40,167 nt of DNA from Prasinococcaceae sp. CCMP 1430 (lineage: Eukaryota; Plantae; Prasinodermophyta). Location: NCBI GenBank assembly GCA_013416795.1, contig RQSC01000033.1, positions 357,006 through 397,172 on the forward strand. Reading direction: 5' to 3'. This document shows, piece by piece, positions 1 through 40,167 of this stretch (position 1 is its first letter; each line of letters starts with the position of its first letter). The notes under the pieces were generated by a model, which saw only the letters and a list, made by a program, of their open reading frames with translations, was not told the origin of the DNA and ran no database searches. A program made the position numbers and the translations under genes.

Positions 1-116
1 GTCGCGCGCATCGCCGCGCCGCCGCGCCGCCCCGTCATCAGCCCCCACTCCGCCATCACTGCGCATCTCGCCGCGCGCGCCGCCGCAGCGCGCAGCGCGC
101 CTCGGCCCCGCGCCAA

Positions 117-148
117 CCGACCGACCGACCGACCGACCGACCGACCGA
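117..148 (+). repeat. (CCGA)8 tetranucleotide microsatellite
   Basis: Eight contiguous CCGA units read directly from the sequence. Confidence 0.95.
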
Positions 149-491
149 CACACAGATTTTTCCCCCGTCTCGCTGTGCCGCGAGGGCGTTTCCCGCCCTC
201 GTCGCAATGCACAGCCGCGCGCGCGGAGCAGAGCGGCGCGAGCGCACGAGCGGCGGCGGCGGCGCACCCCTTCGGCGCTCCGGCGGGGCGGCGGGGCCGT
301 CTTTCTCTCGCGCTCGCGCCCCGCCTGAATGAGAATGCGAATGGGGGATCGAGAGCGGCGTGTGGAACGCGGCCGCGCGGAATCTCCCCTGGCTGGCTGG
401 CCGGTGGATGGGTTGTCGGTGGGCCGGCCGGTCGCCGCGCTGAGCTGGCGCCGAGCGCGCGCGCGCGCCACGAGGGACTGTATGGAGAGCA

Positions 492-616
492 GCCGACCTG
501 CGACGCCGCCTGACGCCCGCGCCCCGCCAGCCGGACCTGTTCGGATGAGGGTCGCGCGGCTGGCCTCCGAGACCGATTTCGACGGCTGGCGCGCCGCCGC
601 GCGGCGCCTGCGCGCG
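492..616 (+). other. Bacterial-like operon junction fragment: C-terminus of a putative DNA modification/repair radical SAM protein (ADLRRRLTPAPRQPDLFG*) overlapping the N-terminus of a DUF4130/UdgX-associated protein (MRVARLASETDFDGWRAAARRLRA)
   Basis: Frame 492-548 ends in a QxxLF-type tail and TGA; ATG 545-547 overlaps it as ATGA (bacterial translational coupling). The peptide resembles, from memory, alphaproteobacterial TIGR03915/UdgX-fusion N-termini. Both genes are truncated. Confidence 0.6.
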
Positions 617-815
617 AGCCGAGGCGCCTGCGGCGCGCGGAGGGTTGTGCGGAGGCGGAACGAGGGGCGCGCGAAGGCGCGGAGGGAAGGAAGGGGGAAC
701 AGGGGGCATTGCCGCGCCCCGGCGGTGGGGGGGGGCGGCAGGTGTGGCGCAGGGGGGCATTGAGCGCGCCGCTCTTTCCTTCGCGGGGGACCAGGGGAGG
801 GGGCTTGCAGCAGCC

Positions 816-2657
816 ATGGACGGCGGCGGCCTCAGCCATGGGCCGCTGGGCACATTCCAAGCCTCGCAGACTACGGGCACCATCCTGTGCTGCATCTGTG
901 GCGTAGGCATGCCGCCTAACCCGACCAACATGTGCGTGAACTGCGTCCGCACCCAGGTGGATATCACAAAGGACATACCACGTCGCTGCACGGTCATCTA
1001 CTGCTCGACGTGCGGCAAGTACCTGCAGCCGCCCAAGCATTGGCTGCGCGCAGAGCTCGAGTCCAAGGAGCTGCTCACGTTTTGCGTGAAGCGCCTGAAG
1101 GGCCTCAACAAGGTCAAGCTCGTCGATGCGGGCTTCATCTGGACTGAGCCGCACAGCAAGCAGCTCAAGGTGAAGGTCACCGTGCAGGACGAGGTGCTCA
1201 ACGGAGCTATCCTGCAGCAGAGCTGCGTGGTGGACTACACGGTGGTGTACAACATGTGCGGCGAGTGCATCCGTGCCAACGCAAACCCTGACCAGTGGGT
1301 TGCGAGCGTGCAGGTGCGCCAGAAAGTGAGCCACAAGCGCACCTTCCTGTTCTTGGAGCAGCTCATCCTCAAGCACGGCGCCGACAAGCACACCATCAAC
1401 GTCAAGGACAACGCCGATGGACTAGACTTCTTCTTCAAGTCCAAGTCGCACGCGCTCTCCTTCGTCGACTTCCTCACGCAAGTCGCGCCCGTCAAGCAGG
1501 GCAAGGACTCCAAGGAGCTCGTGTCGCACGACGAGCACACCTCGAACTACCGCTACAAGTTCACGTTCTACTGCGAAATTGCGCACCCGTGCAAGGACGA
1601 CCTGGTTGTCTTCGACCGACGGCAGAGCCGCGCGCTGGGCGGCTTCGGGCCGCTCGCGCTCGTCACGCGCGTTTCCAACAACCTGCTCTTCACTGACCCG
1701 AGCTCGCTGCGCCAGGTGTGGCTCGACGCTACTCAATACTGGCGCTCGCCCATCGCGGTCATTCAGGATTCCAAGCAGCTCGTTGAGTACCTCGTGCTTG
1801 ACATCGAGTGCGTGCGCGGAGACTACGGCAGACCCATCGCTAACGGCCCGTACGTGCTCGCCGATGCGGAGGTGGTGAAGGTGCGCGCGCGGGGGCAACG
1901 CGCGCGCGCGAGCGCACACGCGCGAGCACACTCGCGCGGGCTCGCGCCTGCGTGCCCCACCGCGCGGTGTCGACGCTGACAGAATTGCATTTCGCCACGC
2001 GTTGCGTAGGTGAGCGAGTTCGGGCACACCGACGGCACCATGCACGTGCGCACGTTGCTGGGCTCAGTGCTCAAGCCGGGCGACACGGCGCTTGGTTATG
2101 ACCTGCAGTCAGCGAACTACAACACCGCCGAGGTCGACTCGTACGGCGGCTCGATCGACCTGCCTGACGTGGTTCTCGTGCGCAAGAGCTACGCCGAGAA
2201 GAGGCGGCGGAGGAAGAACAGGGCGAGGCCGTGGCAGCTCAAGCAGCTGGGCAACAAGGGGCAGATGGATACCGACGAGGACGCACATGGTGACGGTGCT
2301 GAGGGCGCCAAGAACAAGTCGAAATCGAGCAGGCGGCAGGGTGCTGCCGAGGCGGCGATGGAGGAGCAGCGGCAGCGCGACATGGAGCGCTTCATGGAGG
2401 AGCTCGAGGAGGACCCCGAGTTGCGCTCCCGCATCAATCTGTACCGCCGCTCGGAGGGCCACGCAGGTGGCGCGAGCGGTGCGGGCGGCGCAGTCGACGA
2501 CGACGACTACGACGATGAGAGTGATGGCGATGGCGTCCCCGAGGTGCCGCTCGAGGAGCTGCTTGACTCGCTCACAGCGCTCAATGTGAGCGACGCAAGC
2601 GGAGGCGGGGGTGGGCCTGCGCCTAGTGGCGCAGGCCCTGGTGACATGGACATGTGA
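816..2657 (+). CDS. NMD3: 60S ribosomal export adaptor NMD3; exons 816-1880, 2010-2657 (570 aa)
   Basis: ILCCICG..PNPTNMCVNC, CSTCGKYLQPPKHW, ESKELLTFC, FIWTEPHSKQLKVK, WVASVQVRQKVSHKRTFLFLEQLILKH. GT..AG intron 1881-2009 with GCTGAC branch joins in phase 0. Confidence 0.96.
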
Positions 2658-2675
2658 GTCGTCGCGTCCATCCTT

Positions 2676-2680
2676 TGTAA
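2676..2680 (+). terminator. TGTAA candidate polyadenylation signal of NMD3
   Basis: TGTAA 19 nt after the stop; UGUAA is the known chlorophyte poly(A) signal. The same motif follows UGGT, ABHD14-like and TMX-like genes. Confidence 0.55.
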
Positions 2681-2927
2681 TACTTCTTTGTGTGTAGACA
2701 ATGCGCGCGCTTCGGGATGCCTCATGGCACGCACAGCGAGCGAGTGCGCGCTTGCGCTCGTGCGGACGCACACGCGCAGACGCCATTGCTGCCGAGTCAA
2801 AAATGTGTTCGCGATACCAAAAAAAAAAGAGGCGATACGCGCAGCAAGAGTGCCCCTCGCGCGCTCGCTTCAGCGCGCCTCCCGGCGCTGCCGCAGCCTG
2901 GCGACCAGCCCTCCGCGAGGGCGACGC

Positions 2928-3709
2928 TCAGTTGGGCTTCCAGGCCTCGACCTTCTGCCACCTGCGCACTTTGCCGTCCTTGGCGTACATCGCGCTCCCC
3001 TTGGGCCAGTAGCTCTTGGCGAGCATCTTGTCGTCGCCGTAGCGCTTCTCCCCCCCCCAGCCGTGCACAGTCAGCGGCGCGTACTCCTCTCCAAAGGAGG
3101 GCTGCTCCAGCTTCATCTCCGGCGGCGGCTTGTCGTAGTTCATGTGTGTCATCCACGCGTGCCACTCCGGAGGCACGGACGTCGAATAGTACTCCGTGCC
3201 CTTCTCAACGTCTTTGTAGACGACGAAGCGGTCGCGGCCGTACTGCACGCCCTCGAGCTTCTCGTAATACGTGTTGCCGAGGTGGTCCTCGCCTACCTTC
3301 TTGGCGAACGGGATGCGGAAGAGGGCGCCGGCTATCTTCGAGTCCTCGAAAGCCCACCAGTTGCTATTGGGGCGGCGCCGCGCGCAGGCGCAGCGGCGGT
3401 GACAATCGCGCGGGAAGCGTTTAAAGGCGTCAGTGGCGCGAAGGAAAGCCCTGGATGGACGGTGCAGCGGCAGCGCCTCGCGGGACGCTCGGCCCCACGC
3501 TCCCGAGCGCCATCGCACATCGCACTCCCCAACCCAAAAGGACACGCGTCAAGGGCGCCCCCTCCCCCGCCCCCTCCCCTGCGGGCGCGCGGCATTGCCG
3601 TCACTCCGACGAGCATGGAGCAGACGGGGGGAAGGCGAAGGCGGGCGGGCTAGGGCGCGCGCGGCGCGAGCCCGCGCTGTGGCACGCCGCACCCCGCACA
3701 CTCTTTCAT
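2928..3709 (-). CDS. NDUFA12: Mitochondrial complex I subunit NDUFA12 (B17.2); main exon 3363-2928, proposed 8-nt first exon 3709-3702 (MKDNWWAF..., 147 aa)
   Basis: KKVGEDHLGNTYYE, GRDRFVVY, VPPEWHAWMTHM..PP motifs. Acceptor AATAG at 3364 needs a phase-2 upstream exon; ATGAAAGA|GTGTGC supplies it. First exon is inferred. Confidence 0.88.
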
Positions 3710-4064
3710 TCCCCCCTCCCCCCCCGCGAGCTGGCAACCAAAAAAAACAAAAAAAAAAATCCTCGCGCAGCGCTTGCAAATGAACGACACCTACCTCCCC
3801 CATTTTTCTTTTTCTTTTTTCTTTTTTCTTTTTCTTTCGCAAAAATAACGTTTTTTTGCGAGTCTTCGAAAACCAGCGCGAGCGCGGCGTGGGTGTGGCG
3901 GCGTCCCCCGCTCACATCCGCGATTTGACCCGGTCTTTTAAGGCTCACCCGGTCTGAGGGAGGTCTTTGCGGGGTCAGACCTGGTCATTCCCGGGTGTTC
4001 CCCCGGTTTCCGAGGCGCCCGCGTGGCGCCCGCGCGGCGGCGGCTCGCAGCCGCCGCTGGCTAG

Positions 4065-4700
4065 GGCCGCCGCAAAGCAGCTGGGGGAGGAGCTCTCGCA
4101 GCAGCAAGAAGCGCGCCGTCCGCGCGCGCCGTCTTCGCGCGCGACAACGTCGCCGTGTACCCGAGCCCGCGCTCCCAGCCGCTGGTGGGGTCGCTGCGGC
4201 TGGACGCGGGAGAGGACGGCCTGCTGCTGTCGTGGGCGCCGGGGGCGGGCGGCCCCGCCCAGGCGGGGGCGCTCTACGAGATAACGCCCACGCCCGTCTC
4301 GGACATATTTTCCATCCACAAGCACGTGCCGCGCCTGGGGTGGCACTACGTCGTGGTGCTCCTGCGGTCGGGCGTGGCGTTTCCCCCCCTCTACTTCGGC
4401 GACGGCGGCGTGCGCTCCTTCCTCCGGGCTCTAGGAGAGCGCGTGCCGCTCCACCCCGCCGAGGATAACGCCAACGTTGTGCTGGTCGGGCACTGCGGCG
4501 GCGACCAGCAGCTCCAGGAGAGCCTCAGCGTCCTCGGACTGCCCGAAGCGCTCGCGGACACCGCCGTCGACGGCGTCCCGCAGCCGCGCGTGGCCGCGCG
4601 CTCGGATGCGGACGGCGCCTGGGCGCTGGAAGCGTCCGAAGTCGGCAGCTTCGAGGTGCTCCAGGCGGACGGCGCCGACTGCGCCGAGGGTGGCCCGCTG
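4065..4700 (+). pseudogene. N-terminal PH-like domain of a TBC1D15/17-GYP7-type Rab-GAP; no ATG, no TBC domain (fragment or mis-join)
   Basis: VFARDNVAVYP..LVGSLRL..LLLSW..YEITPTPVSDIFSIHKHVPRLGWHYVVVLLRSGVAFPPLYFGDGGVRSFL matches the plant TBC1D15-like N-terminus. The frame is closed upstream by TAG 4062-4064 and runs into RRP9 sequence after a G-run near 4700. Confidence 0.75.
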
Positions 4701-4747
4701 GGGGGGGTAGACGGGAGGGGCGACGCGGACGCGGGCGAGGCGCGGCT

Positions 4748-6598
4748 GTGGGCGTGCGCGGGCGGCGCGATGAGGACATCGCGTCGGACGACGAGGGTCT
4801 CGGTGACAGCGACGCCGATGCCAGCAGCAGCGAGTCGGAGGATGATGCCGGCGGCGCGGCCGGCGGCGTCGACTCGGACGACGACGCCGAGGAGACGGCC
4901 GAGGAGAAGCGCCTGAGGCTGGCCAAGGAGTACCTGGCGCAAATCGAAGCGGAGGAGGCGGCAGCGCGTGCCAACGGCGGGGGCGAGGAGGGCGATGGGG
5001 GCGAAAGCGACAGCGAGGGTGATGAGGACATCGTGGGCGCGCGCCTGCGCTCCGAGGGCCTCGCGAAACACGGCTACGGCCGACGCGAGCTGGGCGCGGC
5101 CGTGCGGCTCCCTGCCGCGGGGGGCGGCATGCTCCTGCGGGGCTTCCGTCTACCCCCTACATGCGTTGCGGTGAGCGCTGACGAGAGGGTCGTGTATGCA
5201 GCGAGCAAGGACGGCACCATTCTCGCATGGGAGATGGACCCTCAAGCCATCGCCGCGGCGCCCGCGGAGGAGGGCGCTGAGGGCGCGCCGGCGGTCGCGT
5301 CGGCGGTCGTGCGGCGGCGCTTCGCGCCTGTGCCCGAGGCCGCGCGCGGCGACAGCGCGGGCGCGGTGGGCCGTGCGCGGCGCGGCGGAGGGCGGAGGGC
5401 GGCCGACGCGCAGGTGCTCTGCATGGCGCTGTCCGACGACGGTGCGCTGCTTGCAACCGGCGGGCGCGACTGCAGCGTGCACGTGTGGGACGCGCGCGAG
5501 GGCACGCACCTGCAGGCCTTCCCGGGCCACAAGGGCGCAATTCTGGGCATGTGCTTCCGCGCGGGGACGCGGATGCTCTACACAGCGAGCGAGGACCGCA
5601 GCGTCAAGATCTGGTCGCTCGACGATATGGCGTACCTCGACACGCTCTTCGGGCACCAGACGGAGGTCAGCGCCGTGGCCTGCGCGCGCCGCGAGCGTCC
5701 CGTCACCTGTAGTTCGGACCGCACGTGCCGCGCGTGGAAGATACACGATGAGACGCAGCTCATCTTCCGTGGCCACAGCTCCGCCATCGACTGCGTGGCG
5801 GCGCTCAGCGCGGATGAGTGGGTGACCGGCGGGCAGGACGGCTGCGTGGCGGCGTGGTCGCTGCAGCGGAAGAAGCCCACCGGGTTGGCGAGGCACGCCG
5901 ATGCGGGTGCCAGCGCGCGCGACGCGGGCGGGGAGGATGCCAACAGTGATGAGCACGACCAGGAAGGGGCCAAGGAGCAGCGACACGAGCGAGGTTCGGC
6001 GCGTGAGTGCCAGGAGTGGGTGGGTGCGGTGGCGTGCTCGATGGGCAGCGACCTTGCCGCCAGCGGGGCGGGCGATGGCCGCGTGCGGCTGTGGCAGGTG
6101 GGGAAGCCCGGCACAGGCCAGACGGCGCTTACACAGCTCGGGTCACTCGACGCCCCGGGTTTCGTCAACGGGCTTGCACTCAGCGTGAGTGGGCGCACGC
6201 TAGTGGCCGCCGTCGGACAGGAGCCGCGACTCGGCCGCTGGGCTCGAAACAAGGTGGCACGAAACGGCGTCATCGTATACAGGCTGGGAGGCACTGCAGA
6301 TCCCGCCGATGACGTGCGCACGTCTGCGCGGATGAGGCTCCAGGGAGTCGCCGCTGCTGCCGCCAAAGCACGCTCCGAGGGAATCGCTGCTGCGGATGAG
6401 GGGCTCGACGGGGACGCGGATGAGGACGCGGACGAGGAGCTCGGCGATGGCGACGAGGAAGACGTTTCTGACGAAGGCGAGGACGGCGAGGATATGGAAG
6501 ACGGCACGGAAGACGACAGCGGAGATAGCGAGTTTCTCGATGAGGAAGACGAAGAAGACGACGACATGGGAACGGGAGCTGCACGCGATCTCTTCTGA
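4748..6598 (+). CDS. RRP9: U3 snoRNP WD40 protein RRP9/U3-55K; 5' end unresolved (no in-frame ATG before the conserved N-terminal motif)
   Basis: DEDIASDD, EETAEEKRLRLAKEYL, WD40 repeats (LATGGRD..VHVWD, SEDRSVKIWS, YLDTLFGHQ, KIHDETQLIFRG), AVGQEPRLGRW..K.ARNG; acidic C-tail. Confidence 0.92.
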   Translation: MGVRGRRDEDIASDDEGLGDSDADASSSESEDDAGGAAGGVDSDDDAEETAEEKRLRLAKEYLAQIEAEEAAARANGGGEEGDGGESDSEGDEDIVGARLRSEGLAKHGYGRRELGAAVRLPAAGGGMLLRGFRLPPTCVAVSADERVVYAASKDGTILAWEMDPQAIAAAPAEEGAEGAPAVASAVVRRRFAPVPEAARGDSAGAVGRARRGGGRRAADAQVLCMALSDDGALLATGGRDCSVHVWDAREGTHLQAFPGHKGAILGMCFRAGTRMLYTASEDRSVKIWSLDDMAYLDTLFGHQTEVSAVACARRERPVTCSSDRTCRAWKIHDETQLIFRGHSSAIDCVAALSADEWVTGGQDGCVAAWSLQRKKPTGLARHADAGASARDAGGEDANSDEHDQEGAKEQRHERGSARECQEWVGAVACSMGSDLAASGAGDGRVRLWQVGKPGTGQTALTQLGSLDAPGFVNGLALSVSGRTLVAAVGQEPRLGRWARNKVARNGVIVYRLGGTADPADDVRTSARMRLQGVAAAAAKARSEGIAAADEGLDGDADEDADEELGDGDEEDVSDEGEDGEDMEDGTEDDSGDSEFLDEEDEEDDDMGTGAARDLF

Positions 6599-6642
6599 GC
6601 GGTGATAATCAAATTGTTGCTTTACGTACCTACCGCACGGGT

Positions 6643-8247
6643 CTACGCCGTCTCCATGGGCATTGCGTCGCCGGCTGCCATATGCGCTCCCTCCACGCCC
6701 GTCCTCGCGCGTTTGCTGTTTTCTAACCGCACAAGGCGCGGGCGCTCCTTTGGTTTAGCGATGACTGTGTATAACGCGTCGTGCGCAACCACCGCTTCAG
6801 GAGCGCCGAGGCCGCCCAGGCCGTCGACCGGCACGCCGTCGACTGAGACAATTCCCGCCGCACCCAGCACGCAGTGCTGGCGCCTCGAGGCGAGGCGTCG
6901 CACAACGTTGGCCACCCACTCCGGTACCACACACTTGACCTGTCGCAGCGCCGATCCGGCGCCGTACACAGTCGAGCGGCGGGGTGGTCGAGCCGCGTGC
7001 GCGCCTTCCTCCTCCGCTGCGAAAGGCGACTCCGTTGCTGGTGTTGTGCGCGAGATCCACTTGATGGTCGAGAGCAGGGTGCCGCGCAGCGCGGCTTCCG
7101 CCGCCTCCGGGCACATCGCGGCGGCCGTGTTTGGCTGCGCGACCACCGAAATGCGCTCCTTGGAGCCCAGAAGTAGCTCGTAGCAAACCGTGCCTGGGAG
7201 GTCGGCGCCATCGAGTCCAGCGTCCGCGCCAGCCCACGTGTCCGGCGGTAGCTCAGATGTGAGCTCTGCCGAGCGAGCATCAACGTCTGCGAGCGACATG
7301 AGAACGTCCCCGAAGAGCTGATCCATGTGTGCAGAGTGCGACGCCTCACGCTCCCGCCGCGCGCGCTCCGCGCGCGGCCCCGTGCCGCTGCCACCCGCGC
7401 CCTGCCCTTCAAAGGTGCCAATAGGACAGCGCTCGATGACGAGCCCGTGCACCTCCACGCTCGACGTGGTGGCCTTCATTTTGGCCGCCTCCATCGCAGA
7501 ACGCGCGTCAGCGTACGGCACCTTGTCTCCCTCCTTGTACTGGGCGGGCGGCCACGCCGAGGGCACACGAGAGGTGCGCCACGCCGGCGGGTCAGCAGGG
7601 CCCTGCACAATGGGCATCATGCCGGCCGGGACGGTGCGAGTGGGCACCGATCCCGCGCACAGCAGCGCGACCGCAGCCGAACTCACGGCGCCCGCCGCTG
7701 CTGGGTTCAGCGTCGGCATATCGAGCGCGCTCACGAGGGATCCGAGTGCGGCGGCGGCGCAGGACGCGGGCGGGCTGCCCGGCCACGACACGACCTGTGA
7801 GGCCCCGCCCACACGCAGGACCTCGTCCGCCGCGGGGCCCGAACGCGACGCGTCCACCACAACCATCGGTCTGGCAGCCTCTTTCGCCTCTTTTGTGGGC
7901 TCATCCTCCCCCAGGCGCTTGGTGACCGCCTTGGCGACTTTGGCGACGGTGGCGATTGCGGTCGGCAGCGGCGGCATGACCTCCTCCATGAGGTCGTCCT
8001 CCTCGAGCGCGACCGACGGGTCGAGCGCGAGGCGCTTCCCATCGGCCTCGATGAGCGAGCGCTCCGCAGCGGATGTCGCCACGTCGGCACCGGTGGCGAA
8101 GTGCAGGACATGCGGTCGCAGCTCGGCCGCCGCCTCGACGATGGCTGCCAGCCCCTCGGCGGTCTGCGTGGCAGGGCCTGCGGGCAGGCGCAAGGCCCGC
8201 ACGATCGCCCCAGACGCCGCGAGCGCGCGCGTGGTGGCCAAGGACAT
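6643..8247 (-). CDS. Protein resembling the N-terminal region of plant ARID4, with a CHAT/caspase-like domain lacking catalytic residues; no ARID or PHD domain
   Basis: LAASG..AAAELRPHVLHFATG, PMVVVDASRSG, GASQVVSW, and STVYGAGSALRQVKCVVPEWVANVVRRLA..LGAAGIVSVDG resemble recalled ARID4 segments. The true start may be 8363. Confidence 0.6.
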   Translation of the reverse strand: MSLATTRALAASGAIVRALRLPAGPATQTAEGLAAIVEAAAELRPHVLHFATGADVATSAAERSLIEADGKRLALDPSVALEEDDLMEEVMPPLPTAIATVAKVAKAVTKRLGEDEPTKEAKEAARPMVVVDASRSGPAADEVLRVGGASQVVSWPGSPPASCAAAALGSLVSALDMPTLNPAAAGAVSSAAVALLCAGSVPTRTVPAGMMPIVQGPADPPAWRTSRVPSAWPPAQYKEGDKVPYADARSAMEAAKMKATTSSVEVHGLVIERCPIGTFEGQGAGGSGTGPRAERARREREASHSAHMDQLFGDVLMSLADVDARSAELTSELPPDTWAGADAGLDGADLPGTVCYELLLGSKERISVVAQPNTAAAMCPEAAEAALRGTLLSTIKWISRTTPATESPFAAEEEGAHAARPPRRSTVYGAGSALRQVKCVVPEWVANVVRRLASRRQHCVLGAAGIVSVDGVPVDGLGGLGAPEAVVAHDALYTVIAKPKERPRLVRLENSKRARTGVEGAHMAAGDAMPMETA

Positions 8248-8719
8248 GCAGCAGGTGTACGTGTACGGCGAGGACGGCCAGTTCGAGCGCCGGCTTCTGC
8301 GCCGGCGTGGTCTGCGCCGGCGCCGTCTGCGCCGGCGTCAGAGCCAGCCTTGGCGCCTGCCATGCCGGACCGCCCTCTCCCGCACCCACCCACCCCACCC
8401 ACCCCCGCGCGGCACGTAGGGCTGCCGCGCGCCGCGCGCGCTGTGGCCCGCCCGGCGCAGCCGCATCTCGTCCTCTCCCTCCCCGCGCGCGTCTGAGTCG
8501 CACGCGCATCTCGATCACGCGTATAATGTACCCACGGGCGATCATACACACACCCATCCGCCGTCAAAACGTATCAAAACGGCTGCGAACGCTCGAACGC
8601 GCCCCGAGGCCGCGCGGCGGCGTCTCGAAACGCACGCGCGACGAACGAGAAAGGGTCCACGGAGAGGCGCGGCTACGACGTTTGGAGTGCCATGGCGCGA
8701 GGACGCAAAGGAGGGGTTG

Positions 8720-8737
8720 AGGTTTTGTTCAAAACCT
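8720..8737. repeat. Palindrome AGGTTTTG-TT-CAAAACCT in the divergent promoter between the ARID4-like gene and UGGT
   Basis: Perfect 8-bp arms around a 2-nt spacer, read directly. Confidence 0.8.
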
Positions 8738-8985
8738 GAACTGAGCGTACGCCGATGTGCCCGGTGCTGCCGCTGATCGCGTCGGCGGCGCAGCAGCTGG
8801 CGCCGGGCACGCGTGGTGTGAGTGGGTGGGTGGGTGGGGGTGGGGGATGGGGTGTTGGGCGTGGCATTGCGCGCGCGCTGGGCAGCGCGCGCGCCCCCCC
8901 CTCCCTCCGCGGTCGAATCTTCCTCTGAAGGTGGCGGTGGTGGAGCGACAAGGGGGGGGGGGGCAAGGGGACGCTGGGGCCCGCC

Positions 8986-11900
8986 ATGGCCCCGGCGGGG
9001 ATGCGCGCCCGCGGCGGGTCGTCGCGTGGCCAGGCGCGGCAGCGGCAGCGGTCGCACTCGTGGCCGCGGCGGGCGCGGCCGCGGCAGGCCAGGCGCCGTT
9101 GCAGCAGCGGAAGGGCGTCGAGGCGTACCTACGCGCGCCCTGGCGGGGCACGAGCGTGCCGGCAGAGATCGGCGAGTTTCTTGCCGACGAGAGCGCCGCC
9201 GCATTCTGGGAGTACGTCGGCGCCCCCGCACGTGTTGGCAGCAGCGATGCTGAGTGCGTTGAGTCGGCTACGGCGCGCGCGGAGGCGCTCATCCCCGCGG
9301 ATCTCGCACCGGTGCTCCGTCTCTCGCTCTCGATGCGAGAGTACTCGCCACGGCTCGCTGCGTATCGCGCGGCTGCGGAGGTGCTCCCGGGCGGTGCGCC
9401 GGGTGCCTGCTGCGCAGCGCATGTGGGTGAGGTCGTGGTGACGGATGCATCCAGGCTGCGCTCGGCGATTTCCTCCGCGGTGCCAGCACCACCTACGGCA
9501 TCCGCAGCAAAGCAACTCGGACAGGAGTTCCCCTCGCACGCCGCACCGCACGCGCCTGTCGCGACGCTGTACGCCATGCCCGGCACACCGTGCTTCGCAG
9601 CATTCCACGGCGAGCTTTCGGCCGCGGCTAGTGCTGGCGAGGTGCGCTACGTGCTGAGGCAGCACGCTGGCGCGGAGTGCGTGGCGGAGCACCGCGCTGA
9701 GGGAAGCTGTGCGATGGTCGGTGAGGGCGCTGAGATGCGCCTGGGTGGATATGGCGTGGAGCTTGCGATCAAGTCGATGGAGTACAAGGCAATCGACGAC
9801 AAGAAGATCGAGGAGGGTGCTGCGGGAGCTGGCGGCGGCGACGGCGGCGATGACCTCGGCGTAGATGTGCGAGGCTTCAACTTCGCGCGGCTCATCGAGC
9901 GCAGCCCTGAGGCTGAGCCCGCGCTGCTCGACTTCCGTGCGTGGCTGCTGGCGACTGCGGGTGATGAGGCATCCGATGGGGCGGCGCTGCAGGTGTGGGA
10001 TCTGAAGGACCTCGGCCTGCAGGCGTCCCAGCGCATCACGAGCGCCTCGAGCCATCCGTTGCGCATCCTTCAGGACGTGGCGCAGAACTTTCCTGCGCTC
10101 GCGCCATCGCTCAGTCGCGTTCGCGTGGCCCCGGAATTGGCTGCCGAAGTGGAGGCGAACAGTGCCGTCGCGCCTGGAGGGCTCAACCTGGTGGCCTTCA
10201 ACGGCGTGATCCAGAATCTAGACACGATGGATGCGTACTCGTTGCTCTCGCTCGCGCGCGCGGAGATACGAGCGCACGCCAGGATGCTCACTCTTGGCCT
10301 GACTGCGGCGGATGCCCGACGAGTGCTTGGCCTGCGCCCGCTTGAGGGTGGGTCTACCGGCGAGGCTCGTTTGGACTTCACGGGCGGGGGCAAGGGACTC
10401 GTCCTAATGTACAACGACATCGAGCGCGATGCCGAGTATCGCAGCTGGCCGGCCGACCCGCGGGCCTTGCTCATGCCCAGCTATGGATTACCAAAGTGCC
10501 GCATGAATTTGATCACCACTGTATTCGCATTGGATCCTTCGACGAGTGCGGGGGCGGCGCCGCTTGGCATGATGCAATACTACGCGAGCCAGGGCGTGGG
10601 CGTGCGCTTCGGCGTGATCCTCGTGTCCCCCGAGGCGCTCGAGGTGGTCGCGCGCGTGGGCGTGGACGCCTTTGACGCCGGCGAAGAGAGCGGCGCGGAT
10701 TTCAAGCTCAGCGATGACGACAGGGCGTTGCTAAATTCGTCGCTGTCTCTTCGCATGATCCGCGCCTTCCTCTGCCTCAGGAAGGAGGTGAGCAAGGCCG
10801 CCGCGTGGGACTTTCTGTTCGGCCTTTCTGCCAAGCTTCTTCCCGCCATGGAGGACCCGTACGACTCTGATCCGCTGGACACGCCCGAGACGCTGGACGC
10901 TCTTGCCGACGAGCACATCAGGGACCTTTTTGCAACCAAGCTGGCAACCAAACCTGAGAAGGCAGGTCAGGTTGATGCGCTGTATGAGGGTCTGGCGACA
11001 GGTGATGCATACATGCTCGAGGCTGTGCGGATCAGCGCGCACGCTGCCAAGAAGGGTATCGCCGACGAGCCTGCGATGATCGTAAACGGAAGGGTGTTCC
11101 CCGGGGAGGACGCAGTGGAGCAGCTGAGCGCGGCCATCAGCGGTGAGATCAGGCTGCTGCAGCAGCTGGTGTACTATGGAGAAATCACCTCCAAGACCAA
11201 CGTGCTCAAGACCATCCTCAAGTTGGGGAGCGTCCAGCGGTTCTCCCTGATCGTTTCAAGCGGTGACGAGGACCCCACCGTTGCTCCGCTCGACGAGGTC
11301 TTCGACCCCGCTTCGCTGCCCAAGGAGGTGCGATTCGTGCGTGCCGATGGGCTCGGCGAAGAATCGACTGCGCCGGTGACGCACCTGGTCGTGCTGTACG
11401 CCGATGAGGCTGGCCAAGGCGAGGAGCTGGCACGGGCTGCTCTGCTTCACGCGAAGCGCGGCAGCTCATCATCCCGCCTGGGCTTCCTTGTGAATCCGCC
11501 AGCTGGCGCGGATGCGCGCGCGAGTAGCCAAATGCTTGAGGCGGTTGGCGCCCCAGTCGACGCGAGTGAGGCCTCGCTTGTGGAGCACGCACGCATCTGT
11601 GCAGCGCTTGGCATTGGCCCCGGTGAGATGGCGCTTGTGAGCAACGCTAAAGTGTACGCTGTCCCGCCCGGAGCGTCCGTGTACCCTGAGGACTTGGCGA
11701 GTATCGAGAGCTCTGCTCGGGAGGCTTTTGGCGATACCGTTGCCGCCATGCACGACGCCAGCGTCGACGGCGGTGCCAGCGCCGAGCTTCGCTCCCACCG
11801 CCTCATGCTCGCAGCGGCGCTCACCATGCGCCGACAGCAGGAGCAGCCAGAGGCCGGGCAAGATATCAACCTCGACGTGCTCTCCGGCGAGAGCGTGCTC

Positions 11901-13733
11901 ATCGAGGAAAACGCGGCCGCAGGCGCCAGAGGGGGCGGCGAGTCGGCGCGGGCCCCCGTTCTCGATGTGCGCGCCGTACTGAATCCGCTGAGCAAGGAGG
12001 CCCAGAAGCTCGCCCCGCTGCTCATGTGGCTGCGCGAGGCGCTGCCACCGCAGAGTCTGGGCCTGCGTGTGTACCTGAACCCGAAGTCGAGCATTACGGA
12101 CCTGCCGCTCAAGTCGTTTTATCGCTTCGCCGCGCCCAGCGGCCTCTCATTTGATCCGGAGGGGGCCCTGCTCGCTGGCCCGACTGTGTCATTTGTGGGC
12201 CTGCCCGAATCGCGCACGCTCACCATGAATATGGATGTGCCAGAACGCTGGCTCGTGGAGCCAGTGTTGGCCGCGCATGATCTGGACAACCTTCGCCTGG
12301 AGAGCCTGCCGGAGGGCGTTTCGACGGTGCAGGTCGGCTTCGAGCTGGAAGCGCTGGTGGTAACGGGTTCGTGCATGAACCAGGGCAGCCGCAAGGATTT
12401 CTACCCGCGCGGCCTGCAACTCGTGCTGGGCACCGAGCCCAAGCCAAGCGACACCATTGTCATGCAGAACTTGGGCTACTTCCAGCTGAAGGCGCCGATG
12501 CCAGGCTCGTGGCCACTCAGCCTCGCCCCTGGACGCTCGGCGGAGCTCTACCAGCTTGACGCCAGCGCGACCCACTTCTCGAAGACCACGGACGGCAGTG
12601 CATACGACGTGAGCCGCGGCCTCGACCTTGCTGGGATCTCTGATGACGCCGATGGCACTGACTCGCTTCTCCTGACCGTCGACAGCTTCCAGCCCGATTT
12701 CGTGTACCTTGGCGTCCAGCGGCGGGCAGGCAAGGAGACGGAGCCTCTGTTGCTAGCGGACGGAGACGGCCAAGGCGGCGAGGGGCTGGGCTCGGCGGCC
12801 GCCTCGATGCTCAGCTCGTGGTTTGGCCGCGACAAGGCCGGCAAGCAGGTCGCGGGGGCTGGTGGCGATGACAACGACAAGATCAACATATTTACCGTGT
12901 GCAGCGGGCACCTCTACGAGCGCTTCATGCGCATAATGATCTTGAGCGTGCTGCAGCACACTGACACTCCCGTCAAATTCTGGTTTATCAAGAACTACCT
13001 GAGCCCTGGCTTCCAGCAAACCATCCCGTTCATGGCGAAGGAGCTCGGCTTTGAGTACGAGATGATCACGTACAAGTGGCCTACCTTCCTCAATAAGCAG
13101 ACGGAGAAGATGCGCCTTATTTGGGCGTACAAGATCCTCTTCCTGGACGTGCTCTTCCCCGTCAACCTCAAGCGCGTCATATTCGTCGATGCCGACCAGA
13201 TCGTCAGGACAGACATGAAGGAGCTCATGGAGATGGACCTGCAGGGGGCCGTGTACGGCTACACCCCCTTCTGTGACAACAACGAAGAGATGGAGGGCTT
13301 TCGCTTCTGGAAGCAGGGCTTCTGGCAGACCCACTTGCAGAACAAGCCCTATCACATCAGCGCGCTGTACGTCATCGACTTGGAGCGTTTTCGCGCCACG
13401 GGCGCTGGCGACATGCTACGCGCCACGTACGACCAGCTCAGCAAGGATCCTCATAGCCTCGCCAACCTGGACCAGGACCTCCCCAACTACATGCAGCACC
13501 AGGTCCCGATATTCTCCCTGCCACAGGAGTGGCTGTGGTGTGAGAGCTGGTGCGGCAATGCCACCAAAGCAGCTGCGAAGACGATCGACCTGTGCAACAA
13601 CCCCATGACCAAGGAGCCGAAGCTCGTTGGCGCGAGGCGCATCGTGAGCGAGTGGGGCGACTATGACGACAGGCAGAGAGAGATCATCGAGAGGGCCGAG
13701 ACTGAGGTGCGCGCGGGGGCGGCTGCGAGCTGA
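8986..13733 (+). CDS. UGGT: UDP-glucose:glycoprotein glucosyltransferase (GT24), apparently intronless; start uncertain (ATG 8986 is out of frame, in-frame ATG at 8847)
   Basis: Signal-like AAAAAVALVAAAG, LGGYGVELAIKSMEYKAIDD, QVWDLKDLGLQASQRI, NLGYFQLKA.PG.W, INIFTVCSGHLYERF, YKILFLDVLFP..IFVDADQ, LANLDQDLPN, QEWLWCESWC, IDLCNNPMTKEPKL. Confidence 0.97.
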
Positions 13734-13740
13734 GTGCGCT

Positions 13741-13745
13741 TGTAA
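13741..13745 (+). terminator. TGTAA candidate poly(A) signal of UGGT
   Basis: TGTAA 7 nt after the stop codon. Confidence 0.5.
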
Positions 13746-13767
13746 CACGTAACATATGATACAAAAA

Positions 13768-15282
13768 TCAGAGTTTGATGCGCTGCCATCGCTTCGTTCG
13801 CCAAAGCGCCGTGAAGAGCAGCGCGTTGCCGATGCGACTAAGCGTGTACACGGCCCACAGCTGCGTGAGCGAGCAGCCCTTGACGATGGCGATGTAGTAC
13901 GCCAGCGGCAGGAAAACGCACCATTGGCTGAGGAACGACGCGATTGCGACCGTCCGCGCGGCGCCGACGCCGCTCAGCGCGCTCTGCATAACCGCGCCGG
14001 CCGAATCTACGCACACCGCGGCGCCCACCATGCGTAGCGGCGCGACGGCCGCCGCCCTCGCCACCTCATCCGCAAGGAAGGGCTTCAACAACATGTCCGG
14101 AAATGCCACGAACACCAACCCGCAGAGTGCCATGAGCGCCGATGTCAGCCGGGCAACCTGCCAGACCCATTTGTCTGCATCCTCCGGGTCGCCCCGGCCC
14201 ATCGCCCGCCCTGCAAGTGCACCGGCGGACAGACCCATCCCCCAGCACGGCAGCGCGACAACGAGCAGCAAGTTGAGCAGGACGTTCGCTGCGCCAAGCT
14301 CCACCGTGCCAATGCGTCCAATAATCCAAAACAGCACCGTCATGCCGGAGGCGTACAGCGTGGTGGTCAGGGCCTGGCTGATGCTGAGCCCGCCCAGGGT
14401 GCGCACGGTGGCGAGGCTCGGCATGGCAGCCATAAAGCCACGCGCGCGTGCGCGCATAAATCCCTGCCGAAAGTATAGGAGCGTGCCGAACCACGTAGAC
14501 GCTGTCGTACCAAGACCCGCGCCCAGCACACCGAGCGCGGGAATGCCCAGACCAGGAACGCCGAATATCAGCGCAAAGCTCAGCACGATATTCGCAGCGT
14601 GCATGGAAGTAATTGTGTGCAGGTACACCTTCGGCTGCCCGCACGCGTTCCAGTACCCGCGGAACGAGTAGTTCATGCCGACGGCAGGGACCGCCAGCAA
14701 TCGCGCCTGCAGGTACGGCACTGCCGCAGCGAGCACCTGGGGGTCGCTCTGTATTGCGGCAATATATGTCGGCGCCGCCCAGAACATCACAGCGCCAATG
14801 GCAGTGCCAACGATGGCCGCGAGAGCGAGCGCTGCGTTGAGCGGCTCCGCGGCGCGCGCCTCCTGCTCGGCGCCCGCCCCGACGCGCCGCGCGCTCATGG
14901 CCGTGACTCCCGCGCCGAGGCTCTGCACACAAGCCTGCGCCTGGAAGTTCACGTTGCTCCCTACGCCAACCGCGGCAACGACGGCAGTTCCCAGCGATGC
15001 CACCATCGCAGCGTCCACCAAGTTGAGGACGTTTTGACTCACCATCCCGCCCATCACTGGCAGGGCCTGGCTGGTGATCACATCGAAGCGCTCGCGAGGC
15101 ACGCCCAGGACGGCACCGCGCCGCCCGTCCCCGCCGGCGCCAGCGCCGGCGCCGCCCCCGTCGCTCTCGGTGTCGTCTCCAGGCGAAACGGTGGTCGCCG
15201 CGGCCACCGCCCGCCGCCTCCTCTGCCGCCCGTGCCGCCCTCGCGCCCCACAGCACCGCGAGAAGCAGCTGCGCAAGCGCAT
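13768..15282 (-). CDS. MATE family multidrug/toxin antiporter, bacterial type, with an Arg/Ala-rich N-terminal extension; 5' end unresolved
   Basis: [69 protein letters not shown], multiple hydrophobic segments in two homologous halves. The only upstream ATG (15282) lies antisense within the RPL21 fragment. Confidence 0.9.
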
Positions 15283-15404
15283 CCACGTGCGCGTCGAGCA
15301 CGTGCAGCCCTCGCGCTCGCGCGACGAGTTCCTGGCGCGCCGCGCGTCGAACGACGCTGCCAAGGCCGAGGCGAAGAAGGCTGGCAAGAAGATCTCGACC
15401 AAGC
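15254..15404 (+). pseudogene. RPL21: Internal fragment of 60S ribosomal protein eL21, cut by the N gap at 15405
   Basis: [50 protein letters not shown] is the conserved eL21 core. It is preceded by an acceptor-like CCCCACAG; upstream exons are absent. Confidence 0.85.
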
Positions 15405-15668
15405 NCGCGAGCACGAGCGGGCCACGGCGCGGGCGGCGCGCGCGTCCACACGCCGAGGGTGTGTGCGGGGGGGGGTCGGTGGAGGGGCGAGGGGGGGAGA
15501 AGACGCTCCGTGCGGCCGCATCTGGGCTCGGGGATCCTGGCGGTGCGGGGATCCACGCCGAGGCCTCCGCGGGCGGCGGCGCGGGCGGCGCGCGGCGGCG
15601 CAGGTTGTGCGCAGCGAGGCACAGGCCAAAAAGAGTCGGGGAAGTGGGAGCCTCCGGGCGTGGACGCG

Positions 15669-15833
15669 ATGGCGACGGAGGTCTACTTCGTGGGTGCGCT
15701 GGTAGCCCTCGCACTCGTCGCCCTCTGCGCGGCGGCGCTCGATCTGAAACTGCGCTATCAGCCCGCACGGTCGCGCGACCCCGCCGTGAGGCGAGAGGCC
15801 CTCCGACGATACCTGCACAGCAAGGTCGCTTGA
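15669..15833 (+). CDS. 54-aa single-pass membrane microprotein of unknown function
   Basis: MATEVYFVGALVALALVALCAAALDLKLRYQP...HSKVA: ATGG context, one hydrophobic helix and a basic tail; convergent with SNAPC3. Confidence 0.5.
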   Translation: MATEVYFVGALVALALVALCAAALDLKLRYQPARSRDPAVRREALRRYLHSKVA

Positions 15834-15951
15834 GATGATGGTGAGGCCCGCACGTGTCGTAGATACTGTACTTGCTGTGTATGTTACTCGTCTGTACATG
15901 AGCATCCGCTCAGCTCAGTCGCTTGGGACGCCAGCGAGAGGTTGGTATCGC

Positions 15952-17521
15952 CTACGGCTGGGCGTTCGGTGTGAAGGGAGCAAAGGCGACGCCGCGTTCA
16001 ATCGCCGCCGGCAACACCGGCGCACCCTTGGCGTCTGCGTAGAGCATGCGCAGACACGTAGGGCACAGCGCGGCGACGGTGCTCAGGTCGGGGTCCCTAG
16101 CTGTATACTCAGCCTCTCGCTCACCGCACGCGCTGCACTGCACCGGCCAACGGTGCGTCAAGCGTGCCACCTTCGGGTAGTCTGCGCGCATCTGAGGGTC
16201 GCCCGAGTGCGCGAGCCGCACGTCCGTCAACACCAGGGCGTGCACACAGCCGCCATGGCAGTACACCATGTCCTCGCCCGGTCGCAGTGTCATGCCTTCC
16301 AGCGTTGAGCCCGTCAGGGCGTGGCGCTCGAACCCGTACGCAGTCGGGTGCCGAGAGGCCAGCCAAGCCACGGCCGCGTTTGCGGGCTGTCGCATGCCGC
16401 CAGGAAGAGGGCGCGCGTCAGAGCGAGATGCGGCCCATGCGCGTCAGCATGTGCGCTCACAAGTGAGGGAAGGCGCACGCAAGGCGCCGCAAAAAGTGTG
16501 GCACACGAAGCAGCGGACGCATCTGCAGCGCCGCGCGCACCTCGTCGCCATCGTCGAACAGCACTCCGCCCATGATAAAGTACGCAGACTCAGCGTCCTC
16601 CTGCGTAACGCCGGCGGGGTTCGCGGCGGGCTCAGCCAGAGCACGCGCCAGCAGCTCGTCGGTGTAGCAGCACAGCACGCAGCGCAGTCTCTCAAGCGGG
16701 GTGTCAGGCAGGACCATCACGTGTCTGTCCAGCGACGGCGGGGTCTTCTCGTGACTGGAGAAGAACGCGAAAGTGAGCACAACGTCCTCGCCGACCACCA
16801 CTTTCTTGCCCGCAGCTCGCTGCGCCGCCTCTGCAGCGTTTCCCTTCGCCTGCCAACCTGGTGGGGCGGGCGGGTCGGACCGCAATAGGTGGTAGCGGTT
16901 GCGGGGGCTCCCATAGCGCATGACGAGCTGGTCGAATGATCGATCCATGCCCTGGTCGGACGCCCGCTCTCGCGCTCTGCCCTTGCCACTTCCCTGGCCG
17001 GAGCTCGAAGTCGGTCTAGCGCGTTTGTTCGTCGGCTTCCCACCTCTTTTCGCGCCACCCCCGTCCTTGGTACCGCCCTTGTCCAACTCCTTGTCCGCCT
17101 CCTTGCCTCTGTCTGCCTTTTTGCTCGGGCGGCATGCATTGAGCTGCAGGCCTTCGACCTCGACCTTTCGCCGCACGTCGGCAGCGGTCGCCGCGGCGTT
17201 CACCTCGGCCGAGCTCGCGCCCTGTGCGACCATCATGGCGACAATCTCGTCGGCCGTTGGCGCTGACCTCCACCCCTCACCCTCCTTGCAAGCCCCCTCG
17301 GCGGGCGTCTGCGCGGGCCTCAGCGCGAGCGGCAGCGGCAGCGGCGGCGCTGCCGCGCGCGCGGCACCAAGCGTTGATCCTCCGCCCCCTCGCGCTGCGG
17401 CTCGCGCGCTCGCGTAGACCGCTCGCGCGCTCGTGGCGAATGCAGCGAGGTCCACCGGCGTGGCGGCCACCTCGGCCGTCGCCAGGTACGCCTGCAGCGG
17501 CGGGCCCCCCGCCTCCGTCAT
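15952..17521 (-). CDS. SNAPC3: snRNA-activating protein complex subunit 3 (SNAP50); exons 17521-16541, 16386-15952 (471 aa)
   Basis: VMVLPDTPLERLRCVLCC, SAYFIMGGVLFDD, YCHGGCVHALVLTDVRL, YP, CSAC..CPTC..LYAD zinc-finger pattern. GTGCGC..CTGAC..CAG intron in phase 0. Confidence 0.82.
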
Positions 17522-17856
17522 CGGATGGCAAGGGGCAACGCCCCTCGCCCGTGCGCGTGTACTGTGGCAACCAACGTCCGCACACCAAAAAACAATCGTA
17601 TCACGAACTGCTGCCAGCAGCGCGCGCACCACGCGCCGCCACACCGCGCGCGGCTGGCGGGCGGGCAGGCGGACGAGCTCCGCGCTGCGCGGGAGGGTGG
17701 GGGTCGGAGGGACGGAGCCGCACGGAGCCGCGGCGAGAGCGCGGCATCGCACCCCCGCGCTTGTGCGGTGCGCGCCGCGCTGCGGCCCGCGGCGCGTGCT
17801 GTGCTCGTGGTCGAGGGCCGATTAGGGCACGCCTGCCAAGCGGCGGCACCGGTGCG

Positions 17857-18150
17857 ATGAGCATGTACAAGCAGGCCACGCAAAAGGTGGGGCAGCTGCT
17901 GCTGGCAGTGCCCAAGCAGCACGTGCAGTGGACGGTGGGGACGAACGGCGCCCGCACGCAGGTCGTCACACACGGCCTGGTGCCGCGCCGCGTGCGCGAG
18001 GACACACGCTCGCACCGCATCTGGCAGGGGGAGGTGGTGGAGACGCGCAAGAAGAAGGTCTCAGAGGACAGCGCTATCTCAAAGATGCGGAGACGAATGG
18101 GCGCCAGCAAGGACAAGGGCGCAGATCCCTTCGCATCGTGGAGCAAGTAA
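17857..18150 (+). CDS. 97-aa basic protein of unknown function
   Basis: MSMYKQATQKVGQLLLAVPKQHVQWTVGTNGARTQVVTHGLVPRR... has GC3-rich coding-like codon usage, unlike flanking DNA; divergent from SNAPC3. Confidence 0.65.
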   Translation: MSMYKQATQKVGQLLLAVPKQHVQWTVGTNGARTQVVTHGLVPRRVREDTRSHRIWQGEVVETRKKKVSEDSAISKMRRRMGASKDKGADPFASWSK

Positions 18151-18792
18151 GCGCGCCGCGCGCAAAGTCCCGCACACCTGGTGCCTTCACCACCTGTCCA
18201 CGACATTGTCATGTTCGTCATTTTTCCCCACCCCTCACCACAGAAGGGACACAAACAGGGCCAAGAGGGAGACACACCAAGCGCGCGCGCGCGTTTTCAC
18301 GCCACCGTGCCCCGCTGGAAGTGGGAAAATCCCCTGAGACCCGCCAGCGCCTGCTGAGCACGCCGTGCCGAGCGGCACTCGGTGTTGAGAGGGGCTCGCC
18401 AGTCGCAGGGTACAGCTCAGCACCACGTCCCGAAGCTCGCGGCGAAGTGCCAGCCACCACGCGTGGGCGCGCGAGCGCTTGTCGGCAAGTGAAAGAAGAA
18501 CATGATAGCTAATATTATAAGTCTCCCGGAGGAGTCCCCAATTAGGGGGCTCTGCTTTGACAAGCGTGACGGGGATGGCGCACATCATCTTAGGACGGCG
18601 GCCTGGCGCACAGCAGGTGCGCGGGTAGCCCGGCGATCGACTCGGGCTGCCCGGCACGCGCGCGGCAGGCACGCATGAAGTGTACAGCTTGGTCACGCGA
18701 CTTCGGCTCGGCTTGAATGCCTGGCCGTCGTCGCGGTCGTTTGGTGGAATTGGGTGGGTGCGGCGTGCACTCCGCTCTGCGCGCGTCACCTT

Positions 18793-20470
18793 CTAGTTGA
18801 GGATGGGCGCTGGCAGCTTGGCCACCTCACCGTACTTGGAGCTGGAGTACTTCTTCGTGACGGCGTGGAGCGATGAGTTCGGCGCCTTGGCCTGCTCGCT
18901 GACGATGTTCTGGATGCACTCCGACATCTGCGCCTCTGAGTACTGCGAGTGCTTCTGAAGGGCGGTGTTCCAGCTGCCGCGCTGCAGCGTGAGCTGCGCG
19001 GCGCGCAGGGCGGACGCGGCCATGAGCGAGGAGGGGTACTTGACGAAATCGTAGTTCGGCATGGCCAGCTCCAGCAGGTAGAAGGCGGTCTGCTCCATAC
19101 GCTTGTCCGCCTTCGCCGCCTTGAGGAAGCGGTTCATGAAGTGGTACGCGGTGGGCACGGTCATGTTGAACTTGAGCGTGTTGAGCATCATCTTCTCGGT
19201 GTTCAGGATCTGGTCGCGCGAGTACGCCTTGTCCGAGATGTAGACGAAGTCGCGGACCTCGGGGGCCCAGATCTCCTCGTACTTGGAGGCCACGAGCATG
19301 GCGGTCACGCCCACGAGCTGCAGGTTCTTGCGGGTCACCTGCTTCTTGGCGAGGAAGCGGTCGATCACGTTGACGGTCAGGTGCAGCGTCTCCGGCATCA
19401 GCTTAAACTTGAGGTGCACCTCCACGAGCCAGTCGATCAGGATGGCGCGCATCTTCTCGTTGACGTCGTTCTGGTCCTTCATGTACGTGGCAGAGATGAC
19501 CTCGCGCGCCTCAGCCTTGCGGTACCACGCCAGGATGTCATTGATGTACTCAGCGGCCTGGAGCGGATCGTCGCGGTCCGCTGCGTCGATGTCGGGCAGT
19601 GCCGAGGTCGCCTCGCTCACCGAGCGCAGGGTAGCACGAGTGGAGCGCTCGTTCTGCAGGGAGCGGCTGCGGGTGGTCACGCCGGCGCGGCCGTTGCCGA
19701 GCTGGCCGAGGATGGACACGGTCGAGCGGTCGGCCGCCTTCTGGGCGCTGTTGTGGCAGGCAGAGGACACGACAAACGACGCGGAGCGCGAGATGCGGGG
19801 TTGACGCGTGTGCATGTGTGGGGTGGAGAGGGAAGAGCGGGGGCAGAGGGGCAGGGACGTCAGGGAGGCGCACGGCGCGCCGGGGGAAAGCGGGGTGTGA
19901 GGTTGCGACGCGATCGTAGCCGGGCGCGCAATGTGCGCCATTGCAGCATTGGGAGGTCAGCACGCGTCGTGGCTTGTCTTCTTTGTCTACTGCGTGCACG
20001 GCGCGAGCCGCGAGCGACTCTGCCTGCGCACGTACCCCTCCTTGCTAGCGTTGCGGCCGGTGAGGTTGCCCACGAGGTTGCTGATCTCGCCGAAGGCGCG
20101 GCGAGCGCCACCGACGCGGGTGGCGCCTGAGCGACGCACGCGCGCGCGCGCGAGGACATTGAGCATGGCGCGCGCGTGTTAGCATCAGTCGCGTCTCTCT
20201 TTTCAGGGCAGCGCCACGTCCGGCGCGGCGGCGGGGCCTGGGCGGCGCGACGCGTGGCGCACACACCCTCCACATGGCGGTTCTCATCGAGCACGTTGTG
20301 CGCCTGCGTGGGCGGCAGCGGGTGGGGGTGCGATCGCGCGCGTCAGCACACGGGCGCCGCGCGTTGCCAACCCCGTTCCTCTCTCCGCACGCGCGGCGCT
20401 CGCGCGCACGCCCTCCTCGTGCTCCCTCGCCGCGCGCCGCGCCTCGGCGCGCACGCACGCGGAGGCTCAT
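18793..20470 (-). CDS. CYCB: B-type mitotic cyclin; exons 20470-20459, 20303-20267, 20126-20036, 19747-18793 (364 aa)
   Basis: Destruction box RRAFGEISN, cyclin box MRAILIDWLVEVHLKF.LMPETLHLTVNVIDRFL, LQLVGVTAM..ASKYEEIWAPEVRDFVYISD. All three GT-AG introns join in consistent phase (1095 nt total). Confidence 0.93.
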
Positions 20471-21100
20471 CTCGAGAAGGGCGGCGGGCGGCGGGTGGGC
20501 GGCGCGGCGCGGGCGTCTCCTCGGTGGGCTTCCAGCGTCGCTCGGCGGGGCGTCAGGGGCACTGCGCGCACTGTGGCGCGCCTCCCGCCCGCGCCAGCCC
20601 TCTCTCTCCCTCTCCCTCTCTCTCTCTCTTGTTCGCACGCGCGCGCCGCTGCCGCTTGCCGCCGCCGCGCCCCTCGCCGCGGAACACATTTCGCATGCGC
20701 ACTCGTCCGTAAAACGTGATCCGTTCGCACCCGCGCCGCGCCCCGCCGCGCGCGCGGCGTCCCCGCGTTTCCCCCATTGCCCGTTGTTAGCGCGCGCGCG
20801 CGCGCGCGAACGGCGCGAGCGCGCGCGGGGGCGGCGCCCGTCCGGATTCCTTTGGATTCCGCACCAAAATGGAACCTTCACCTGGATGCATTCGGTTATT
20901 ACATGGAGTGTTTGGATTTGGATTCCGCGTGCGATCCGCGCGCGGCGCGCGTGCGTCCCGACCCGCGCGGCCCCGCGCGGGTGCGTTTCGATGGGGCGGC
21001 GTCGATGATGGAGAGGACCATGGCGTCGGGGTCCAGCTTGCGGATCTCGAGCGGAACGGCGCGCGGGCGACGCCGCTCGCGCGCGCGCGCGCGCCCAGCA

Positions 21101-21120
21101 CCCAACGGCTCCCAACGGCT
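21101..21120 (+). promoter_or_regulatory. Tandem MSA (mitosis-specific activator) elements CCCAACGGCT x2 upstream of cyclin B
   Basis: Both 10-mers fit YCYAACGGYY; further AACGG/CCGTT cores at 20721, 20781, 20809 and 21055. Confidence 0.6.
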
Positions 21121-21275
21121 CGCTTCGGTGTCGGAACCACGCACAACCACGCACCCACCGAAACACCTCCGCTCCACACGCGTGAATTGCTTCAGGAGCG
21201 CGTGCAAAGCATCGCAAAACGCAGTCGATAGCAATGCCAAAACCTTTCCATAAATATAGATCAAAACGAATTTGT

Positions 21276-21346
21276 TTTCAGTCCCAACTATTAAAAACGT
21301 TTTACTATAGTCCCACTGAAATTTATTTAAAAAAAAAAAAAAAAAA
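21276..21346. repeat. AT-rich imperfect palindrome (TTTCAGT..AAAAC|GTTTT..ACTGAAA) followed by an A18 tract
   Basis: Outer 7-bp arms and inner 10-bp palindrome share centre 21298.5; AGTCCCA occurs twice as a direct repeat. Confidence 0.7.
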
Positions 21347-21426
21347 ACAACTGGCGACGGCGCGCGTCCGCGCTCGCGCTCGCCGCCCCGCCCCCGCGGC
21401 CTCGCGCGCTCGCGCGCCCGGATTCA

Positions 21427-21434
21427 AACCCTAT
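21427..21434 (+). promoter_or_regulatory. Telo-box AAACCCTA upstream of the DDT gene
   Basis: Exact telo-box octamer; a related AACCTAAACCC lies about 45 nt downstream. Confidence 0.45.
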
Positions 21435-21713
21435 TCTTAACCCCAATTAGGCCCGAAGTTCACGCGCTGTAACCTAAACCCGGCGGCGTCGCGCGGCCCT
21501 CCCCGGCCGCGCACTTCCGCTCCGCGCGCGACGCCGCGAGTGCGGTTTGATGCCGAACGGCGTCGGCGCGGCGCCCTCGGTGTGACTCTCCCGTGGGTAT
21601 TTCGGCGTGGAGCGGCCGGATCGCGATCGGCCGCGCGAGGGCGCGCGCGCGCGCGCGTGCGAGGGCGCGCGTGCGACGGGGGGCAGGCCGGCCCGGCCGG
21701 CGAGGCGGCGGCG

Positions 21714-24700
21714 ATGCCGCTGCTTCGGCGCAAGCGATGGGCGGCGGCGGCGCCGCCGCCGCCCGAATCGGTGCCCGCCGGCGCACGCGTGTGGATGGTC
21801 CGCTTCACCGGGGAGGTCCACACGGACTACGACGGATACGCGGCCGCGCTCAACGCCTACCGCGAGCGCAAGTGGGCGTGCCGCCTCAGCGGGCGCTCCG
21901 GGATGACCTTCGAGGAGGCCGCGACCTCCGAGGACGCCGCGTCACGGGCGACGCGCGCGGCCGTGCCGCGCGCGTTGGAGCCCACCATCGTGTCGGCAGC
22001 GAACTTTGCCACGGGGTCGGTGGACGCCGTCGCCGATGCTGCGCTGAAGCGGCTCAGGGCGACCTTCTGCGTGGGCGAGGAAGTGACGGTGATGTACGAG
22101 GGAGGGGCGTACCGATGCCACGTGGTGGGCATGGCGGAAGAGGACAAGTCGGTGCGCGTCGCCTGGCTGGTGGCCGATGCGCCGCTGGATGAGGAATTCG
22201 ACGCCGTCGCCGCCGGAAAGATCGAGCGGGCGGAGGCGGCCAAGGCGGCCCGGGAGGCGCCGGGAGGCTCGGAGGCCGATGGCGCGGGTGGCGAGGCAGG
22301 CGGGCCCGCTGCTGGCGGCGGAAGCGCTACGGCTGCTTTGGACAAGGGTGGTGGCTTCCCGTCGTCATCCACGCGGGCGGAAGGCGGCGATGCGGATGCT
22401 CCGGTCGCCCTCGATGACGGGGAGCTGGACGAGTCTGAGATGGGGCCGTACGTCACCGTCACGACCGAGCCGCGCTCGGCCGTCTCCCGCCAGCTGCCGC
22501 TGCCGCAGAAGGCCTTCGTCAAGGCATGGCTTCGTGAGCACTCCGAGCCGTACCGCGGCTTCAAGGGCGCCCCGCTCGTGATGGACGGCCCGCTGCGCGC
22601 GCGCTTCAACCTGCCTGAGCGCCCCCCGGACTCCCTCTTGGGCAATATCCTGGAGCTCGAGAGGCAGGAGCAGGCGCGCGAGGCCAAGCGCCAGGCAGCT
22701 GCTGCGAAGCAAGCCGAGGCGGCTGCCAGGAGAGAGCTGAAGCGCAGGCGCGAGGCGGAGGACGAGGAGCGCCGCGTGACTGCCAGGATAGCCAAGATGT
22801 CTGAGAAGGCACTGAGTGCGGCGGCGGCGAAGCTTGCCAAGCAGGAAAGCAAGGCCGCGGCGAAGGCCGCCTCTGCTGAGGCCAAAGAGCTCGCGCGCGA
22901 ACGGAAAATCGCCAAGCGCGAGGAAGCAGAGCTGGCCAAGCGCTTGGCTGCGGAAGAGAAAGCCCGGCGCAAGGCTGCGGCTGCTGCGGAGGCCGCCCGG
23001 CTGCGCGAGGAGGCGCAGCTGCGAGAACAGGCAGAAAAGGCCGAGCGCGCCCGGCAGCGCGAGGCTGAGCGGCAGGAGCGACTCAGACAGAAGGAGATGG
23101 AAAAGGAGGCGGCTCGGCTTGAGCGCGAGCGCCAGAAGGTCGAGCGCGACCGGCAAAAGGAGGAGGCTCGACTACAGCGCGAGAAAGAGAAGGCGGAGGC
23201 GCGGCGGCTCGCAGAGCAGGAGAAGGAGGCGGCACGAGAGGCGGCCGAGAAGGAGAAGCTCTACCCCATGGAGGACACCCTCGTCGGCAAAGGCACCGAG
23301 CACTGGGCGGAAGGGGACCCAGATCGGGCGACACGGCCCGTGCCCGGGCCGTACCTTCCTTTCTGCGCTCCGCTTCTGCCCCTCGAGACCCAGCACGCCA
23401 TGGCTGGTCACGCGCTGTCTCTCACAGCGCTCTTCCGGCACTACAGCCAGGAGCTACATGTCTCTCACTTCAGCGTTGAGATGCTCGTGGCCGCGCTGCA
23501 GCGTGAGAGCAGCTGCGGCGATGGCGGCCTGATCGGAGAGATGCACGCGGCCCTCATGTGGAACCTTTGTTCCTACAGTGACGAGCACATCAACGCGGTG
23601 GCCGCAGTGGGCATTGAGCGCATTACGGTCGAAAACTCGATCGGAATGGCGTTGGCCGCTTTTGTTCGCGACATCCTTCCTGAGGATGCCATAATCGGCG
23701 ACAGCTTCACCACGAAGCAGGCGCTCGCGGATGCCATCGACGATGGATCGTACGCGTCGGCATCGGCGTATACCAAGCTGATGATTCTGTGCGCACTCGC
23801 AGACGATGCGCTGACCACCGGTGCCCTCCACGATCGTGTTGAGGACGACGCTGATTCGCTGCTGGCGCTGCGCAACGAACGCGTCACCGTCGAGGCCGAG
23901 GCGCGTCGACGTTTGGAGCACGCCCTCTCCGAGTCACGCAAAAAGTGGGAGCAGAGGTCAGGTGAGGTGAAACGCAAAGCCCAAGAGGAGGCACTTGAAC
24001 GGCGAGCAGCTGAGGCGGCCAAGCTGGTGGCCTCGAGGGGCGCTGGCGCTCCCGCGGCCGGCAGTGGGGGTCCGATATCGCCGCAGTTCGAGCTCCCTCC
24101 GCCGCCCGACGAGACTGAGGTCGGCAGCATGGGCGCCCAGGCAACCCTCGGGGCCAGCGCGACAGAGGAGGACTTGATGGCGACAGCCTTTGACAACGTT
24201 GACACGATGGGCATCGGGCTCGTCGATGGCATCGCGTCGGCCGCTGCGCAGGGCCCGAAGCCGCCAGCCTCTACGGGCGACACCAAAAGCCGGGCGACTG
24301 GGGCTCAAGGTTCGTCTGCGCGCGCGTTGCGCTTTGGAACGCCACAGATGCGTTGGGCCAACCGTGCCGCATCTCCTGCTGCGTCCGCTGACAATGTTTT
24401 TGTTCTGCCTGATTGCGTTTCCTCTCTTGATTGCAGCCCTGCGCCCAGTGGGCGAGAAAGCGTGGCGCTGGAACCAGGTGGCGCTCAAGGAGGTCAGACG
24501 GCTCGCTGCCGAGCAGCAGGCCGAGGCCAGGCAGATCAACGATGCCGAGGCAGCTGCGAAGGAGCGCCGTGCTCTCAAGTTTGCGCGTGCATGCGAGCAA
24601 CATTACGTCCGTGAGGTCCCGCTGGGCGAGGACCACCTGCGCAATCGCTACTGGTGGTTCCAAGGCGACGGGCGGGTGTTCGTCGAGCAGTGCTCTGGAT

Positions 24701-24945
24701 GTGTGGGCGCCCCTCCATCGAGCTCGGCTGGGCCGACGTGGGCCGTGCTGCGCGGGGGTGCCCAGCTGAATGCACTCGCGGCCAGCCTCAACCCTAAGGG
24801 CGTGCGCGAGCGGCGCCTGCGCGAGACTTTGACGCTGCGGGGCGGTGACATTCAGGCCGCACTGGACGGCATGGTGCAGCCACAACACGCCGCCGCCAAG
24901 CTCAATCGCTGGAAGAACCACCTGCGCACGGGCAACGAGTGGTAA
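21714..24945 (+). CDS. WAC-DDT-WHIM ISWI-partner chromatin protein (Acf1/BAZ1-like, no PHD or bromodomain); exons 21714-24309, 24437-24945 (1034 aa)
   Basis: WAC: WMVRFTGEVHTDYDGY..Y.ERKWAC.LSGRSGMTFEEA..SE. DDT after LYPMED; WHIM1 YTKLMILCALADDAL; PLGEDHLRNRYWWF; LAASLNPKGVRERRL. Phase-1 intron 24310-24436. Confidence 0.85.
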
Positions 24946-25033
24946 GTCCCGCTCAAATTAATTTCAAGTGCATACGTTCTTTCACGTTGCGAGGATGGGT
25001 GAGCATGCCCCATGCGTTTTGTGGTGCGTGTTT

Positions 25034-25663
25034 CTACTTTGCGTTGGGGTCCTCGGGCGGGATGTCGACGTTGAGATAGGTGTGCCCCTCTGGCAGGGCA
25101 AAATTGTCTTGACGTTCGGCGAATCGCACGACAACCTGCATAGCATACGCGGCGCAGTCAGCCCGCGGCGCCGCACATGCAGGTGGCACTGCGTGCAGCA
25201 GCGTCGCTAACAGCTGCCCAGCGCATCACAACCCATTGACGGGCAGTAAGGGCCGCGCGCGCGAGCACATGCGCACGCGCGCGCGCACTCGGGGTCGCAC
25301 GCGCGCAGCTTTACCTTGTCAGCCGTTATGTCCGCAGACTTGACGCCGACCATGGCGTTGACTTGCAGCAGCGGGAGGAGTGCGTGCGCAGTTTGTGAGC
25401 CGCCAAGCGCCGCATGCCAGCGTCAGCGGGCTGTCAGCGCACGCTGGCGGGGTCCGCGCGAGCGCATGCGCGCTCGTGCTCGCATCCGCTCCTGAAGCGA
25501 GGCTCAGGGCTAGCATCGGCGCAGACGTCGCGTGCGCCCGCCGCGCCGAGCCCGGCACGAGCAGCCAGCGCGCGCACGCACTGACGGCCTTGGCAACCTC
25601 CTTGCGCACGGCGGCGCTCTGGCGGCAAGCCTTGGGCACCCAAGTGATGCTCACGAACGGCAT
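25034..25663 (-). CDS. 76-aa tautomerase-superfamily (4-OT/MIF-like) protein; exons 25663-25582, 25361-25315, 25135-25034
   Basis: Spliced product MPFVSITWVPKACRQSAAVRKEVAKAVINAMVGVKSADITADKVVVRFAERQDNFALPEGHTYLNVDIPPEDPNAK has Pro after Met, a beta-alpha-beta pattern and a VVVRFxE strand. Introns are phase-consistent (second exon uses an AAG acceptor). Confidence 0.7.
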
Positions 25664-26280
25664 CGTCAGGCGAGCGTGCGAGGCGGGATGGGGCGCGGGG
25701 GGCCGTTTGAGGCTTCGGCTCGGCGGTCGCCGCGGGGCGTGCTGGGCTGGCGGGATCACGGGCGCGCGCGCAGTGTGGCACGAGACGGCACTACATATAT
25801 TGTCTACCTCTCGAGCAAGATGCGCAGAGGACAACACACACGCACGCGCGCGCGCGCGCACACACATGCACATGCGCACACACGCACACACTCCCTCCCT
25901 CCGTCCTCCTCTCGGCCCTCGCCGCACGTCATCAGCACGCTCGCGCGCCGCCGTGGATAAACTCCCGCTGGGGCCCAAAATAAAAACGGCCGGTGTGCAA
26001 TCTCGCGCGCGCAAGTCCGCAGGATCAGCGAAGTGGTACGCCCGCGCCGGGAGACGAAGAGGCGCGCAGCGCGGCGCGGCGCGGGTCGGTCGCGTGTGGG
26101 CGCGGGTGGGTAGCGCAGGAGGGTGTGATGCGGCATACCGATGCGAGAGCGGTGGGGCGGCGCCACATCACGCCGCGCGCGCGCAGTGCAGCCCTGCTAG
26201 GGCCCGAGGTCGCCCACGGCCGCGGGCGGGCGGGCGCGGGCACACGAGGCGACTGGGCCGCCCGCACCGTCCAAAGCGCG

Positions 26281-27353
26281 ATGGCGCTCGCGTTGCGAAG
26301 CTTCTTCGCAGCCGTTGCACGAGGGAGCGGGCGAGAGATTGCCAGAGTTGACGACGATGACGTTGAGGCCGGATTCGGCCCTGCCGAGGTCGGCGTCGAG
26401 TATACGCTGCGTCAAGGGCGCAGCGACGATAGCGTCGCTGAAAGAGAAGAAGAGCTCTCGGAGGGCGACACCTCCACTCACAGCCCAGCCGTCGACGGTG
26501 TCTCGGTCGCCGCGGCACGTGCCGCTGCAGCCGAGGAGCATGCGTTGATGTGGGGGGGTTCACCGCGACCGCCGCGACGCCGTTCGTCGACCACAGAATG
26601 CATGATATGCCTCGAGCCGCTCGCGGTGCAGGCGCCTGCCCTATGGCATAGGCTCCCACAGAGGCGCTTTTGTTCGCAACTGAGAATGGTTGTAACCATG
26701 GCGTGCTGTGGTAGGCAGTTCCACCAGGGTTGCATAGAGACCTGGCTGCGTGGTAGTGCTACGTGTCCAAACTGTCGCAGCAAAGAACCCGCTGCCACAG
26801 TCGTGTTGTATGAGCTCGAAGAGACCGCGTCGTCAGTAAGCGCCGCCGCCGTCGAGGCCGGTGGCGTGGCCATCGAAGCGACCGTGCCGTGGAAACCTCC
26901 GGGTTGGGACATCGAGGGTATCAAGCTGCAATCTGGGGGGCATATCGACCAGCGAAAGGCCGCTTGTCAGCTCCGGTGGCTCACTCGGCCAGGCAGCTCG
27001 TATGTCAGGAAGGTGCGCACGATCCCTGGCGCAACCCTTACCGCGCGCTGGCCAGTGTGCCGTTCCGATCGAGCTGACGCGGCCTGCGGCCGACGCCGAC
27101 GCCGGCTTGCGCCCAGGTCAATCGTCAGCAGTGCGCCGAGAGATGTGAGATCTGGGGCATTAATGCAATCTACACCTTCGTGGGCCTCGTCACAGTACTG
27201 ATCCTAGTCTTCGCAGCATACGTCACGGTCGCCTGTGCCGGTAACGTTGGCGGTGGGTGCCCGGCGATACTCGTGCTTGAACAGCGAGAGGAGGATCCTA
27301 CCTTCGCACACGCATCTTCGCCACCGCCATTGCCAGGCGCGGGCGGCGAGTGA
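26281..27353 (+). CDS. RING-finger protein with a C-terminal transmembrane segment; exons 26281-27012, 27117-27353 (322 aa; alternative in-frame ATG at 26128)
   Basis: CMIC-x-CCGRQFHQGCIETWLRGSATCPNC. Intron GTGCGC..GCTGAC..CCCAG; exon 2 encodes AIYTFVGLVTVLILVFAAYVTVAC. Confidence 0.78.
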
Positions 27354-27483
27354 CAAGGACAAGCACTGTTTCTCATCTGCACACATACACACGCACAGCA
27401 ACGCGCGAGGGCGTGCCAGCGAGTGCATTGACCGGACGTCGCAAGCTACAGCACTGTGATTAATGGAAAGGATGACGGCACGC

Positions 27484-30315
27484 TCATGTATCCACTTCGA
27501 CATTTCTTGTCAGATACCTCATGCGCTCCTTGAGTGTCGCACGAGTTTCGAAGTCCCTCGTGCGCGACATGCGATGATCCTTGGAGCCTACGTGCTCAAA
27601 TGCGTCTGAAAACTCGAGCGTCTCCTCCTCTTGTTCGATTTCCTGAAGCAGCCCGGAGAGAGAGACGCCCTTCGCGTGATTGGGAAGGGGCGCTCCGGAA
27701 CCCCTCTGTGCGCCCGTGCCCTGCTGCAGCTGCACAACAGCGTCGACGTAAATCTGCAAATCTTCCGCCAAAGAGTCGCGCAGCTGAAGCGGCCCAGTCA
27801 CGCGATCAATCTCCCTCAGAAATTGTTCGATTTGCTCCACGGACAGCGTCATGCGCGTGGGACGCCCTCGCCGCGTGGAATTTCGTGTGGTCGCCGCATG
27901 GTGGTCGCGTACCATCTTGGTGAGCCTTTCGCGGTGCTGAAAGATAAAGCTCGCCACCTCGCCCTCGAGTGCCGAGCGCGCCGAGTCCGCGCTTGCGACA
28001 CGGTTGTTGTGGGCAGCCGCAGCCTCCGCATTGTTGAGCGTAGCAAATCCGCCCTTCGGCTCATTGCGTTGGGAGTCGCTCATCACAGAGACACTTGAAG
28101 GGCGACGCACTCCGCTTCTGCTGGCAGAGTCGCGCCCTCCTGCATTCTCGCCGCCTTGAGTACCACTTGTTGTGCTCGTGTCCACGGCCACGCTCCCGCG
28201 TCTGGCCGAAACTTGCTGGCCACTCGCGCTCATGCTTGGCGCTACAGTTGCCAGCAGCTGGACGACTTGGTTGTCCGTGGCGTCTAAGGCACCTTTAACC
28301 AGTCCCTTGCCGTGCTCCTGCGCCAAAACAGCCTTTGCCGCCACGGGCTGCGCCGCCGCACGTCCACGCGCGATGGACGTGTCAGCCAACGCGTGGAACT
28401 CGGCGAGGTTCGTGAGATGAAAGTCTTGCGGCGCCGCAGACTGTCGCTTGCTAGACCGTCCTACACGGCTGCTCCCGTTGGCAAGCCGCGGAGGGGTGTC
28501 CATGCTGCCATCCCCAGAATCGGATCCCGCGTCCAGGTCGAGCTGGCGGATCGCCTCGTCGATTTCCGCGCTGCTGCGTCCGAAGAAATTTGCTGCATGA
28601 CCAGCGGGGCCACCGCTGGCCCCTGCACTGCTTCCGCTGCCGCCGCCCTGCACCGAGGTCCTGCCATCCCCTTGTGGCGTTGTGATCCTCCGCACCGGTT
28701 GTGCGAGAGAAGCCGCGGCCGTGATTTTGTCACTGTATTGCCCGATCATCGAGAGCGTGATCTTGAGCAGCCGCTCTGTGGCCGCGTCCCGCTCGAGCAG
28801 CGATTCGAGGCGCTTCTGCGAGCTCTCCATGCGGCTGGCGTACACCTCGAAATGCTTGGAGGAGGTGCTGCGCCGGTCGCTGTACTGGAGATGTTCGAGC
28901 TCGCGGCGCAGCTTTCGCATCTCGTCGGTCAGTTGCTTGACGCGCTCCTCCTTCTGCGCTGACTCCTTGGTCATGCGTTCCTTGTCGTAGCCCTTCATTA
29001 GTAACGAATTGACCAGGCGCTTCTGCGAGCTCTCCATGCGGCTGGCGTACACCTCGAAATGCTTGGAGGAGGTGCTGCGCCGGTCGCTGTACTGGAGATG
29101 TTCGAGCTCGCGGCGCAGCTTTCGCATCTCGTCGGTCAGTTGCTTGACGCGCTCCTCCTTCTGCGCTGACTCCTTGGTCATGCGTTCCTTGTCGTAGCCC
29201 TTCATTAGTAACGAATTGACCATCTCGTCGAGGTCATCGGTTCCGGCGATGCGAAAGAATACTTCGAAGGCCTGCTTGAGCTTCGTTGTGATACCTCGGC
29301 TCTCCTCCTTCTCCGCTTGAATAGTCTGTCGACGTATCTTGTTCACTGCTTCCTTGGCCTTGAGAGTGTACTCCTCAGAGTGACGCGCGATCTCACGCAC
29401 ACGGGTCCGTGCGAGGGCGCGCTGCTCGTATCCGTTGATGTAGCCCTCCTCGGCCTGCGCGTGCTCGTGCAGCGCGCCCACCTGCGCGGTGGCGTTCTGC
29501 TCGAAGCGACGCAGATCCTCTTGAGCGCAGCTGAGGTCGGCACGGGTGGAGACAGCCGCGTCGCGCGCCTTCGTCGCGCGCACGTGCACACTTTTCTCCG
29601 CCTTGGAGGCAAGCGCGATCTCCTCGCGCAGCGCGGTCACGTCCGCGCTGTCCAGGCGGACTTCGGCGCTCGTGCGGTCGATCATGCGGCTGAGCTGCTC
29701 ACGCTCGAAGAGCGCGAACTCATAGCTCTCAGCACAGGCATCGAGGCGCTTTTGCAGCTCGTCGCGCTGCGTTGAGAGCCCCCCAGCAGTCTCGGGTTTC
29801 ATACCCTCAAGCATGCGCAGCTCGCCTTCACTGGTGTCGAGGTCGCGCAAGCGCGACCGCTGCTCAGTGAGGACGCGGTCGTACTCTATGCGCAGCCTCA
29901 CCAGGTCACGCTCAGTCGTACGCTCCACCACGGAGGCGTTGCGCGGTTCGGGCATAGGCTTCTTGCGCGCACTCACACCGAGGGTCGTGCCGTCGCCGGC
30001 ACGGGCGGGCAGCATCTTCGCGGTGGACGCCCCGACGCCCTTCCTGCTGCCGGGTGAAGACGTCAGGGAGTGTGCCGAGCTCGGCGTCGTACGGCGGGGC
30101 ACGTTCGCACCCCACGGGCGCGCAGAGGCGGGGGAAGTGTTGAGCTTGGCCCCGCTGCTGCCTGCGCGCCGCAGGGCAGGGCCATCGCTGGAGGTGCGCC
30201 GCAGCATCTTGCTACCGCCGGCGCTCGAGGGCGTCGGTGCTCCCGCGCTCTGGGACCGCCGCGGCGGTGGGGCCGGCGCGTGGGCCGCGCCCCCCGCGTC
30301 TGCCATCGCGCCCAT
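27484..30315 (-). CDS. Long coiled-coil protein, possibly outer dynein arm docking complex family (ODAD1/ODAD3-like)
   Basis: Clear long ORF with heptad-rich core; KLKQAFEVFFRIAGTDDLDEMVNSLL resembles the ODA-DC AFxxIxxxxGxxDxDExV motif. Family assignment is weak; the ORF itself is solid. Confidence 0.5.
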   Translation of the reverse strand: MGAMADAGGAAHAPAPPPRRSQSAGAPTPSSAGGSKMLRRTSSDGPALRRAGSSGAKLNTSPASARPWGANVPRRTTPSSAHSLTSSPGSRKGVGASTAKMLPARAGDGTTLGVSARKKPMPEPRNASVVERTTERDLVRLRIEYDRVLTEQRSRLRDLDTSEGELRMLEGMKPETAGGLSTQRDELQKRLDACAESYEFALFEREQLSRMIDRTSAEVRLDSADVTALREEIALASKAEKSVHVRATKARDAAVSTRADLSCAQEDLRRFEQNATAQVGALHEHAQAEEGYINGYEQRALARTRVREIARHSEEYTLKAKEAVNKIRRQTIQAEKEESRGITTKLKQAFEVFFRIAGTDDLDEMVNSLLMKGYDKERMTKESAQKEERVKQLTDEMRKLRRELEHLQYSDRRSTSSKHFEVYASRMESSQKRLVNSLLMKGYDKERMTKESAQKEERVKQLTDEMRKLRRELEHLQYSDRRSTSSKHFEVYASRMESSQKRLESLLERDAATERLLKITLSMIGQYSDKITAAASLAQPVRRITTPQGDGRTSVQGGGSGSSAGASGGPAGHAANFFGRSSAEIDEAIRQLDLDAGSDSGDGSMDTPPRLANGSSRVGRSSKRQSAAPQDFHLTNLAEFHALADTSIARGRAAAQPVAAKAVLAQEHGKGLVKGALDATDNQVVQLLATVAPSMSASGQQVSARRGSVAVDTSTTSGTQGGENAGGRDSASRSGVRRPSSVSVMSDSQRNEPKGGFATLNNAEAAAAHNNRVASADSARSALEGEVASFIFQHRERLTKMVRDHHAATTRNSTRRGRPTRMTLSVEQIEQFLREIDRVTGPLQLRDSLAEDLQIYVDAVVQLQQGTGAQRGSGAPLPNHAKGVSLSGLLQEIEQEEETLEFSDAFEHVGSKDHRMSRTRDFETRATLKERMRYLTRNVEVDT
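28808..29221. repeat. Perfect in-frame 207-bp tandem duplication (28808-29014 and 29015-29221)
   Basis: The two copies read identically and duplicate 69 aa (VNSLLMKGYD...ESSQKRL). Confidence 0.97.
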
Positions 30316-30724
30316 TTCGGGCAACGCCGCCAGGCCGCCCTCAGCGACGCCCGCGCGCGAGCGGCTTGGCGCCGCCGACGACCCCGACCCGCAGGCACCC
30401 ACGCCGCCTGTCGGGTGCGCCCCGGAAGCAGTTGGGGCGTCCGATTCCGCGGGCGGACGGCGACGGCCCGGCCGCGTGCGGGCGGAACGAACGCGCGCGG
30501 CGGAAATTTCCCCGCGCCCATCGGCGCGTGCGCGGGAAAGTCCGAACGCGCCGCTCCACGCGCCGTTTCGCGGGACGCCCCCCGCGAAACGGCGCGGCGC
30601 GCAAACCCCGTCGCGATGTCGAGCCGAAACCGTTGAATCCGTGGAATCCGGTTGGGGACGCCGGCCGCTCCCCGATGCGGCGCGCGCCCGCGCGCAAACC
30701 CGTTCCGCATTCCACCCTAAAATA

Positions 30725-30737
30725 AGGGTTAGGGTTT
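30725..30737 (-). promoter_or_regulatory. Telo-box/telomere-like AGGGTTAGGGTTT in a divergent promoter
   Basis: Reverse complement AAACCCTAACCCT lies in an AT-rich island between the coiled-coil and ABHD14-like genes. Confidence 0.5.
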
Positions 30738-30974
30738 ATTTTTTTAGAATGCGCGGGCCCGGACGCGCCTCGGCGCCGCGCCGAGTCCGAGAGCGCGGGC
30801 CACAGCACGAGCGCCACGAGCATGCCCAGTCCACCAGAGGCCGGGCGGATCCCGTCGCCCTCCTCGGCCCGCGAATCGCGCGGCGCTGGAACCCGACCGC
30901 GCGGTTGGGGAGGGCGGTGGGGGGTCGCGGGGGCGTTTGCGCGCGGCGGCGGCGAGCGCCGGGAAAGCGCGGCC

Positions 30975-31766
30975 ATGGCGGCGCTCGCCCGCCGTTGGCT
31001 CGCTCTCGCACTCGTCGTGAGCAGTGTGTGCGGCGTGTGCTGCGTTGGCGGGGCGGGGTTGCAGGCTCTCACGGTGACCCTGCCGCGCAGCGGTCGCAGT
31101 GTGTACTATGTCACAAACGAGCGCGGCGCGGCGGCGCTGCACGCGTACGACGCGAGCCAGCAGAGCCCGCCGCTCGTTGTTTTGCTCCATGGCAGTGCAT
31201 ACAGCGCAGATACGTACTCGGGGCCGCCCCTGGACTCCCTGTCGGAGCTCAACGGGCGCGGTATCCCGGCGCTCACGCTCGACCTACCGGGCAAGGGGAA
31301 GGGGAGGTCTGGCTCGGTGATGCTGAAGAAGCACGACCGGGAGCTGTTTCTGGCCGACTTTTTCGACGCGCTGGGTGGACAGGCCGCGCAGGGGCGTCTC
31401 TGCATCGTGGCGGCATCAATGTCGGGCACGTACGCCTTCCCATTCATCCAAAAGCATGCACAGCGCGTCGCGAGCTTTGTGCCAGTGGCAGCTGTGGGCG
31501 GTAGCGAGTACCTGCGTGCGTACGGCCCTGAGGCTAAGGCTGTGAGGACGATCGCGCTGTTCGGCTCCCAGGACAGGTTGATGAAAAAGCTGCGTCCCGA
31601 ATACGAGGAAACGTTCGGTCATCTCGAAACGGTTGTATTTCCAGATGCGCCCCACGCGTGCTACATGGCCAACCCTGCGCTCTTCAACAACGTAGTCGCA
31701 CGAGCCGTCACTCTTGATGGCGCCGCAAGGAGCGAGACAGCGAGCTTCGTGAAGAGCGTCGTGTAG
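30975..31766 (+). CDS. ABHD14-family alpha/beta hydrolase with an N-terminal signal/anchor
   Basis: VLLHGSAYSADTY, ALTLDLPGKG, nucleophile elbow AASMSGTYAFPF, FVPVA, FGSQD (Asp), DAPHACY (His); hydrophobic N-terminus WLALALVVSSVCGVCC. Confidence 0.85.
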   Translation: MAALARRWLALALVVSSVCGVCCVGGAGLQALTVTLPRSGRSVYYVTNERGAAALHAYDASQQSPPLVVLLHGSAYSADTYSGPPLDSLSELNGRGIPALTLDLPGKGKGRSGSVMLKKHDRELFLADFFDALGGQAAQGRLCIVAASMSGTYAFPFIQKHAQRVASFVPVAAVGGSEYLRAYGPEAKAVRTIALFGSQDRLMKKLRPEYEETFGHLETVVFPDAPHACYMANPALFNNVVARAVTLDGAARSETASFVKSVV

Positions 31767-31896
31767 GGGCAGCTTTCTGGCGCGTGTCGCGATGTTGCAG
31801 CGAGGGCCATGCGCGAGAGCGCCCTCCTTTCGATCTCAAGTGACCTGCGCCTCCCGTGGCTGCAGTCACCATCCGCGACCGTGAGACGAGCCGACA

Positions 31897-31901
31897 TGTA
31901 A
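31897..31901 (+). terminator. TGTAA candidate poly(A) signal of the ABHD14-like gene
   Basis: TGTAA about 130 nt after the stop, just before the convergent subtilase stop. Confidence 0.45.
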
Positions 31902-31939
31902 AAAATGAAACCTTATGATATACGAAGTTGGAGCCTTGT

Positions 31940-34900
31940 TTAGGTAGGGGGCGTTGCCCTGCAGAAGACCCTCCCCACGCCCTGCTGGGATCCATCTGAC
32001 ACCGCCACGGCGCTGAAGTCGTCCGCGTCGATCGGCTTAGGTGCCGCAGAGCCGTCGGCGAGCGGCGCGAAGCGCACGTCGAAGGCCAGCACAAAGCCCT
32101 CTCCGAAGCCACCGCCCGGCTCGCCCACGAGGCGCCAGCTCGCGTCCTTGCTCGGCTCCGAAAAGTCCGCCTCTGACACCACGCGGACAGTGCCTCTTCC
32201 CCCGGCGATAGGATCGCGATAGAAGAGATAGACCATACCGAGGACTGGGTGCACACGCACAAGCGGTACCGCCGTCGGAGCGTCCGTGATGCCCGGCCAA
32301 CCGAGGAAGTGCCACCGATTGTCTCGCCTCGTCATGACGCTAGCCGCTGCCCTCGCGCCGACGCTCGCATCCGTAAATGCGATCACCACGCGCCCGTCCG
32401 CGTCGACGTCGATGGACGGCGAGATGACCTTGATCTTTGTTTTGAAGGCGAGCAGCTGCTTGCCGTAGTGCTCCCATTCAGGCACTGCCAAAGGTTCGTT
32501 GGCGTCGACCGCGATGCTGCTCCCGCCTCCCGCCGTCACACGCATGACGCGCAGCTTGCCGCTCACACAAAATGCGAGATACACCAGGCCATTCGCAGGG
32601 TCCGCGGCCATGTCCACGTAATCCGCAGTCCACGGCAACAGATGCGAGCTAGCGGTGGCATTGTTGGCCTCCTCGCCTGCGTAGGTGCCCATGGCTGCCC
32701 ACCTGGCCGCGCTGTCTTGCGATGTGCTCGTCGTTGGGTTCGCGTGGTACGCCAAGACGGCGAGCCTGTCGTCCCCACCCGCGTCGCGGAACGCAACGAC
32801 CGGGCCGTCGGACACGGGGTCCACCACCAGCGCCAGGCCGAAACTATCGACTGGAGGCACGTCTGCCGATGGGTCGTCTGCCGCGCGAAGCAGCTCGCCC
32901 GCGTACGCCTCTGCCGCGAGCTCAGCTGTCGATTCGGCCGCGGGCTGCGCTGTCGATTTCGGGGCCGTGGCGTTGGCAGGAGGGAGTGGCACCGGGACCG
33001 AAGACGTTTTCGCAATGGACATGTCGAAAATGAGCCTCGCCGCCAGCTGCGTCGGGAGCTCGTGCTGTGCGTTCGCGGGGGGCTGATAGCCTGCTTTGCC
33101 CTGCGACACTATGCCACCCGTGTCGAGACCCACCGCGACCCACTCATCGTCGGGGCTGTACACCTTCACGAGCGCCTTGTGACCGTGGAGCTCGTCCGTG
33201 TACGCGACGTAGATGGTGCCACTCAGCTGCGAGACCGCGATCTTCACGTGACGCACGGCGCCGTCGGAGACGCCTCCCGGCGCGCCCAGCGGCGTCCAGC
33301 CTGCGCTCGTGCTCGTGGCGACCGTGAGTCTTCCATCGTGGGCGATGTCTTGATAGGCGGCGTACATGCGACCCGAAGGACTGTACGCAACAGATAGGAA
33401 GTTCACCCTATCGTTGGAGACGAAGGCCAGGCTGGGCTCGCACGACTCTGCCTTCCACGCATCCTGTCCGGAGGCTTGATCTTCGGTCTCGTCTCCGTCG
33501 CCTTCCCCTTGCATGTCTTCGTCCTCGATGTGAGTCTGCTGGGGAGCAGAGGTAGGTGCCGCGGTGGGGGGCGACGCAGGGGCAACGTACCCGTCCGGAA
33601 CGACGTCGTCTGCGATGCGCGGCATGAGCACCGGTGCCTCCCTGTCCTGGGCATTGCCGAGCTGCACTGATGGAAGCACATCCGCATGGCGCTTGAGCAA
33701 CACCTCGACCTCCGCCGGCGACAGGTCGGGAAAGCGCGAGCGTACAATGGCCGCAGCGGCTGCCACCGCTGGGGCGCTCATGCTGGTCCCGGACTTTAGC
33801 GTCGAGCACCACTGGCCGCAGCCGTCGCCGAGCTCGTGCGACGCGGACCGCACCGCTGAGCCCGGCGCATACATGTCGACGCATCGCCCCCAGTTGCTGT
33901 ACCATGCCACAGTGTCGCCATCGAGGGCCTGCAGTGGACGCTTCTCGTTATCCCCAGGCACCTGTGCTGTAGCGGCTCCCGAGCTGCCTCCTGCGAGCAT
34001 GCTCTGGTCGAAGGTCAGGGAGCTCGCCGTCAGCTCCCCGTCGACCTTCCGGTCGAGCGCACCCACTGTTATTACGCCGTCGGTGGGCCCTCCGAGCGCC
34101 CCCGGTGAGCTGCCACACGCGTCGGCTGCAAAGTTGCCCGCGGCAACGACCACCACTGCGCCCGCGTCGACCGCGCGCCGCACGGCCACCTCTGCTGGTG
34201 CCGACCGCGGTCCTTGGAGCGACATGTTGATGACTTTCGGACGCCCACTGTTCGCGTGCGCAAGCGCCCAGTCCACGCCCGCGATGATGACGCTCCATGG
34301 CGATCCGCCTCGTAAGTCCAAGACCTTCAGGGGGTGGCACCTCGCCCGCTTGGCGGCGCCGAAGACGTGCCCACACATCGTGCCCATCGTGTGCGAGCCG
34401 TGCCCGTGCTCGTCTGTGGCCTCGGCGTCGCTCTCCAGCAGGTTCGTCCCAGGCTGCAGCGACTCGTAGAATTTGAAGGCGCCGTGCTCTTTTCGGACGC
34501 CGGTGTCGAGCATGTACACGTCGACCCCGAGTCCGTGCGAGCACTCGGGGGATTGGTACAAGCCATCGAGAGGGTACGCACTGGCTTGCGCCCCCTTCGC
34601 GGCAGCCGCGCCCTCGTCTTTGCCACCGCTGAGCAGCTTAGGCTGGGACATCCTGTCGAGATTCCACAGTCCGTAGCTCGCGGCGTCGCCCCCGAGGCGC
34701 TCCCACGTGCGCTCGACGCACCAGTCTGGCGCGTCGGTTCCGGAGGGGAAGAACTCATCGCTGCTGGCAGTGCCCACCGGTCCCCACGGCGCGGCGGCGA
34801 CCGCCGCCTCGGAGAGGACGGACGCGTTTCCGCCCACCTCCTGTCCGATCGCCCCGCTCCCTTCGTCGGCTACAGGCGCCAGCGTCACGCTCGCGTATCC

Positions 34901-35640
34901 ATCGTAGTATACAGCGACGCTTTGTTCGGCGCCAGGCACTCCAGAGGGAAGCAGGCCGCCGTTGGATCCCTCGAGCCACAGCGGCAGAGCCTGCGCTTTT
35001 ATTTGGCTTGGCGTGAGGGCCGCTTTCCTGGAACCACCTGGCACGTCGCCGAGCGTCGCGCCTGCGGTCCCCCCCGACGCAGCGAGGGTGCCGTAGCCGT
35101 CGGCGCTCTCGCTGTTGCACGCATCGCACGCGCTCGCGCGCCCCGTAACTACGCCCACGTGCCTGAGCACGCGCACGCAGCACCACCCCCATTCGCTCTC
35201 GGCGTGCGCGCGTATGGCTTCGACGAGCGCGTCGTCGTGAGGCAGTGCAGCCATCGCGTCCGCAGACACTTCGGCGAGGAATCGCCCGCGCAGCACGCCG
35301 TCGATGGGCGGCGCGAACAGGTGCGACGTGCCCTGCGTCGGAGCGTGTTGGTCCTCCAGGGGTGTCGCAGCAGGTTCAGGAGCGGTGGGCGCGGGCGCGG
35401 GCGCACGAGCCACGCCGGCGCCGTTGGCGGCAGCATTTGCAGCGACACCATCGCCGTCGCCGAGAACAAGGACTACCAGTGCTGACAGAAGCGCGAGCCG
35501 CCAGCCCAGCGGCGGCGCGCGCGGCCACGCTGCCGCGGCCCGCAGCCGCTGTGCCGCCTCCCGATCCGGCGCGCGCGCGCGCGCGATCGAACCGCGGGAC
35601 GGATTAATCCCCGGCGCACGCTCGGATGTATCCGCCGCAT
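31940..35640 (-). CDS. Secreted S8 subtilase (proteinase K-like) with a C-terminal repeat (beta-propeller-like) domain; start unresolved
   Basis: Triad YMLDTG / HGHGSHTMG / SGTSMSAP, oxyanion AAGN, INMSL, YSNWGRCVDMYAPG. Signal-like RLALLSALVVLVLG precedes the first in-frame ATG. About 7 YxAY.D..G...W..(L/V)G repeats lie in 33420-31940. Confidence 0.9.
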
Positions 35641-36548
35641 AAAACCCGTCCTTCCCCGGCCCACGCCCCACCCGAACCCCAGCCAAACATCCGCCGGTCG
35701 GCACACCACCCCCCACCCAGCATCTGGCATTTGCCGTTCGACGCCATCCCTCGGTCTGATTTGACTGATGGCGGTGAACACTCTAGTAGTCACCACTCAC
35801 AATACTCATCCTTTCAAGAAAAAGGGTGTGATCGCATTGAGTTCGGAGCTGGGAGGTGTTTCCCTGTTTCGCGCCGCGCCAGATGTCCGCGGCTTGCAAT
35901 TGGTTGGGGAGGCGTAGTAGTAACCATCGTGGCGGTGCCATCGATACCACTGCGCTCGCCTTGCCATGCACATGCCAGTCTGTGCCACTTGGCACCTTGC
36001 GTTGGTGGCGCAAGGGGGTACGAATGGCGGGCTTTTGATGGGGAAGTCCGAGCGCGGCGACGGCACTCTGAAACGGCGGGAGCGCGGAGCGGAGCGGCGC
36101 CGCCGCCGGCCCCCCGCGCCCCGATGGCGATGGGCGCCGAGGCCGCGGAGGCCCTGCTGGGGTGGGGTGGATGGGTGGGGTTGGGGGGTGTGGGGGGGGA
36201 GGCGGAGGCGAGGGGGAGGCGGCGAGTGCAACGCGCAGGCGTTCGTACGCGACGGGGTGCGCCTTGAGCACGAGAAGCCAGCCGCCTCCTTGGTTGGTGT
36301 CGTCGGTGTGGAATCCGATCTGCACCTATAGGGCGAGGTCTCTGCGCGGACGGCTGCTTGCGGGGAGCGATGGGGAAGTGCACGCGCGGCATGGGACAGG
36401 TGTTTGTGAGCAAGACTTGGACGCCCGAGGGGCGAGCGGGGAGCGACCGGGGCACGGGAGAGCACGGCCAGAGCGCGGCGCGAAAGGTGTCCACCCGCAC
36501 GGGCGCACCGCGTGCGATGGGATGGAGCGACTGTGGCGCCGGGGCTAA

Positions 36549-38313
36549 TTACATAGCAACGGCCGCGCCGCCACCACCCGGCGTGCCGGCTGCACGCCTG
36601 ATCGCCGTTGCCGTCAGCGCGAAGAGCTCATGCTCGCTGCTAACGCCCCCGCGCTCCCACGCCAAGGCCGCGTCGCGCTCGCCCGCGCCCGCGGAGAAGC
36701 GGGCTCCCGGCAGTGGAGCACCATCGTCGCCCTCGCCCCCCATCAAGAAGAGCCGCCTGCCATTCGCGCACACGTGTCCGTCGTCGCCCTCGTCCAAGCC
36801 GCCATTGTCAGGACCGTCCTCGCACAGCCCCCCTGCCGCAATTTCAGCCGACGCTAGCGCGCGCAGGGGCGCCGAGCCCGCTACGGGGCGCTCGCAGTCA
36901 CCCGCCTCATGCGCTCCGCTCCCGCGCGCGCAGCGCAGGAGCGTGCACAGGCGCATATCCAGGCCGTCGGGCGTCCCGGCAAAGCGCACCACTCCCGCCA
37001 GCGCCGCGAGCACATATGTGTACTCCCCGTCGCCATCCACATCAATGCCACCCGCTTGTTGTGAGAGGGTCGCCACGGCGTCGCATTCGACGCCCTCGTG
37101 GGTGGCCAAGGCTCTCATCTTGCCCCCATCACTGGGCATGAGCTCTGCGCACGAGCCATTGATGTAAAAATCGGGCTGACCGTCCTGCACGATGCGGCAA
37201 TTGCGCGACGCGGGAAGGCCACCGCGCGCGGCGCGCAACACCGCGGCGCGCGCGCGAGTGGCCTCACCGGCCATCGCACGAGCGGCCTCGCTGGACGGCC
37301 CATGCCACGCCTCGAGCTCGATGTCCGCGTACACCGTGCCGTCCGTCGGAGCCTCCGGGATGCTCGCCAGAGGCTCGCCGCTCGCGTAAATCCCGCTGCC
37401 TCCGCTCACCCCCGACACGGTCGCGGCATTGGCGGCGACAAGCGCAACATCCCACGCGCGCGAGTACGCCTGCTGCATCATGCGCGGCGAGTAGATGCCA
37501 CTCACAGACTCCCAGAGCGACGACAGCAGCACCACGTGCACGCTTGCGCGCTTGAGGAGCGCGGTGGGCGTGTCGAACTCCATGTCGTAGCAGATGGCCA
37601 ACCCCGCGCGCAGCCGTGCGCCGGAGCGCAGCGGCAGCTCGGCGACGACGGCACGTGGGGGCGCCTGATCGAGCGCTGCGGCCGTCGAAAAAATGTGCGC
37701 CTTGTGGTAGACGGCGAGGGCGGCGCCGCCGGCATCATACAGCACGTCTGTGTTGTACAGCCACACGCCGTCTGGCCGGCAGCTCGGCTCGGTGCGCACG
37801 TCGCACGTGGTGGCCGTCACCAGGTTGAGTGCGACCGACACGCCACCAGCTCGCGCCATGCAGCTAGCGGCAGTGCCCGCAGGACCTGAGGACACGTCGC
37901 GCGGGAGCACGCAATGGCGTGCGCCGAGCACAGCACGAGCGCGTGCGTCAGAGAACGCCGCTGGAAGGGTCAGAGCAAGCGCGCGTGTTTGCACGTGTCA
38001 CCGCGGCCCGCCGCACCTGCGACGCCATCCTCTGCGCACGGCACGCTGCCGAGCGGTGGCACGGGCTCAGCATAGCTCTCGCGCATCGTCGCACGTGCGT
38101 CAGGCATTGCGAGCGCCGACCCCCACAGCACAGCCTCGGGGAGCACTACAGCGTCGGCGCCGCTCGCGGCGGCATCCGCAACACGCGCAGCAAGCGCGCT
38201 CAGCGTGGCATTGATGGTGCGCGCCGGGTGCAGAGCGCCCGGGCCTCGCTCGACCAGCCGCACCGCGGCGACCCGCGCGGTGCCGGCGCGCCCTCGGTGC
38301 CGCGCCTCGCGGG
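36549..38313 (-). CDS. Vanin/biotinidase-like carbon-nitrogen hydrolase; exons (38313)-38017 and 37960-36549; 5' end lost at the N gap 38314
   Basis: Nitrilase triad VVLPE / VYHKAHIF / AICYDMEF, LYNTDVLYD, VALVAAN, GSGIY, and a Cys-containing C-terminal base-like domain. 56-nt phase-1 intron. Confidence 0.82.
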
Positions 38314-38316
38314 NAG

Positions 38317-39177
38317 ATGGCGCGCTCGGCCCGCCGCGGCGCGCTCGCGCTCGGGCTCGCAGCGCTGGCCGCGTGCGTGGCGGCCGGGGCGCCTCTCGCC
38401 GAGGACGCCGCGCAGGTCGCAGAGAACGCCGCAGAAAACGAAAACGTCGCCGACGCGGCGTACTACGACCTGCCGCCCGGTGAGGAGGAGGGCGCGTATG
38501 AATCGCCCGTGGTCGTGCTCGATGACAGCAACTTTGAGCACCTCACGCAAGCATCGACGGGCCAGACGACGGGAGTGTGGTTCGTCAAGTTCTACGCGCC
38601 GTGGTGGTGCGTGCGCGTGCGTGCGCGCAGCGCTCTAGCTGGTTGGCAACATTATTGCTGACCGTGTTCCTTCGCCACCCGTGGGCGCTCGCACTCACGC
38701 AGTGGCCACTGCAAGCGCCTGGAGCCGGTCTGGGATGAGCTCGCGGAGGAGTTCGTGGCCGAGGGCAACCCCGTCATCATGGCCAAGGTGGATGCGCACA
38801 ACAACGCGGAACTGAAGACGCGCTTTTCGATCACGGGCTACCCCACGCTGCTGCTCTTCGGCAAGCAGCGCATGTACGCCTACCATGGGCTGCGTGGCAA
38901 GGACGAGCTGCGCGACTGGGCGCTCGGGGGCTTCGCCCGGCTGTCGGGCCAGGAGGTGCCCAAGCCGCCGAGCTCCGTGGTCGTGCTTATCAGGCGCTTC
39001 GAGAAATGGGCGGCCCCGCACGTCTTCGCGATCCAGCGCACCATGGCCGACGCTTCTCCCAAGTTTTGGCTGTGCGTCATCGTGTGCCTCCTGCCCGTCG
39101 CCGTGCTCGTCGGCGGCGCGTGCGTCCGTGCTCGACGGCACGACGCACACAGGACCAGAGTCGTCAAGCGCGACTGA
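38317..39177 (+). CDS. Thioredoxin-related transmembrane protein (TMX/PDI-like); exons 38317-38606, 38703-39177 (254 aa)
   Basis: Signal peptide, LDDSNFEHLTQ, WFVKFYAPWCGHCK (split by the intron), AKVD, GYPTLLLF, C-terminal TM segment and a VKRD dilysine-like end. Confidence 0.92.
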
Positions 39178-39213
39178 GGAGCTAGAGCGTTTGTACAGTA
39201 GTGACTACAGCAC

Positions 39214-39246
39214 TGTAAGGTTTAGGTTATGTAGGGTTAGGGTTAA
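39214..39246 (+). repeat. TGTAA signal followed by degenerate telomere-like repeats (GGTTTAGGTTATGTAGGGTTAGGGTTAAG)
   Basis: Read directly; TTAGGG/TTTAGG-like units 3' of the TMX-like stop. Confidence 0.55.
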
Positions 39247-40167
39247 GTGAATGCAGAAGGCTCGAGCGAGCTCGATCTCAAGCGAGCTCCGCACGCTTCG
39301 GCCCTCCCTCTCCCCTGTGCTCGCCACACGCCGCGTGATCAATCATACGTTTGGAGGTGCGCCGGGATCGAGGTTGCTTGCTCCGAGTGTGCGCCGCCTA
39401 CCCTCGGCCTCGGTACGCAGGTGCGCCGAGGGACGACTCTCGCGCAATCACGTTGGAGAGTGCGTGAGAGAGCTTGAAGCCACTGGCCACTGGCCGGGTG
39501 TCCTCGTCGTTCACACGCCCGCGCGTGCGCGCGGTCAGCCTCGCGTCAGGCGAGCCAGGCTGGATCAACGCGCCGCTGACCACGTGCAGGCGCGCGCCGG
39601 GAAACGCGCCCACGCCACCCCCCGGACGGTGCGCTTCGGCCTCGCACGCCATTTAATTTTTTTTCATACCGTGACCCACCCATCTTTCCCGACAATGTTT
39701 GCTCCTCGGCTCTCTTCGGTCTCAACACATCCTTCGACTCCCAATCCAGATGGGATTAAGATTCGCGCGCGGATGATGATGGACCTCTTCCAACCTCTTG
39801 CGACCTCTCTTGCAACCTCTATCAATTGCAGCAACCTATTGCGTTACCCCATTGCAGTGTCTGTCAGCATACATACCTTGGTGGTCGCTACCTTTGCAGA
39901 ATGCCAACAGCGTCTCTGGCAACCTTTTTGTGTGGCACCGCATCCCTGAACTTGCTATCACGATGCGCCCGCTGCAAGTTTGGCACCCTCCCAAACTTCA
40001 AGTGTGCATGGGCGAACCAGTTGCTCACGAATGGGCGGTTTTTGGCCTGGGAGGTGTGTGGTTGGGGTGCGCTGTCAACCAACGCGCCGGTACGCATCGG
40101 AGCGCCCATCGGGCGGCGGGCGCGCGCGCGCGCCGCAGCAGGTCTGCGGCGGCGAGCGCGGCGGCGA

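What the first reader, a model, noticed from the sequence alone, without database searches (positions are those of the whole stretch)
489..616. About 125 bp of a bacterial DNA-repair operon junction embedded in algal intergenic DNA
Seen: one frame ends ADLRRRLTPAPRQPDLFG-TGA and a second starts at the overlapping ATGA with MRVARLASETDFDGWRAAARRLRA; both stop making sense within a few codons, near (CG)n runs. Known: ATGA overlaps mark bacterial translational coupling, and TIGR03916 radical SAM genes are typically followed by TIGR03915/DUF4130(-UdgX) genes. QxxLF tails are clamp-binding-like. Inference: Caulobacteraceae-like origin, either a micro-scale horizontal insertion or a contaminant read stitched in at GC repeats (the length is near a read length).
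Basis: partly seen in the sequence, partly recalled or inferred. Interest (0 to 1): 0.75.

Follow-up and report, generated by a model that had tools for sequence, protein, structure and literature searches.

The report
Bacterial DNA scrap in algal promoter
A 125-base scrap of DNA from a Caulobacter-family bacterium (the end of one DNA-repair gene and the start of the next) sits 201 bases upstream of the NMD3 gene of the marine green alga Prasinoderma coloniale; it is either a fresh scar of foreign DNA captured by the alga or an assembly fault, and only raw reads can decide.

Summary
Window 489-548 encodes ...AADLRRRLTPAPRQPDLFG-stop. An ATG at 545 overlaps that stop (ATGA) and opens MRVARLASETDFDGWRAAARRLRA.

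Both peptides match, in the same order and spacing, the junction between a TIGR03916 radical SAM gene and a TIGR03915-UdgX fusion gene. The match was found in Novosphingobium and in 36 loci that are mostly Caulobacterales. A DNA profile of 24 such loci hits the 40-kb window once, without gaps, at 491-615 (E 9e-22). With the 26 bases used to find those loci masked, E is still 4e-6 to 2e-5.

Best DNA identity is only 78-79% (Caulobacter and Phenylobacterium genomes), so the donor species is unsampled. Differences fall mostly at third codon positions, so there is no visible decay since transfer.

The host is Prasinoderma coloniale CCMP1413, and the piece ends 201 bp before the NMD3 ATG. It carries no functional gene.

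The published assembly is long-read based, which favours a real insertion (about 0.55 against 0.33).

The scan has noted similar bacterial scraps at other loci of this genome. One was followed up (s1-399960) with the same open question.

The parts
489..548 (+). Last 19 codons plus the TGA stop of a bacterial TIGR03916-type radical SAM gene. The tail ...ADLRRRLTPAPRQPDLFG* carries a beta-clamp-like QxDLF motif.
   Evidence: Translation. It aligns co-linearly with the tails of verified TIGR03916 genes. nhmmer on the left part alone gives E 3.8e-6.
545..615 (+). First 24 codons of a bacterial TIGR03915 (DUF4130)-UdgX fusion gene, MRVARLASETDFDGWRAAARRLRA.
   Evidence: Identity is 21-22 of 24 aa to Phenylobacterium and Caulobacter proteins. 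Family membership of those proteins was verified.
545..548 (+). ATGA stop/start overlap of the two bacterial genes.
   Evidence: Relatives have TGATG at the same place.
491..615 (+). Full extent of detectable bacterial homology: 125 nt, gap-free, 79% GC.
   Evidence: nhmmer alignment, blastn ranges, MAFFT alignment and GC content.
463..476 (.). (CG)7 run in the left flank.
477..490 (.). 14-nt spacer of 50% GC (ACTGTATGGAGAGC) between the CG run and the piece. Its origin is unknown: it could be filler or host sequence.
   Evidence: It shows no homology to the conserved bacterial sequence that precedes the piece in relatives.
600..632 (.). The last 13 nt of the piece (600-612) recur 12/13 at 620-632 in the right flank. 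AGCCGA occurs at 491-496 and again at 614-619. These may be microhomologies.
   Evidence: (D3). My rough chance estimate is about 0.1 for each, so the evidence is weak.
816..1883 (+). Exon 1 of host NMD3 (60S export adaptor). Its ATG lies 201 nt downstream of the piece.
   Evidence: It is identical to Prasinoderma coloniale PRCOL_00004482 / UniRef100_A0A7R9TN85 up to the splice site.

Best explanation
The stretch 491-615 is a 125-nt piece of chromosomal DNA from an unsampled member of the Caulobacteraceae. It covers the last 18-19 codons of a TIGR03916 radical SAM gene and the first 24 codons of the adjacent TIGR03915-UdgX gene.

I read it as physically present in the nuclear genome of the sequenced P. 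coloniale CCMP1413 clone. The most likely route is capture of free bacterial DNA as filler during end-joining or microhomology-mediated repair of a double-strand break in the very GC-rich NMD3 promoter or 5' leader.

It encodes nothing functional: about 4% of one gene, about 5% of the other, and no bacterial expression context. It is passenger DNA. At most it adds an upstream ATG (545, a 72-codon uORF) if it lies within the NMD3 5' UTR.

Shown: bacterial origin, family identity, sharp borders, lack of decay, and host identity. Inferred: physical presence in the alga and the repair-capture route.
For: Bacterial origin and family.

Divergence from the nearest relatives lies mainly at third codon positions (for example 2/2/6 by codon position for L014), and both frames are intact. 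So the sequence was under bacterial selection until recently.

Host is P. coloniale CCMP1413. Its published assembly is PacBio Sequel, NextDenovo, Arrow and NextPolish from a single-cell-derived axenic clone (PMC7455551). As I understand that pipeline, it gives no obvious way for one short contaminant read to be spliced into a consensus.

The donor is at most 79% identical to any of 185,579 species representatives and to the JGI/TARA contigs that carry the motif. That is not what I would expect from a common, well-sequenced laboratory contaminant.

The left junction is not inside a low-complexity k-mer. A unique 14-nt spacer separates it from the CG run.

Lead only, not tested here: the scan lists about ten other short bacterial fragments near 5' ends of genes in this genome. 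One of them was reported absent from wild copies (s1-399960).
Against: 125 nt is within the range of short-read lengths. The flanks are GC-rich and repetitive, with a 12/13 repeat across the right junction.

I could not confirm that the window comes from the long-read assembly rather than another assembly of the same strain.

The nearest relatives are freshwater or soil Caulobacter and Phenylobacterium, which are also typical water and reagent contaminants (my own knowledge). The alga is an open-ocean species.

The authors screened contigs for bacterial contamination, so bacterial DNA may have been present in the preparation.
Confidence: 0.55

Rival explanations
1. Assembly or polishing chimera. 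The 125 nt come from bacterial DNA in the sequencing libraries (culture associate or water/reagent contaminant). They were written into the consensus at a poorly covered, extremely GC-rich spot during correction, polishing or gap filling. The alga's real genome lacks them.
For: The length is close to a short-read length. The flanks are 72-77% GC with a (CG)7 run and a 12/13 repeat across the right junction. The nearest relatives belong to genera known as water and reagent contaminants (plus my own knowledge). The piece shows no decay. The genome paper included a step to remove bacterial contigs. In this region the wild ORF P0001 already differs from the reference by an indel in a G-run, which shows the region is error-prone or variable.
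Against: As I understand these tools, long-read overlap assembly with Arrow and NextPolish does not insert 125-nt blocks from short reads. Other fragments noted in this genome are up to about 700 nt, longer than any short read (unchecked). The left join is at a unique 14-nt spacer rather than in a shared k-mer. The donor is not a well-sequenced contaminant species (at most 79% identity).
Confidence: 0.33
2. Older natural insertion shared by wild P. coloniale populations. This would be a relic of a larger horizontally acquired block, of which only 125 nt are still recognisable.
For: P. coloniale carries many bacterial-type genes (PMC7455551; scan notes). With only 125 nt and no exact donor, up to a few per cent of neutral decay would go unnoticed. 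Some blastn alignments run on weakly to about 631-637.
Against: The borders are sharp against strongly conserved bacterial flanks. No other part of the operon is present anywhere in the 40-kb window. Both frames are intact with GC3 of 16/19 and 23/24. The substitution pattern is dominated by third codon positions.
Confidence: 0.1
3. Chance resemblance of GC-rich algal DNA to Ala/Arg-rich bacterial proteins.
For: Short-peptide HMM scans found nothing. GC-rich DNA gives many weak blastn hits to bacteria.
Against: Two adjacent genes match in the correct order, spacing and frames. The profile E-value is 9e-22, and 4e-6 without the ascertained bases. It is the only hit in 80 kb of search space.
Confidence: 0.01

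Closest known systems
TIGR03916 radical SAM / TIGR03915(DUF4130)-UdgX two-gene cassette of Alphaproteobacteria (for example Phenylobacterium L014 3899-6570, Caulobacter L007, Novosphingobium L001)
   Same: Same gene order, same stop/start junction and same tail motif (Q-x-x-L-F). The N-terminus is 21-22 of 24 aa identical. DNA identity is 75-79% over 100-140 nt.
   Different: Only 125 nt of a roughly 2.7-kb cassette are present. There is no radical SAM core, no DUF4130 body and no UdgX domain. The overlap is ATGA with an extra Gly, where relatives have TGATG. The piece sits in a eukaryotic promoter.
Filler-DNA or captured-DNA insertions at repaired double-strand breaks (NUMTs/NUPTs, mtDNA or cDNA capture in yeast, extraneous DNA at transformation junctions in Chlamydomonas and plants) - comparison from my own knowledge
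   Same: A short, non-functional, sharply bordered foreign fragment in non-coding DNA, with possible short microhomologies at the junctions.
   Different: The donor is a free-living bacterium rather than an organelle or the cell's own nucleic acids. The empty site is unknown, so deletion or duplication at the target cannot be scored.
Bacterial sequence embedded in eukaryotic assemblies through contamination (chimeric contigs)
   Same: An undecayed bacterial segment of about read length in a GC-rich, hard-to-sequence region.
   Different: It is embedded within continuous algal sequence in what is reported to be a long-read assembly of an axenic clone. The donor is not a known sequenced contaminant.
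332-nt Sphingomonas ohr/ohrR fragment upstream of cyclin C in the same genome (scan note s1-399960)
   Same: Same genome and same kind of object: a gene-junction fragment of a GC-rich alphaproteobacterium just upstream of a housekeeping gene. It carries the same unresolved question.
   Different: Different donor family, different length and different locus. That case had wild copies for comparison and this one did not. I did not re-test that note.

Membership tests
TIGR03916 (putative DNA modification/repair radical SAM protein) | Radical SAM core and full-length match to the NCBIfam model above cut-off | tested here: not met
   The window peptide gives no NCBIfam or Pfam hit. Only 19 codons are present, and nhmmer finds no other part of the gene in the window. 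It is a fragment of a member's gene, not a member gene.
TIGR03916 (putative DNA modification/repair radical SAM protein) | C-terminal tail ...DLR..(F/L).P.P.Q(L/P)xLF-stop, directly abutting the next gene | tested here: met
   The tail aligns with 36 bacterial tails. The upstream ORFs were verified as TIGR03916 in L001 (560 bits) and L014 (550 bits).
TIGR03915 / PF13566 (DUF4130) fused to UdgX (TIGR03914) | N-terminal M-x-V-x-L-x-S/A-E-x-DFDGWR-x-AAR motif at residues 1-24 | tested here: met
   Identity is 88% to P0136 and 21-22 of 24 aa to Phenylobacterium and Caulobacter. The downstream ORFs were verified as TIGR03915 plus TIGR03914.
TIGR03915 / PF13566 (DUF4130) fused to UdgX (TIGR03914) | DUF4130 body and UdgX uracil-DNA-binding domain | tested here: not met
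   Homology ends at 615. The conserved V-L-W-T-V-D-G block that follows in relatives is absent. There are no Pfam or NCBIfam hits for the 144-aa ORF 329-763.
Beta-clamp-binding pentapeptide (QL[SD]LF consensus, my own knowledge) | Q-L-[S/D]-L-F at or near the C-terminus | tested here: inconclusive
   Bacterial tails end in QLSLF, QLELF or QPSLF. The window has QPDLF followed by G and stop. Binding was not testable, and it is irrelevant in the alga.
Captured foreign DNA at a repaired break (real insertion) | Foreign origin with sharp borders inside host sequence | tested here: met
   Host NMD3 lies 201 nt downstream.
Captured foreign DNA at a repaired break (real insertion) | Reads or independent assemblies spanning both junctions, and an empty-site allele in relatives | not testable with these tools
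Protein-level and pattern searches for wild copies of the upstream region found nothing.
Assembly chimera | No genuine reads spanning the junctions, with a coverage or quality drop at the borders | not testable with these tools

The most novel reading that the evidence does not exclude
P. coloniale really does pick up short scraps of DNA from neighbouring GC-rich bacteria and paste them into breaks near gene starts. This NMD3-upstream piece would be one of a dozen or more fresh, lineage-specific events in strain CCMP1413. That would show the raw, mostly useless first step of bacterium-to-alga gene transfer caught in the act, in the alga that defines a third phylum of green plants.
Probability: 0.4. 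Interest if true: 0.8.

Novelty: new member of a known kind. Interest (0 to 1): 0.55.

Why it matters
If the piece is real, it is a clean example of non-functional bacterial DNA entering an algal nucleus: donor family identified, borders known to within a few bases, no selection involved. Together with the other fragments noted in this genome, it would allow the rate, size spectrum, site preference and junction chemistry of bacterium-to-eukaryote DNA transfer to be measured directly. At present these are inferred only from the rare genes that survive.

If it is an artefact, then the reference genome of a phylum-defining alga contains embedded bacterial chimeras. According to other scan notes, some lie inside gene models. 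Those would contaminate HGT inferences, gene models and databases, and should be flagged.

Either result is useful. Public reads that could test it are reported (PMC7455551, PMC11884799).

Tried and rejected
1. NCBIfam and Pfam scans of the two short peptides and of ORF 329-763 gave nothing relevant. The peptides are too short, and the models hardly cover the extreme tail and head. This does not count against homology.
2. tblastn of the 20-aa tail against plasmids found no match. blastn in 'distant' mode against plasmids returned only GC-rich noise.
This was the planned decisive comparison.
4. Exact look-up of seven candidate ORFs overlapping the piece found none in the protein collection. The search for homologous proteins with the minus-strand ORF 59-814 gave no hits. 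So there is no protein-level trace of the upstream region from other assemblies.
5. Pattern scans for the 5' end of the NMD3 coding sequence found nothing in JGI/TARA metagenome contigs or in IMG/VR.
6. Searches for a closer donor did not get above 79% identity: genome contigs (30 loci) and metagenome contigs (10 loci).
7. Megablast of window 1-25000 against plasmids found no further high-identity bacterial segment. A six-frame motif scan for ABC-transporter motifs found none in the window.
8. I considered extending the homology to about 635, as some blastn alignments do. I rejected it as GC-rich low complexity, because nhmmer stops at 615 and the conserved VLWTVDG block is missing.
9. A literature search found no report of embedded bacterial fragments or chimeras in the P. 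coloniale genome.

Full report
**1. The observation**

One frame ends AADLRRRLTPAPRQPDLFG followed by TGA at 546-548. An ATG at 545-547 overlaps that stop (ATGA) and opens MRVARLASETDFDGWRAAARRLRA. Upstream of 489 and downstream of about 616 both frames turn into GC-rich nonsense.

**2. Is it bacterial, and what is it?**

Short-peptide HMM scans were blank. tblastn of the 25-aa N-terminal peptide against 72,556 plasmids and chromids gave a single hit, on a 1.8-Mb Novosphingobium replicon (68% identity, E 0.04). Reading that locus showed the following:
- The matching ATG starts a 476-aa protein.
- Three bases upstream, another gene ends ...RADLRALVAPPATQLELFAA-stop.

So both window peptides have counterparts there, in the same order and abutting each other. 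NCBIfam identifies the upstream gene as TIGR03916, a putative DNA modification/repair radical SAM protein (560 bits). It identifies the downstream gene as a TIGR03915 (DUF4130) plus TIGR03914 (UdgX) fusion.

An unbiased phmmer search of 1.84 billion representative proteins with the 32-aa window peptide gave two relevant hits:
- P0136, a soil metagenome fragment, 88% identical over residues 1-25 and starting at its own N-terminus, E 4.7e-5.
- P0137, 78% identical.

The other two hits were long repetitive proteins.

A wobble-degenerate pattern for SETDFDGWR found 30 loci among 185,579 species genomes. Two are unrelated chance matches (L023, L027). The other 28 carry the same operon junction. They come overwhelmingly from Caulobacterales (Phenylobacterium, Caulobacter, Brevundimonas, Henriciella, Algimonas, Peiella); the rest are one Mesorhizobium and a few genomes without a lineage name. 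All 28 show the same anatomy: a tail ending ...Q-L-S-L-F-stop, then TGATG, then M-x-V-V-R-L-A-S-E-T-D-F-D-G-W-R. For Phenylobacterium L014 the two genes were confirmed as TIGR03916 and TIGR03915-UdgX, and for Caulobacter L007 the downstream gene was confirmed as TIGR03915-UdgX.

**3. Extent and significance**

A DNA profile built from 24 of these loci (400 nt either side of the junction) was searched against the whole 40-kb window on both strands. It gave one significant hit: 491-615 against profile columns 344-468, gap-free, E 9e-22. The next best hit had E 0.97.

Those loci had been found with a 26-nt pattern taken from the window, so I repeated the search in two ways. With those 26 nt masked the result was E 1.8e-5. 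With everything from 566 onward removed it was E 3.8e-6, still co-linear. The match of the upstream gene's tail is therefore independent evidence.

The multiple alignment shows that the strongly conserved bacterial sequence on either side is absent from the window. On the left that is ...AAGCCCTTCGTC..GACTGGAGCCC..., and on the right GTGCTCTGGACCGTCGATGG. The piece is thus 125 nt (plus or minus 3) with sharp borders, and nothing else of the operon is in the window.

**4. Donor**

Best DNA identities are 78-79% over 100-116 nt: Caulobacter L007, Phenylobacterium L014 and metagenome L039. Other Phenylobacterium/Caulobacteraceae loci reach 72-77% over up to 158 nt. Marine Hyphomonadaceae align only around the ascertained motif.

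A second scan of JGI/TARA metagenome contigs found 10 further loci, none closer. The donor is therefore a Caulobacteraceae lineage that is not among the species representatives.

Differences from the nearest relatives lie mainly at third codon positions (for example 2/2/6 outside the ascertained bases for L014). Amino-acid identity is 21-22 of 24, both frames are intact, and GC3 is 16/19 and 23/24. So the divergence arose under bacterial purifying selection, and no decay since transfer is visible. With 125 nt and no exact donor, a few per cent of decay could hide.

**5. Host and context**

The ORF that starts at 816 is NMD3. Its exon 1 is identical to Prasinoderma coloniale PRCOL_00004482 / UniRef100_A0A7R9TN85. 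Environmental variants with 1-3 amino-acid differences exist in ENA, Logan and TARA data.

The piece ends 201 nt before the NMD3 ATG. It lies in a 72-79% GC region, 14 nt to the right of a (CG)7 run.

The published genome of strain CCMP1413 was made from a single-cell-derived axenic clone with PacBio Sequel reads, NextDenovo, Arrow and NextPolish. Contigs were screened against nr for bacterial contamination (PMC7455551). I could not verify that the window comes from that assembly rather than another assembly of the strain.

**6. Real insertion or chimera?**

This is the only open question, and I could not close it. The planned test was to fetch the wild contigs that encode P0001 and P0140-P0142 and look at their upstream DNA. 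The substitutes all came back empty:
- Exact look-ups of ORFs overlapping the piece.
- A homology search with the long minus-strand ORF.
- Pattern scans for the NMD3 5' end in metagenome and viral contigs.

*For a real insertion:*
- As I understand the pipeline, a long-read consensus has no obvious route for splicing in one short contaminant read.
- The left junction is at a unique 14-nt spacer of 50% GC, not inside a shared low-complexity k-mer.
- The donor is not a well-sequenced contaminant species.
- By my own arithmetic, a rate of about 1e-6 such events per genome per generation would give dozens of lineage-specific insertions over the divergence I assume between wild strains (about 1%). 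With a mutation-accumulation span of the order of 10,000 generations (my estimate from the ranges given in PMC11884799), about 0.01 such events would be expected there. So that experiment does not argue against it.

*For an artefact:*
- The length is in the short-read range.
- The surroundings are GC-rich and repetitive, with a 12/13 repeat of the piece's last 13 nt 20 nt further on.
- The nearest relatives are freshwater or soil genera that are also classic water contaminants (my own knowledge), while the alga is oceanic.
- The region is error-prone or variable. The wild ORF P0001 implies an indel of about 10 nt in the G-run at about 725-745.

*My estimates:* real insertion 0.55, chimera 0.33, older shared relic 0.10, chance 0.01.

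**7. Function**

The piece holds about 4-5% of each gene and none of the catalytic parts, so it cannot work as a bacterial gene. Its only conceivable effect in the alga is on the NMD3 promoter or leader. If transcribed, the ATG at 545 opens a 72-codon upstream ORF. This is inference and was not tested.

**8. Relation to other notes of this scan**

The scan's first readers flagged about ten other short bacterial gene fragments (77-726 nt) at or near the 5' ends of genes in this genome. One was followed up: a 332-nt Sphingomonas ohr/ohrR piece upstream of cyclin C, reported absent from five wild copies and left open between break-repair capture and assembly fault (s1-399960).

I did not re-test these notes. 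They are leads, but they suggest a genome-wide pattern that deserves a census. No paper found here reports such fragments in P. coloniale.

**9. Verdict**

The object is a new example of a known kind of thing: either foreign DNA embedded in a eukaryotic chromosome or an embedded contaminant. Its interest depends on the read-level test, for which suitable reads are reported in the two papers cited above.

Noticed in passing
window 709-815 (G-run / GT tract at about 725-745): The wild ENA protein P0001 starts at the TTG equivalent to window 709 and reads MPRPGGVCVGRGAAGVAQGG... in frame into NMD3. This implies an indel of about 10 nt relative to the window in the G-run. It is either natural variation or a homopolymer error in the reference.
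   Followed up: partly
window 1893-1895: All four environmental NMD3 exon-1 read-through ORFs that reach this residue (P0001, P0140-P0142) have Arg where the window has Gln (ORF residue 360). The site lies in the intron-1 read-through. It is a reference-specific base.
   Followed up: no
L014, L018, L029 and about 30 other bacterial loci (C-termini of TIGR03916 genes): TIGR03916 radical SAM proteins of Caulobacterales end in Q-L-S-L-F or close variants, most often QLSLF itself, which is the canonical beta-sliding-clamp-binding pentapeptide. This suggests the uncharacterised radical SAM/UdgX repair cassette is recruited to the replisome. Two Phenylobacterium loci (L006, L009) have QPSLF, like the window's QPDLF.
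   Followed up: partly
P0137 (37 aa, ENA contig of 780 nt): This is another truncated DUF4130 N-terminus. MRAATLASETDFDGWRKAARALR runs into unrelated sequence after 23 residues. It may be a contig-end effect or a second chimeric junction elsewhere.
   Followed up: no
window 117-148: A (CGAC)8 microsatellite lies in the far upstream region.
   Followed up: no
L033, L037 (TARA contigs) and L029 (Caulobacteraceae bacterium UBA3198): Phenylobacterium-like Caulobacteraceae carrying the same cassette occur in TARA Oceans assemblies. So relatives of the donor are at least present in marine data sets, whether as true residents or as contaminants.
   Followed up: no
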